DNA of 53,700 nucleotides from Pseudobdellovibrionaceae bacterium. Lineage in GTDB: Bacteria; Bdellovibrionota; Bdellovibrionia; Bdellovibrionales; Bdellovibrionaceae. This document shows positions 1 through 53,700 of the stretch, piece by piece (the stretch's first letter is position 1; each line of letters opens with the position of its first letter). The stretch is taken from the NCBI GenBank assembly GCA_039810425.1, contig JBDHWW010000022.1, forward strand, positions 1-53,700, given 5' to 3'. The notes beneath the pieces are model-generated. The model did no database searches, had not been told where the DNA came from, and saw nothing but the letters and a program-made list of their open reading frames with translations. The translations under genes and the position numbers were made by a program.

Positions 1-96
1 AAACCGCTCCCAGCACCTACGAAGTCGTCAAATCGCGAAAGTCATAACGCCAGGCATGTGGATATGGAGGTAATTTTAAAACTTGCGATGGATTAA
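1..96 (+). CDS. Possible 3' end of a CDS entering from the left edge
   Basis: Frame 1 is open from base 1 to TAA at 94-96 (KPLPAPTK...LKLAMD*) and is directly followed by a strong hairpin. Confidence 0.4.
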   Translation, partial: KPLPAPTKSSNRESHNARHVDMEVILKLAMD

Positions 97-97
97 A

Positions 98-144
98 AAA
101 CATCTGTCCTCCTTGACAGGATACTTGTGGGAGGACAGATGTTT
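98..144. terminator. 15-bp perfect inverted repeat, probable terminator
   Basis: AAACATCTGTCCTCC (98-112) / GGAGGACAGATGTTT (130-144). Confidence 0.65.
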
Positions 145-293
145 AGTTCATTTCGGTTAATTAAATTCGTGGAGCTTTTTGGCTCCGGGTCCCGAGTTCG
201 AAATCCCCCATAAGAACAGAGATCTAGCCCTAGATCTGAGATTTGCAAAACACAATAGTCATCGGGCGCGATCTTTCATATGCTTGAAAAAGC

Positions 294-800
294 ATGAAAC
301 ACCTCCTCTTTTTCACCATCATGATCAGCTTCCTGGCGGCTTGTTCAAAAGGGAACGACGACGTCGGTATCCCCGCTCTTGACGGTAATAAGCTTGGCGA
401 AATTTCAAAGTCCTTCTGTGCTGCCGGTGAAAAATTGGTCGAGCTCAATCTCGATCCCGTCCCTTTGCAATTTGAACTTTTAAATTCACCGGGAACCCTT
501 CTCGCTTTTATTAGCGGCACCGGTGCGTGTGCACTTTCAAAAGATGTAAATGAAAATTGGGGGGATGGCTGGTTTGGATTGCAAATTCATGCGGCCTGCC
601 TTCCCAACAGTAGCTTCTGGAAAATCACTGATGGTTACAACGCCAATGACACCCGCTACTACAAACTTGACAGTGCAGACCCATCAGGGCTGCCTACCAT
701 GGACATGTGGGGCTCCAGGACCCTGAACAGTGTCTATGCTCGCGATCATATCGGCATGCGTGTGATGAAATGCGCCCCGGCAAATTCGAAGCCGCATTAA
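294..800 (+). CDS. Hypothetical lipoprotein
   Basis: 168 aa, signal peptide with lipobox LAAC, several Cys. Confidence 0.75.
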   Translation: MKHLLFFTIMISFLAACSKGNDDVGIPALDGNKLGEISKSFCAAGEKLVELNLDPVPLQFELLNSPGTLLAFISGTGACALSKDVNENWGDGWFGLQIHAACLPNSSFWKITDGYNANDTRYYKLDSADPSGLPTMDMWGSRTLNSVYARDHIGMRVMKCAPANSKPH

Positions 801-811
801 AATTCAAATTT

Positions 812-1381
812 CTATTTCAAAAGCATCCCAAGATTCAAAAGTCCCAGCCCCAAAACCGCAGTCCCCAAGAGATAACTAAAAACACGGTAAAAACGCAGGT
901 TTTTAGTGAGTCTTTGTGCTTCGGTTTCAAAATGCGCCTTCAGGACGCGAATTTCCACTTCAAGTGCTTCGCGATAACCTTTTTCCTCATGAATCTTTAA
1001 GAGAGCCTTTTCGTGCAAAATCTGCGGGTCTTTGCCGATGAAATATTGCGGTGTTAAGCCCGGGATTTTTTCCTGCAAAGTCATATACCACTGCAAAGCC
1101 CGCCAAATATGAGGGGGAGCTTCTTCCCCGTCGCGATTCCAACGCGTCCAAGCCGAGGGGTCGACCATCAAAAGTTGGCAGATTTTTCGCTGAGAAAGCC
1201 CCAAATTTGCGCGAATTTTCTCAAGGCTTCCAAGTTGTTTTTGAATGACCGAAATCTGAGCCTCATAAAACATGCGAGAGGAGGTTTTCGATCGAACCCC
1301 TTGATCTGCTCCTTCAAAACCATCCAAAAAAGCCGGAATATTTGCTGCGCGAGTGGGATTTATTTCGGTTCCCATTTCCAT
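812..1381 (-). CDS. XRE-like HTH protein with coiled coil and C-terminal transmembrane anchor
   Basis: LEKIRANLGLSQRKICQLLMVDPSAWTRW is HTH-like; hydrophobic tail VFSYLLGTAVLGLGLLNLGMLL; GGAGG RBS upstream. Confidence 0.8.
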   Translation of the reverse strand: MEMGTEINPTRAANIPAFLDGFEGADQGVRSKTSSRMFYEAQISVIQKQLGSLEKIRANLGLSQRKICQLLMVDPSAWTRWNRDGEEAPPHIWRALQWYMTLQEKIPGLTPQYFIGKDPQILHEKALLKIHEEKGYREALEVEIRVLKAHFETEAQRLTKNLRFYRVFSYLLGTAVLGLGLLNLGMLLK

Positions 1382-1397
1382 CGTATCCTCCTAATTG

Positions 1398-1686
1398 ACG
1401 CTTTGCATTTTTAAATGACCATGTTGTGTTATGCAACTTAATCATTGTGATATACACATAAACACATTGTGAAATACAATTAATAATGAAATGAGGTTTT
1501 TGAATGGTCAAGCTAAATACTTGATTTCCCCGAAAGATTTTAAAATGAATAGCTAGGCAAGGGTTTTTTCGAATTCAACTCAAGTTTTTGGTTATATTCT
1601 TTAGTACTAAATATCTGAAATAACTAGTATTTTTGCGTTTGAAGTAATCGTAATTTCATCCCTACGCAGTGCATTTTTAAAATGAC
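1398..1686. repeat. Imperfect ~22-bp direct repeat pair with quasi-palindromic core
   Basis: ACGCttTGCATTTTTAAATGAC (1398-1419) and ACGCagTGCATTTTTAAAATGAC (1664-1686). Confidence 0.7.
1514..1526 (-). promoter_or_regulatory. IHF-like binding site
   Basis: Reverse complement AATCAA-GTAT-TTA matches WATCAA-N4-TTR. Confidence 0.5.
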
Positions 1687-1741
1687 TCGATGCATTCATA
1701 AAAACCACACTCACTCGCGAGACAAATGCGATGCGTTATTG

Positions 1742-1768
1742 TTATCGGCATATTTAGGCTTTTCTTTA
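1742..1768 (-). promoter_or_regulatory. Sigma-28 (FliA) promoter pointing toward the HTH gene
   Basis: Minus strand TAAA-gaaaagcctaaatat(15)-GCCGATAA, exact consensus. Confidence 0.8.
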
Positions 1769-1844
1769 CAAAGGTCTGGGGCTTCTTAATCATCAAATAA
1801 CGACGTTTTTGTGGGCTTTTTCATCGATATTTTGAGGTTTCATT

Positions 1845-2381
1845 TTGGCTAGTTCCGCAGTTCGATACTCACTGAACAAAAACAAATATCTTTTGCCGCC
1901 TGAAGTCGAAAGACTCAAAAAAATCATCACGGATTTTCAGGATAAAGACCCACGGAATTGTCTGCTCATCGATCTTGGACTTCGGACCGGGACCCGCGCT
2001 CAGGAACTTTTGAACCTGACCATGGCTGATCTCAACACCTACGATGAAAGTGTTTTTATCCGGGGTTTGAAGAACTCCAATGACCGGGAAATTCCGCTTC
2101 ATTCCGACTTCTTTAAAAGGCTCCACAGATTCGCAAGTCAGCAGGATGGCAGACATGTCTTCGGTATCAGCTATCACCGCTTGTACCAGATCTGGGAGCT
2201 TTACAGACCCGTTCCGAAGAAGTTCCATTCTTTAAGGCATACTTTTGCGATTGAGCTCTATCAAAAGACCAAGGATCTGCGCTTAGTCCAGGTTGCCTTG
2301 GGGCACAGAAATATCACCAACACGATGATCTACGCGGATTACGTGTATTCGCAGCAAGAATTGCGAAAGTTAATTCTATGA
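1845..2381 (+). CDS. Tyrosine recombinase, catalytic domain only (FimB/FimE-like size)
   Basis: R in TGTRAQEL, K in GLKN, HSLRH, LGH and Y in TMIYA; 178 aa; TTG start after GAGG. Confidence 0.92.
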   Translation: MASSAVRYSLNKNKYLLPPEVERLKKIITDFQDKDPRNCLLIDLGLRTGTRAQELLNLTMADLNTYDESVFIRGLKNSNDREIPLHSDFFKRLHRFASQQDGRHVFGISYHRLYQIWELYRPVPKKFHSLRHTFAIELYQKTKDLRLVQVALGHRNITNTMIYADYVYSQQELRKLIL

Positions 2382-2575
2382 GGAAGATCTTCGCCGGAAT
2401 TATCACTCTAGCGGTTGCGGCTTTTGTCTCTTACAAAATGGGATACAAGTCGGGCGTATCGCAAATTGATGAAATGGCCACCGAGAATAAAGTAAAAAGC
2501 GAACTCGTCGAGCTGACCCGCCAAGTCTTTTCTTTAGTCAGACAAAAGGAAATGGACTCAGTAAAGACTTTATGA
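2378..2575 (+). CDS. Small membrane-anchored hypothetical protein
   Basis: 65 aa, N-terminal hydrophobic helix, ATGA overlap with the recombinase stop. Confidence 0.6.
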   Translation: MRKIFAGIITLAVAAFVSYKMGYKSGVSQIDEMATENKVKSELVELTRQVFSLVRQKEMDSVKTL

Positions 2576-2628
2576 AAATGACCGGCCAAGTTCGTTTAAA
2601 CCGTATGAATTAGAAAGGCTTGAGAACC

Positions 2629-4518
2629 ATGAGCTTGATTCCCCGCTCTATTTTATTTGGCAACCCCAACAAATTCAATGCGCAGCTTAGTCCTGACGGA
2701 AAATACATTTCCTTTATCGCGCCGAAAGAGGGTATCAACAATATTTGGGTCGCTTCTGTCGAAGATATCTCAAAAGCTGTCTGCGTTTCAGACGATAAAA
2801 AGCGCGGTATTGTTAACTATCATTGGACCTTCACTCCAGGACTTCTTATTTACAGCCAGGATCAGGGCGGCAACGAGAACTTTGCAGTTTACAAAGTTTC
2901 TGCAGAAAACGGTAAAGTTACAATGCTCGCTGGAGGTGAAAACTTCCGCGTGGACATTGCTCAATTGCATCACAAACAAGCCGAGCATGTCCTTTTATCT
3001 ATGAACGATCGTGATCCCCGCTTTATGGATTACCACAAAATTAACTTAATCACCGGTGAGCGCACTTTAGCTTATCAAAATGACAACGGATATGCGGGAA
3101 TCATTTTTGACTCTCAATTCAAGCCTCGCATTGCTTCTATTCAGTGTCCGGATGCTAGTGATGACCTTTTATTTTTTAATACGACCACGAATTCTTTTGA
3201 ACTTCAGTCCAAAGTTCCTTTTGAAGACACCCTAGCTACCGCCCTTTGGTTTTTTGGTAAGGATGATAGAACTCTTTTACTTTCTGATAGTCGCGGTCGC
3301 AATACGGCAGCTCTTAAAACAATGGACACCACAACTCGCGAAATTAAAATTATTGCGGAACATGCGAAATGCGATCCATCGGGTATTGAAATGCATCCTT
3401 ATACTCGTGAAATTTCGGCGGCAACGTTTACCTATGCAAAAAAAGAATGGGTCTTTCTCGATGAAGAGTTTCAAAAGCATGTCGAGTTTATCCAAAATCA
3501 GGAGAGTGGCGAACTTACTGTTTTTTCAAGAACTTTGGATGATAAAAAGTGGTTGGTGATTTTTTCTCCTGATAACGGTACACCGAAGTATTTTCTCTAT
3601 GAAACTAGTAAGAAAAAACTAAATTTTCTTTTTGAAACCCGCCCTGACTTAAAGGGGTTTAACCTTAGCCATGTAGAGCCTCGGGTCATCCGTGCACGCG
3701 ATGGAATGGAACTTGTTTCTTATTTGACTCAACCTTTAAATCCAATTGCTGGTCCTGGCAATCCAAACCCAATGGTTTTGGTGGTTCATGGTGGGCCCTG
3801 GGCTCGAGATCAATGGGGATTTAATTCTCGTATTCAGTGGGTGGTAAACCGAGGCTACACAGCCTTATCTGTAAACTTCCGTGGGTCCACGGGCTTAGGA
3901 AAGGCCGTTGCTAACGGAGGCAATAAAGAATGGGCAGGTAAAATGCATGACGATCTGATCGATGCCTGCCAATGGGCGATTGATGCTAAAATTGCAGATC
4001 CAAACAAGATCGCAATCTTTGGCGCGTCTTATGGTGGTTATGCCGCCTTGGTTGGTTTGACATTCACTCCGGATTTTTTCGCGTGCGCCGTGGATATTGT
4101 AGGGCCATCGAATATCAATACCCTTCTCAGTACGATTCCACCTTATTGGGAGCCAATGGTGGCTACTTTCAAAACCCGAGTGGGCGATTATACAACAGAA
4201 GAGGGAAAGAAGTTCCTCTTTGAACGTTCTCCGGTCAGTCGTGTAGATAAAATCAAAAAACCATTACTTATTTTGCAAGGTGCAAACGATCCGCGAGTGA
4301 AACAAGACGAGGCAGATCAAATCTATAAAGCTATGAAAGACAAAAATATTCCTGTGGAATACGTCCTGTTCCCGGACGAAGGGCACGGTTTCCAAGAGCC
4401 GCGCAACAATGTGGCCGCTACAGCCCTTATGGAAGAATTTTTATCGAATTATCTCGGCGGTCGTTTAGAGCCTATTACTGACGAAGTCAAAAACTCATCC
4501 GCACAAATTTTCAATTAA
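2629..4518 (+). CDS. S9 family peptidase (dipeptidyl aminopeptidase/acylaminoacyl peptidase)
   Basis: Beta-propeller N-terminus, HGGP, GASYGG nucleophile, NDPRV Asp, DEGHG His; ATG at 2629 preferred over TTG at 2620. Confidence 0.93.
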   Translation: MSLIPRSILFGNPNKFNAQLSPDGKYISFIAPKEGINNIWVASVEDISKAVCVSDDKKRGIVNYHWTFTPGLLIYSQDQGGNENFAVYKVSAENGKVTMLAGGENFRVDIAQLHHKQAEHVLLSMNDRDPRFMDYHKINLITGERTLAYQNDNGYAGIIFDSQFKPRIASIQCPDASDDLLFFNTTTNSFELQSKVPFEDTLATALWFFGKDDRTLLLSDSRGRNTAALKTMDTTTREIKIIAEHAKCDPSGIEMHPYTREISAATFTYAKKEWVFLDEEFQKHVEFIQNQESGELTVFSRTLDDKKWLVIFSPDNGTPKYFLYETSKKKLNFLFETRPDLKGFNLSHVEPRVIRARDGMELVSYLTQPLNPIAGPGNPNPMVLVVHGGPWARDQWGFNSRIQWVVNRGYTALSVNFRGSTGLGKAVANGGNKEWAGKMHDDLIDACQWAIDAKIADPNKIAIFGASYGGYAALVGLTFTPDFFACAVDIVGPSNINTLLSTIPPYWEPMVATFKTRVGDYTTEEGKKFLFERSPVSRVDKIKKPLLILQGANDPRVKQDEADQIYKAMKDKNIPVEYVLFPDEGHGFQEPRNNVAATALMEEFLSNYLGGRLEPITDEVKNSSAQIFN

Positions 4519-4541
4519 GAGGTTGACGATTAAGTTGCCGC

Positions 4542-4585
4542 AAAAAAGGGAAACGGCCGAGATGGGGGGACATCATCGGCCGTTT
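4542..4585 (-). terminator. Rho-independent terminator between convergent genes
   Basis: AAACGGCCGA (4551-4560) / TCGGCCGTTT (4576-4585) with an A-run at 4542-4547. Confidence 0.7.
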
Positions 4586-4616
4586 TGGGGGTTATTCAAA
4601 TTTTGCTGTCGACAGA

Positions 4617-4955
4617 TTAGAAGCTCATGTCAGCAGCGTTGATTTCGTTTGCCAAGCGCTTTATTTGCTTGGCTTCAGAAGGACGGTAGTGAACCATTTC
4701 TTTTTCAAAAGTCGTGAGGGACTTTTTAGATGGCGAGTTCACGTTGCCGTCAAAAGCGCCAGCCACTTCGACCGTTTCTTTTTTTGCATTTAATTGAGCT
4801 TGGTGGGTATCGCTCATTTGTTCTTTGAGTTCGTTACGCAATTGCATTTGGGCATTTTGATTCTCATTGATCATCGCGTTGAAATCTTCAACTTTAGCAG
4901 AAGAGATTGCAGGGATCATCATTGCCACTACGAGAGAGAGAAGAGTTGTTTTCAT
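4617..4955 (-). CDS. Secreted hypothetical protein
   Basis: MKTTLLSLVVAMMIPAISSA signal peptide; GGAGG RBS supports ATG at 4955. Confidence 0.8.
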   Translation of the reverse strand: MKTTLLSLVVAMMIPAISSAKVEDFNAMINENQNAQMQLRNELKEQMSDTHQAQLNAKKETVEVAGAFDGNVNSPSKKSLTTFEKEMVHYRPSEAKQIKRLANEINAADMSF

Positions 4956-5000
4956 AAGGTCCTCCAAGTTTTAATAATTCGGCTTATACCTAGTACTAGA

Positions 5001-5015
5001 GCAAGCACGGTGCCA
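5001..5015 (-). promoter_or_regulatory. Sigma-54 promoter (-24/-12)
   Basis: TGGCAC-cgtgc-TTGC on the minus strand, upstream of 4617..4955. Confidence 0.8.
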
Positions 5016-5163
5016 ACCCAGGTGCGCTACGATGGATTTGGAAAACGTGCCAACGTATCACCCCGGGAAACTGCCAATTTGGGGGTACAACTGTTCGGTT
5101 TCTAACAGGAAGGGTCGCTTATAATGGAGCTCGTGCTTGCCTCGGCGGTTTTGGTGGAATATT

Positions 5164-5178
5164 GTCTCACATTGAGAT
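5164..5178. promoter_or_regulatory. Palindromic motif GTCTCA-N3-TGAGAC, copy 1
   Basis: GTCTCA-CAT-TGAGAT. Confidence 0.6.
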
Positions 5179-5791
5179 GATAAAAAGCCTATTCCCGACC
5201 GACATATACTATGCCCCACTAACAACCGACGGCGCCAAACGCCTGAACAAGGACCTCCTACAGGAAAGCCTCAAATTTAGTGAGATTGACGAGGCCGGTA
5301 TTGAGTGGTCGGCAAAGAACTACCGCGGCGGCTATACCTCTTATGGCTCAATCGCCCATCTTCACCAGGTCTCTACGACCTTTGAGGACCTCAAAAAGAC
5401 CATCGATAAGCACGTTCGTAAGTATATTAAGCATCTCGAAATGGACGTAGATCCGAAGCAGATCCAAATGACAAGCTGCTGGATCAATATCATGCCGGAA
5501 GGGACCTTCCATACCATGCATATCCACCCGCTTTCTGTGATCAGCGGGACCTATTACGTGCAAACTCCGAAAAACTGCAGCGCGATCAAATTTGAGGATC
5601 CGCGCATGGTGGGCTTTATGGCCTCCCCTCCGCGTGCTGAAAATGCCCAAGAGCGCAACCAGCGCTTCGTGGAGTTAAAACCTCAGGCGGGCCATGTGGT
5701 GCTGTTTGAAAGCTGGATGCGCCATGAAGTGCCGCAGAACCATTCATCCACTGAGCGTATCAGCATCAGCTTTAACTACGACTGGATCTAA
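5177..5791 (+). CDS. TIGR02466-like putative 2OG-Fe(II) oxygenase
   Basis: WINI...HTMHIHP...SGTYYV...LFESWMRHEV...RISISFN; start at 5177 ATG or 5162 TTG. Confidence 0.85.
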   Translation: MIKSLFPTDIYYAPLTTDGAKRLNKDLLQESLKFSEIDEAGIEWSAKNYRGGYTSYGSIAHLHQVSTTFEDLKKTIDKHVRKYIKHLEMDVDPKQIQMTSCWINIMPEGTFHTMHIHPLSVISGTYYVQTPKNCSAIKFEDPRMVGFMASPPRAENAQERNQRFVELKPQAGHVVLFESWMRHEVPQNHSSTERISISFNYDWI

Positions 5792-5796
5792 GTGCG

Positions 5797-6534
5797 ATGC
5801 CGGCGATGTTGGAACTGCAAAATATCCAAAAGAAGTTCGCCGATCGCGAGATTTTAAAATCCGTCAGCTTAGAGCTTGGTGAAGGAGAATTCCTTTGCGT
5901 GCTTGGCCCCTCAGGCTGTGGCAAATCGACATTGTTGCGAATCATGGCAGGACTTGAAACTCCGAACGCGGGAAAGCTTGCGTGGCGAACTCCAGATCAT
6001 AACTTTGCCTTCGTCTTTCAAGAGGCCCAGTTGCTCGCATGGCGAAACGTTTTAGAAAATACCCGTTTGCCGTTAGAGCTGCAAAAACAGCCCGAAGATA
6101 TTCAAAACAAAAAATCCCGTGCAGCCCTTGAGAAAGTTCAGCTGAATAATTTTGAAAATCACTTCCCCCATGAGCTTTCAGGCGGCATGAAAATGCGCGT
6201 ATCCATTGCGCGCGCTTTGAGTGCTTCGCCGCGGGTCCTGTTCATGGACGAACCTTTTTCAGCCCTTGATGAAGTCACGCGTTTTTCAATGCAAAAGCAA
6301 TTGCGTGAACTTTGCGAAAAAGAAAAACTTAGCGTCGTGTTTGTTACGCACTCGACTTACGAAGCGGCTTTTCTTGCTGACCGCGTGCTCATGATGAATA
6401 CAAAAGGCGGCGAATTTATTTTAAATAAAAAGATTCAATACTCTTTACCCCGCACGGAAGAACTGCGCAGCGCTAGTGAGTACCAGGGAACTGTGACTGA
6501 GATCAGTCGTAAAATGCAGGAGGCTTTCCGATGA
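5797..6534 (+). CDS. ABC transporter ATPase, NitT/TauT family
   Basis: GPSGCGKST, LSGGM, MDEPFSALD, VTH. Confidence 0.93.
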   Translation: MPAMLELQNIQKKFADREILKSVSLELGEGEFLCVLGPSGCGKSTLLRIMAGLETPNAGKLAWRTPDHNFAFVFQEAQLLAWRNVLENTRLPLELQKQPEDIQNKKSRAALEKVQLNNFENHFPHELSGGMKMRVSIARALSASPRVLFMDEPFSALDEVTRFSMQKQLRELCEKEKLSVVFVTHSTYEAAFLADRVLMMNTKGGEFILNKKIQYSLPRTEELRSASEYQGTVTEISRKMQEAFR

Positions 6535-7289
6535 AACGCCTCAACTGGCCTGCGGTAGTGAGTTTTATCGTGGCGATTGCGGTTTTTGAAATCGCCGTCC
6601 GTCTTGGCTGGATCCCGGCCTTCTTGTTTCCAGCCCCCAGCACCGTGGTTGAAACATTTTTGGAAAATAGATCCGACTTTACGATTGCCTTCTTTGAAAC
6701 TTTGCGCGGCTCAATGACGGGACTCGTGTTGAGTGTTTTCTTCGGCACTGGTCTTGCGGTTTTGTTTTCGCTTTCAGATTTTCTACGAAAGTCTATTTTG
6801 CCATTTGCCGTCTTCTTTCAAACAGTGCCTATCATTGCGATCGCACCGTTATTGGTTATTTACTTCGGCTTTGGTATGCCGACCGTGATTGCGGCGGCCT
6901 TCATCGTTTCTATTTTTCCGATCATTGCAAATACTCTCTTAGGCCTTGAAAGCGTTTCTAAAGCAGAGCTTGAACTGTTTAAGCTCTATGGCGCAAGCCA
7001 GACTCAAAGCCTGTGGAAGCTAAAATTCCCAACAGCTTATAGTTCTATTTATGCCGGGCTCAAAGTTTCCATCGGTCTTGCGATCATCGGTGCGATTGCC
7101 GGTGAGTTCGTCGCAGGTGGCGGACTGGGTGCGATGATTGATTCCGCACGCACTCAACAAAGAATTGATATTGTGTTTGCGGCGCTGGCTTTGCTTTCTA
7201 TCATGGGTCTAGCTTGCATTATTTTACTTAAAGTACTTCACCGAACTCTTCAGAAAACCCGACCTTACGGATTGAACCTAAAGGATTAG
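6531..7289 (+). CDS. ABC transporter permease, NitT/TauT family
   Basis: Multiple TM helices, FQTVPIIAIAPL, GAIAGEF. Confidence 0.92.
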   Translation: MKRLNWPAVVSFIVAIAVFEIAVRLGWIPAFLFPAPSTVVETFLENRSDFTIAFFETLRGSMTGLVLSVFFGTGLAVLFSLSDFLRKSILPFAVFFQTVPIIAIAPLLVIYFGFGMPTVIAAAFIVSIFPIIANTLLGLESVSKAELELFKLYGASQTQSLWKLKFPTAYSSIYAGLKVSIGLAIIGAIAGEFVAGGGLGAMIDSARTQQRIDIVFAALALLSIMGLACIILLKVLHRTLQKTRPYGLNLKD

Positions 7290-7292
7290 CTT

Positions 7293-8231
7293 ATGAAAGT
7301 TATGTTACTCAGTTTATTACTCGCAAGTTCTGTTTCCTTTGCAGCCCCGACTGCGAAAATCAAACTCGCTCTGAACTGGAAAGCGGAACCTCAGTTCGGT
7401 GGCTTCTACACAGCTCAACTCAACGGCGAGTTTAAAAAGCGCGGCCTCGATGTTGAGATTCTGGAAGGCGGCTCTGGAACTCCGACCGTGCAAATGCTTG
7501 GTGCGAACAAAGTCGATTTCGCCATTGTCAGTGCTGAAGAAATCATCGTAGCTCAAGACCGTGGTGCTCGCATAACAGGACTTTTTGCCACTTACCAAAC
7601 AAATCCCCAAGCGATTATGACCCATGCGAATAATAACTTTAAATCTTTAAAGGAAGTCTTTGGATCTGAAGGCGTTCTTTCAATGCAGAGCGGGCTTTCC
7701 TACGCGCAGTTTCTAATAAAAAAATACCCGCAGCCGAAAGTTAAAATCGTTCCCTATCTTGGCGGCATCACTAACTTCGCTAAAGATCCTAAATATTCCC
7801 AGCAGTGTTTTTTCACATCAGAGCCACTGGTGGCAGAAAAAGCAGGCCTTAAAGTAAAAACCTTCCTAGTCTCTGACGAAGGCTTTAATCCCTACACGAC
7901 CGTGGTCGCGGTTCAAAGTGACAGTCTAAAGAAAGACTCTAAGACTGCCAAAGTGCTGGTTGAGGCAATCCGCGCAGGCTGGCAAGAATATTTAAAAAAT
8001 CCAGCGCCGACGAATAAGCACATGGCAGGCATCAATAAAGCTATGGATGCCGAGACCTTTATGAAAAGTGCTTTAGTACAAAAAGACCTGATTGAAACTG
8101 CCGAGACCAAACAAAAAGGACTCGGCTACATGTCGCTAGAACGCTGGCAGAATTTGATCTCACAATTAAAAGAACTTAAAATTATCAAAAAAGATCTCAA
8201 AGCCGAGGATCTTTATCAGAACCTAAATTAG
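7293..8231 (+). CDS. ABC substrate-binding protein, NMT1/THI5-like
   Basis: Signal peptide, LNWKAEPQFGGFY, GLDVEI. Confidence 0.88.
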   Translation: MKVMLLSLLLASSVSFAAPTAKIKLALNWKAEPQFGGFYTAQLNGEFKKRGLDVEILEGGSGTPTVQMLGANKVDFAIVSAEEIIVAQDRGARITGLFATYQTNPQAIMTHANNNFKSLKEVFGSEGVLSMQSGLSYAQFLIKKYPQPKVKIVPYLGGITNFAKDPKYSQQCFFTSEPLVAEKAGLKVKTFLVSDEGFNPYTTVVAVQSDSLKKDSKTAKVLVEAIRAGWQEYLKNPAPTNKHMAGINKAMDAETFMKSALVQKDLIETAETKQKGLGYMSLERWQNLISQLKELKIIKKDLKAEDLYQNLN

Positions 8232-8239
8232 GACTCTAA

Positions 8240-8800
8240 GTGGAAATTCGCGAACTGGAATTTAAAGACATTCCCGCTGTTAAAAGTTTTACTGATGTGA
8301 CTATCGGGAAAGGTTATTTTTCAGTCGCAGAACTCGAAGAGAACTTTAAAAAGTCGATTGCCGGCGATGTGATGTGTTCTTTTGTTCTTGCAGAGGGTGA
8401 AGTCATTTACGGTTTGCGCCTGGCCTACCCGCCAGGTCTTTGGACTAAAGGGAAAGGCAAAAAGCTTCGCAGCGACCTTTGGAAAGTGCCTCAAGACAAA
8501 GCCGCCTACTTTCAAAGTTTATTTTTAGCCGACAGTGTTCAAGGTCAAGGCTGGGGCCCGGAACTTTCGGCGGCCTCGATTGCGGCTTTTAAAAAACTTC
8601 ACACCGAGGCCATTGTCACTCATGCCTGGAAAGAGTCCCCAAACAATTCTTCGATTCGTTATTTGACCAAACAAGGATTTGAGTCTGTCGCGACCCATCC
8701 TGAGTACTGGATTGATGTTGATTACGAGTGCGTGCTCGATGGCAAGCCTTGCCGCTGTACCGCGGAAGAAATGATTTTATATCTCAAGGAGAAAGCATGA
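8240..8800 (+). CDS. GNAT family N-acetyltransferase
   Basis: QGQGWG acetyl-CoA motif, N...GF motif, C-terminal Cys cluster CVLDGKPCRC. Confidence 0.8.
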   Translation: MEIRELEFKDIPAVKSFTDVTIGKGYFSVAELEENFKKSIAGDVMCSFVLAEGEVIYGLRLAYPPGLWTKGKGKKLRSDLWKVPQDKAAYFQSLFLADSVQGQGWGPELSAASIAAFKKLHTEAIVTHAWKESPNNSSIRYLTKQGFESVATHPEYWIDVDYECVLDGKPCRCTAEEMILYLKEKA

Positions 8801-9975
8801 GTATCTCATACTGGCTCGATCAATCAGCAAGCACAGCCACAAAAACTTATGACTTCGTAATCGTGGGTGGTGGCATCGCGGGTCTTTCAACAGCCTATTG
8901 GCTGCAAAAAGATCAACCTCAGGTAAAAATCGCCATTATCGAAAAAAATCGCATCGGTTTCGGTGCTTCAGGACGCAATGCGGGCTTTGTCACTTGTGGC
9001 TCAACCGCGCACTTTATGAAACTCAACCAACAATTTGGAACGGAAAAAGCCACTGAGATCTGGAAATTCTCAGAACAAAACCGCGAGCTCTTAAAACAAC
9101 ACATCATCCAAGATCAGACTGATCTTGTGGCCTATCGCCAAACCGGGTCCTGCACCGTCGCCCCCAACGAAGAGATGTGGCAGAAGTACCGTGACACGGC
9201 CACCGTGATGAAATCTCAAGGTCTCGCCGTTCAAGAGGTCGACTCTAAATACATGGAAAGCGATTACGGCGTTGTCGGCTTTTTAGGTGGCATTGAGTAT
9301 AAGGACGACGGCTTTGTTCATCCTGTGAAGCTTTTAGAGCGTTTAAAGTCCAAACTTAAAGTCGATATCTATGAATCAACCGAAGTTTTTGCGATTGAAA
9401 ACCATCAAGGTGTACAAAAACTAAAAACTGATCGTGGTCTTTTTGAAACTCCGAAGGTTCTTTTAACTCTGAACGCGTATCTACCGATGGTCTTAAAAAA
9501 CTTCAAAGATCTTCTGACTCCTAATCGCGGTCAAATTTTAGTCACAGAACCACTCCCACAATTCGTCAAAGGCCCCTGTTATCTGACGAAATACTTATGT
9601 TACTTTCGCCAACTGCCAAGCGGGCATTTACTGATTGGTGGCTTTAGAAATCTCTCATTAGAAACCGAGAACAATCTTTTAGATCAAACCACGGATGTGA
9701 TTCAGGATGCGCTCTTAGATTTTGTCCGTAAAACATTTAAGCACGGAGCCTCTGCGAAAGTAGCTTATCAATGGTCCGGTATTATGGGGTTCACGCCTGA
9801 TGAACAGATGATGATCGGCGCCTTGCCGAATAATCCAGGCATCAGCCTGATGGCGGGATGTTCAGGACACGGCATGGGGCTGAGTTTTCATGCCGCAAAG
9901 ACTTTAGTTGAAAGCCTCCGCGGCAAATCTATTCCAAGACATCTAGACCTTAAGCGGTTCTATAAAGACCTTTAA
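8797..9975 (+). CDS. FAD-dependent oxidoreductase (DadA/PuuB-like)
   Basis: SYW, GGGIAG, GASGRNAG, WSGIMG, GCSGHG; ATGA overlap with the GNAT stop gives start 8797. Confidence 0.9.
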   Translation: MSISYWLDQSASTATKTYDFVIVGGGIAGLSTAYWLQKDQPQVKIAIIEKNRIGFGASGRNAGFVTCGSTAHFMKLNQQFGTEKATEIWKFSEQNRELLKQHIIQDQTDLVAYRQTGSCTVAPNEEMWQKYRDTATVMKSQGLAVQEVDSKYMESDYGVVGFLGGIEYKDDGFVHPVKLLERLKSKLKVDIYESTEVFAIENHQGVQKLKTDRGLFETPKVLLTLNAYLPMVLKNFKDLLTPNRGQILVTEPLPQFVKGPCYLTKYLCYFRQLPSGHLLIGGFRNLSLETENNLLDQTTDVIQDALLDFVRKTFKHGASAKVAYQWSGIMGFTPDEQMMIGALPNNPGISLMAGCSGHGMGLSFHAAKTLVESLRGKSIPRHLDLKRFYKDL

Positions 9976-9980
9976 GGTCT

Positions 9981-11267
9981 TTACTCAACCTTAGGTTCAA
10001 TCACAAGATCAATACGACGATTTTCCGCACGACCGCGAGGCGTCTTATTGTCTGATATTGGGCTCTCATTGCCCATACCAACGGCTTTGATTTGATTTGA
10101 AAAAATGCTGCCTTTGTTGATCATATAGTTTTGAACCGCTTCAGCGCGCTTTTCAGAAACCTCACGGTTGGTCTCAGGCGTACCCGTAGAATCCGTATGG
10201 CCTTCAACTGAAATTGCATTAACGCCGATAGTGCCTAAGACTTTATCTACACGGTCCAACAAAGAAGCACTTCGTTTGTTGATGGTTGTTGAGTTCGAAC
10301 TAAACTGAACCCCTTTAAGACGAACTTTCACAGAATTATTTTCCACAAACACTTCTGCCTCATTAGGTTTAAGGCTTCTACGTAACTCCTCGGCAGTTTT
10401 TAAAGCCGAATTTTTCTGATGAAGCTCCGCCTCTGTTGCCGCCAGTCCTGCTTCGACACCACTGAGCTTGCGCATTTGTCTTTCTGAGCGCAACACAAGA
10501 TCTTCCGTATTTCCGGCCTTGGTCTGCTGATTTACCATTAGCAAAAACTTAGACTGAGCCACAGCCTCTTTTGTGGCCGCAGTGATGGCACTTAAATTGC
10601 GTGGGTTCTCGTTAATGACAGTTTGAGCATGATTGATTTTAGACTCAGTAACTTCGTAAGTTTTTGGCGATATTTTTACAGCACCATCTTTCTTGGCAGC
10701 ATCAAGATTGATTCTTGCCTCGCCAAGATAGGACTTACTAACCGATGAAACTTCAAGGTTGCGATAACTCGCAGTGAGTCGATCACCCTCTTTAGTTATT
10801 TTTGCGATGTTTCCGGTTTCTGCTTCCGCAGCAAGATCGCGCGCTTCTTCGTCTAATCTCTTAAACTCTTTTGGATATAAAACTGGTGCTGTGGCACGAA
10901 CAGCGCCAGTTCGCGCATCCGAAAGCTCCTTCGCCGCCGCACGCGTGACGCTTCCACGCGCTTCGGCCTCTTCCAGCCAACCACGAGATCTTGCGACTTT
11001 ATCTAAAATCTTCTCTTTGCTTTTACCATCTACCAAAGCTTTACGTGCATCGACTAAATTTTCTTCAGCGCGTGAGAAACTCTTTGGCGCCAGAACATCC
11101 AGATTGTGCTCTTTGGCTTCATTGATCATTTTCTGAGTAGCATCAACCTCGGCTGTCGCATCTGCCGTTTCTGGAATAGCCTGCATAGTTGGTGGCTTTG
11201 ATGCGCACGCTGCAAGCACCAGGGACGCGATGAAAAGACTCAATGTCGATTTAATATTTCGATTCAT
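9981..11267 (-). CDS. OmpA-family lipoprotein with helical N-terminal region
   Basis: Lipobox LAAC; C-terminal VEGHTDSTG...SEKRAEAV...NRRIDL. Confidence 0.9.
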   Translation of the reverse strand: MNRNIKSTLSLFIASLVLAACASKPPTMQAIPETADATAEVDATQKMINEAKEHNLDVLAPKSFSRAEENLVDARKALVDGKSKEKILDKVARSRGWLEEAEARGSVTRAAAKELSDARTGAVRATAPVLYPKEFKRLDEEARDLAAEAETGNIAKITKEGDRLTASYRNLEVSSVSKSYLGEARINLDAAKKDGAVKISPKTYEVTESKINHAQTVINENPRNLSAITAATKEAVAQSKFLLMVNQQTKAGNTEDLVLRSERQMRKLSGVEAGLAATEAELHQKNSALKTAEELRRSLKPNEAEVFVENNSVKVRLKGVQFSSNSTTINKRSASLLDRVDKVLGTIGVNAISVEGHTDSTGTPETNREVSEKRAEAVQNYMINKGSIFSNQIKAVGMGNESPISDNKTPRGRAENRRIDLVIEPKVE

Positions 11268-11273
11268 ATAGAC

Positions 11274-11322
11274 CTCATTTCTAATCTAAAGGCGGACCGT
11301 TCGCCTTTAGATTAGAAATGAG
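11274..11322. repeat. Perfect 21-bp inverted repeat overlapping the RBS of the OmpA-family gene
   Basis: CTCATTTCTAATCTAAAGGCG / CGCCTTTAGATTAGAAATGAG, 7-nt loop. Confidence 0.9.
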
Positions 11323-11376
11323 CGCCTACAAAAGACAAAGGAAGAAATCGTTAAACCTTCTTCCAAACATCGTCAT

Positions 11377-12888
11377 TTAATCAATGCGCAGACTTTCCCA
11401 GATGAGATAGTGAAGCCCAGAACGCGTTGAAAACCTTTTTAATGCTTCTTCCGGAGCTTCGCCACTTTTAATGGACTCAATAGCAATCTTGCGAGCTTCG
11501 GCAAGTTTCAAAAGAAACTCTGGGCGCTCGATAAAAATAGGATCGCGTTCCCAATTATGTAACAGTAACCCCAGGGCTTCATTAGTTGAGCCTTCGAGTT
11601 TTCCGCCTGTCGGATCGTTCTTTAAGGAAACAATTGGTTCGTAATAGATGCGATCCATAAGGTTGATGCTTGATTTATCCTTCAAAACCGTTTCCACCGT
11701 GCGATCTTTAAGTCCGTAATCACCAATCAACATTCGCGTTTGCACCGCTCTTAGAAAATCACCGAGATGTTTTTGATTATGCGACGGAGCTAAGTCACGT
11801 AATTCCATTCCCCACAGAAGTGTTTCGCCGTCATAGACTTTCCCAGCACGCATGCCGACAAGACCTGATTTCTCGGCGATTTTATGTTCAAGCGGATTTT
11901 CTAAGAACTTGACCATGAGGTCCTTGTCTTTAAAAAATGTGCGACCCCAAAGTTTAAGTTTTTCTTTGAATGTTCCTTCGTCGCGGATTTTCTGATCGGC
12001 GATTTTTTGTTTTTGCTCCTGCAGATATCGCCCCAAAGTCAGAAAATAATTTTCCAGCATTCTTAAGTCTTTTTTCTCAAGCAGTGGCATATTGCTGTAG
12101 CTATAATCACCACTCGTGGCTTTCAATTCTTCAATGGCGTGTCCTCGAGTCACTCGTAAAAGCTGTGCATGCAGACTTACGCGACGGTACAGATCCATCA
12201 ATTTAAACGACATCACCTCAGGATTTGCCGCCAAAGCCTCTAAGGGAATCGGCGCAACCACATGTTGGTGCACACTAGATACGTAACCAACCAAAGATTT
12301 TTGCAACTGCGACGAACTCGTAAGATTCTTATCAGCCCCGTCAGCGCGTCTTAGATGAATTTCAACTCCAAGACGGTCCACCATTCCTTTCGGACCCGAG
12401 AACTCAATCTTGGTATTAGCAAACATATCCTGAGAGTTAAATACATGTCTTCCTGCGGGATATGAGCGTCCCAAAAACTCCGTGCGTTCTTTGAACGAAA
12501 GTTCAACTTGATCGCGGTAGATTAAGCCCTGAATATTGCGGTCCTCGAAGAAGTTTTGCGCACGAGCTTTTGTCGCAAAAAGAATCAGACTTTCTTTTTC
12601 TTTCTGATTTAAAAGATCCCACGAAAGTTTTTCGACGGGCTCGCCGGGAAACGAATCTTTGAGTTGTTTTAAAATTTCCGGCGGAATTGCCGCTTCACCG
12701 AGGGGCGCGATAACAGGCCCCAGTGTCCCATCCGCCGTCGTAAACATGTGGTCCGCAATAGCGCCACTGATCTCAATTTCGACAGCACTGTCCCTGAGAG
12801 GAACGGGCTTCAAAACGTTTTCACAGCGAAGGGCCGCCCGGGATTGACATACAAACAATGAACTCAATATAAATAGACCAATTTTCAT
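11377..12888 (-). CDS. Secreted hypothetical protein, possible GS/amidoligase-like fold
   Basis: Signal peptide; motifs AVEIE, GVEIH, VHQHV, MELR. Confidence 0.75.
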   Translation of the reverse strand: MKIGLFILSSLFVCQSRAALRCENVLKPVPLRDSAVEIEISGAIADHMFTTADGTLGPVIAPLGEAAIPPEILKQLKDSFPGEPVEKLSWDLLNQKEKESLILFATKARAQNFFEDRNIQGLIYRDQVELSFKERTEFLGRSYPAGRHVFNSQDMFANTKIEFSGPKGMVDRLGVEIHLRRADGADKNLTSSSQLQKSLVGYVSSVHQHVVAPIPLEALAANPEVMSFKLMDLYRRVSLHAQLLRVTRGHAIEELKATSGDYSYSNMPLLEKKDLRMLENYFLTLGRYLQEQKQKIADQKIRDEGTFKEKLKLWGRTFFKDKDLMVKFLENPLEHKIAEKSGLVGMRAGKVYDGETLLWGMELRDLAPSHNQKHLGDFLRAVQTRMLIGDYGLKDRTVETVLKDKSSINLMDRIYYEPIVSLKNDPTGGKLEGSTNEALGLLLHNWERDPIFIERPEFLLKLAEARKIAIESIKSGEAPEEALKRFSTRSGLHYLIWESLRID

Positions 12889-13005
12889 AACTTAGGTCTA
12901 TTTCAAAGATCGGGCCTTTTAGCTCAAATATAGGGTTTAAAAACCGGCATTTTTGGCGAATTGCCAAAAAGTGCTAAACACCAGGGCTGAGTTCTACAAA
13001 AAGCC

Positions 13006-13020
13006 GTCTCAAATTGAGAT
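13006..13020. promoter_or_regulatory. Palindromic motif, copy 2
   Basis: GTCTCA-AAT-TGAGAT. Confidence 0.65.
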
Positions 13021-13097
13021 CTGATCTGCAATTCAGCACTTGCCTTTCTAACGCTACCCGGCTAAGTTGGGTCCCTTTCGACCTCACGGAGGTACTC

Positions 13098-13652
13098 ATG
13101 AAAATCAATCTGACTGAAATCCCTGAAGAGGGAAAACAATTTGTCTGCACCCCGCAAACTGGCGAGTTAAACACAGTTTTAAAAGACCTCATCGGCGACC
13201 GTGCCTTTCATACTGAATTTTTTATACGCCCGCTGAACTCCAAAGACTTTGAACTGACTGGCACCGTTAAGACAGAGCTTCCTGAAGAGTGCTCTCGCTG
13301 CGGCCTGGATTTCTGCCTCAAGGTCACACCAAATCTGAGCGCGATTCTTATTCCACGGCAATCCGACGACCGCACCGGGAAATACGCTAAAGTGAACCAC
13401 ATTTCTGAAGCCATCGAAAATGGCCCCGCCACTGCAGAATATGATGGCATGGTCTTCGATATGGGTGAATATGTGCATGAAGCCGTGGCAATTGCCGCGC
13501 CTTTTAATCCAGCAGGGCCTGAGGACGAAAAGGGCGATTGCACGGTCTGCGGAATCCACGTCCAGGGCCGCAGCTTTGGTTATGACGAAGAAATGCCTGC
13601 GGAGAAGCCTGAATCCCCGTTTGCAGCTCTTAAAAATATTAAGTTGAATTAA
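13098..13652 (+). CDS. yceD: YceD/DUF177 protein
   Basis: CSRC and CTVC motifs, SPFAALK tail, position before rpmF; GGAGG RBS supports ATG at 13098. Confidence 0.9.
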   Translation: MKINLTEIPEEGKQFVCTPQTGELNTVLKDLIGDRAFHTEFFIRPLNSKDFELTGTVKTELPEECSRCGLDFCLKVTPNLSAILIPRQSDDRTGKYAKVNHISEAIENGPATAEYDGMVFDMGEYVHEAVAIAAPFNPAGPEDEKGDCTVCGIHVQGRSFGYDEEMPAEKPESPFAALKNIKLN

Positions 13653-13715
13653 GGTTGATTTTTATCGACTTTTGGTTAAATTACCAACCTTTGTAACACT
13701 TTAAAGAGGTAGACA

Positions 13716-13904
13716 ATGCCAACTCCTAAAAAGAAAACTTCCCGTGCCCGTCGCGATCAACGCCGCTCTCATGATGGTCTCTCTACTCCTGCAGTAGCTA
13801 TTGAAAAGAAAACGGGAGAACTTGTACGTCCTCACCGCGCTCACAAAGCTTCTGACGGTGCTTACTACTACAAAGGTAAGCAGATCAGCGCAGCTAAAGC
13901 TTAA
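13716..13904 (+). CDS. rpmF: 50S ribosomal protein L32 (Cys-free type)
   Basis: MPTPKKKTSRARRDQRRSH...PHR...YYKGKQ. Confidence 0.95.
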   Translation: MPTPKKKTSRARRDQRRSHDGLSTPAVAIEKKTGELVRPHRAHKASDGAYYYKGKQISAAKA

Positions 13905-13926
13905 TTCTTAGGACGAGGATTAATCC

Positions 13927-14934
13927 ATGGCTGGTATTTATAGATCTCGCGTCGCCGGAACAGGTTCCTATTTGCCACCCGGCATTCTCACGAATGCCGA
14001 CTTGGAAAAAATGGTGGAAACCAACGACCAGTGGATTGTTGAACGCACCGGGATCAAACGCCGCCATATGGCTTCTGACCGTCCTGAAAATTATCAGTCC
14101 ACATCGGACTTGAGCTTGATCGCCTCCGAACAAGCCCTCAAAGACGCGGGTCTCACCGCGCAAGATCTCGACGCTATCATCGTTTGCACTGTTTCTGGTG
14201 ACCAGGTTATGCCTAGCACAGCCTGTGTCCTACAGCACAAACTTGGTGCACGTAATATCATGGCCTTCGACCTTTCCGCGGCCTGCTCTGGTTTCGTTTA
14301 CGGTCTGTCTGTTGCAGACCAATTCATTCGCACCGGTGTTTACAAACACGTGCTTATCGTTGGAGCCGAAGTCCTTCATCGCTTTGTAAACTATCAAGAC
14401 CGCGAAACCTGCATCCTCTTTGGTGACGGTGCCGGAGCGTGGGTTCTTTCTCGCACTTCCACGGAAGACCGAAACGTGATCATGAGTTCTCACTTGCACG
14501 CCGATGGCGGTTTAGGCGACCTCTTTGTTTTGCCAGCCGGCGGTTCAAAAATTCCATTCTCCGCGGAAGTTCTCGAGAATAAAGGTCAATATGTGAAAAT
14601 GAAGGGGCGTGAGATTTTCAAAAATGCTGTTCGTACGATGAGCCACTGCTGCCAAGAAGCTTTGGATGCAAACCATGTGACAGCAGATCAGGTGGACTGG
14701 TTAATCCCGCATCAAGCCAATAATCGTATTATCGAAGCTATTGCTGATTACTATGAATTCCCAAAAGAAAAAGTGGTCGTGAGTGTTCACGAAACTGGGA
14801 ATACGTCAGCCGCATCAATTCCCTTAGCCTTTGAAATGGCTAAGGCCGATGGTCGAATCCAACGAGGACAGACAATACTCCTCACCGCTTTCGGAGCTGG
14901 ACTTACGAGCGGTAGCCTTTTAATGAGGTACTAA
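13927..14934 (+). CDS. fabH: Beta-ketoacyl-ACP synthase III
   Basis: AACSGF, PHQAN, GNTSAAS. Confidence 0.97.
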   Translation: MAGIYRSRVAGTGSYLPPGILTNADLEKMVETNDQWIVERTGIKRRHMASDRPENYQSTSDLSLIASEQALKDAGLTAQDLDAIIVCTVSGDQVMPSTACVLQHKLGARNIMAFDLSAACSGFVYGLSVADQFIRTGVYKHVLIVGAEVLHRFVNYQDRETCILFGDGAGAWVLSRTSTEDRNVIMSSHLHADGGLGDLFVLPAGGSKIPFSAEVLENKGQYVKMKGREIFKNAVRTMSHCCQEALDANHVTADQVDWLIPHQANNRIIEAIADYYEFPKEKVVVSVHETGNTSAASIPLAFEMAKADGRIQRGQTILLTAFGAGLTSGSLLMRY

Positions 14935-14938
14935 TTTT

Positions 14939-15910
14939 ATGATGACTCTTTTATTTCCTGGTCAAGGCAGTCAACAGCCTGGGATGGGCCGTTTTTTATT
15001 CGACAACTTTAAAACCGCCAAAGAAACTTTTGCAGAAGCGAGCGAAGCGCTGTCACAAGACATGAAAAAGCTCTGCTTTGAAGGTTCTGAAGCGGATCTC
15101 GCCCTTACCGAAAACACCCAGCCGGCTTTGCTTGTTGTTTCCACGGCAACTCAAAGAGTGCTGACATATGAATACAAAATCAAAGTGGCCGCAAGTGCCG
15201 GTCACTCCATCGGTGAATATGCAGCGCTTGTTGCTGCGAACGTGATTGATTTTATGCCTGCAATGAAGGCTGTCCGCACTCGCGGTCAGGCGATGCAATC
15301 CGCCGTACCTGTGGGCCAGGGCGGTATGATCGCAACTTTGGGACTAGAACCGGAACAAGCAAAACTCCTCTGCGAATTTGTGGTGAAAAACTCCGGTCAC
15401 GGCCCCTTGTCACCCGCCAATTTCAACAGCCCGGGCCAAATTGTCCTGAGCGGCTCAATGAAAGCGATTGAGTGGCTGAAAGCGAACTTCAAACCAGAAA
15501 TTTTTCCCGAACCTCCCAAACGCGCAAAGCTCATTCCTTTAAATGTCTCTGCACCATTTCACTGTGAAATGATGCTTCCTGCCGAGAAAAAGATGCGTGA
15601 AGTTCTTATGGCGATGGAGTTTAGAGCCCCTTCCTTTAAAATCGTTCAAAACTTCACGGCTCACTTTGAAAAAAACCCTGAGACACTTCGCGAAAACTTA
15701 ATTCGCCAGGTCTCCGCACCGGTTCGTTGGACCGAAAGCATGGAGCTTTTAAAGGCACAAGGCCTCACGAAATGTGTTGAGTGTGGCGCTGGCAAGGTCG
15801 TGGCGGGTCTTCTTAAGAAAATCGATAGCGAAGCGTTCACGGTGTTTAATACGAACTCGTTAGAAGACCTTAAATTAATTGAAGAATTTCTGAAAGCTTC
15901 GAGTCATTAA
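14939..15910 (+). CDS. fabD: Malonyl-CoA:ACP transacylase
   Basis: FPGQGSQ, GHSIGE, SAPFH. Confidence 0.97.
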   Translation: MMTLLFPGQGSQQPGMGRFLFDNFKTAKETFAEASEALSQDMKKLCFEGSEADLALTENTQPALLVVSTATQRVLTYEYKIKVAASAGHSIGEYAALVAANVIDFMPAMKAVRTRGQAMQSAVPVGQGGMIATLGLEPEQAKLLCEFVVKNSGHGPLSPANFNSPGQIVLSGSMKAIEWLKANFKPEIFPEPPKRAKLIPLNVSAPFHCEMMLPAEKKMREVLMAMEFRAPSFKIVQNFTAHFEKNPETLRENLIRQVSAPVRWTESMELLKAQGLTKCVECGAGKVVAGLLKKIDSEAFTVFNTNSLEDLKLIEEFLKASSH

Positions 15911-16028
15911 AAGTCCTTGCTGAAGGGAATTCTTTCAGTCAAAGTGTGTTGCGAATAACACAAGAAAAGCTCAATTTTTTAGGTTCATTTGTTTAGAAAT
16001 TTTAGGCTTAGTTTTTTTAGGGAATTTT

Positions 16029-16772
16029 ATGAAAGCTCTGCAAGGAAAGAAAATCATCGTAACAGGTGGCAGCCGTGGCATCGGCGCGTCCATTGTAAAG
16101 CTCCTTGCTGAATCAGGCGCCCACGTCTGCTTCACATACTCTTCCCGTGAGGAAGCGGCGGCTGAAGTGGCGAAAACTCTTCCAGGCGACGGTCATTTCT
16201 ATCTGAAGCTCGATGTTGCAAACGAAGAAAGTGTTAGCCAAGCGATGGAGCAAATCACCGCAAAGTGGTCGGACATCGACGGGCTTGTGAATAACGCGGG
16301 TATCACGAAAGACCAGCTTCTTCTTCGCATGAAGACGGAAGATTTCGATGCCGTTATGAACACCAACCTTCGCGGTACGTTCCTTATGACGAAAGCTTTG
16401 AGCAAAATCATGATGAAGGCCCGTAAAGGCTCTATCGTGAACATTACAAGTGTTATCGGCCAAACCGGCAACGCGGGGCAAGCAAACTATGCGGCTTCTA
16501 AAGCAGGTACCGAGGCCTTCAGCAAGTCTGTGGCTTTGGAGCTTGCTTCCCGCAACGTCCGGGTGAATTGTGTCGCTCCAGGATTTATAGCAACCGAAAT
16601 GACCCATGTGCTGTCTGAGGATGCAAAAACTAAAATTATCGACAAAATCCCGATGAACTCCATCGGCGACGGCAACGATGTTGCGAACGCGGTTAAGTTT
16701 TTATTAAGTGAAGAATCGAAATATATTACAGGCCATACCGTGAACGTGAACGGTGGCTTGTTCATGAGTTAA
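16029..16772 (+). CDS. fabG: 3-oxoacyl-ACP reductase
   Basis: TGGSRGIG, NNAGITKD, YAASK. Confidence 0.97.
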   Translation: MKALQGKKIIVTGGSRGIGASIVKLLAESGAHVCFTYSSREEAAAEVAKTLPGDGHFYLKLDVANEESVSQAMEQITAKWSDIDGLVNNAGITKDQLLLRMKTEDFDAVMNTNLRGTFLMTKALSKIMMKARKGSIVNITSVIGQTGNAGQANYAASKAGTEAFSKSVALELASRNVRVNCVAPGFIATEMTHVLSEDAKTKIIDKIPMNSIGDGNDVANAVKFLLSEESKYITGHTVNVNGGLFMS

Positions 16773-16808
16773 TTTTTAAATAAAGTTGAATTTTACCAGG
16801 AGGACATA

Positions 16809-17045
16809 ATGGAAATTCACCCAAAGGTTAAAGATATCATCGTTGAGCAACTTGGCGTAGACCCTGAGAAAGTGAAAGCGGAAGCTTCTTTCATCGACGA
16901 TTTGGGTGCGGACAGCCTTGATATCGTTGAGCTCGTTATGGCTATGGAAGAAGAGTTTGATCTTGAAATTCCAGATGAAGATGCTGAGAAGCTGAAAACA
17001 GTTCAAGACGTGGCTTCTTACCTTCAGAAAAAAGGAAAAGCGTAG
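16809..17045 (+). CDS. acpP: Acyl carrier protein
   Basis: DLGADSLD phosphopantetheine motif. Confidence 0.98.
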
Positions 17046-17051
17046 GCTTTT

Positions 17052-18317
17052 ATGAATCCTCGATTTGAACGCCCGGCAAATGCGCAAAAACGTGTTGTAG
17101 TAACTGGTGTAGGTGCGGTAACTCCCCTTGGCCTTTCTATTCAAGAAAGCTGGGATCATGCGAAAGCGGGAAAGTCCGGCATCGCCAAAATCACTCGTTT
17201 TGACACCACGGGTTTTGATGTCTCCATTGCAGGTGAAGTCAAAGGTTTCAATCCAGATCTTTATATCGATAAAAAAGAGCAAAAGAAAATGGATACCTTT
17301 ATTCACTACTCTATGGCCTCGACTAAAATGGCCTTGGAGATGGCGAAGCTTCAAATCGATGATACTCTGGCTCCCCGTGCAGGTTGCATTATCGGCGTCG
17401 GCATGGGCGGACTACCTGGGATCGAGGAACAGCATACGAAGTGTGTCGAACGCGGCCCTGGGCGCATCAGCCCATTCTTCATTCCGATGGTGATTACGAA
17501 CTTGGCCGCCGGCCAAGTCAGTATCGCCTGCAATTTGAAAGGCCCCAACTATTCCGTCACCTCCGCCTGCGCTTCGGGTGTTCACTCCATCGGTGAAGCC
17601 GTGAACTACATCCGTAACGGCTGGATGGATGTGATGGTCGCCGGCGGTGCTGAATCCACAGTTTGCCCGATGGCGATCGGCGGTTTTGCGGCGATGCGTG
17701 CGCTTTCGACTCGCAACGACGCTCCTGAAAAAGCCAGCCGTCCCTGGGATCAGGGCCGTGACGGATTCGTCCTGGCTGAAGGTGCTGCGATCTTGATTTT
17801 GGAATCCCTTGAGCATGCTGAAAAGCGTGGCGCAAACATCCTCTGTGAAGTTACAGGCTATGGTGTTTCTGCCGATGCTTACCACATGACTTCTCCAGCT
17901 CCTGAAGGTGCGGGCGGCTATGCAGCGATGCAAATGGCCTTGAAGGACTCTGGTCTTCAAGCCAACGATATCACTTACGTGAATGCCCATGGTACAAGCA
18001 CACCGGTTGGTGATGGTCTTGAGTCGGCAGCAATCACAAAGTTGATGGGTGCTCACGCTAAAGATGTGTGGGTCTCCTCAACCAAAAGCATGATGGGCCA
18101 CGCTCTGGGCGCTGCCGGTGCGATTGAAAGCGCCTTCTGCGTTATGGCAATCAAAGACCAAGTGGTGCCGCCGACAATCAACCTGGAAAGCCCCAGCGAA
18201 GACTGCAAGTTGGACTATGTTCCTAATGAAGCACGTCGTGGTCATATTAAAAATGTGATGAACAACAGTTTTGGCTTTGGTGGAACCAACGCCTGTCTGT
18301 TACTCTCTAAAGTATGA
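17052..18317 (+). CDS. fabF: Beta-ketoacyl-ACP synthase II
   Basis: TSACASG, NAHGTST, GHALGAAG, NSFGFGG. Confidence 0.97.
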   Translation: MNPRFERPANAQKRVVVTGVGAVTPLGLSIQESWDHAKAGKSGIAKITRFDTTGFDVSIAGEVKGFNPDLYIDKKEQKKMDTFIHYSMASTKMALEMAKLQIDDTLAPRAGCIIGVGMGGLPGIEEQHTKCVERGPGRISPFFIPMVITNLAAGQVSIACNLKGPNYSVTSACASGVHSIGEAVNYIRNGWMDVMVAGGAESTVCPMAIGGFAAMRALSTRNDAPEKASRPWDQGRDGFVLAEGAAILILESLEHAEKRGANILCEVTGYGVSADAYHMTSPAPEGAGGYAAMQMALKDSGLQANDITYVNAHGTSTPVGDGLESAAITKLMGAHAKDVWVSSTKSMMGHALGAAGAIESAFCVMAIKDQVVPPTINLESPSEDCKLDYVPNEARRGHIKNVMNNSFGFGGTNACLLLSKV

Positions 18318-18772
18318 TGAAAAAGATCCTAATTGCTTCAGACCATGCTGGATTTGAGTTGAAGCAGAAGCTCATAAAGGACAATCCCCAGCTTTCTTGG
18401 GAAGACCTGGGACCTTTTGACACTCATTCTGTCGACTACCCTGATTACGCTAAAAAACTTTGCGAAAAGCTCATTACGGCCACCGGCTCAGGGCCCGTGA
18501 CGGAAGACGCTTTTAAGGCGGGAGTTTGCGGAGTTCTCATCTGCGGCTCTGGCCAAGGCATGGCGATCAAAGCCAACAAGTACCCGCAAATTCGCGCGGC
18601 TCTTTGTTGGAACGAAGACGTTGCCAGACTTTCTCGCCAGCATAATAACGCCAATGTCCTCTGCTTAGGTTCACGTGCGGTGGACGCGGCCACTGCGCAA
18701 AAGATTTTAGTGGCGTATTTGGAAGCTTCTTTTGAAGGCGGACGCCACTCACAAAGGGTTGCCAAGATCTAA
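18314..18772 (+). CDS. rpiB: Ribose-5-phosphate isomerase B
   Basis: ASDHAG, DYPD, CGSGQG, HNNAN. Confidence 0.95.
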   Translation: MMKKILIASDHAGFELKQKLIKDNPQLSWEDLGPFDTHSVDYPDYAKKLCEKLITATGSGPVTEDAFKAGVCGVLICGSGQGMAIKANKYPQIRAALCWNEDVARLSRQHNNANVLCLGSRAVDAATAQKILVAYLEASFEGGRHSQRVAKI

Positions 18773-18813
18773 GAGATATTTTCTAATACTAGAAACACTT
18801 CGCGGAGTATCCC

Positions 18814-20052
18814 ATGTTTCTAGACAAAGCAGATCCAGAGATTTCTAAACTTATTTCTCAAGAACAAGATCGCCAAGAATATGGTCTTGAAATGATTGCT
18901 TCTGAAAATTACACATCGCAAGCTGTAATGGAAGCGCAAGGCTCTTGCCTCACGAATAAGTACGCTGAAGGATATCCCAACAAACGCTACTACGGTGGTT
19001 GCCACTTCGTCGACCTGATTGAAGCTCAGGCCATTGAGCGGGCGAAGAAACTTTTTGGTGTCGCTGCTGCAAACGTTCAACCACACTCGGGTTCGCAAGC
19101 AAACATGGGCGTTTATCTCGCCGCCATGAAGGCCGGCGACACCGTTTTAGGTATGGACCTATCCCACGGAGGGCACCTCACCCACGGGTCGCCTGTGAAT
19201 TTTAGTGGCTTTCTGTTTCACGCCACTTCTTACAAACTGGATCCAACAACGGAGCGTTTGAATTATGATACAATCCTCAAAACCGCCCGCGAAGTAAAAC
19301 CCAAATTGATCATCGCAGGCTATAGTGCCTATCCACGCATCTTGGATTTTACGAAGTTCAAGGAAATCGCCGACGATGTTGGGGCCCAATTGATGGTGGA
19401 TATGGCGCACTTTGCGGGCTTGGTTGCCACCGGTGCTCACCCCACTCCCGTTGGTTACGCGGACTATATCACAACGACGACTCACAAAACTTTGCGTGGC
19501 CCACGTGGCGGCATGATCTTATGCTCTGAAGAAAAATTGAAATCTATAAATTCAAAGATCTTCCCAGGCATTCAAGGGGGCCCGCTAGAGCACGTGATTG
19601 CCGGCAAAGCCGTTGCTTTCGGCGAAGCCCTGAAGCCGGACTTCAAAAAATACATCGAAAATGTGGTGACCAATGCAAAAACATTGGCGGAAGCTCTGAT
19701 GTCTGAAGGCTTCAAACTTGTGACGGGCGGGACCGACAATCACTTGATGTTGATCGACCTCAGTGATCGCGAGATCACTGGAAAATTAGCGGAAGCTTCT
19801 TTGGATGAAGCCGGCATTACGGTGAACAAAAACACGGTTCCGAATGAAAAACGTTCGCCTTTTGTAACCAGCGGCATTCGTATCGGCACTCCGGCGCTCA
19901 CAACACGCGGAATGAACGCTTCTGATATGAGGCAAATTGCAAAATGGATCGGACAGGTTTTGAACAATCCAGAAGATGCTGTGCTCAAAACTCGAATCAA
20001 AAACGACGTGAAAACACTTTGCACGAAGTATCCGATTTACAAATCTCTTTAG
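18814..20052 (+). CDS. glyA: Serine hydroxymethyltransferase
   Basis: [21 protein letters not shown]. Confidence 0.98.
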
Positions 20053-20056
20053 AGGG

Positions 20057-20092
20057 AAAAATCGACTTATCACTCTAGCAGTATCGATTTTT
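20057..20092 (+). terminator. Weak hairpin after glyA
   Basis: AAAAATCGA...TCGATTTTT. Confidence 0.4.
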
Positions 20093-20278
20093 AGAATAAA
20101 AATATGGAATCTTTCATTTGAAAACATCCGCATTTCGGCTCCTGGACTGATCTTCCGGCCTAAAAACTATTGTCTAGAAATGGGGCCTCTTCTCCGCTCT
20201 ATTTCGCAAACGCTTCTTAGCGTCAAAAATGGGGCTTTTATTTTTGGAGAATGTCCCGACATGGGATATAGTTTACCT

Positions 20279-20887
20279 ATGCCAAAACAGAATGTTTTAA
20301 AACTCACGCTGGCTTTTCTCGCACTGACGATTTTCGGATCCTGCTCGACCTTTGACACCCCCGTTTCCCGTTCACTTCAGACTGCTTCTTTGAGCGCGCC
20401 TGATTTCCGTGCAGACAATAAGAACCTTGAAGACGTTAAAAAAATTCAATTCGCCGACAAAACAGATTTGTTTGATTGGCCTGTGGATGATGCTCGTATG
20501 ACCCGTGGATTCCTGCCCAAAAAACGCCGCCCCCATTTGGGAATTGATCTCGCGGCAAAACGGGGAACGCCTATTTTGGCAGCCCAAGGTGGTTTAGTGA
20601 TCTACACCGGCCGCGAATTCCGTGGTTATGGAAAAATGATTTTAGTCGAGTCCGGCAAAGGCTGGGCAACGCTATACGCTCATATGGATAAAATCCTTGT
20701 TCAAGAAGGCCAAAAGGTCACTCAGGGCCAGATCCTCGGCGCCATGGGGCGAACAGGCCGCGCTACCGGAGTGCATTTACATTTTGAGATTCGCAAAGAC
20801 CGCGGACCGATTGATCCATTACCCCTCTTACCCAATGGCCACAAAGTCGCAAACTACATGAAGAGTCGCGATCTCAGCCGTAACTGA
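20279..20887 (+). CDS. M23 family metallopeptidase lipoprotein
   Basis: Lipobox FGSC, HLGID (HxxxD), YAHM, HLHFE; start codon uncertain (20261 or 20279). Confidence 0.88.
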   Translation: MPKQNVLKLTLAFLALTIFGSCSTFDTPVSRSLQTASLSAPDFRADNKNLEDVKKIQFADKTDLFDWPVDDARMTRGFLPKKRRPHLGIDLAAKRGTPILAAQGGLVIYTGREFRGYGKMILVESGKGWATLYAHMDKILVQEGQKVTQGQILGAMGRTGRATGVHLHFEIRKDRGPIDPLPLLPNGHKVANYMKSRDLSRN

Positions 20888-20957
20888 TTCTTAACAAACA
20901 CTCTCCCCGTCTATTTTTAAGACAGCAGAACTGGACTTTTGTGAGAGTATTCCGCTT

Positions 20958-20984
20958 TCAGGAAATCGCTTTTTTTTCCGATAG
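20958..20984 (+). promoter_or_regulatory. Probable sigma-28 promoter
   Basis: TCAG-N15-TCCGATAG upstream of 21020. Confidence 0.55.
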
Positions 20985-21019
20985 GAACTACTGAAAGATT
21001 TAGTTTTCAGGAGCTTATC

Positions 21020-22168
21020 ATGTCGCTTAGAACTCTTAAAAAAGGCGAGACTCTCTATACAGAGGGCGAGAAGATTACCAACGTCTATCTTATCCAGTCT
21101 GGCGCAATCAATCTATGCCTGACCCGCAATAAAAAAAATACCGACATGTTCCAAGTGGGCTCGACTCAGATTCTGGGTGAGCAAGTAATTATTGGTCAAG
21201 GCACCCACACGACCTCGGCGATCGCAACGACTGAAACCAAGGTCCTCGAGATCCCAGCAGACGCCTTTAAAGCTCAATACGAAACCGGTCAGCAGATGTT
21301 TAAGATCATCATCAAGAGCCTGACCGAGCGCCTTAAAACAGCGACTGCGGAAGTTAAATCCAATCGCATGGAAAAAGACGCGGCTCCTTGTCCTGAAGAC
21401 CAAATCGCGAAAGCTTTCGGCGTCGCCTTTCACACCGCAAATCATAAGGGTGAAAAGAAAGAGGGCCGCACGGTCATCGATTGGGGCCTTTTCCGCCAGT
21501 ACTCCCAGCGCGTGTTTGGCGAATCTCTGAAGCGCCTTGAAGGGACCGTGAATCTTCTCGTGAAATTAAAACTTGCAATGTATGAAATGGGCAAAGACCC
21601 CGACGATCCCGAAGGCCCTGAGATGATCCAAAAGGTTCACTTCTTTGATCTGCAGGCGATTGAAAACTTTTTTGAGTTCTATCAATACTACTACTTCAAA
21701 GGTGGCAAATCAGAAGTTCTGAAAATTGAAGATACCGTTGTAAACATCCTGGGCGGTCTTATCGCCTGCACGGAAGGTCAGCCACTGGATCGTTTTGGGG
21801 TTGTCAGCGTTGAATTCCCAAAGGTCGTTGAGCACTTTAAAAACGAACTCGGTATGAACTTTACTCCGGACACGCTGACTCGCCTGGAAAACAAAGGTCT
21901 TTTCACAAAACGCCGTACAAATTCCAATAACGATGTACAACTGCAATTTGAGCTCAAAGAGTTCACCGGATTCTTCAAAAATTGGCGCATTCTTCGTGAA
22001 GTCGACAGGTGGAACGAAAAAGGTTTCGTGGATCCCTCTGAACCGGAAAAGAAACCGGTTAAGAAGGCTGCTGCCGGCCCTAGCTGCCCATCTTGCAGCG
22101 CAAGTGTCACTTTAGATCAAAAGTTCTGTGGCGAATGCGGCCACAAATTAGAAGCCAAAGCGGCATAG
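21020..22168 (+). CDS. Cyclic-nucleotide-binding domain protein with C-terminal zinc ribbon
   Basis: GETLYTEGE...YLIQSG...LGE (CAP fold); CPSC...CGEC. Confidence 0.85.
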   Translation: MSLRTLKKGETLYTEGEKITNVYLIQSGAINLCLTRNKKNTDMFQVGSTQILGEQVIIGQGTHTTSAIATTETKVLEIPADAFKAQYETGQQMFKIIIKSLTERLKTATAEVKSNRMEKDAAPCPEDQIAKAFGVAFHTANHKGEKKEGRTVIDWGLFRQYSQRVFGESLKRLEGTVNLLVKLKLAMYEMGKDPDDPEGPEMIQKVHFFDLQAIENFFEFYQYYYFKGGKSEVLKIEDTVVNILGGLIACTEGQPLDRFGVVSVEFPKVVEHFKNELGMNFTPDTLTRLENKGLFTKRRTNSNNDVQLQFELKEFTGFFKNWRILREVDRWNEKGFVDPSEPEKKPVKKAAAGPSCPSCSASVTLDQKFCGECGHKLEAKAA

Positions 22169-22228
22169 ACGCTTGAACCCATCCATCAAGGCTCAATGAT
22201 TTTCAACTTCTGTTGATTTCTCACAACA

Positions 22229-22257
22229 AAAAAAAGAGCCATTTAGGCTCTTTTTTT
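22229..22257. terminator. Bidirectional terminator
   Basis: AAAAAAAGAGCC-attta-GGCTCTTTTTTT between convergent genes. Confidence 0.85.
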
Positions 22258-22281
22258 CTATTTCTGATTTTGCGATTTCAC

Positions 22282-23223
22282 TTAGAACGAGAATGCGCTC
22301 GTCAATGCGTAGCTGATGTTTTCCTCTTGAATATCCTGGCCAGCTGCTATTTTTTGGAAATCCTTTACTTTTGCACTCTCAACGCTAATTTCTGGATTCA
22401 ACTGGATTTTACCACCAGCCAAAGTGAAATATGTACCTACAGCAGTCAACAATGCTTCTTCATTCAGAGTCATGGAAGACGTCTTCCAGCGGTGTTTGTA
22501 TCCACCGTATGTATATGCTGTCACAGTATCATTGAAATTATAGTATAAGCTCGCGTAGTGAATCAAAGTTGTCTTAGAGAAAACCGGAGACACTTTACCC
22601 TCAGCCGCAACGATCTCTCCGTTAGGAATGAGGTTTTGACGTGGATTGAAGTAATAAGACACAGTCCATTTAGGACTCAATGTGTAAGCGAGCTCCATGT
22701 CCAAGCGAACTTGACCATTTGAACGGGCGTCACGAGAAGCATCTGAATTCGGGATGTAGTACCACAACATTGCAGAAATTGGATCCGACTTCAAAACACC
22801 ATCCATATTACGAGTGTATGTTAAAGCGGTATCTATCATTGTCGATTTGTATTCACCAGAGGGACCATCGCGGTCTACAGTTAAATACTGACGAACACCC
22901 AAACGGTTTTTAGCATCAATTTTATAACCACCGCCAATGTAGTTGATTGTGTTCAAAGACTTAGAATGAATATTCGAATAGTTTATTTGATCGGCAGTGG
23001 CTGCCGTCTGATTTACGAAAGTCACGGACCAGGATTTGCCAGCAGTCGCAGCGGCTTCAGGATCAGCAACAACAGTTGCCGACTGACCGTTTGCAGCTAC
23101 TACCGTTGTTCCAGCAGCAGGAGCAACTGCATTGGTGGTTGAAGGTGCTGCTGCATTGTTATTTTGAGCGTTTGCAGCAGTTGCAAGGATCGCAAGAGCG
23201 GCGATTGCAAAAATTCTTTTCAT
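22282..23223 (-). CDS. Probable outer-membrane beta-barrel protein
   Basis: Signal peptide MKRIFAIAALAILATAANA, Ala/Thr-rich linker, amphipathic aromatic strands, terminal YALTSAFSF; RBS supports ATG at 23223. Confidence 0.75.
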   Translation of the reverse strand: MKRIFAIAALAILATAANAQNNNAAAPSTTNAVAPAAGTTVVAANGQSATVVADPEAAATAGKSWSVTFVNQTAATADQINYSNIHSKSLNTINYIGGGYKIDAKNRLGVRQYLTVDRDGPSGEYKSTMIDTALTYTRNMDGVLKSDPISAMLWYYIPNSDASRDARSNGQVRLDMELAYTLSPKWTVSYYFNPRQNLIPNGEIVAAEGKVSPVFSKTTLIHYASLYYNFNDTVTAYTYGGYKHRWKTSSMTLNEEALLTAVGTYFTLAGGKIQLNPEISVESAKVKDFQKIAAGQDIQEENISYALTSAFSF

Positions 23224-23362
23224 TATGTTTCCCCTTTTTTTAACCCCTGGACTTCCTTTGCCGATCTGAGTTTTACAACTCTCACCGACTCCCCCGTACC
23301 AGCAGTAGTGTTTTTGAACCTGGTTCCAAACTGAACCCACCGGCTTTGACAAATCCACAGTT

Positions 23363-23377
23363 GCAATGAAGGTGCCA
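23363..23377 (-). promoter_or_regulatory. Sigma-54 promoter
   Basis: TGGCAC-cttca-TTGC on the minus strand. Confidence 0.8.
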
Positions 23378-23410
23378 AAGTTTGGCACCCTTTGCAAGAG
23401 CAAATATTTT

Positions 23411-24055
23411 CTAAATACGTGAACTAAAGCGATGCTTTAACGCAGTTATGAGCATTGGTAGAAAAGAGACACCAATCACGGTAAAAATTACCACATGGAA
23501 GTTATTTTTGACACTTGGAAGGTTGCCAAAATAGAAGCCGGCCCCCAAAAAAGTGGTCATCCACAGTAAAGAACCAGTAATGCTGAAGGTTAAAAATTTA
23601 CTTAAACTCATGCGTCCAACCCCGGCCACAAAAGGCACGAAGGTTCTAAAGATCGGCATAAAACGCGCGAGCAACACGGTTTTCCCGCCGTGGTCACGAT
23701 AGAATTCCTGGGTTTGCTCAAGATATTTCGGGTTTAAAAAGAGTGACTTCTCGCGGCTGAAAACCTTTGGTCCCAAAAAGCGCCCGATTTGATAGTTCGT
23801 ATTGTCCCCAAGAATTGCTGCGGTAACCAGTAATACCCACAAAGTTGTGATACTGAGACCACTGCTCTCTATGCTCGCCAGCGCGCCGGCCGCAAATAAC
23901 AAAGAATCCCCTGGCAAAAACGGCGTCACCACAAGGCCTGTTTCAGCAAAGATGATTAAGAATAGGATCACATAAATCAGCGTCCCATAGGTCGCGGACA
24001 GCTGCGCCAAGTGAACATCCAAGTGCATAAAGATATCGATAATATGTGCAAGCAT
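23411..24055 (-). CDS. dedA: DedA family membrane protein
   Basis: FAETGLVVTPFLPGDSLLF, ARFMPIFRTF. Confidence 0.95.
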   Translation of the reverse strand: MLAHIIDIFMHLDVHLAQLSATYGTLIYVILFLIIFAETGLVVTPFLPGDSLLFAAGALASIESSGLSITTLWVLLVTAAILGDNTNYQIGRFLGPKVFSREKSLFLNPKYLEQTQEFYRDHGGKTVLLARFMPIFRTFVPFVAGVGRMSLSKFLTFSITGSLLWMTTFLGAGFYFGNLPSVKNNFHVVIFTVIGVSFLPMLITALKHRFSSRI

Positions 24056-24106
24056 AGTGTCCCCAGACTAGGGGGGATCTTTAGGATTAGCAAGCCGAGA
24101 GACAAT

Positions 24107-24139
24107 AAAAAAAGCCCTTTGGGGGAAAAGGGCTTTTTT
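24107..24139 (-). terminator. Rho-independent terminator
   Basis: AAAAAAAGCCCTTT...AAAGGGCTTTTTT. Confidence 0.8.
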
Positions 24140-24171
24140 AGGGGGTTCATTGGAGGAAAACTATTTTTTAA

Positions 24172-24720
24172 TTATGGCACAACCGCTCGGTCAAATGTAT
24201 TAATAATGTCTTGTATCGACATGAACTCATTTGCGCCCAAAGACATTGCCATATCGCGGACCGAGTTTGTATTTGTATAGTAGAAGTACTTTCGCATCGC
24301 CATCTGCTTAATGCGCTGATTGCCACGAGTGATTTCAACCACCAAGTAGTAAGGACTGCAAACCTCAGACCCGCACACGCCGCTAACTTGGAAAGTGGCG
24401 CCGTCGAAGTTCGCTGACGTCGAAGAAACTTGTCCCGGAGTGGAATGACTCGTGTCGATTTGATAGTTTTTATTATTTACGCTGATTTGAGAACTCACAG
24501 TATACATGCCATTATTCCATACCGGCGGTTGAATTCCCATAATATCCACGGTGTAACCGGCTGCCGCCGCCGCCGCATCGGCGTTCGCGGCCTGCTCACC
24601 ATTCACAATGGGAGCGCCAGCACCATTTTTTCTCGCTGCGAATTCACTATCCCGCTTCGCACAAGCCGTGAGGCTGACAGAGACAGCGAGAATATAAAGA
24701 TAAATTTTTGCATTTTTCAT
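24172..24720 (-). CDS. Hypothetical lipoprotein
   Basis: Lipobox LTAC; start at 24720 ATG or 24729 GTG. Confidence 0.8.
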   Translation of the reverse strand: MKNAKIYLYILAVSVSLTACAKRDSEFAARKNGAGAPIVNGEQAANADAAAAAAGYTVDIMGIQPPVWNNGMYTVSSQISVNNKNYQIDTSHSTPGQVSSTSANFDGATFQVSGVCGSEVCSPYYLVVEITRGNQRIKQMAMRKYFYYTNTNSVRDMAMSLGANEFMSIQDIINTFDRAVVP

Positions 24721-24771
24721 GAAACCCACAAAAGCTCCCAGTTAAATAATCATCCTTCACCACTCAAAAGA

Positions 24772-24825
24772 GCAAAAGACAAACCATGACGTGCCACCCG
24801 AAAGACAATCCGTAAGCCACTGATT
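24772..24825 (-). promoter_or_regulatory. Sigma-54-like promoter with upstream IHF-like site
   Basis: TGGTTT-gtctt-TTGC (24772-24786, GG-N10-GC); AATCAG-TGGC-TTA (24813-24825). Confidence 0.5.
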
Positions 24826-24943
24826 TTAGAGGGGAATTAAGATCCGTCCCAAAATGGCACGCGCCCCTCTCAAATGCACTGAAGAGCGGTAGCGACTTTT
24901 TAGGCCCTCTTTCGTTTAGAGTCTGGACATCTTAAAAGCCTTT

Positions 24944-24958
24944 GTCTCAAATTGAGAT
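24944..24958. promoter_or_regulatory. Palindromic motif, copy 3
   Basis: GTCTCA-AAT-TGAGAT, identical to copy 2. Confidence 0.65.
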
Positions 24959-25032
24959 TGCCGGTTAAACTAGAACAAATGCCGCCATGATGGCGTAAGA
25001 TCACCGTGATTGACTCAATTAGGAAGAATGAG

Positions 25033-26175
25033 ATGAGTTCAAAACTAAATAAAGGCTTGGTTCTCTCTGGGGGCGGCGCCCGTGGCGCCTATCAAGTAGG
25101 GGTCCTTTCCGCGATTGCAGATATCGCCCAATCGGCCGGCATCAAAGAGGCTTTTAATATCTACACCGGAGTCAGCGCCGGCGCGATCAATGCCACCTTC
25201 ATGGCCGCAGGAGCCGACGACTTCGTCAGCTCCACTAAAAATCTTGTAAATCTATGGAGCCGCCTTGAAAGCGAACGTGTTTTTTATTCGGACATTGGCT
25301 CCATCGGAAAAATCGGCTTCAGTTGGGTGAAGTCAGTCTCCATCGGCGGCATGACGTCAGCGACTCCAGGCCAAGCGCTGCTTGACACAGCTCCTTTGCA
25401 TCAGCTTCTCAGAGAAGAGCTGCCCTTTGCTAAAATCCAAAACAACATCGACAACGGCGTTTTAAAAGCGCTTGCGATCACGGCAATGGATTATCAAGCA
25501 TCAACGGCCATTACTTTTGTACAAGGCGAAGCGGGGTTGCCGGACTGGCAAAAAAGCCGCCGCCTCAGTGAAAAAACCAACATTCAATCTGAACATGTCA
25601 TGGCCTCTTCCGCGATCCCGTTGCTTTTCCCGCCTATAGGCGTGGACACGCGCTATTTTGGTGATGGTTGCGTGAGAAACACGGCCCCCTGCAGTCCGAG
25701 TATTTATCTTGGCTCGCAAAAGATTCTTGTGATCGGTGTGCGTCGCTCAACACAAACTGTGTATGAGTCTCTTGTCATGAAGAACGGGAAAGCTCCGAGC
25801 ATCGGCCGCGTGTTGAACGTGCTTTTGAATTCCGTCATGCTTGACGGGGTTGAACTCGACGTCGAAAGGCTCGGTAAAATCAACTCACTGATTGATGAAA
25901 TCCCGCCGGCGGTTCATACCAATTTGCCTTATAAAAAAGTTGATGTCGTTTGGGTATCACCTTCGGCCGATATCGGTGAAATCGCCGCGCAAAAACATAT
26001 GAAGCTTCCGCACATCATCCGCTACCTGTTGAAAGGCCTTGGCAGCATTCAAGAGACCAGCGAGATTGTGAGTTATCTGTTATTTGACCCTTCTTTCTGC
26101 ACTCAACTCATCGAGATCGGCTATGAAGATGGCATGAGACAAAAAGAAGAGATTCAAAAATTCCTTGAATCCTAA
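25033..26175 (+). CDS. Patatin-like phospholipase
   Basis: GGGARG, GVSAG, ASSAIP, DGC (variant of DGG). Confidence 0.92.
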   Translation: MSSKLNKGLVLSGGGARGAYQVGVLSAIADIAQSAGIKEAFNIYTGVSAGAINATFMAAGADDFVSSTKNLVNLWSRLESERVFYSDIGSIGKIGFSWVKSVSIGGMTSATPGQALLDTAPLHQLLREELPFAKIQNNIDNGVLKALAITAMDYQASTAITFVQGEAGLPDWQKSRRLSEKTNIQSEHVMASSAIPLLFPPIGVDTRYFGDGCVRNTAPCSPSIYLGSQKILVIGVRRSTQTVYESLVMKNGKAPSIGRVLNVLLNSVMLDGVELDVERLGKINSLIDEIPPAVHTNLPYKKVDVVWVSPSADIGEIAAQKHMKLPHIIRYLLKGLGSIQETSEIVSYLLFDPSFCTQLIEIGYEDGMRQKEEIQKFLES

Positions 26176-28061
26176 ATTTCCACCTGAATACCCACTTCGA
26201 TCACCTGATTCGGCGGGATCTTAAAGAAGGCCGTGGGGCGCTGGGCATTTTTAGACATGATCGCAAAAATCTTTTCACGCCACAAGCTCATGCCTGGAAT
26301 CGTGCTTGGCAAGATGGTCTCGCGTCCCAGCACAAATGTCGTCTCGGTGACATTGAAGTGAATATCACGCTGGCGGCAAGCTTCGAGAATGTGTTTCATT
26401 TTCGGCGTCTCCATGAAGCCGTAGTAGACGATAATGCGGTAAAGATTCGGAATTATTTCCTGAATGATCACACGCTCTTTCTTCGGAACAAAGGGCTCGT
26501 CCTTCGTTTGAATTGTCAGAATCGCGACACGTTCGTGCAAAACTTTATTATGTTTTAGATTATGTAACAAAGGCACGGGAATTCCGGAAGGATCGCCAGC
26601 CATGTAAATGGCCGTGCCGGTCACGCGCAAAGGCGGCGTCCGAAGAATCATCTGGCAGAACTCTTCGATGGAAACCGAGCGCTCTTTCAAGCGGGCGTAT
26701 AAAATCTTACGACCCTTATGCCACGTCACCATTAGCATATAAATGACCGACGCCATAACCAGTGGCACCCAACCACCATGGGTGACCTTCATGATATTGG
26801 CACCGAAGAAAGCAATATCAAAAACAAAAAGAAGGCCAAATACCAAAAGCGCCCGGCCAAAACCCCAGTTCCAGCGCCGAATCGCCACTTCATAGGCAAG
26901 CAGCGTGGTGATCACCATCGTGCCTGTGACGGCAATACCATAAGCCGCCGCCAAGTTGCTCGAAGATTTAAACGTTAGCACAAGCCAAATCACGCCCACA
27001 AAAAGAGCCCAGTTCACAAATGGCACATAGATCTGACCGATCTCGCGGCTTGACGTGTGGACCGTCGAAAGGCGCGGACAGAAACCCAATTGAACCGCCT
27101 GACGGGTCAAAGAGAATATCCCTGAAACCAAAGCTTGAGAGGCAATGACCGTCGCCATGGTTGCAAGAATCACCATCGGCGCAAGCGCCCACTTCGGCGC
27201 CAGCATGTAAAATGGATTTGAAATGGCCTCAGGACTAACAAGTAGCAGAGCCCCTTGGCCGAAATAGTTCAGCACGAGGGCCGGCAAGGCAACAAGAAAC
27301 CACGCAAGGCGAATCGGCCGACGGCCAAAGTGCCCCATATCTGCGTAAAGCGCCTCGCCCCCCGTGATCACAAGGACGACGGAACCAAGAACCACAAAAC
27401 CGTGCGCTCCATGGCGCATAAAGAATTCAAGCGCATGAAGAGGATTCACCGCCTCCAGGACCGCTGGATTCTCCACGATTCCATGCAAACCCAAAACACC
27501 AAGAACGCCGAACCAAATCAGCAAAATCGGACCAAAGATCACGCCAATTCTGCCGGTTCCAAATCTCTGCATCAGGAAGAAAGCATTGAGAATAAAAATT
27601 GTCAGGGGAATCACATAGGGCTCAAACGCCGGAGTGAGGTAGTACAAACCTTCAACTGCGGACAAAACCGAGATCGCCGGCGTGATCACCCCATCTCCGT
27701 AAAGAAGAGCGGCGCCAAAAAGGCCCAGCGTGATGATCACGATTTTACGGATCGGGTGCTCTTTCGTTTCGCTGCTTGAAGCCAGGGCCATGAGCGAAAG
27801 AATCCCGCCCTCACCTTTATTATCGGCCTTCATCACAACGGCCATGTACTTAAAGCAAATGGCAATAATGATGGTCCAAAAGATCAACGACAGGACACCG
27901 ATGATATTGTCTGGGCTCAACGGAATGGCATGCTCCTCAGCGAAGCATTCTCTTAAGGCGTAAAGAGGGCTCGTCCCGATGTCTCCAAACACCACGCCGA
28001 TGGCTCCCAGAGCGAGCATCCAAATATTTCTTGTGTGTTTGTTATGAGCCAAGGGTTGCAT
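26172..28061 (-). CDS. kup: Kup potassium uptake transporter
   Basis: GVVFGDIGTSPLY, GGEALYADMGHF, AAAYGIAV. Confidence 0.97.
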   Translation of the reverse strand: MQPLAHNKHTRNIWMLALGAIGVVFGDIGTSPLYALRECFAEEHAIPLSPDNIIGVLSLIFWTIIIAICFKYMAVVMKADNKGEGGILSLMALASSSETKEHPIRKIVIITLGLFGAALLYGDGVITPAISVLSAVEGLYYLTPAFEPYVIPLTIFILNAFFLMQRFGTGRIGVIFGPILLIWFGVLGVLGLHGIVENPAVLEAVNPLHALEFFMRHGAHGFVVLGSVVLVITGGEALYADMGHFGRRPIRLAWFLVALPALVLNYFGQGALLLVSPEAISNPFYMLAPKWALAPMVILATMATVIASQALVSGIFSLTRQAVQLGFCPRLSTVHTSSREIGQIYVPFVNWALFVGVIWLVLTFKSSSNLAAAYGIAVTGTMVITTLLAYEVAIRRWNWGFGRALLVFGLLFVFDIAFFGANIMKVTHGGWVPLVMASVIYMLMVTWHKGRKILYARLKERSVSIEEFCQMILRTPPLRVTGTAIYMAGDPSGIPVPLLHNLKHNKVLHERVAILTIQTKDEPFVPKKERVIIQEIIPNLYRIIVYYGFMETPKMKHILEACRQRDIHFNVTETTFVLGRETILPSTIPGMSLWREKIFAIMSKNAQRPTAFFKIPPNQVIEVGIQVEI

Positions 28062-28648
28062 TATTTCGCAGCTTTTTGCGCCAAATGGCTGTTAGCATCG
28101 AGTTTTGCGTCTTTGAGGGCCTTACAGAATTTTTGGAAACCCACAACTTGAGCCTTCAAAAGATCTTGCATCACAGGATCCAGAGGGACACCATCCTTTA
28201 CCACCTTGTGCACGTTCATCAAGAACACGCGTTGTGGATAGATAAACGCGTTTCTGTAGCCAAAGACCTGCTGCAGATGTTCGACAGGCCTCATGCCGCC
28301 AAACATTCCCCCCAGACCCACGAACGCCACGGGGCGGAACTCGAAAGAGTCAGGAAACTTCATGTGATCAATATAGTACTTCAAAATGCCCGGCATGGAG
28401 CCATTGTACTCCGGACAAACCACGATCAAACCGTCGGCGCGAACAACCTTGCTGATTTCTGCTTGTAAACTGCTGGGCTGGTTTGAACCATAGTGAGGTC
28501 CCGTTGCCAATTCGCCGCGAATTTCACGCATATCGATCAAACCAACTTCTTCACCCGCCTCTTTGTACAAGGTTTGGATGTACTTTGAAATTTTCATCGT
28601 GTTAGAGTCCGCGCGATCGGTCCCGGAAATCACATACTTCATAAACAA
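28061..28648 (-). CDS. NADPH-dependent FMN reductase
   Basis: SGTDR, PEYNGSMPGILK. Confidence 0.9.
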   Translation of the reverse strand: MFMKYVISGTDRADSNTMKISKYIQTLYKEAGEEVGLIDMREIRGELATGPHYGSNQPSSLQAEISKVVRADGLIVVCPEYNGSMPGILKYYIDHMKFPDSFEFRPVAFVGLGGMFGGMRPVEHLQQVFGYRNAFIYPQRVFLMNVHKVVKDGVPLDPVMQDLLKAQVVGFQKFCKALKDAKLDANSHLAQKAAK

Positions 28649-28723
28649 ATTTGTCCTTTAACCTGATTTGACAATAATCTTCTCGTTAGTTCTAATAATC
28701 AAGAAGGAACTCATAAGCGGGGG

Positions 28724-29422
28724 ATGTTCTTGGATCAAAAAAGATGGTTTTTGCTACTAGAGGGACAGGTTACCGGGCCGTACACGGATCAAGAGATTGA
28801 CAATCGTATTGATGGGGCCAAAGAGCCTCTCATTTGGGGCCGCGGGCAGTCAGAATGGCTTAACGCCGACAAGTGGCGCTTGGCGATGCAAGCAATTTTT
28901 GCGCAGCAGGCTCTCGAACAACAAAACTCCCGCCAATGGAAGATGAGTGTCGGCGGCAAAGAACTCACACCGATGACAATGGAAGAACTCATTGAGCACC
29001 TCAAAGAATACGCCGACCTCTCACCGGTGCGTATTTGGGCGGAGGGTTTTGACACTTGGAAAGAAGTCTTTCAGGTCCGTAAAATCATGGACGAACTCGG
29101 CATCAGTCGCCGCAGTCATCCGCGCGTCCCGATCATGGGAAGCCTTAAAGGCACCGCGAGCATGGGGGATCTCAATGCGAAAATTATTTCGATCAGCGAA
29201 GGCGGCATTGGCGTGAATAGCGCTAAAGGTCTTCAGATCGGCGAACAATTCCACGCGGTCCTTTCCAGTCCGAATCTGTTTGTGAGTATAAACTGCAATA
29301 TGGAAGTGGTTTATGTGAGTGCCGATGGCTATGCCGGCATGCGCTTTTTAGCACTCCCAAGCGAGGCCCGTTCCGCGATCATTGAGTACGTAAAGAAGTT
29401 CCAACAGGTTGCGACTAAATAA
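28724..29422 (+). CDS. Tandem GYF-like domains plus PilZ domain
   Basis: W...GPY...LIW..GQSEW repeated; RRSHPR and ISISEGG PilZ motifs; GMRF. Confidence 0.82.
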   Translation: MFLDQKRWFLLLEGQVTGPYTDQEIDNRIDGAKEPLIWGRGQSEWLNADKWRLAMQAIFAQQALEQQNSRQWKMSVGGKELTPMTMEELIEHLKEYADLSPVRIWAEGFDTWKEVFQVRKIMDELGISRRSHPRVPIMGSLKGTASMGDLNAKIISISEGGIGVNSAKGLQIGEQFHAVLSSPNLFVSINCNMEVVYVSADGYAGMRFLALPSEARSAIIEYVKKFQQVATK

Positions 29423-30158
29423 AGCCTTGCAGGGCGCCTTTAAAGCCCATGGTGGAATTACGCTTTCCCTTAAAACCTTCATGGGTTTGTACTTCAAACG
29501 AAGCCGCAGCCAAGGCGCGCTTCAAAGTTCCGCGGCTTGCATAAGTTGAAACCACCGCATCTGCCGCTGTCGATTTATTTAGGAAAGCGATAAGAAACTC
29601 TTCACTCCAAAGATCAGGGCTGGTTTTCGCGCTAAAGGCATCAAACAAAAGACAGTGGGCCTTTGCCATAAACTCCGAGTCCGCGGCGAGCGGCCCCTGA
29701 AGACGCCAGGAGTTTTCGATGATTTTACCCGCCAGCAACTTCTTGAGGTCTTTCGGGTCTAAAGACACGTCCTTCAAAACATACTTTAACACTTGATCAT
29801 ACACCGAGCTGATTTCAGGACTTAAACTCCCCTCCCTCAGCCATTGCTTTAAATATTCCCGGAGTTCCGGCACAAGTTCAAAGCTCTCCAGAGTGAAGTT
29901 CAAGTTCCGCCTTAAGAGCGCTTCCCGCGCCACTGTCATTTCGACATAGCCAAGACCTAAACCGACCGAGAGAAAATGCGGCTTAGAAATCTCATGAAAG
30001 GCTTTGTCGATCACTCGACCGTAGATAAGCTCAGTCTCTTCAGCGGCGCCGCCGGAGTGGTGCATACATTCCCCCGGCATGAGTCGCAAGGTAGGACTCC
30101 CGTCCCCCGTAATTTCTACTTCAAAGCCGATCTGACACCAAGTTTGAGCCGTATTCAT
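29415..30158 (-). CDS. Stand-alone MnmC-type (MnmC2/MnmD) tRNA methyltransferase
   Basis: TGDGSPTL, HHSGGA.EE, GLGLG, FDAFS..SPDLWS, GFKGKR. Confidence 0.85.
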   Translation of the reverse strand: MNTAQTWCQIGFEVEITGDGSPTLRLMPGECMHHSGGAAEETELIYGRVIDKAFHEISKPHFLSVGLGLGYVEMTVAREALLRRNLNFTLESFELVPELREYLKQWLREGSLSPEISSVYDQVLKYVLKDVSLDPKDLKKLLAGKIIENSWRLQGPLAADSEFMAKAHCLLFDAFSAKTSPDLWSEEFLIAFLNKSTAADAVVSTYASRGTLKRALAAASFEVQTHEGFKGKRNSTMGFKGALQGFI

Positions 30159-30229
30159 TGCTTTTTGAGTCCTTCATCCCTATAAGAGGTCACGATCGTG
30201 AAGATGCGACAACTGGATTAGGGAATCAA

Positions 30230-31234
30230 ATGGAAAGAGGCTGGAACGGCTTACCGTATAACACAATTGCCGAGCACTATTCAAAGCGCTTTGGCGAAAA
30301 GGTCTACAAGATCCCTGTGAGCGTGGTGGATGACTGCCCAAACCGCCGCGGCCTGAAAGGCATGCAAACCTGCGTGTTCTGCGATGTTTGGGGCTCCGCC
30401 GCCCGTTCTGAGTCTTTAACCATGGAACTGCGTGAACAGATCGAAAAATATCACGCGCACATTTCTAAGAAATATAAAGCCAAAAGCTTCCTTGTCTATT
30501 TCCAGGCCTATACCAATACCTTTACCAAACTAACGGGTTTGCGGGCGAACTTCGAAACGGCTTTGGCTTATGACTACGTGAAAGGCTTCGTCGTCGGCAC
30601 ACGCCCGGATTGCCTATCCAAAGGGGTTTTGGACTTGTGGCAGGAGTTCCATCAAAAATCTTTTGTCGCTGTTGAGCTGGGCGTCCAGAGCTTTTTTAAC
30701 GACCAGTTGGAGTTTCTGCGCCGAGGCCATACCGCAGAGGCCTCGATCGAAGCTGTTCACAAGATTGCGGCGGCGACAGATGTCGACCTTGGTATTCACT
30801 TAATCTTTGGTAATCCGGGAGAAACCGACGAACAGATCGTTCGCACCGCCGACATCGTGAATAAGCTGCCAATCACAAATGTAAAGCTTCACAATCTACA
30901 CGTCCTGAAAAACACACCGCTTGAAGAAATGCACGCCCGCGGAGATTTCACTCCCGTTGAGAGAGATGTGTATTCAAGACGCGTGAAACTTTTTTTGCAG
31001 CATTTAGCCCCGCACATTGCCCTTCATAGGCTTGCGGCCTACTCTTCGCGCTGGGATGAACTCATCGCGCCCCAGTGGACAACAGATAAAATGGGCACCC
31101 ATCAGTACATTATAGATAGTTTGCGTAAAGACCAGGCACATCAGAGCCAGTTGTTCGTTGCCACAGATCCAGAAACCCAGACCTTGATCGAGCAGCTCCG
31201 TAAAAAAAGTTTATCATCGTCTTGTGCGCACTAG
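30230..31234 (+). CDS. TIGR01212 radical SAM protein (YhcC/YtqA/MnmL-like)
   Basis: CPNR...CVFC, YFQAYTNT, GTRPDC, ELGVQS, RGHT, VKLHNLHV; ATG at 30230 preferred. Confidence 0.92.
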   Translation: MERGWNGLPYNTIAEHYSKRFGEKVYKIPVSVVDDCPNRRGLKGMQTCVFCDVWGSAARSESLTMELREQIEKYHAHISKKYKAKSFLVYFQAYTNTFTKLTGLRANFETALAYDYVKGFVVGTRPDCLSKGVLDLWQEFHQKSFVAVELGVQSFFNDQLEFLRRGHTAEASIEAVHKIAAATDVDLGIHLIFGNPGETDEQIVRTADIVNKLPITNVKLHNLHVLKNTPLEEMHARGDFTPVERDVYSRRVKLFLQHLAPHIALHRLAAYSSRWDELIAPQWTTDKMGTHQYIIDSLRKDQAHQSQLFVATDPETQTLIEQLRKKSLSSSCAH

Positions 31235-31274
31235 GGGTAGATTTAAGATCGTGTCAGATCGCTATATCTAGACC
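31228..31274. promoter_or_regulatory. Tandem NrdR-box-like sites 31 bp apart
   Basis: gcaCTAGGGGTAGatt (31228-31243, degenerate) and tcgCTATATCTAGacc (31259-31274). Confidence 0.5.
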
Positions 31275-31524
31275 TTGCGTTAATCCGTTGTTTTTCCGTC
31301 CTTTCAGCTCTTTAGATCACTTTTCGCTATGAAATATGCAAAAAAAAGTGGCTCTTTTCGGCCTGACAGACATGTCAAGAAGATCAAATTTAGTGCTTAA
31401 ATGATAAGCAGCGCTAGAAAGTTTTTGTAAAATTTTTCCTATTTCAGTTTGACTCCATTTCAAAAAATGAAGATTCTTCAAGTGCGAGGAAGATAGGCCA
31501 TATGGATATGGCCACTCTGACAAA

Positions 31525-31540
31525 CCCCTAGATCTAGTGA
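31525..31540. promoter_or_regulatory. NrdR box
   Basis: cccCTAGATCTAGtga compared with consensus acaCwAtATaTwGtgt, upstream of nrdA. Confidence 0.7.
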
Positions 31541-31560
31541 TCCCCCGGCAAAAAGCCAAA

Positions 31561-31725
31561 AGCTTCCGAGGATGACGAAAGTCCAGGAGTCAAAAGAGCA
31601 ACTCTAACTGTTAACAGAAACGTGAACAGGAGGAACCGATTGGAAGAAGCTCTCTTTCTCTGTCGCTAAACTGACGAAGCCCTCTTGATGAAAGTCAAAA
31701 GAGGCGGCGGCGGCAAACAGTGACT
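31561..31725 (+). ncRNA. Candidate structured leader RNA of nrdAB
   Basis: Two GAAA-capped stems and nested helices; no known riboswitch recognised. Confidence 0.4.
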
Positions 31726-31846
31726 AAAGACAACTAGCAAACACTATTAAGTTAGATAAAACATCATTCGGTTTTTACGGAGGGGTAAGAACTGAAGCGG
31801 GATTTTTTTCGCCTGGAAACAGGTCATCCATTGAGGGGACGTTATT

Positions 31847-34273
31847 ATGCTGAATCAGGAGTCCAACGGACAGGGCTATCAATCGAACACCACACCGCAC
31901 ATGATGCGCGTAAAGAAACGTGACGGAACTCTCGAGCCCGTGGACGTGACTAAAATCGTTGAACGCGTAACCCGCTGCTGCCAAGGCCTGGCGCAGGTCG
32001 ATCCACTCCGCGTAGCCACGAAAGCTATTAGCGGTCTTTATGATGGCGCCTCTACAAAAGAACTCGACAACCTTTGCATTCAGACAGCCAGCCTTTTGAT
32101 CGGCGAAGAACCGGAATATTCCCGTTTAGCGGCCCGTCTTCTTTCGACCTATATTGACGAAGAAGTTCGCTCGCAAAAAATCGGCTCTTTTGCCGATGCT
32201 GTAAACCAAGGCTTTGAAAAAGGCCTCATGTCGGGGTCTTTGCACCAATTCGTCGAGGCGAATAAAGCGGCTTTGTGTGCGGCCATTGAGCCTTACCGCA
32301 CGGACCGTTTCGAGTACTTCGGTCTTCGCACGGTTTATGATCGTTATCTTTTGAAAAACCCAACGACTCGCCAGGTGATTGAGACCCCTCAGTACTTCTT
32401 TATGCGAGTGGCTTGCGGGTTGGCACAAAACGTAGATGAAGCCATCGAGTTCTATCGCTTGATCTCTTCTCATGACTACATGGCCTCAACGCCGACCTTG
32501 TTCAACTCCGGAACCCTTCGTCCGCAAATGTCTTCTTGCTATTTGCTCGACTCTCCGGAGGATGACTTGCGGGCAATCTATGATAAATACACAGATATCG
32601 CCCTTCTTTCTAAGTTCGCTGGCGGCATCGGTGTGGCTTTCCACCGCATTCGTTCCCGTGGTTCCCTTATTAAGGGCACAAACGGTCACTCTAACGGCAT
32701 CATTCCTTGGTTGAAAACGATGGACTCGTCTGTGGCCGCGGTCAATCAAGGTGGTAAACGCAAAGGGGCCGCCTGCGTTTACTTGGAAACTTGGCATGCA
32801 GACATCGAGGAGTTCCTCGAGATGCGCGACAACACCGGTGATGAGGCAAAACGCACTCATAATCTTAATTTAGCAAACTGGGTGCCGGATTTATTCATGA
32901 AGCGTGTTGAAACTGACGGCATGTGGTCTTTGTTTGATCCGCACGTAGTTCCCCACTTTACAGATATCTACGGAGATGCCTTCGAAAGAGAGTTCATCGC
33001 CGCGGAAGAAAAGAAAATGTACGTAAAACAAATCAAGGCCCGGGAGTTGTACTCTCGCATGATGAAGACCTTGGCCCAAACCGGTAACGGCTGGATGACC
33101 TGGAAGGATGCTTCTAACCTGAAAGCAAACCAAGTGGGCCAACCCCAGAACGTGATCCATCTTTCAAATCTCTGCACAGAGATCCTGGAAGTGACTTCCA
33201 ATAAAGAAACCGCGGTGTGCAACTTGGGTTCTGTGAACTTGGGCCGGCATATCACAAACGGCGAGTTCGATTTCGAAAAATTGGCAAAAACTGTCCGCAC
33301 GGCTGTGAAGTACTTGGATCGCGTTGTTGATATCAACTTCTACCCCATTGAAACTGCCAAGAACAGCAATCACAAGTGGCGTCCCGTGGGTTTGGGCATC
33401 ATGGGTCTTCAAGATGCGTTCTTCCAATTAAAGCTCCCATTTGACTCAGACAAAGCCCGAGAGTTGTCAGCGCGTATCCAAGAAGAAATCTATTACAATG
33501 CCATGTATGCTTCTTGTGAGTTGGCTGAGAAATACGGCACTCACGGTGCCTACGAGGAAACCCGCGCGGCCAAAGGTCAGTTACAATACGACCTTTGGGG
33601 TGTAACTCCGAGTCAGCCGGAACGCTTCGATAAATTGAAAGAGCGTATTAAAAAACATGGTCTTCGCAACTCTTTGGTGATCGCGATTGCTCCGACGGCA
33701 ACCATTGCCTCTATCGTGGGTTGCTACGAAGCGACGGAGCCTCAGATCAGCAACTTGTTCAAACGTGAGACTTTGTCCGGCGAGTTCATGCAAATTAACC
33801 GTTACTTGGTTTCTGATCTGAAGGCTTTGAATCTTTGGAATGAAGACATCCGTAATGAAATTAAAATGATGGATGGCTCTATCCAGGAAGTGGCGGCAAT
33901 TCCACCACACTTGAAAGAGATCTATAGAAATGTTTGGGAAATCCCTATGAAGGCATTGATTGACATGGGGGCGGATCGCGGTGCTTACATCGATCAGTCA
34001 CAGTCTTTGAACCTCTTCATGGAAAGCCCGACGATCGGCAAGCTTTCTAGCATGTACATGTACGCTTGGAAAAAAGGTCTGAAAACGACTTATTACCTCC
34101 GTTCACGTCCAGCGACCAGCATTGCCAAGACGACGGTAAAGAAAACAACCGCTTCAGGTTCAACAATCACGGAAACTACGATTGTTGAAGCCGCTCCGAA
34201 GAAAGAATACACCGACTCAGAGGTGATTGCGTGCTCTTTGGAAAACCCTGAAGCCTGCGAAGCTTGCCAATAG
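31847..34273 (+). CDS. nrdA: Class I ribonucleotide reductase alpha subunit with ATP cone
   Basis: VKKRDG ATP cone, SSCY, SNLCTEI, KTTYY, terminal CEACQ. Confidence 0.97.
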   Translation: MLNQESNGQGYQSNTTPHMMRVKKRDGTLEPVDVTKIVERVTRCCQGLAQVDPLRVATKAISGLYDGASTKELDNLCIQTASLLIGEEPEYSRLAARLLSTYIDEEVRSQKIGSFADAVNQGFEKGLMSGSLHQFVEANKAALCAAIEPYRTDRFEYFGLRTVYDRYLLKNPTTRQVIETPQYFFMRVACGLAQNVDEAIEFYRLISSHDYMASTPTLFNSGTLRPQMSSCYLLDSPEDDLRAIYDKYTDIALLSKFAGGIGVAFHRIRSRGSLIKGTNGHSNGIIPWLKTMDSSVAAVNQGGKRKGAACVYLETWHADIEEFLEMRDNTGDEAKRTHNLNLANWVPDLFMKRVETDGMWSLFDPHVVPHFTDIYGDAFEREFIAAEEKKMYVKQIKARELYSRMMKTLAQTGNGWMTWKDASNLKANQVGQPQNVIHLSNLCTEILEVTSNKETAVCNLGSVNLGRHITNGEFDFEKLAKTVRTAVKYLDRVVDINFYPIETAKNSNHKWRPVGLGIMGLQDAFFQLKLPFDSDKARELSARIQEEIYYNAMYASCELAEKYGTHGAYEETRAAKGQLQYDLWGVTPSQPERFDKLKERIKKHGLRNSLVIAIAPTATIASIVGCYEATEPQISNLFKRETLSGEFMQINRYLVSDLKALNLWNEDIRNEIKMMDGSIQEVAAIPPHLKEIYRNVWEIPMKALIDMGADRGAYIDQSQSLNLFMESPTIGKLSSMYMYAWKKGLKTTYYLRSRPATSIAKTTVKKTTASGSTITETTIVEAAPKKEYTDSEVIACSLENPEACEACQ

Positions 34274-34295
34274 TGGTGACCGCAGTGGAAGCGGA

Positions 34296-34311
34296 GGGGC
34301 CCTGTGGCCCC
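34296..34311 (+). other. GC-rich intercistronic hairpin
   Basis: GGGGCC-ctgt-GGCCCC with no U-tract. Confidence 0.45.
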
Positions 34312-34345
34312 GGCGCTGAACTTAACAATTTAGAAGGACTTATTT

Positions 34346-35344
34346 ATGTTGCTCGATCCTGGATTTAACCTCACGCTCCGCCCGATGAAATACCCAACCT
34401 TCTACGAAATGTATAAGAATGGGATCAAAAACACTTGGACTGTTGACGAAGTGGACTTCTCGACGGATCTGGTAGACCTTCACTCAAAGATGACTCCGGC
34501 AGAGCGGCACTTGATCTCTCGCTTGGTGGCTTTCTTCGCGACAGGCGATTCTATTGTTGGCAATAACCTTGTTTTGAACTTGTATAAACATGTCAACGCC
34601 CCCGAGGGTCGTATGTACTTGTCCCGTCAGCTTTACGAAGAGGCTTTGCACGTTCAGTTCTATTTGACACTCTTGGATACTTATATTCCAAACCAAGATG
34701 AGCGCGCGGAAGCTTTTGCCGCCATTGAAAACATCCCTTCGATCAAGAAAAAAGCGGATTTCTGCTTCAAGTGGATCGACTCCATCAACGATTTCGACAC
34801 CTTGGAAACTAAAGAAGATCGTCGTAAATTTTTGATGAATATGATTTGCTTTGCAACTTGCGTAGAAGGCCTGTTCTTCTTCGCGGCATTTGCTTACGTA
34901 TATTTCTTGCGTTCAAAAGGCCTTTTGGCGGGTCTGGCCACCGGCACGAACTGGGTTTTCCGCGATGAATCTATGCATATGGCATTCGCATTGGAAGTGA
35001 TCAAGACGGCGCGCAAAGAAGAACCCGACTTGTTCAATGAGCAAATGGAGGACATGGTTGTACAAATGCTTGAAGACGCCATCGATTGTGAGATGGAATT
35101 TGCTCAAGATGTTTTGCAATACGGTCTGGCCGGCATGTCTCCTAAAGACATGCGCCAATATCTGGAGTTTGTGGCGGACCAACGTTTGGAAAGCTTAAAC
35201 ATTGCTCCTCGCTACAACGTGAAGAACCCGTTTGCCTTCATGGAACTTCAGGACATGCAGGAGCTAGCAAATTTCTTCGAAAGAAGAGTCTCTGCTTATC
35301 AAGTGGGAGTTTCCGGAAGCGTGTCTTTCGATGAAACGTTCTAG
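34346..35344 (+). CDS. nrdB: Class Ia ribonucleotide reductase beta subunit
   Basis: GDSIV (Asp ligand), EEALH...Y (radical Tyr), EG, RDESMH, NFFE. Confidence 0.96.
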   Translation: MLLDPGFNLTLRPMKYPTFYEMYKNGIKNTWTVDEVDFSTDLVDLHSKMTPAERHLISRLVAFFATGDSIVGNNLVLNLYKHVNAPEGRMYLSRQLYEEALHVQFYLTLLDTYIPNQDERAEAFAAIENIPSIKKKADFCFKWIDSINDFDTLETKEDRRKFLMNMICFATCVEGLFFFAAFAYVYFLRSKGLLAGLATGTNWVFRDESMHMAFALEVIKTARKEEPDLFNEQMEDMVVQMLEDAIDCEMEFAQDVLQYGLAGMSPKDMRQYLEFVADQRLESLNIAPRYNVKNPFAFMELQDMQELANFFERRVSAYQVGVSGSVSFDETF

Positions 35345-36329
35345 AGAAGTCCTTCTTTGGGCATTTTTTCTCGCATTATGTTTTTGGGCAGGTTACCTGA
35401 AAGGGTACTTGCCCTTAACATTTAAGCAAAATCTATTCACTAAGGGCCCTGTGCGCATTTTAAATGCGACGCCGTTTGATTTACCGTTAGACTTTGTCAA
35501 AGCACTTGAAGAAGATTTTGGTCAGAAACTCGAAATCCAAAGAATTAAAACTTGGGATGAGTTGCAAGCAAAGATGGTCGTTAAAAATGGGCCAAATTTG
35601 ATCCTGGCGCCCGCCTACTGGTCCCAAGATCTCGCAAACGAAAACTTACTTCTTCGTTTGAATCCTCTTCGATCAAAAATTGAAAAACGTCTGTCTCCGG
35701 ATTTTATCTCTCTCCAAGGAAAGAATCTCAATGTTCTTCCACTCTACTGGACGGTGACGGAATTTCGGACCAGTAACGACAGCACTCTCGGTGAGAACCT
35801 CGAACAAGCGCTGACCAGCAAAAGCCTGGCTGAATTGCGCTTGTTTCCGGATACGGACTTGATGGCGGTTCACATCAAAGCCTGGTCGCAAAGCTCCCAA
35901 GGGGGGTCTTTGCAAATTAAAGATATCGGCACCTATCACTTTAACAAGCTTCCCCAAGAAATCGGCAAAAACACCATCTGGGAAGTTCCGCGGATTTTAA
36001 AAATTAAAAACAGCCGGCCCCTTGAAACTCAAAAGAGCAAGGCCTTGGTCATTTACGGCGTGATGATCCCAAAGAACGCCATGAATCGCAAAGTATCTTA
36101 TCATGTGCTTGAACGTTTGCTGGATCAGGACATGGAAGAAATGGTTTTAGCGAAACTACCTCTTGGAAGCACCTTGCAAGCGCAGGAGGGTCCACTCAAA
36201 ATCTCCAAAGAGCAAAGATCTTCTGAACTGCGCGATTTAAAATTACATGAATTAGTGATTCTTGAAAAACGCTGGCCAGACCTATTTCAGGACTATTGGC
36301 AGAAGTACAATTTTATCTCACCAAACTAA
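35331..36329 (+). CDS. Membrane-anchored protein resembling a degenerate PotD/PotF-type solute-binding protein
   Basis: N-terminal TM helix; LDFVKALEEDFG...DELQAKM...LPLYW; overlaps the nrdB stop. Confidence 0.65.
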   Translation: MKRSREVLLWAFFLALCFWAGYLKGYLPLTFKQNLFTKGPVRILNATPFDLPLDFVKALEEDFGQKLEIQRIKTWDELQAKMVVKNGPNLILAPAYWSQDLANENLLLRLNPLRSKIEKRLSPDFISLQGKNLNVLPLYWTVTEFRTSNDSTLGENLEQALTSKSLAELRLFPDTDLMAVHIKAWSQSSQGGSLQIKDIGTYHFNKLPQEIGKNTIWEVPRILKIKNSRPLETQKSKALVIYGVMIPKNAMNRKVSYHVLERLLDQDMEEMVLAKLPLGSTLQAQEGPLKISKEQRSSELRDLKLHELVILEKRWPDLFQDYWQKYNFISPN

Positions 36330-36822
36330 GAATAAGATTGCCGCCGGCAGCATTGGTCACCGGGTTGTTATTTGTATCGTAAGCGATGAGTTCAAGCTTC
36401 ACGGTGTAGATGGCCGCTGTCGGTAAACCACGGATATCAATCGCGACATCGAACTTACCTTTGCGGCAGGCGGGCTGCGTACTGCTGCCGTTAACACTGT
36501 AAGCGGGGGCCGACATCGGTGCATTTCCCGTTTGTTTTACGACCGTCACATTGATTTTGTTACTCGGATAAGTTGAGTACGCGCAGTCGCCGCTGATTTC
36601 AACTTTGGTGTCTGCGGCTGTTGGATAAAGAGAAACAGCACTACCACTGTTCGTCATCTTCAGCCCCGTGGCACTGGCTGCTTGGTTTGCGCAACCATTT
36701 GCAGGACATTTAGAGGTCTCAATGTAGTCACCCATAAGGCTGTTGTTGGGGTATTGATTACACGCCGTCAAGGCAACGGAGCCTAGAGCGAGACATGATA
36801 TCAAAAGAGATTTCAAAGACAT
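36313..36822 (-). CDS. Hypothetical lipoprotein
   Basis: Lipobox LTAC, paired Cys, beta-rich. Confidence 0.8.
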   Translation of the reverse strand: MSLKSLLISCLALGSVALTACNQYPNNSLMGDYIETSKCPANGCANQAASATGLKMTNSGSAVSLYPTAADTKVEISGDCAYSTYPSNKINVTVVKQTGNAPMSAPAYSVNGSSTQPACRKGKFDVAIDIRGLPTAAIYTVKLELIAYDTNNNPVTNAAGGNLILSLVR

Positions 36823-36853
36823 ATAACATCCCCCTGTACTTCATCATATCAAA

Positions 36854-36881
36854 CTATCGGCTTTTCAGAGGCAAGAAATTA
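36854..36881 (-). promoter_or_regulatory. Probable sigma-28 promoter
   Basis: TAAT-N16-GCCGATAG on the minus strand upstream of 36822. Confidence 0.55.
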
Positions 36882-36885
36882 TAAA

Positions 36886-36900
36886 TTCTCAGTCTGAGAC
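36886..36900. promoter_or_regulatory. Palindromic motif, copy 4
   Basis: TTCTCA-GTC-TGAGAC. Confidence 0.6.
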
Positions 36901-36957
36901 GATTTTAAGTCCTGAGGGATGGATTTCGCTGTTTTATACCCGGAGAAGGCCCACTTT

Positions 36958-38316
36958 TTAGAGTTCAGCACCCTCGTCGATATCATCTGCTTCACCCAAG
37001 AAAGGCAACTCTTCGGACTCCACCGCTGCTTCTTCTTCGTCAACCCCGGCCTCAAATTCAGCAATGGCCTGTTGCAACACTGGGTTCGCCGCTTCACCTT
37101 CGACGTTTTCCATCACGCCCAGCACTTCTTCCGCCACAACTGGAGCGGCTTGCCCGGCAGCTAAAGCTTCATCATAACGTTTGAGCCAGTTGACATCACG
37201 AGTGGGAACAGCCTCATCCATTGCTAAGGCTTCCCGGATATTTTGCGCTTTTTCCTGATCGCGCTTCTCACGCTGACGTTGTTTTTCTTTTTCAAAGAAG
37301 TCAGATGAGGTCGTAATCTCTTCAAGCTGCTCCGTGATTTTAGTCAATTCATCTTCACCTTGAGAATAGGAAGTACCGACCGCCTCCCCCATAGAGTCCG
37401 TGATCGTGCTGAGGGATTGTTTTTCTTTTTCTTCCTCTTCGCCGATACCTTCCGGCAAAAGCTCATCGATTTGAGAAAGAGTTGGCAATTCTCTAAGATT
37501 GCGGAGGCCGAATATCTCGAGGAACTTGCGAGTTGTACCATACTGCATGGGACGGCCAGGCAGTTCACTCTTGCCTTCAAAACAGACTAAGTTTTTTTCC
37601 ATCAAAGCACGCAGGAGATGACCAGACTCAACCCCACGGATGACGTCAACCTCTGATTTAACCAGCGGCTGCTTGTACGCCACGATTGCAAGCACTTCAA
37701 GCGCAGGGCCTGAAAGCTTGAATGGGCGAGCTTTCAAGGTCCGGCGCATGAATTCCATGTTGTCGATCTTTGTGCGGAGCTGGTAGCCACCCGGAACTTC
37801 TTCCAAAGTGACGCCACGACGCCCCCCTGCGTATTCAACCGCCAAAACATCCAGAACCCGGCGGATTTTTTTTGAATCAATGTTCGTTCCTTTAAACACA
37901 AGCTTCAAAGAAGCAAGGCTCACGGGACGGTCAGAGGCAAACAAAATACTTTCGATAATAGACTCAAGACGTTCTTCTTCAACGAATTCGACTTCTTCGA
38001 TTTCCGCGGACTCAAAACCATCAAGCTCTGTGCCTTCAACCGAAACACCGTCCACTTCTGAATCCTCAGAAGCAAGCATTTCAGCTTCGTCTTCTTCACT
38101 GACTTCAGGCAAGAAACCAGGGGTTTCTTCTTCTTCCTGCAAGAAGATAGAGACTTCCGTTTCAACGTCAGCTGTCTCTTCAGCAAAGAATTCTTCAGGA
38201 AGGGACTCCCCTTCACTGTTTTTTTCCGCAGTGCTCACCTGATTTTCTTCGCTGAACAAAGAGGCGGACTCAAAAGCCTCTTGCGCCAGATCTTTCACTT
38301 TCTTCTTCTTAGCCAA
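36958..38316 (-). CDS. scpB: SMC-Scp complex subunit ScpB with acidic extensions
   Basis: IESILFAS, GGYQLRT, ALEVLAIVAYKQP, IRGV, GRPMQYGTTRKFL. Confidence 0.95.
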   Translation of the reverse strand: MAKKKKVKDLAQEAFESASLFSEENQVSTAEKNSEGESLPEEFFAEETADVETEVSIFLQEEEETPGFLPEVSEEDEAEMLASEDSEVDGVSVEGTELDGFESAEIEEVEFVEEERLESIIESILFASDRPVSLASLKLVFKGTNIDSKKIRRVLDVLAVEYAGGRRGVTLEEVPGGYQLRTKIDNMEFMRRTLKARPFKLSGPALEVLAIVAYKQPLVKSEVDVIRGVESGHLLRALMEKNLVCFEGKSELPGRPMQYGTTRKFLEIFGLRNLRELPTLSQIDELLPEGIGEEEEKEKQSLSTITDSMGEAVGTSYSQGEDELTKITEQLEEITTSSDFFEKEKQRQREKRDQEKAQNIREALAMDEAVPTRDVNWLKRYDEALAAGQAAPVVAEEVLGVMENVEGEAANPVLQQAIAEFEAGVDEEEAAVESEELPFLGEADDIDEGAEL

Positions 38317-39340
38317 GAGTTCCCCCCTCTACGTTGCCATCATTGGAAATGTCGTCTTTAAAAAGTTCTTCTTCTGCAGCCAAAAGTTCTTCGTCACTCG
38401 CCATATCGTCGGTAATTTCAACCTGAGCGACGCCCATGTCATCTGCAGAGACCGGAGTTAATACCATCTGCTGATCATCGTCTTCAGCATCGGTCAGAAC
38501 AAACTCTTCGTCTGCTCCGCCCGCCTCCGCAGCTTCTTTCTCAGATTTTGCAAACAAGCTTTCAGCCGCGGCATCCGCATTCACGGCGCCGTATTCCTCC
38601 ACGCTGGACAGAACGTCGCCCTCAACTGGTTTTCTCGCTTCAACGTAAATATCGGAGTAGGCTTCGGTTTGGAACAAAGAAACAAAGCCCATTTTACCAA
38701 GCTCAAGAACAGACAAGAACGTGATCAGTGCCTGCCGCGCGCGGTCTTCCGTCGCTGTCACAAGGTCCATCATGATGACTTTTTGACCGATAAAAAGACG
38801 ATCTTTGATTTCTAAAATGCGGCTTGAGATCGACTGAGTCTTTGCGGTCACCTGGTGGATTTTCTTTTTCGCTGTTTTCACAACCTTGCGATAGATTGCA
38901 ATCAACGAAAAAAGAGCGTTCTCTTCAAGAATAATTTCGTCTTCCTTCGGCGCCAAAGTTTCACGAACGCCGCGAACCCAGATATCCCGGCCAACCAGAG
39001 GACGGTCGTAAAGCATTTTTGCGGCCTCTTGGTATTTTTGATACTCGAGAAGCTTTTGTACGAGCTCTTTGCGGGGATCCTCTGTTTCAACGATCTCACC
39101 GTTTTCATCGTACTGGGGAAGGAGCATGCGGGACTTGATGTGGATTAAAGTTGAAGCCATCGCGACAAACTCGCCGGCCACCTCAAGATCGAGTTCCTTC
39201 ATGAGCTTAATATATTCAAAGTACTGCTTCGTAATGTCCTGGATATTGATATCCATAATATCCATGTCTTCTTTACGGATAAGATAAAGAAGAAGACCGA
39301 GTGGACCCTCGAATTTTGGCAACTGAATATTAATACTCAT
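38309..39340 (-). CDS. scpA: Kleisin ScpA
   Basis: FEGPLGLLL, IKSRMLLP, EDPR.ELV..LLEY, FLSVLEL. Confidence 0.95.
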   Translation of the reverse strand: MSINIQLPKFEGPLGLLLYLIRKEDMDIMDINIQDITKQYFEYIKLMKELDLEVAGEFVAMASTLIHIKSRMLLPQYDENGEIVETEDPRKELVQKLLEYQKYQEAAKMLYDRPLVGRDIWVRGVRETLAPKEDEIILEENALFSLIAIYRKVVKTAKKKIHQVTAKTQSISSRILEIKDRLFIGQKVIMMDLVTATEDRARQALITFLSVLELGKMGFVSLFQTEAYSDIYVEARKPVEGDVLSSVEEYGAVNADAAAESLFAKSEKEAAEAGGADEEFVLTDAEDDDQQMVLTPVSADDMGVAQVEITDDMASDEELLAAEEELFKDDISNDGNVEGGTLG

Positions 39341-39369
39341 TTAAATCAATTCCCCCTGAGCCGAATTGC

Positions 39370-40398
39370 TTACCACTTCATTTGAGAGCGCACGATGCCT
39401 AGTGTCTTTTGCGCCTCTTTACGAGCTTTTTCACAACCAGCGTCGATGATTGAATCAAGCAGTTTCGGATTATTCAACAATTCTTTTTTCTTTTCTCGAG
39501 GTTCTTTTGTTAGAGCGTCGATATTGCTGAATAATTTAGCTTTGCAATCACCACACCCGATGCCCGCCGTACGGCAGCCCTGTCCCACCCAGCTTAAGTC
39601 TTCAGCAGTCGAGTAAAGTTTGTGGTAGCCGTAGACAGAACACACTTCAGGATTTCCTGTGTCCTCACGGCGAACCCGCTGAGGGTCAGTCACCATCATG
39701 TTTACTTTTTTCTTTAGGCTCGCCTCATCCTCTGTCAAATAGAGAGTGTTGCCGTAAGATTTAGACATCTTACGACCATCCAGCCCCGGCAAAGTCGGAG
39801 TTTCCGTGAAAAGCGGCGTTGGCTCCGGTAACTTTGCTTTATAAATATGATTAAAGCGACGGATGATTTCGCGCGAGATTTCCAAGTGCGCCGTTTGATC
39901 TTTCCCGATCGGAACTTTTTCGCCGCGGTAAATCAATATATCCGCTGTTTGCAAAACAGGATAGGCAAAGCGCCCCAAGTTATGGGTGTCATTGGCCTTG
40001 GCCTCTTCTTCAGCGTCTTTCCAAGTTGTAACGCGCTCTAGCCATCCCATCGGAGTCAAGTTCGCGAGAATCATAAAGAGTTCAACATGCTCTGGAACTT
40101 TGCTTTGAACAAAGATCGTGGCCCTCTCGGGATCTAGCCCCCATGCGATGAACTCCGCAATCATTCCACGCGTCCAAGGGGTCACTTCGTTCGTTGCTCT
40201 GTAAGCGGTGGTCATTCCATGCCAGTCCATCGCGCCAAAGAAGCACTCATAGAGGCCTTCGTTTTGAAGTTTCACGAAGTTGCTGAGCGCTCCCCAGTAA
40301 TTGCCGATATGCAAAGGGCCTGTCACGCGAATCCCGCTCATCACGCGGCTACGGCGGGGTGGTTTTACTGGCGGCCGCGGCTCTTCGGCCTCGCTCAT
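39370..40398 (-). CDS. trpS: Tryptophan-tRNA ligase
   Basis: HIGN, YPVLQTADI, GKDQ, KMSKS. Confidence 0.97.
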   Translation of the reverse strand: MSEAEEPRPPVKPPRRSRVMSGIRVTGPLHIGNYWGALSNFVKLQNEGLYECFFGAMDWHGMTTAYRATNEVTPWTRGMIAEFIAWGLDPERATIFVQSKVPEHVELFMILANLTPMGWLERVTTWKDAEEEAKANDTHNLGRFAYPVLQTADILIYRGEKVPIGKDQTAHLEISREIIRRFNHIYKAKLPEPTPLFTETPTLPGLDGRKMSKSYGNTLYLTEDEASLKKKVNMMVTDPQRVRREDTGNPEVCSVYGYHKLYSTAEDLSWVGQGCRTAGIGCGDCKAKLFSNIDALTKEPREKKKELLNNPKLLDSIIDAGCEKARKEAQKTLGIVRSQMKW

Positions 40399-41054
40399 AG
40401 CACTCCACCCAATGCGGTCTTCATCAAAAGCTCCTGACCCCAGTAAACCGGGATCGCGAGCACGTGCAGCGCCCCCGTCAAAATCAGCACCATCAAAATC
40501 ATGCTTGTGATGTGCTCGTTTTGCTCAAGTTTATAATTAAGCTGCGCCGGTAAAAAGCGCGCCAACACCTTGCCGCCATCCAAAGGATTCAACGGAATCA
40601 AGTTGAAAACCGCTAAGAACAGGTTGGTGGTGATGAACACTTTGACGATTTTTAGAAAGGACATAACCACCTCAGAGACAAGGAAGTACCGTGCCGTAAT
40701 GGCAATAACCAAAGCGCCAATCACCGCCAAAAGAATATTCGAAAGCGGGCCGGCCAACGCGACCCAGAACATGTCCTTTTTGGGGTTTTTTAAATTACGG
40801 GCATTCACCGGGACTGGTTTTGCCCAGCCAAAGAAAATAGGCGTCGCAAAAATGATCGCCATCAAAGGCAGGATCAAAGTGCCCAGCATGTCCATGTGTG
40901 CCACCGGATTCATCGTCAGACGGCCCATAATTTGCGCGGTATTGTCACCACGGAGTTTTGCCACCCATCCGTGAGCGAACTCGTGAAAGCAAAGAGCAAA
41001 CAAAAACGGAACGTAATAAACGCTAATGTCTGCACCGATTTTCATCAGGTCCAT
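40395..41054 (-). CDS. Site-2 protease (M50)
   Basis: HEFAH, AGPLSN, NLIPLNPLDG. Confidence 0.93.
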   Translation of the reverse strand: MDLMKIGADISVYYVPFLFALCFHEFAHGWVAKLRGDNTAQIMGRLTMNPVAHMDMLGTLILPLMAIIFATPIFFGWAKPVPVNARNLKNPKKDMFWVALAGPLSNILLAVIGALVIAITARYFLVSEVVMSFLKIVKVFITTNLFLAVFNLIPLNPLDGGKVLARFLPAQLNYKLEQNEHITSMILMVLILTGALHVLAIPVYWGQELLMKTALGGVL

Positions 41055-41285
41055 AATATTTCCCTCAATCGAGTTTCAGTCGAGTCGCGGCCATCCGGCC
41101 TTCACATTCTTTTACGCTACCCAACGCCTAGATACTTGTCTAGGGACAGTTGGTGGCGTGCCTAAAGAACATGCACCCGATGACGCACAATGTGCTTCGA
41201 GTTTCCGCGCTTAATTCCGGTTGCTTACGACCCCGCTTGCAGATAGTTTTTAGGGGCTTTTTTATCACAATCCGAAGGAGTTTAT

Positions 41286-42452
41286 ATGTCTAATTCTGTT
41301 GATGCCCGTCCTGCGCTGACAATTCTGTCTGAAGACGAAACGGCTTTCCGTGAAGCTGTTCGTAGCTTTGCTGAATCTGAAATCAAACCGCATGTTACTC
41401 ACATGGATGAAAAAGCTGAAATGGATCCGGCGATCGTTAAGAAACTTTTCGAAATGGGCTTGATGGGCATCGAGACTCCTGAGAAATACGGCGGCGCCGG
41501 TTCGACTTTCACAATGGCGTGTTTAGCGGTGGAAGAGCTCGGCCGTGTTGACGGTTCAGTCAGCGTTCTTTTGGACGTGCAAAATACTTTGGTGACAAAC
41601 GCGTTTCTCAAATGGGGGAACGAAAAACTTCAAGCGAAGTATTTGCCAAAAATGGCGTCTGAATGGGTGGGCGCCTACGCGTTGTCTGAGAGTTCTTCAG
41701 GTTCCGATGCTTTTGCGCTGAAGTTGAAGGCGGAACTCCAAGGCGACAAGTACATCTTGAACGGTTCAAAACTTTGGATCACCAATGGCAAAGAAGCCAA
41801 TGTATTTATTTGCTTTGCGAATGTTGATTTCGGCAAAGGCTACAAAGGCATCACGGCGTTTGTTGTTGAGAAGTCTTTCAAAGGATTTTCGGTCGGTAAA
41901 AAAGAAGACAAGCTGGGCATCCGCGCAAGTTCCACTTGCGAGTTGCTGTTTGAAAACTGTGAAGTGCCGGTTGAAAACGTTCTCGGCGAAGTCGGCAAAG
42001 GCTACAAAATCGCGATTGAGACCTTAAACGAAGGCCGTATCGGTATCGGCGCACAAATGGTCGGTATCGCTCAAGGTGCTTACGAGGCGACGTTAAATTA
42101 CATCAAATCGCGCGAACAATTCGGCAAATCCATTGCTCAATTTCAAGGCGTTCAGTTCCAGTTGGCGGAAATGCGCACGGAGCTCGAGGCCGCTCGCTTG
42201 ATGGTTTACAATGCCGCCCGCTTAAAAGACGCCGGCCAAGACTTCATCGAAGCCGCAGCCATGGCGAAATTGTTCTCTTCACGGGCGGCTTGCAACATCA
42301 CATCCACTGCCGTGGATTTGTTCGGCGGCAATGGTTTTACCAAAGAATATCCCGTCGAGAAATTCTGGCGTGATGCGAAGATCGGTCAGATCTATGAAGG
42401 CACGACAAACATGCAACTGCAGACGATTGCTAAAATGGAGCTCGATAAGTAA
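41286..42452 (+). CDS. Acyl-CoA dehydrogenase (short/branched-chain-like)
   Basis: ALSESSSGSDA, KLGIRAS, REQFG, IYEGT. Confidence 0.95.
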   Translation: MSNSVDARPALTILSEDETAFREAVRSFAESEIKPHVTHMDEKAEMDPAIVKKLFEMGLMGIETPEKYGGAGSTFTMACLAVEELGRVDGSVSVLLDVQNTLVTNAFLKWGNEKLQAKYLPKMASEWVGAYALSESSSGSDAFALKLKAELQGDKYILNGSKLWITNGKEANVFICFANVDFGKGYKGITAFVVEKSFKGFSVGKKEDKLGIRASSTCELLFENCEVPVENVLGEVGKGYKIAIETLNEGRIGIGAQMVGIAQGAYEATLNYIKSREQFGKSIAQFQGVQFQLAEMRTELEAARLMVYNAARLKDAGQDFIEAAAMAKLFSSRAACNITSTAVDLFGGNGFTKEYPVEKFWRDAKIGQIYEGTTNMQLQTIAKMELDK

Positions 42453-42462
42453 GGGGTTTCCT

Positions 42463-43980
42463 TTGAAAAATCTTGTTAGCTTGGCTTTAGTAGCCCTATT
42501 CAGCTCCTTAAGTTTTGGCGCCGGAGAATCTCCCGCGCCCACCTTTAAACTGCATTTAGCCAACGAACCCGGCCAACTGGACCCTCATCAGCAGAAGTCT
42601 TCGGCCTCAAGCTACCTTCTGCAAAACCTCTATCGCAATATCTTCTTCTACGACAATAAGCAGGGCCTCGTTCCGGATCTCGGCGAAAGCTGCAAACGCG
42701 ATGGGGCGCTGGTTTTAATTTGTAAACTCAAAAAAGGTCTCGTATGGAGTGACGGCAGCAGCTTAACGTCTGCGGACTTTATTAAGGGTTACCAAAGAGT
42801 TCTTGATCCTAAAAATGCCGCCCCCCGTGCGGACATGCTTTTCAAAGTTAAAAACGCGCCCGCTATTTACAAAGGCCAAAAGAAGATGGACACCTTGGGA
42901 ATCACCGCCCCTGATGCCACGACACTCCGTTTTGAATTTGAAGAAAAAGATCCTGATTTTGAATACAACCTTGCAAGCTTCTTGATTGCACCGGTGAAGA
43001 ACCTCCTCAAGCCGAATCAGAAAGTTTCCGAGTTGATCGTGAATGGCCCCTACAAAATGGCCGATTGGCTCCCGGGGCAAAAAATCCAGCTCATCAACAA
43101 TACCAATTACAAGATGGGAAACTTCGCCAAGCGCCCGCTCGTCGAAATTTTGTTCGTCAACGAAGATAGTGTCGCACTTCATCTCTATGAAAAAAACGAA
43201 CTGAGTTTCCTGCGCCGGTTGCCGACGCTTTATATTCCAAAATTTAAGTCGCGCCCGGATTTCTATTGGATTCCGGTGGTTCGTTTTGACTACATCGGCT
43301 TTGGCCCTTCATTGAAGGACCATCCAAAAATCCGCGCGGCACTTGCACACTCGCTTAATTATCCGGAATTACAAAAAATCTTTTCTTCAGAAGGCGTCCC
43401 CGGCTGCCCGGGAATTCCGAGTTCTTGGATGACGGAAGAGTCCTGCTATAAACTGGATGTCCAAAAAGCGAAGAAGGCTTTTGCCGAAGATAAAAAAGTA
43501 CCAGCCGACATGAAGCTTATGTATTCCGCGTTAGGGGGCGAAGATCATCGCAGAGCCACCGAGTGGATGCAGGCTCAGTGGCAAAAGAACCTGGGCTTTA
43601 AAGTGCAGCTCGTGCTGCGGGAAAACAAAGTCTATTTGAACGAGCTGCAAAACAATCCGCCGGCGCTGTTTAGAAAGGGCGTCGCCCCGGACCGCCCGAC
43701 TTGTTTAGCGGCCCTTGAAACCTTTGCGGATTGGAGTCCTGAGAACTACATCCAGATGAAAGATCCTGAGTATCAAGTGATCTTAAAAAAACTCGGCGAA
43801 GCCACAAAGCCTGAAGACCAGCGCAAGATCTGCACTGAGGGTGTTCACTATTTGATGGACCGCTATCTCGTTATTCCTCTTGGCGAGATCCACTTCGCAA
43901 TGATGGCGAAAGCCACTTTCCATGGCTGGAAGGTCAACTCCATGAACCAACTCGATCTTGCGAATTTAGCCGCTGACTAG
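42463..43980 (+). CDS. Orphan peptide ABC substrate-binding protein (OppA-like)
   Basis: Signal peptide from TTG at 42463, LDP, WSDG, NGPY. Confidence 0.88.
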   Translation: MKNLVSLALVALFSSLSFGAGESPAPTFKLHLANEPGQLDPHQQKSSASSYLLQNLYRNIFFYDNKQGLVPDLGESCKRDGALVLICKLKKGLVWSDGSSLTSADFIKGYQRVLDPKNAAPRADMLFKVKNAPAIYKGQKKMDTLGITAPDATTLRFEFEEKDPDFEYNLASFLIAPVKNLLKPNQKVSELIVNGPYKMADWLPGQKIQLINNTNYKMGNFAKRPLVEILFVNEDSVALHLYEKNELSFLRRLPTLYIPKFKSRPDFYWIPVVRFDYIGFGPSLKDHPKIRAALAHSLNYPELQKIFSSEGVPGCPGIPSSWMTEESCYKLDVQKAKKAFAEDKKVPADMKLMYSALGGEDHRRATEWMQAQWQKNLGFKVQLVLRENKVYLNELQNNPPALFRKGVAPDRPTCLAALETFADWSPENYIQMKDPEYQVILKKLGEATKPEDQRKICTEGVHYLMDRYLVIPLGEIHFAMMAKATFHGWKVNSMNQLDLANLAAD

Positions 43981-43991
43981 ATTGCACTAAC

Positions 43992-44006
43992 GTCTCAGAC
44001 TGAAAC
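43992..44006. promoter_or_regulatory. Palindromic motif, copy 5
   Basis: GTCTCA-GAC-TGAAAC. Confidence 0.55.
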
Positions 44007-44069
44007 GCAAAGGGTCTAAATCTAGACCTGTTTTCCCGCTATAAGACATTCATCCCCAAAACTTTCGTC

Positions 44070-44096
44070 TCAACTTTTCTGGATCAAGGCCGATAA
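44070..44096 (+). promoter_or_regulatory. Sigma-28 promoter
   Basis: TCAA-N15-GCCGATAA upstream of 44154. Confidence 0.75.
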
Positions 44097-44153
44097 GTCT
44101 AACATCCAGTCCTGAGACGACGGGGTACGAACACAATAGGGGAGAATTTCCAA

Positions 44154-44378
44154 ATGTCTGATGCTAAAAAGACTGAAAAACAAGTTCCAAATAACGTGAT
44201 CCAACTCGGCCCGACGAAGTGCTGCGGCGAAGGCTGTAACAAAAAGCCAGAAAAAGCTGGTTTTTGCATGGAACACTTTGAGTGGTTTAAAGCCGGTCTC
44301 CTCACCAAAGAAGGCGCGAAAGCGGCCGACTTCGAGAAAAAGCACTACCACTATATGAAGGCAAAAAGAGCCGCATAA
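44154..44378 (+). CDS. Small basic protein with putative C3H zinc finger
   Basis: CCGEGCNKKPEKAGFCMEH; GGGGAG RBS; own promoter and terminator. Confidence 0.8.
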   Translation: MSDAKKTEKQVPNNVIQLGPTKCCGEGCNKKPEKAGFCMEHFEWFKAGLLTKEGAKAADFEKKHYHYMKAKRAA

Positions 44379-44418
44379 GATATTTTTTTTGAAACCTTGC
44401 GATTCCCATTTCCATTAT

Positions 44419-44443
44419 AGCCCTTCAAGATGAAGGGCTTTTT
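44419..44443 (+). terminator. Rho-independent terminator
   Basis: AGCCCTTCA-aga-TGAAGGGCT-TTTT. Confidence 0.8.
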
Positions 44444-44687
44444 CCGTCCTGATTTACTCTGTAAACCATTTGTCGATGGACCCTGTCCTAAAGTTTCTGC
44501 CCGCTTGAATTAATTTATACCGATTGTTATAGGGGGCCTAAATGGTGCCCCAGAAGGCCATGAAGAAAATAAAGCCAAAAATGAAGTATTTGAGGCTGAT
44601 TTTTAAAGCTTCTTCGACAGACATGGCTTCTCATCGGCACTTTCCCCTGTTAACATGACCCTCTCTAGACTTTAGTGAGGTTCTTCA

Positions 44688-45434
44688 ATGAAAAAAGCAG
44701 CTCTCATCACAGGCGCCAGCTCCGGTATTGGCCAAGCCACCGCGCTTGAATTTGCCCGCCAAGGCTATTTTACCTACCTCATGGGACGTAACAAGGAGCG
44801 CCTCGAAGAAACGGCTTTGCAGTGCTCTGCCGGCGCCTCTTTACTGTCATGTGACCTCACGGATCCAAAGGCTGTTGAAAAGCGCGTGAAGGAGATTTAC
44901 GAGAATCCTCTTTATCGCCTGGAAGTCCTCGTGAATAACGCCGGCATCTTCCAAACGCACAGCATGGAAGATGGCACGGATGAAATCTGGGACAGCTTGT
45001 ACAAAGCAAACTTGCTCGGCCCCGTTCGCCTGACTCGCCTGTTAATTCCTTATTTTAAAAAGCAGCAAAAAGGCTCCATCGTAAATGTGTCTTCGACTTT
45101 GGGAATGAAACCCTCTTCAAACACGGGCGCGTATTCGGCACTCAAAGCGGCGATGATCAATTGGACCCTGAGCCTTGCCCAAGAAGCCGGCTCTTACGGT
45201 GTTCGCGTGAACTGCGTTTCCCCCGGGATTGTTGATACGCCAATTCATGCGTTTCACAGCCTTGAAAATCAGCAAAAACAGCATCGCCTTTCTGAAATGG
45301 CGAAGCTTCAGCCGCTCGGCCGCATCGGCACTCCGGAAGATATCGCAAAGAGCATCTACTTCTTGGGCTCGGATCTTTCGGCGTGGACGACAGGTGCTAT
45401 TTTGGCCGTTGACGGCGGGATCAATCTGCAATGA
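44688..45434 (+). CDS. Short-chain dehydrogenase/reductase
   Basis: TGASSGIG, NNAG, YSALK. Confidence 0.92.
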   Translation: MKKAALITGASSGIGQATALEFARQGYFTYLMGRNKERLEETALQCSAGASLLSCDLTDPKAVEKRVKEIYENPLYRLEVLVNNAGIFQTHSMEDGTDEIWDSLYKANLLGPVRLTRLLIPYFKKQQKGSIVNVSSTLGMKPSSNTGAYSALKAAMINWTLSLAQEAGSYGVRVNCVSPGIVDTPIHAFHSLENQQKQHRLSEMAKLQPLGRIGTPEDIAKSIYFLGSDLSAWTTGAILAVDGGINLQ

Positions 45435-45814
45435 CGAAAACCCTGGTTTTGAGCGAAAGCTTCGCGGCGGCCCACCTCTATCACCAAAAAGCCTGGTCTG
45501 AGGCCGAAAACCAAGCCTGCTTTGGCAAATGCTTTACCGAACATGGCCACGGCCACAACTACCGCTTTGAAGTCGGCTTTACGGAGCCAAAGACCTCGCG
45601 CGAAGAGCTCATAAAGTCCGTGAAGGCCACTACGGACCTTCTGGATCATCAACATCTCAATTTTGTGATTCCGGAGTTCAAAGACCTCGTGCCAACGACC
45701 GAAAATATCGCCCTCTATCTCCTAAAAAAACTTCAAGAGCGCTCCCCAGCGGAACGGATTTCCTATATAAAGCTCTTTGAAATGAACGATTTGTGGGTGG
45801 AGATCCGACCGTGA
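45431..45814 (+). CDS. queD: 6-pyruvoyl-tetrahydropterin synthase / QueD family
   Basis: FAAAH, GKC..HGHGHNY, LDHQHLN, PTTENIA. Confidence 0.85.
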
Positions 45815-46551
45815 GTAACGAGGAAAATAAAGTCCGATTGTCAAAACTGATGGCTGAAAAAGGCCTCTGCTCACGCCGCGAAGCCGATACTTATATCGCT
45901 GAAGGCCTTGTGATGGTTGATGGCGTGAAGGTCGACGTTCTCGGTACGAAAGTTTCTCCACATGCGCGCATCACTTTGGATGCAAAGGCGCTTAAAAGTC
46001 AGAAAAATCTTGCGACCATTATTTTGAATAAACCGATCGGCTATGTTTCAGCCCAACCCGAGCCTCAATACACTCCGGCGATTAAGCTGATCACTCCTGA
46101 AAATCAATTCGGCGTGAGCAAGCAAAAGCTCACGAAAGAGTCCTTTGAGGGGCTTGCGGTGGCGGGCCGCCTGGATATTGATTCTCAGGGTTTGTTGATT
46201 TTCACCCAAGACGGTCGTATCGCCAAACAGATCATCGGTGAAAACAGTGAGATCGACAAAGAGTACCTCGTGCGCGTAGAAGGCCGGCTGCCAAAGGAAA
46301 AGTTGGAACTTCTCCGCTTTGGCTTGGAACTTGATGGAAAACCGCTCCGCCCTGCTATTGTAGAATGGGTGAACGCAGACCAGTTACGATTTGTCCTGAC
46401 AGAGGGAAAAAAGCGTCAAATCCGCCGCATGTGCGAAGCCGTGGGACTCAAGGTTCGCGGCTTAAAACGCGTTCGCGTCGGAAAACTCATGCTCGGTCAT
46501 CTTCCTGAGGGAAAATGGCGCTTCTTAGAGCCCGGCGAGAGCCTCGATTAA
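45811..46551 (+). CDS. rRNA pseudouridine synthase (RsuA/RluB/RluF family)
   Basis: S4 domain [25 protein letters not shown] overlap gives start 45811. Confidence 0.93.
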
Positions 46552-46657
46552 CGCTATTCTTGACACGCGATATACAATTTCTTTCTAGCAATCTTATTCA
46601 GTTCATTTAACAATCGTTTCTGGAAAAACCTGAAGGTAAGAACCCCATGGAGGATTC

Positions 46658-48262
46658 ATGAAACGATTGGTGACTTTGAGCGTGCTTATGACGGCGGCTC
46701 TTTTTGCAGGCAGCACTTCTTTTGCGGCAAAAGGTGAAGGCAAAACTTTCGTATACTGCTCCGAAGGCAGCCCAAGTTCTTTTAACCCCCAATTGGTGGC
46801 TGACGGAACTTCACTCAATACCATGCACCCTATTTACAACGGCCTTGTTGAATTCGAATTGGGTACAACAAAAGTCATTCCTTCGCTCGCGGAATCTTAC
46901 ACCATCTCTAAAGACAAACTCACTTACACTTTCAAACTTCGTAAAGGCGTGAAGTTCCACACGACAAAGAATTTTACGCCAAAGCGTGATTTCAACGCGG
47001 ACGACGTGATCTTTTCTTACGAAAGAATGTGGAAAAAGGACAACCCTTACCACAACGTCGGCGGTGGTACTTATGAGTACTTCGAAGGCATGGACATGGG
47101 TAAAGTCATTAAGTCGATCAAAGCCACAGACCCTATGACCGTCGAAATCACTTTGAACTACGCCGAGGCTCCGTTCATTGCAAATATGGCCATGCCGTTC
47201 ATGAGTATTCTTTCAAAAGAATACGCAGATCAGCTGACTGCACAAGGCCGGCAAGCCGACATCGATCTTATTCCAGTGGGCACCGGCCCCTTCGTGATGC
47301 AGTCTTATGCAAAAGGCAGCTCTATTAAGTACACGGCGTTTGAGAACTATTGGGGCAAAAAAGGCAATATCGAGAAGCTCATCTTCGCGATCACTCCGGA
47401 TGCAAACGTACGTGCGCAGAAATTGAAAACCGGCGAATGCCAATTTATCACCGAGCCGGCGCCTTCGGATCTCGAGGCTTTAAAGAAGGACGCAAAAGTC
47501 AGCGTGATCAATGCTCCGGGCCTGAACGTTGCTTACCTTGCGATGAACGTGACGAAAAAGCCGTTTGATAACGTGATGGTTCGTCAGGCCGTGAACTATG
47601 CTTTAAACCGTAAAGCATACATCGATGCGATTTTCCTCGGAAACGCCACGATTGCTAAAAATCCAATCCCGCCCACAATTTGGTCTTACAACGATGCCGT
47701 AAAGGACTATGAATACAATCCTGAAAAGGCCAAAGACTTTTTGCGGAAAGCCGGTTACCCGAATGGCTTTGAAACAGAAATGTGGACGATGCCGGTTTCT
47801 CGCCCTTACAACCCGAACGGAAAAAAGATGGGCGAACTCATGCAGGCCGACCTTGCAAAAGTGGGCATCAAAATCAAACTTGTTACTTTCGACTGGCCGA
47901 CTTACCTGTCTAAATCTAAAATCGGCGAACACACGCTGATCCAATTTGGTTGGACTGGTGATAACGGTGACCCGGACAATTTCCTGAACATGCTTCTGGG
48001 TTGCTCCAGCGTTGAGTCGGGCTCCAACTACGCTCGGTGGTGCAATAAACCATTCAATGATCTTGTGACCGAGGCCAAAAAAGTAACGGACCTGAAGAAG
48101 CGCACCGACCTCTATAAAAAAGCCCAAGTGATCTTTAAAGAAGAAGCCCCTTGGGTCACCCTCGATCACTCGTCTGTCCACCGTGCGATGTCTAAGAGCG
48201 TAAAAAACTATAAAATGGACCCTTTGGGGGCTGATATTTTTAATCAGGTGAATATCGAGTAG
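46658..48262 (+). CDS. dppA: Dipeptide ABC substrate-binding protein
   Basis: YCSEGSP, GTGPF, SRPYNPN, GWTGDNGDPDNF. Confidence 0.93.
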   Translation: MKRLVTLSVLMTAALFAGSTSFAAKGEGKTFVYCSEGSPSSFNPQLVADGTSLNTMHPIYNGLVEFELGTTKVIPSLAESYTISKDKLTYTFKLRKGVKFHTTKNFTPKRDFNADDVIFSYERMWKKDNPYHNVGGGTYEYFEGMDMGKVIKSIKATDPMTVEITLNYAEAPFIANMAMPFMSILSKEYADQLTAQGRQADIDLIPVGTGPFVMQSYAKGSSIKYTAFENYWGKKGNIEKLIFAITPDANVRAQKLKTGECQFITEPAPSDLEALKKDAKVSVINAPGLNVAYLAMNVTKKPFDNVMVRQAVNYALNRKAYIDAIFLGNATIAKNPIPPTIWSYNDAVKDYEYNPEKAKDFLRKAGYPNGFETEMWTMPVSRPYNPNGKKMGELMQADLAKVGIKIKLVTFDWPTYLSKSKIGEHTLIQFGWTGDNGDPDNFLNMLLGCSSVESGSNYARWCNKPFNDLVTEAKKVTDLKKRTDLYKKAQVIFKEEAPWVTLDHSSVHRAMSKSVKNYKMDPLGADIFNQVNIE

Positions 48263-48274
48263 ATCGGCTTCAGG

Positions 48275-49306
48275 ATGCTATTGTTTGCACTCAAAAAAAT
48301 CATGGAAGTGCTTCTCACGCTTGTGGGAATTACTTTCGTTTGTTTTCTGCTGATCCGCTTAGTGCCCGGTGATCCAGTCCTATTGATGATCGGTGAGCGT
48401 AATCTGGACCCGATTGCCTATGCGGAAGCTAAAGCCAAACTCGGTCTTGATAAGCCGATTGCCAGTCAGTTTGCAAGCTACGCGGGTCAGGTGATCACCG
48501 GCGACTTGGGGACTTCCATCACATCGAAAGCTTCAGTGTGGAGCGAGTTTAAAGAACATTTCCCGGCCACTGTCGAGCTTAGTATCGTTGCGCTGATTTT
48601 TGCGGTTCTATTTTCAATTCCCTTTGGTATTCTTGCCGCCGTAAAAAAAAATACCTTCTTTGACTATTTTCTGATGGGAACCTCACTCACCGGCTATTCG
48701 ATGCCGATCTTTTGGTGGGGGCTTGTTTTAATTTTGTTTTTCTCGGTCAAACTCGGCTGGACTCCGGTCTCAGGTCGCATTGCACTGGAGTACGACATTC
48801 CAGTCAAGACCGGATTCTATTTGATGGACACCTTAAGTTCTGAGGTCCGCGAAGCAGAAGGTTATAGGCCCTTCTGGAGCGCAGTTCAGCACCTCATCTT
48901 GCCGATGATCGTGTTAGGGACCATTCCACTTGCGGTGATGGCGCGAATGACCCGCTCGAGCTTTTTGGAAGTTTTAGGTGAAGATTTCGTGCGGACGGCC
49001 CGGGCAAAAGGCCTTCCTGAAACCCGCGTGATTCTTGTGCATGCCTTTCGCAATGCTTTGATCCCGATTGTGACCACGCTGGCCCTCTGCTTTGGCACGG
49101 TGATCACCGGCGCGATTCTAACGGAAACCATCTTTAGCTGGCCAGGGATTGGTAAGTGGATCGTCACAAGCATTACGTCGCGTGATTACCCGACCATTCA
49201 AGGCGGTGTATTGATCATTGCTGTGATCATTGTCCTGACAAATACATTGGTTGATTTGATTTATATTTACTTAAACCCGCGAATTAAAAACGCGCTGTTG
49301 AAATAG
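48275..49306 (+). CDS. dppB: Dipeptide ABC permease
   Basis: PGDP, FPATVEL, RTARAKGL, TETIFSWPGIG. Confidence 0.93.
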   Translation: MLLFALKKIMEVLLTLVGITFVCFLLIRLVPGDPVLLMIGERNLDPIAYAEAKAKLGLDKPIASQFASYAGQVITGDLGTSITSKASVWSEFKEHFPATVELSIVALIFAVLFSIPFGILAAVKKNTFFDYFLMGTSLTGYSMPIFWWGLVLILFFSVKLGWTPVSGRIALEYDIPVKTGFYLMDTLSSEVREAEGYRPFWSAVQHLILPMIVLGTIPLAVMARMTRSSFLEVLGEDFVRTARAKGLPETRVILVHAFRNALIPIVTTLALCFGTVITGAILTETIFSWPGIGKWIVTSITSRDYPTIQGGVLIIAVIIVLTNTLVDLIYIYLNPRIKNALLK

Positions 49307-49307
49307 C

Positions 49308-50171
49308 ATGAAAGATTTTTTTATTGAACTCAGCCGCGATATTCGAAAAAACAAAGGCGCCTTCGCCGGCTTTTTGCTGATTTCATTTTTTATCTCGCTG
49401 GCGCTTTTTGCACCGTTGCTTTCATCCTATCAACCGGATCAAGTCATCGACGGCGCTCTTCGCCTATCACCGGGGGCTGAATACGGCGGCCATTACTTTC
49501 TTTTTGGAACCGACGATATTGGCCGTGACCTATTTACAAGAATCTTATTTGGAGCCCGTGTCTCATTGATGGTGGGTCTTAGCGTGGTTGTATTAGCGGC
49601 AAGCCTTGGGACCTTTCTAGGTCTCATGGCGGGCTATTTTGGTGGTTGGACCGACAGAGTGATTTCACGCATGATGGATTTCATCATGGCGCTGCCAGCC
49701 GTGCTGTTTGCAATCGTGATTGTGGCCGTTCTTGGCCCAGGCCTCGTGAATTCCGTTGTGGCGGTTTCTATTGTGGCCCTGCCAAACTTTACCCGTCTTA
49801 TTCGCGCGCAAGTTCTGGCCGAGAAAAATAAACAATACGTCCAGGCGGCCCGGTTGTACGGAGCGGGTCACTTTAGAATCCTCTTTAAAGAAATTCTTCC
49901 GAACTGTATGGCACCGCTCATCGTACAAGGCAGCCTGGGTTTCAGCGATGGCGTTTTAAATTGCGCAGCCCTTGGCTTTTTGGGTTTAGGCGCGCAAGCG
50001 CCGACTCCGGAATGGGGCACGATGCTGTCAGACGCACGTAGTTTTTTAGAAAGCTCGCCGTGGATGGTGAATCTCCCGGGCATTTGTATTTTGCTGGTTG
50101 TTCTTTCGTTTAACCTTCTTGGCGATGGTCTTCGCGATGCCCTGGACCCGCGTCTTAAAAATCGTGCCTGA
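49308..50171 (+). CDS. dppC: Dipeptide ABC permease
   Basis: GTDDIGRD, PTPEWG, GDGLRDALDP. Confidence 0.93.
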   Translation: MKDFFIELSRDIRKNKGAFAGFLLISFFISLALFAPLLSSYQPDQVIDGALRLSPGAEYGGHYFLFGTDDIGRDLFTRILFGARVSLMVGLSVVVLAASLGTFLGLMAGYFGGWTDRVISRMMDFIMALPAVLFAIVIVAVLGPGLVNSVVAVSIVALPNFTRLIRAQVLAEKNKQYVQAARLYGAGHFRILFKEILPNCMAPLIVQGSLGFSDGVLNCAALGFLGLGAQAPTPEWGTMLSDARSFLESSPWMVNLPGICILLVVLSFNLLGDGLRDALDPRLKNRA

Positions 50172-50179
50172 GGTGAGAT

Positions 50180-51145
50180 TTGCTGCTGGAAATTGAAGAT
50201 CTCTCCGTGCAATTTAAAACTGACGCTGGCACTCTCGAAGCTCTCCGCCCTGTTTCCTTTTCGGTGGCGGAATCCGAGGTCCTTGGTGTGGTGGGTGAAT
50301 CCGGTTCCGGAAAAAGTGTAACGAATCTGGCCTTGATGGGCCTTCTTCCCGCCAATGCCAAAATTAGCACCAAAAGAGTCGTTTTTCATGGCAAGAACCT
50401 GGATCTGAATTCCCAGAGGGAACTTCGTAAAATCCGTGGATCACAGATTTCAATGATTTTTCAGGATCCAATGACCGCTTTGAACCCGAGTCTTAAAGTC
50501 GGCTATCAAATGATCGAAACACTTCGCTGTCACTTTGATATCAGTAAAGAAGTTGCCCGTAGCCGTGCTATTTTACTATTGGAACGTGTGGGTATTCCAA
50601 ACGCCGAAAAAAGACTTTCATCCTACTCATTTGAGCTTTCAGGTGGCCTGAGCCAGCGCGTGATGATAGCGATGGCGATTAGCTGCCATCCGAAACTTCT
50701 CATTGCGGACGAGCCGACAACGGCCCTGGATGTCACCATCCAGAAACAGATTTTAGATCTGCTGCTAGATTTGCAAAAAGAAAACAAGATGTCGATGATC
50801 TTTGTCAGTCACGATTTAGCATTGGTCCGCAAATATTCCCACCGCGTGCAAGTGATGTACGCCGGAGAACTCGCCGAAAGCGGCCGCACCGAAGACGTTA
50901 TTCAACATCCGCATCACCCTTACACGTTTGGTCTTTTAAAGGCGCGTCCGAGCGCCCACGAAGGACTTGCTAAAGAGCCTCTTTATGCCATCCCGGGCGT
51001 TGTGCCCTCGTTAAAGGCCCGTCCCACGGGCTGTCAGTTTCACCCGCGTTGCTCACGTGCCACGGATGTTTGTAAAACTCTGAATCCAAAACTGACAGGC
51101 TCCTCGCAAAAGTTCGCCTGTCATCATCCGTTGGAGACCCCGTGA
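50180..51145 (+). CDS. dppD: Dipeptide ABC ATPase
   Basis: [21 protein letters not shown]-terminal Cys cluster. Confidence 0.93.
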
Positions 51146-51903
51146 GCTTTTTACAGGTAAAGAATCTCAAAAAATCTTATGTTACAAAAAATCTTCTTGG
51201 AAGAACGGACGTACAGCAGGTTCTCAAAGGCCTTTCTTTTGAGCTTCCCGAGAATAAGATTCTCGGCGTGGTTGGAGAGTCAGGCTGTGGAAAATCAACC
51301 TTGGCGAAAGTGTTGACCCGCCTAGAGGATTTTAGCGAAGGGGAGATTTTCTTTGACGGCAAAAATCTTCGCGAGATCACTGCAAAAGATTTCCCACACA
51401 AAATTCAAATGGTTTTCCAGGATCCGTATCAATCTTTAAACCCCCGCAAAAAAGCCTGGGAGATTATCGCTGATCCGATTTCAGTTACTGAGCACATCTC
51501 TCTCAAAGAGGCTCAGGCGCGGGCGCTTGAAATGATGAAAAAAGTGGGTCTTCTGGTTGAAACCGCCGATCGCTATCCACATCAATTCAGTGGCGGCCAA
51601 CGTCAGCGCCTGGGAATTGCCCGTGCGTTGATGTTACGACCAAAGTTGCTTATTTTAGATGAACCGGTTTCAGCCCTGGATGTTTCTATTCAAGCGCAGG
51701 TTTTAAATCTGCTTTTAGAACTGCAACGCGAATTCAAGCTCAGTATGATTTTTATTTCCCATGACCTCACCGTCGTGAAGCACATCTCAGACGAAACTCT
51801 GGTATTGTATTTTGGCGAAATCGCAGAGCGGGCACCAAGCCAACAGCTATTCACAAATCCGCAGCACGCCTACACCAAAAAGTTGCTTGAGAGCGCCCCC
51901 TAA
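51142..51903 (+). CDS. dppF: Dipeptide ABC ATPase, short form
   Basis: GESGCGKST, FSGGQRQR, DEPVSALD; ends after HAYT...SAP. Confidence 0.9.
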   Translation: MSFLQVKNLKKSYVTKNLLGRTDVQQVLKGLSFELPENKILGVVGESGCGKSTLAKVLTRLEDFSEGEIFFDGKNLREITAKDFPHKIQMVFQDPYQSLNPRKKAWEIIADPISVTEHISLKEAQARALEMMKKVGLLVETADRYPHQFSGGQRQRLGIARALMLRPKLLILDEPVSALDVSIQAQVLNLLLELQREFKLSMIFISHDLTVVKHISDETLVLYFGEIAERAPSQQLFTNPQHAYTKKLLESAP

Positions 51904-51938
51904 AAAAAAGAGGCCCCGTTTTCGCCGGGGCCTCTTTT
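51902..51938. terminator. Bidirectional terminator
   Basis: AAAAGAGGCCCCG / CGGGGCCTCTTTT. Confidence 0.85.
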
Positions 51939-51960
51939 AGGTTAAACTTTCAAACTTCAA

Positions 51961-53394
51961 TTATGGGGTTTGGCAATTCACGGGTGTTGCCGCGAATTTT
52001 TTCTGATACGCGTCCTTATAGCTTACAAGGTCAAACTTCAAAATTCCTGCTTGGCAAGCTTTCGTCAGAATAGCTGCCGCCATCTTCGTATTGCCAAGTG
52101 TTTGTTTCAGAGAATCCGCGCGAAGACCGTAGTTTGTTATAGCTTGATAGTTTGCACCTTGCTTATCGAAATCGTCCGCTAATTTAATCAAACGACGGTA
52201 AGTGTCCGCAGAAATATGGCGAATACTTTCGAGCATGCCTGTCGCTTTCGTGTAGTTCGCGTAAGCAACCATCGCGCCGGCATCATTATCGCCGATGGAT
52301 GTTTTCTGAACAAGAACCGGATTCAAAGCGGTGATTTCAGCAGGAGGTCTGATTTCTGACTTCTTTAAAAGAGCTGCTTTCGAGTCGACTTTTGCGGTCT
52401 GAACTTTACCGTTTGCATCTTGAAAAACCCAAAACCAACGATAGTCGATGTTACCGACACGATCTTGCTGACTGAAAATATAGTCCAGAATCACGATTTC
52501 GCTGATCTCTTTCATCCACAAAGTGACTTGAGTTGCCGAAGGGCGTACGCCCGCAAAAGCGCGAGACATTGCTGGATCCTTGAAAGCTTGGTTGATACCG
52601 TCTTCAATCGCTGCCGGCATATCTTGAGACGAGCGTAAAGCTGTAAAACCCGGAGTTTTTTGGAAGTCCATATTTTGACCTTTACCCCAGCCATTGACAC
52701 GCGTGCCGTTGACTTCAGCACCGTATCTTTCACCTTTATCTTTCAAAAGAACGCCATAGAGCTGGCCATCGGCCGTGAAGAGATCTGAAGTGGGCGTATA
52801 ATACGCAGGATTTAGTTCGGCTGCCTTCAAATGCTTCCAGCCGGCGATATTCATTTTCGCATTTGCCGATGGATAGGCTTTTGTCGAAACGCGGTTATAA
52901 TGTTCTTCGCGGTCCATAGTTCTGTATACCGCGACGGGAATATCCACTGTCGCATTCAATGCACGTGAGAAGTGATAGTAAAGCATAGAGGAGTTCGAAT
53001 AAGTCCCGCTCGTATCTGGGCGGTTTATTGTTTGTTTAAATTTAGCCACTGAATCAAGGGGGCTGTTTGTACCGCAGCTTGAAGCTTCCGATTGAGCCGA
53101 TGTTTTACCACTTTTAGAATTGTCCATGACAATCGTGCCCGCGCTCGTACTCCATATTTTGGGACAAAGGGCGACCGAGTTATCATAAAAATTCAAAGCG
53201 CAAAACTTTTCTTCATTTTGAACGTCGCCGTCTGAGTACACCCCAAGAGGCAACTTTGTTAAGACAATACAGGACTCTATTACGCCATTAGGAGATTTAA
53301 ATTGGCTCACATCACCGGAAACAGCTGCTTTTGCCGGGTTGATATTCATAAGAACCATAAAAGAAACCAGAATAATTTGCTGAAGGAATTTCAA
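51961..53394 (-). CDS. Secreted protein with FAM20C/Four-jointed-like atypical kinase motifs
   Basis: Signal peptide; AKFKQ, YHFSRALN..IPVAVYR, LDYIFSQQDRVGN, GDNDAG; GGAGG RBS before TTG. Confidence 0.75.
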   Translation of the reverse strand: MKFLQQIILVSFMVLMNINPAKAAVSGDVSQFKSPNGVIESCIVLTKLPLGVYSDGDVQNEEKFCALNFYDNSVALCPKIWSTSAGTIVMDNSKSGKTSAQSEASSCGTNSPLDSVAKFKQTINRPDTSGTYSNSSMLYYHFSRALNATVDIPVAVYRTMDREEHYNRVSTKAYPSANAKMNIAGWKHLKAAELNPAYYTPTSDLFTADGQLYGVLLKDKGERYGAEVNGTRVNGWGKGQNMDFQKTPGFTALRSSQDMPAAIEDGINQAFKDPAMSRAFAGVRPSATQVTLWMKEISEIVILDYIFSQQDRVGNIDYRWFWVFQDANGKVQTAKVDSKAALLKKSEIRPPAEITALNPVLVQKTSIGDNDAGAMVAYANYTKATGMLESIRHISADTYRRLIKLADDFDKQGANYQAITNYGLRADSLKQTLGNTKMAAAILTKACQAGILKFDLVSYKDAYQKKFAATPVNCQTP

Positions 53395-53432
53395 AGAACC
53401 TCCAAATATTTTTAACTTTAAAACTATCTAAA

Positions 53433-53447
53433 GCAAGCCAGTTGCCA
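53433..53447 (-). promoter_or_regulatory. Sigma-54 promoter
   Basis: TGGCAA-ctggc-TTGC on the minus strand. Confidence 0.75.
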
Positions 53448-53485
53448 AGGCGCACTCAGCCAAGTCTTCTATCGCTATGTACACA

Positions 53486-53500
53486 TTCTCAAAATGAGAC
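53486..53500. promoter_or_regulatory. Palindromic motif, copy 6
   Basis: TTCTCA-AAA-TGAGAC. Confidence 0.6.
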
Positions 53501-53700
53501 TAGGGCAATTTACGGCGCTGATATGTTCAGAGTATTTACAGGGAACCGGCCCTTTCTTCTTTTTGTAGGTGGCGAGGATTGAGTCTCGTTGCTGTGAGTG
53601 CTTGGTGATAATGTGTCGAAGTAAAATCAAGGCTTTGGTGGAGAATACAGAGTTTTTTATTGCCGCAGAGTCACTGCAAACAGACATCCTGTCTGTTGAG

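Follow-up and report, generated by a model that had tools for sequence, protein, structure and literature searches.

A single-copy mini-recombinase, a predicted membrane-anchored partner and one precisely spaced site near dif in Bdellovibrionales

In the lambda-type attP intasome, IHF sites flank the recombination core and a triplet of phased boxes lies on one arm. XerS with difSL and XerH with difH each link one recombinase gene to one dyad site in the terminus, XerCD acts at cer and psi on a core of ~30 bp with ~180 bp of accessory DNA and helper proteins, and XerCD at dif normally waits for septal FtsK, according to PMC5357621. In Tn4651, the tyrosine recombinase TnpS and its divergent helper TnpT have their site, rst, between them (PMC7157771). 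Both TnpS/TnpT and cer/psi illustrate that tyrosine recombination can also be steered by accessory DNA together with helper proteins (PMC7157771, PMC5357621).

Here, we describe a locus near the start of a 53,700-nucleotide stretch of DNA from a Pseudobdellovibrionaceae bacterium (contig JBDHWW010000022.1; the whole stretch is called the window below). The locus, which we refer to as the module, is a hybrid of three of these systems, combining the gene-linked terminus site of XerS/XerH, the accessory DNA of cer/psi and the divergent helper of TnpS/TnpT, and it belongs to none of them. Like XerS/difSL and XerH/difH, it links one recombinase gene to one dyad site in the terminus, and XerH is the top structural match to the recombinase; unlike them, the enzyme is half the size (178 versus ~355 aa) and has no core-binding domain, the site comes with accessory boxes, IHF sites and a partner gene, and the module coexists with XerCD/dif rather than replacing it. 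The likeness to XerCD at cer/psi lies in a core with accessory elements, which here span 154 bp to its left; the differences are the chromosomal setting, the dedicated recombinase, the symmetric core and the helpers, which we infer to be IHF and the membrane-anchored helix-turn-helix (HTH) protein, not PepA and ArgR. TnpS/TnpT shares the arrangement of a tyrosine recombinase and a divergent helper with the site between, but the present locus is not in a Tn3-family transposon: it is a single-copy resident locus among housekeeping or variable genes, its recombinase lacks a core-binding domain, and its helper is set apart by description as an XRE HTH with a coiled coil and a transmembrane (TM) segment. 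As in lambda attP, IHF-like sites lie on both sides of the core and a phased triplet of boxes on one arm, whereas the recombinase has no arm-binding domain, there is no resident prophage and no partner att site was found. The module shares with FimB/FimE a short catalytic-domain recombinase and nearby IHF sites, but it has no inverted site pair and no invertible promoter, and its recombinase scores far below the family cut-offs.

The accessible text of a survey of recombinase subgroups (PMC8138268) does not mention Bdellovibrio, and that of a review of the Bdellovibrio chromosome names xerCD, dif and ftsK (PMC11318664). Our search, outside which subscription papers and bioRxiv supplements lay, found no paper naming Bd2025 or Bd2026, the HD100 orthologues of the two genes, in a Bdellovibrio context. 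Bdellovibrio-type predators mostly keep the recombinase, its predicted membrane-anchored DNA-binding partner and one precisely spaced site near dif, which together likely untangle copied chromosomes in the undivided filament.

The locus and its two proteins

The features of the locus are as follows, with positions counted in the window.

812-1381, minus strand: XRE-type HTH / coiled-coil / C-terminal TM protein, 189 aa; HD100 orthologue Bd2026
1424-1436, no strand: accessory box 1 (TTGYR-N3-YRCAA dyad), -154 from the core; 52/103 contexts
1445-1457, no strand: accessory box 2, -133 from the core; 44/103 contexts
1467-1479, no strand: accessory box 3, -111 from the core; 51/103 contexts
1514-1527, minus strand: IHF-consensus site, -64 from the core; 69/103 contexts at -64/-65
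1578-1605, no strand: putative recombination core, 11-bp arm / 6-bp spacer (1589-1594) / 11-bp arm; sole match in the genome
1608-1621, minus strand: second IHF-like site, abutting the right arm, +30; 85/103 contexts
1742-1768, minus strand: perfect sigma-28-type promoter, pointing across the core to the HTH gene; lineage-specific
1845-2381, plus strand: catalytic-domain-only tyrosine recombinase, 178 aa; HD100 orthologue Bd2025; recognition helix 110-120
2378-2575, plus strand: 65-aa ORF, 5' remnant of a 297-aa gene of the relative G005; not part of the module

The recombinase matches PF00589 (E 7.9e-24, residues 15-165), and R51, K76, H128, R131, H154 and Y163 are unchanged in all 65 aligned orthologues. 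Its structure model (pLDDT 93) is a bare catalytic domain, whose closest fold is XerH (TM 0.76 to the query, 0.41 to the target). The catalytic fold and the R-K-H-R-H-Y set place it in the tyrosine recombinase superfamily, and it falls well under the cut-offs of the XerC, XerD, XerS and Fim-type invertase models, with 52.4 bits on XerS (cut-off 267) and 52.6 and 38.1 bits on the invertase models (cut-offs 222 and 221). A preliminary description of this DNA had reported intact R-K-HxxR-H-Y residues without a core-binding domain and a divergent HTH/coiled-coil/TM gene, and both reports stand. For the HTH protein, the only Pfam matches are XRE-type HTH and coiled-coil entries (HTH_31 in 25 of 59 orthologues), the model has a long helix at 119-188, and a hydrophobic stretch >1.6 occurs in 66 of 72 orthologues. 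Three of the 72, together with one copy in G023, carry a long Lys/Arg-rich tail in place of the TM segment (L025, L098, L105, L119). G023 has two forms of the protein, the Lys/Arg-tailed one at the core and a TM form near dif; in this one case the displaced copy has no boxes and the core retains its own. Foldseek gave no significant match for the HTH protein, the matches listed being mostly coiled-coil, and its look-alikes are mainly phage XRE proteins, at scores <0.9 that make them a lead only.

The AT-rich spacer, earlier put at ~460 bp, is 464 bp long with 34% GC. Comparing the spacers of relatives revealed a 28-bp dyad of 11-6-11 build which, like the second IHF-like site, is absent from the preliminary description. 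Its weight matrix has exactly one match in the window's genome (G000). The core pattern occurs in 21 of 41 genomes, always at the module locus, in none of the seven module-less genomes and in no control. Of 191 loci with the gene, a count that includes short contigs and repeats of one genome, 170 have the core site, and its orientation is the same in 103 of 104 distinct loci. In six relatives additional genes, 2.7-5 kb of them, lie between the HTH gene and the recombinase; in G035, G038 and G025, where the ORFs are separated in this way, the core remains beside the HTH gene. In L020, L102 and L109 (3/104) the central spacer is reversed relative to its flanks, possibly a micro-inversion within the dyad. 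A reading of the dyad as a folded single strand or RNA was rejected, its mismatches showing no wobble-pair strand bias and Rfam giving 0 matches. Assembly contigs, the only material for this check and one in which rare forms could escape, have no joints or loose ends at the core.

Over 103 distinct contexts, the accessory elements, including the 13-bp dyads that we call boxes, stand at fixed, helically phased offsets, and most deviations are shifts of ~10-11 bp, about one helical turn. Among 5,000 shuffles of the spacer, 11 contain at least three boxes. The spacer has a core and accessory sites at fixed spacing in the manner of cer/psi. The repeat pair noticed before (1443-1461 and 1465-1483) corresponds to two of the three boxes. 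The site at 1514-1527, also seen before, matches the IHF consensus exactly from 1526 to 1514; this is weak evidence alone, since 1,354 of 20,000 shuffles equal it. Four IHF/HU-family genes are present in the window's genome. The perfect sigma-28 promoter reported earlier is indeed there, on the minus strand from 1768 to 1742 (7 of 20,000 shuffles), and a sigma-28 site occupies the equivalent place in 3 of 68 loci, all of one genus. A genome-wide search for a box array near ter did not find one, returning 11 scattered exact boxes and one cluster. On this pattern, the spacer would be a recombination site with accessory DNA, beyond a simple promoter, and the boxes may also serve as operators.

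The 65-aa ORF, previously described as a membrane protein coupled to the recombinase, turns out to be a truncated bystander matched in 2 of 110 loci, the window's own and that of G005, where it is the N-terminus of the 297-aa protein. DNA likeness to G005 ends at 2470, a peptidase gene follows, and the S9 prolyl oligopeptidase gene at 2620-4518 replaces the region after the recombinase relative to G005. At the other side, positions 1-77 are the end of a multi-copy element, with matches at the ends of 12 or more other contigs and in a 984-base record of ~40x genome depth; the element is probably an IS at which the assembly breaks off between dif and the module. Because this end lies ~0.7 kb from the HTH gene, the statement that no phage or transposon genes are nearby is not strictly true.

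Site recognition and the insertion in G007

A relative, G007, carries a 9.4-kb phage-like element (L148:4780-14180) between the HTH gene and the recombinase, at the core. It encodes packaging-ATPase-like, lytic and acetyltransferase proteins and a short integrase of its own, which is 46% identical to the window's recombinase and has the same recognition helix, YHRLHQ, as that of its host. A full core with the right IHF-like site faces the HTH gene; towards the recombinase there is half a core, and the sharing of sequence begins precisely at the 6-bp spacer. The event fixes the crossover register, and the incoming element leaves a complete site preserved. Two junctions were found in G007 only; no second half-site was found in the inserts of G035, G038 and G025. 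Another gene of the element encodes a 374-aa protein with no family or structure match, which could be the capsid protein of a tailless phage.

Short integrases of the wider family also occur in prophage-like or viral DNA (L154:6657-7301 in G019; L168:7995-8528), without the HTH-TM partner and without the core. Similar short recombinases form at least 150 clusters. The integrases of annotated phages were only ~30% identical, the core-like pattern had 42 matches in viral contigs, none with a related integrase, and PADLOC gave no matches.

The two arms of the core change together. Over 81 distinct cores, mean complementarity is 8.4/11 against 7.4 ± 0.1 in shuffled arm pairs, and 11 cores are perfect dyads where 1.7 are expected. 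Across 104 distinct recombinase-site pairs, the top residue-base associations fall on residues 111, 114 and 109, at the start of helix 110-120. For arm positions 3 and 4, residue 111 is the highest of the 178 columns, with mutual information of 0.72 (next column 0.36) and 0.57 (next 0.34), respectively. C stands at arm position 3 with 13 of 15 H111 proteins and with 3 of the 89 others, through at least 10 changes on the tree; the window itself combines H111 with C3 on the left arm. The association of residue 111 survives within-clade shuffles (p 0.001-0.014), those of residues 114 and 109 survive the loosest shuffle only and fail the tight ones, and an independent-pairs test of covariation was not significant, with only 1-4 supported pairs. 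Helix 110-120 aligns with helix alphaK of XerH, which enters the outer-arm major groove (PMC5241119).

The covariation of residue 111 with the arms makes it most likely that the mini-recombinase rather than XerC/XerD reads and binds both arms. Taken with the phage junction in G007, it also strongly suggests that the recombinase cuts the core at the edges of the 6-bp spacer. Since the recombinase's own helix tracks the core sequence, the HTH protein is more likely to sit on the accessory boxes than on the core, and we infer that it binds all three. The earlier proposal that the HTH protein supplies the DNA targeting is therefore at most half right: it may hold for the boxes. With its 178 aa and a target preference that follows a single residue in one helix, the recombinase offers a compact natural model of recombinase-DNA recognition.

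Distribution and position beside dif

Bdellovibrio and other Bdellovibrionales make up the named relatives; the counts refer to sampled genomes, and absence means not found in those searched. Of 41 relatives, 34 have a single clear recombinase orthologue (at least 53% identity) and 33 have the HTH gene, the odd case being G037, whose recombinase lies on a 3.1-kb contig. In the seven genomes that have no recombinase, the HTH gene and the core pattern are missing as well. A broad-profile search found the recombinase in 87 of 108 Bdellovibrionales genomes, with no match in the other 21; among 293 genomes outside the order it returned one strong match, from the same class, and one weak match to a longer integrase. 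Genus g3 of the same family had no module match in 14 genomes in that search; its members (e.g. G060, G164) keep dif, Xer genes and FtsK. By these sequence counts, the recombinase and the HTH protein are a single-copy core pair of the Bdellovibrionales. Synteny across relatives had been named as a check in the preliminary description, and the pair is conserved; its view of a resident, non-mobile module likewise holds, given the conservation, the single copy and the position beside dif.

From dnaA, the module is 48-52% of the chromosome away in eight of nine measurable genomes; in G192 the distance is ~43%, and dif itself is 14 kb away. Where dif and the module share a contig, dif is 2.7-113 kb off, on the HTH side, with the recombinase pointing away, in 50 of 50 cases by hand count; 25 of these genomes come from one genus, so the cases are not independent. 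In HD100, the XerCD dif predicted at 1,946,858 (PMC2731167) is 12 kb from Bd2025. The dif pattern occurs in 194 of 198 genomes of the order, with up to two mismatches allowed and some chance matches among them. The dif of G000 lies ~8-9 kb from the core, on contig C57, whose collinearity with G005 extends to the window start. Generic proteobacterial dif patterns missed the real dif, and their best match in G000 was on a 2.5-kb contig of 66% GC that is probably contamination. Reading the palindrome as the XerCD dif was rejected, dif being a separate site; so was recombination between the core and dif, which have a short AT-rich stretch in common, as their registers are 2 bp apart and their relative orientation varies between genomes. 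GC skew, suggested earlier as a test of terminus position, was weak on contig C22 and did not place the terminus.

Matches to the XerD model are present in all 41 genomes, two of them in 40, and XerC-like and XerD-like genes, dif and FtsK-gamma accompany the module. Each of five genomes tested has a single GyrA/ParC gene and therefore no Topo IV, the topoisomerases being gyrase and Topo VI (5/5); Topo IV is absent from the two g3 genomes tested. As described in PMC8445325, ter moves from the pole to mid-cell in B. bacteriovorus, its copies part before constriction, and ter segregation is uncoupled from constriction. B. exovorus is likewise described as dividing non-binarily.

Candidate functions

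Our preferred explanation, to which we give slightly less than an even chance, is that the module is a conserved, accessory-site-controlled and probably septum-independent device for unlinking or resolving sister termini. The recombinase would bind both arms of the single 28-bp palindrome, IHF would bend the DNA and the HTH protein would occupy the three phased boxes, so that a synapse built by IHF and the HTH protein would replace the missing core-binding domain and FtsK activation, and the TM helix would anchor the terminus to the membrane. As each chromosome has one site, its only regular partner would be the sister copy after replication; the two copies would recombine, and the newly replicated chromosomes would be unlinked or resolved before any septum. 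What is least certain is the biological job proposed here, the unlinking of sisters in the multi-chromosome filament as an early partner of XerCD/dif or a back-up to it. Ter separation before constriction, the lack of Topo IV, an XerCD system awaiting FtsK and the precedents of cer/psi and TnpS/TnpT favour accessory-controlled unlinking. Against it, the Xer genes, dif and FtsK-gamma could in principle already do the job; whole lineages do without the module; the boxes, directly upstream of the HTH gene, may be ordinary operators; and transposon insertions are not depleted. The last point comes from a 109J screen in a host-independent strain (PMC6561027 and supplement), where the module rows, assigned by gene order, have W 1.2-1.8 and 1.8-2.5, and the xer rows are likewise not strongly depleted (W 0.6-1.5 and 1.0-1.3). 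If the explanation is true, chromosomal resolution would be controlled by accessory DNA, not FtsK, beside XerCD/dif, and Bd2025, Bd2026 and a base-resolved site would bear on how sister termini separate before a septum in the filament of B. bacteriovorus, a model predator that is harmless and amenable to genetics. The preliminary description had offered as one option a resolution or anchoring system with an HTH partner, a comparison with XerS/XerH and a place at the terminus; conservation, single copy and the position beside dif speak for it. A more specific and rather doubtful idea is that a domesticated phage-like intasome became a second, FtsK-independent unlinking machine, a split recombinase whose catalytic core would read the site with one helix and whose arm-binding domain, the membrane-anchored HTH protein, would act in trans and couple sister separation to membrane positions along the undivided filament.

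The same TM segment, conserved in 66 of 72 HTH orthologues, could instead point to a tether or organizer, in which the HTH protein ties ter to the membrane and the recombinase is a site-specific swivel that nicks and closes without strand exchange between sisters. The strict polarity relative to dif (50/50), the relocation of ter from pole to mid-cell and the retained catalytic residues agree with this. Known anchors such as MatP and RacA are multi-site, whereas the genome has one box cluster; the 11-6-11 core served real strand exchange in G007, and some HTH orthologues lack the TM segment. We regard a tether as unlikely, and still less likely is a domesticated phage int-att-repressor cassette that has no role in segregation and instead offers, in the terminus region, a platform for integration that captures genes or traps phages. 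The related mini-integrases in prophage-like DNA (G007, G019) and a viral contig, the numerous clusters of short recombinases, the extra genes in six relatives and the phage XRE look-alikes fit such a platform, but it requires neither an order-wide fixed polarity beside dif nor a TM partner, and the double junction is confined to G007.

Two further readings are very improbable. One, proposed in the preliminary description, is a FimB/FimE-like inversion or excision switch tied to the FliA attack phase, an idea that drew on the similar size without a core-binding domain, the IHF sites and the perfect sigma-28 match in this genome. A single core leaves no partner site to invert against, its orientation is all but invariant, the sigma-28 site is not conserved and the invertase models score far too low. 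Expression in HD100 does not fit either: according to the supplement of PMC3627812, Bd2025, with RPKM 54 and 80, is expressed in both phases, Bd2026 (RPKM 42 and 156) belongs to the growth-phase-specific class, and neither is attack-phase induced. The switch proposal is largely refuted. The other, which we give equally little credence, is an enzyme resembling a telomere resolvase, by which the circular chromosome would be opened for a time at the core to give hairpin ends. The dyad is near-perfect and the commonest spacer (82/104) could fold back with a two-base loop, but all assemblies read straight through the core, an ordinary integration event used the site in G007, and the fold matches XerH, XerA and integrases, with no telomere resolvase among the matches listed.

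Two minor observations concern the window's genome. Contigs C139, C143 and C145 are small, with 66-74% GC, and carry integrases and a proteobacterial-type dif; they are probably assembly contamination. An archaeal-type topoisomerase VI B subunit and a single GyrA/ParC gene are present, the relevant G000 loci being C17:29954-31423 and C7:24904-26223.
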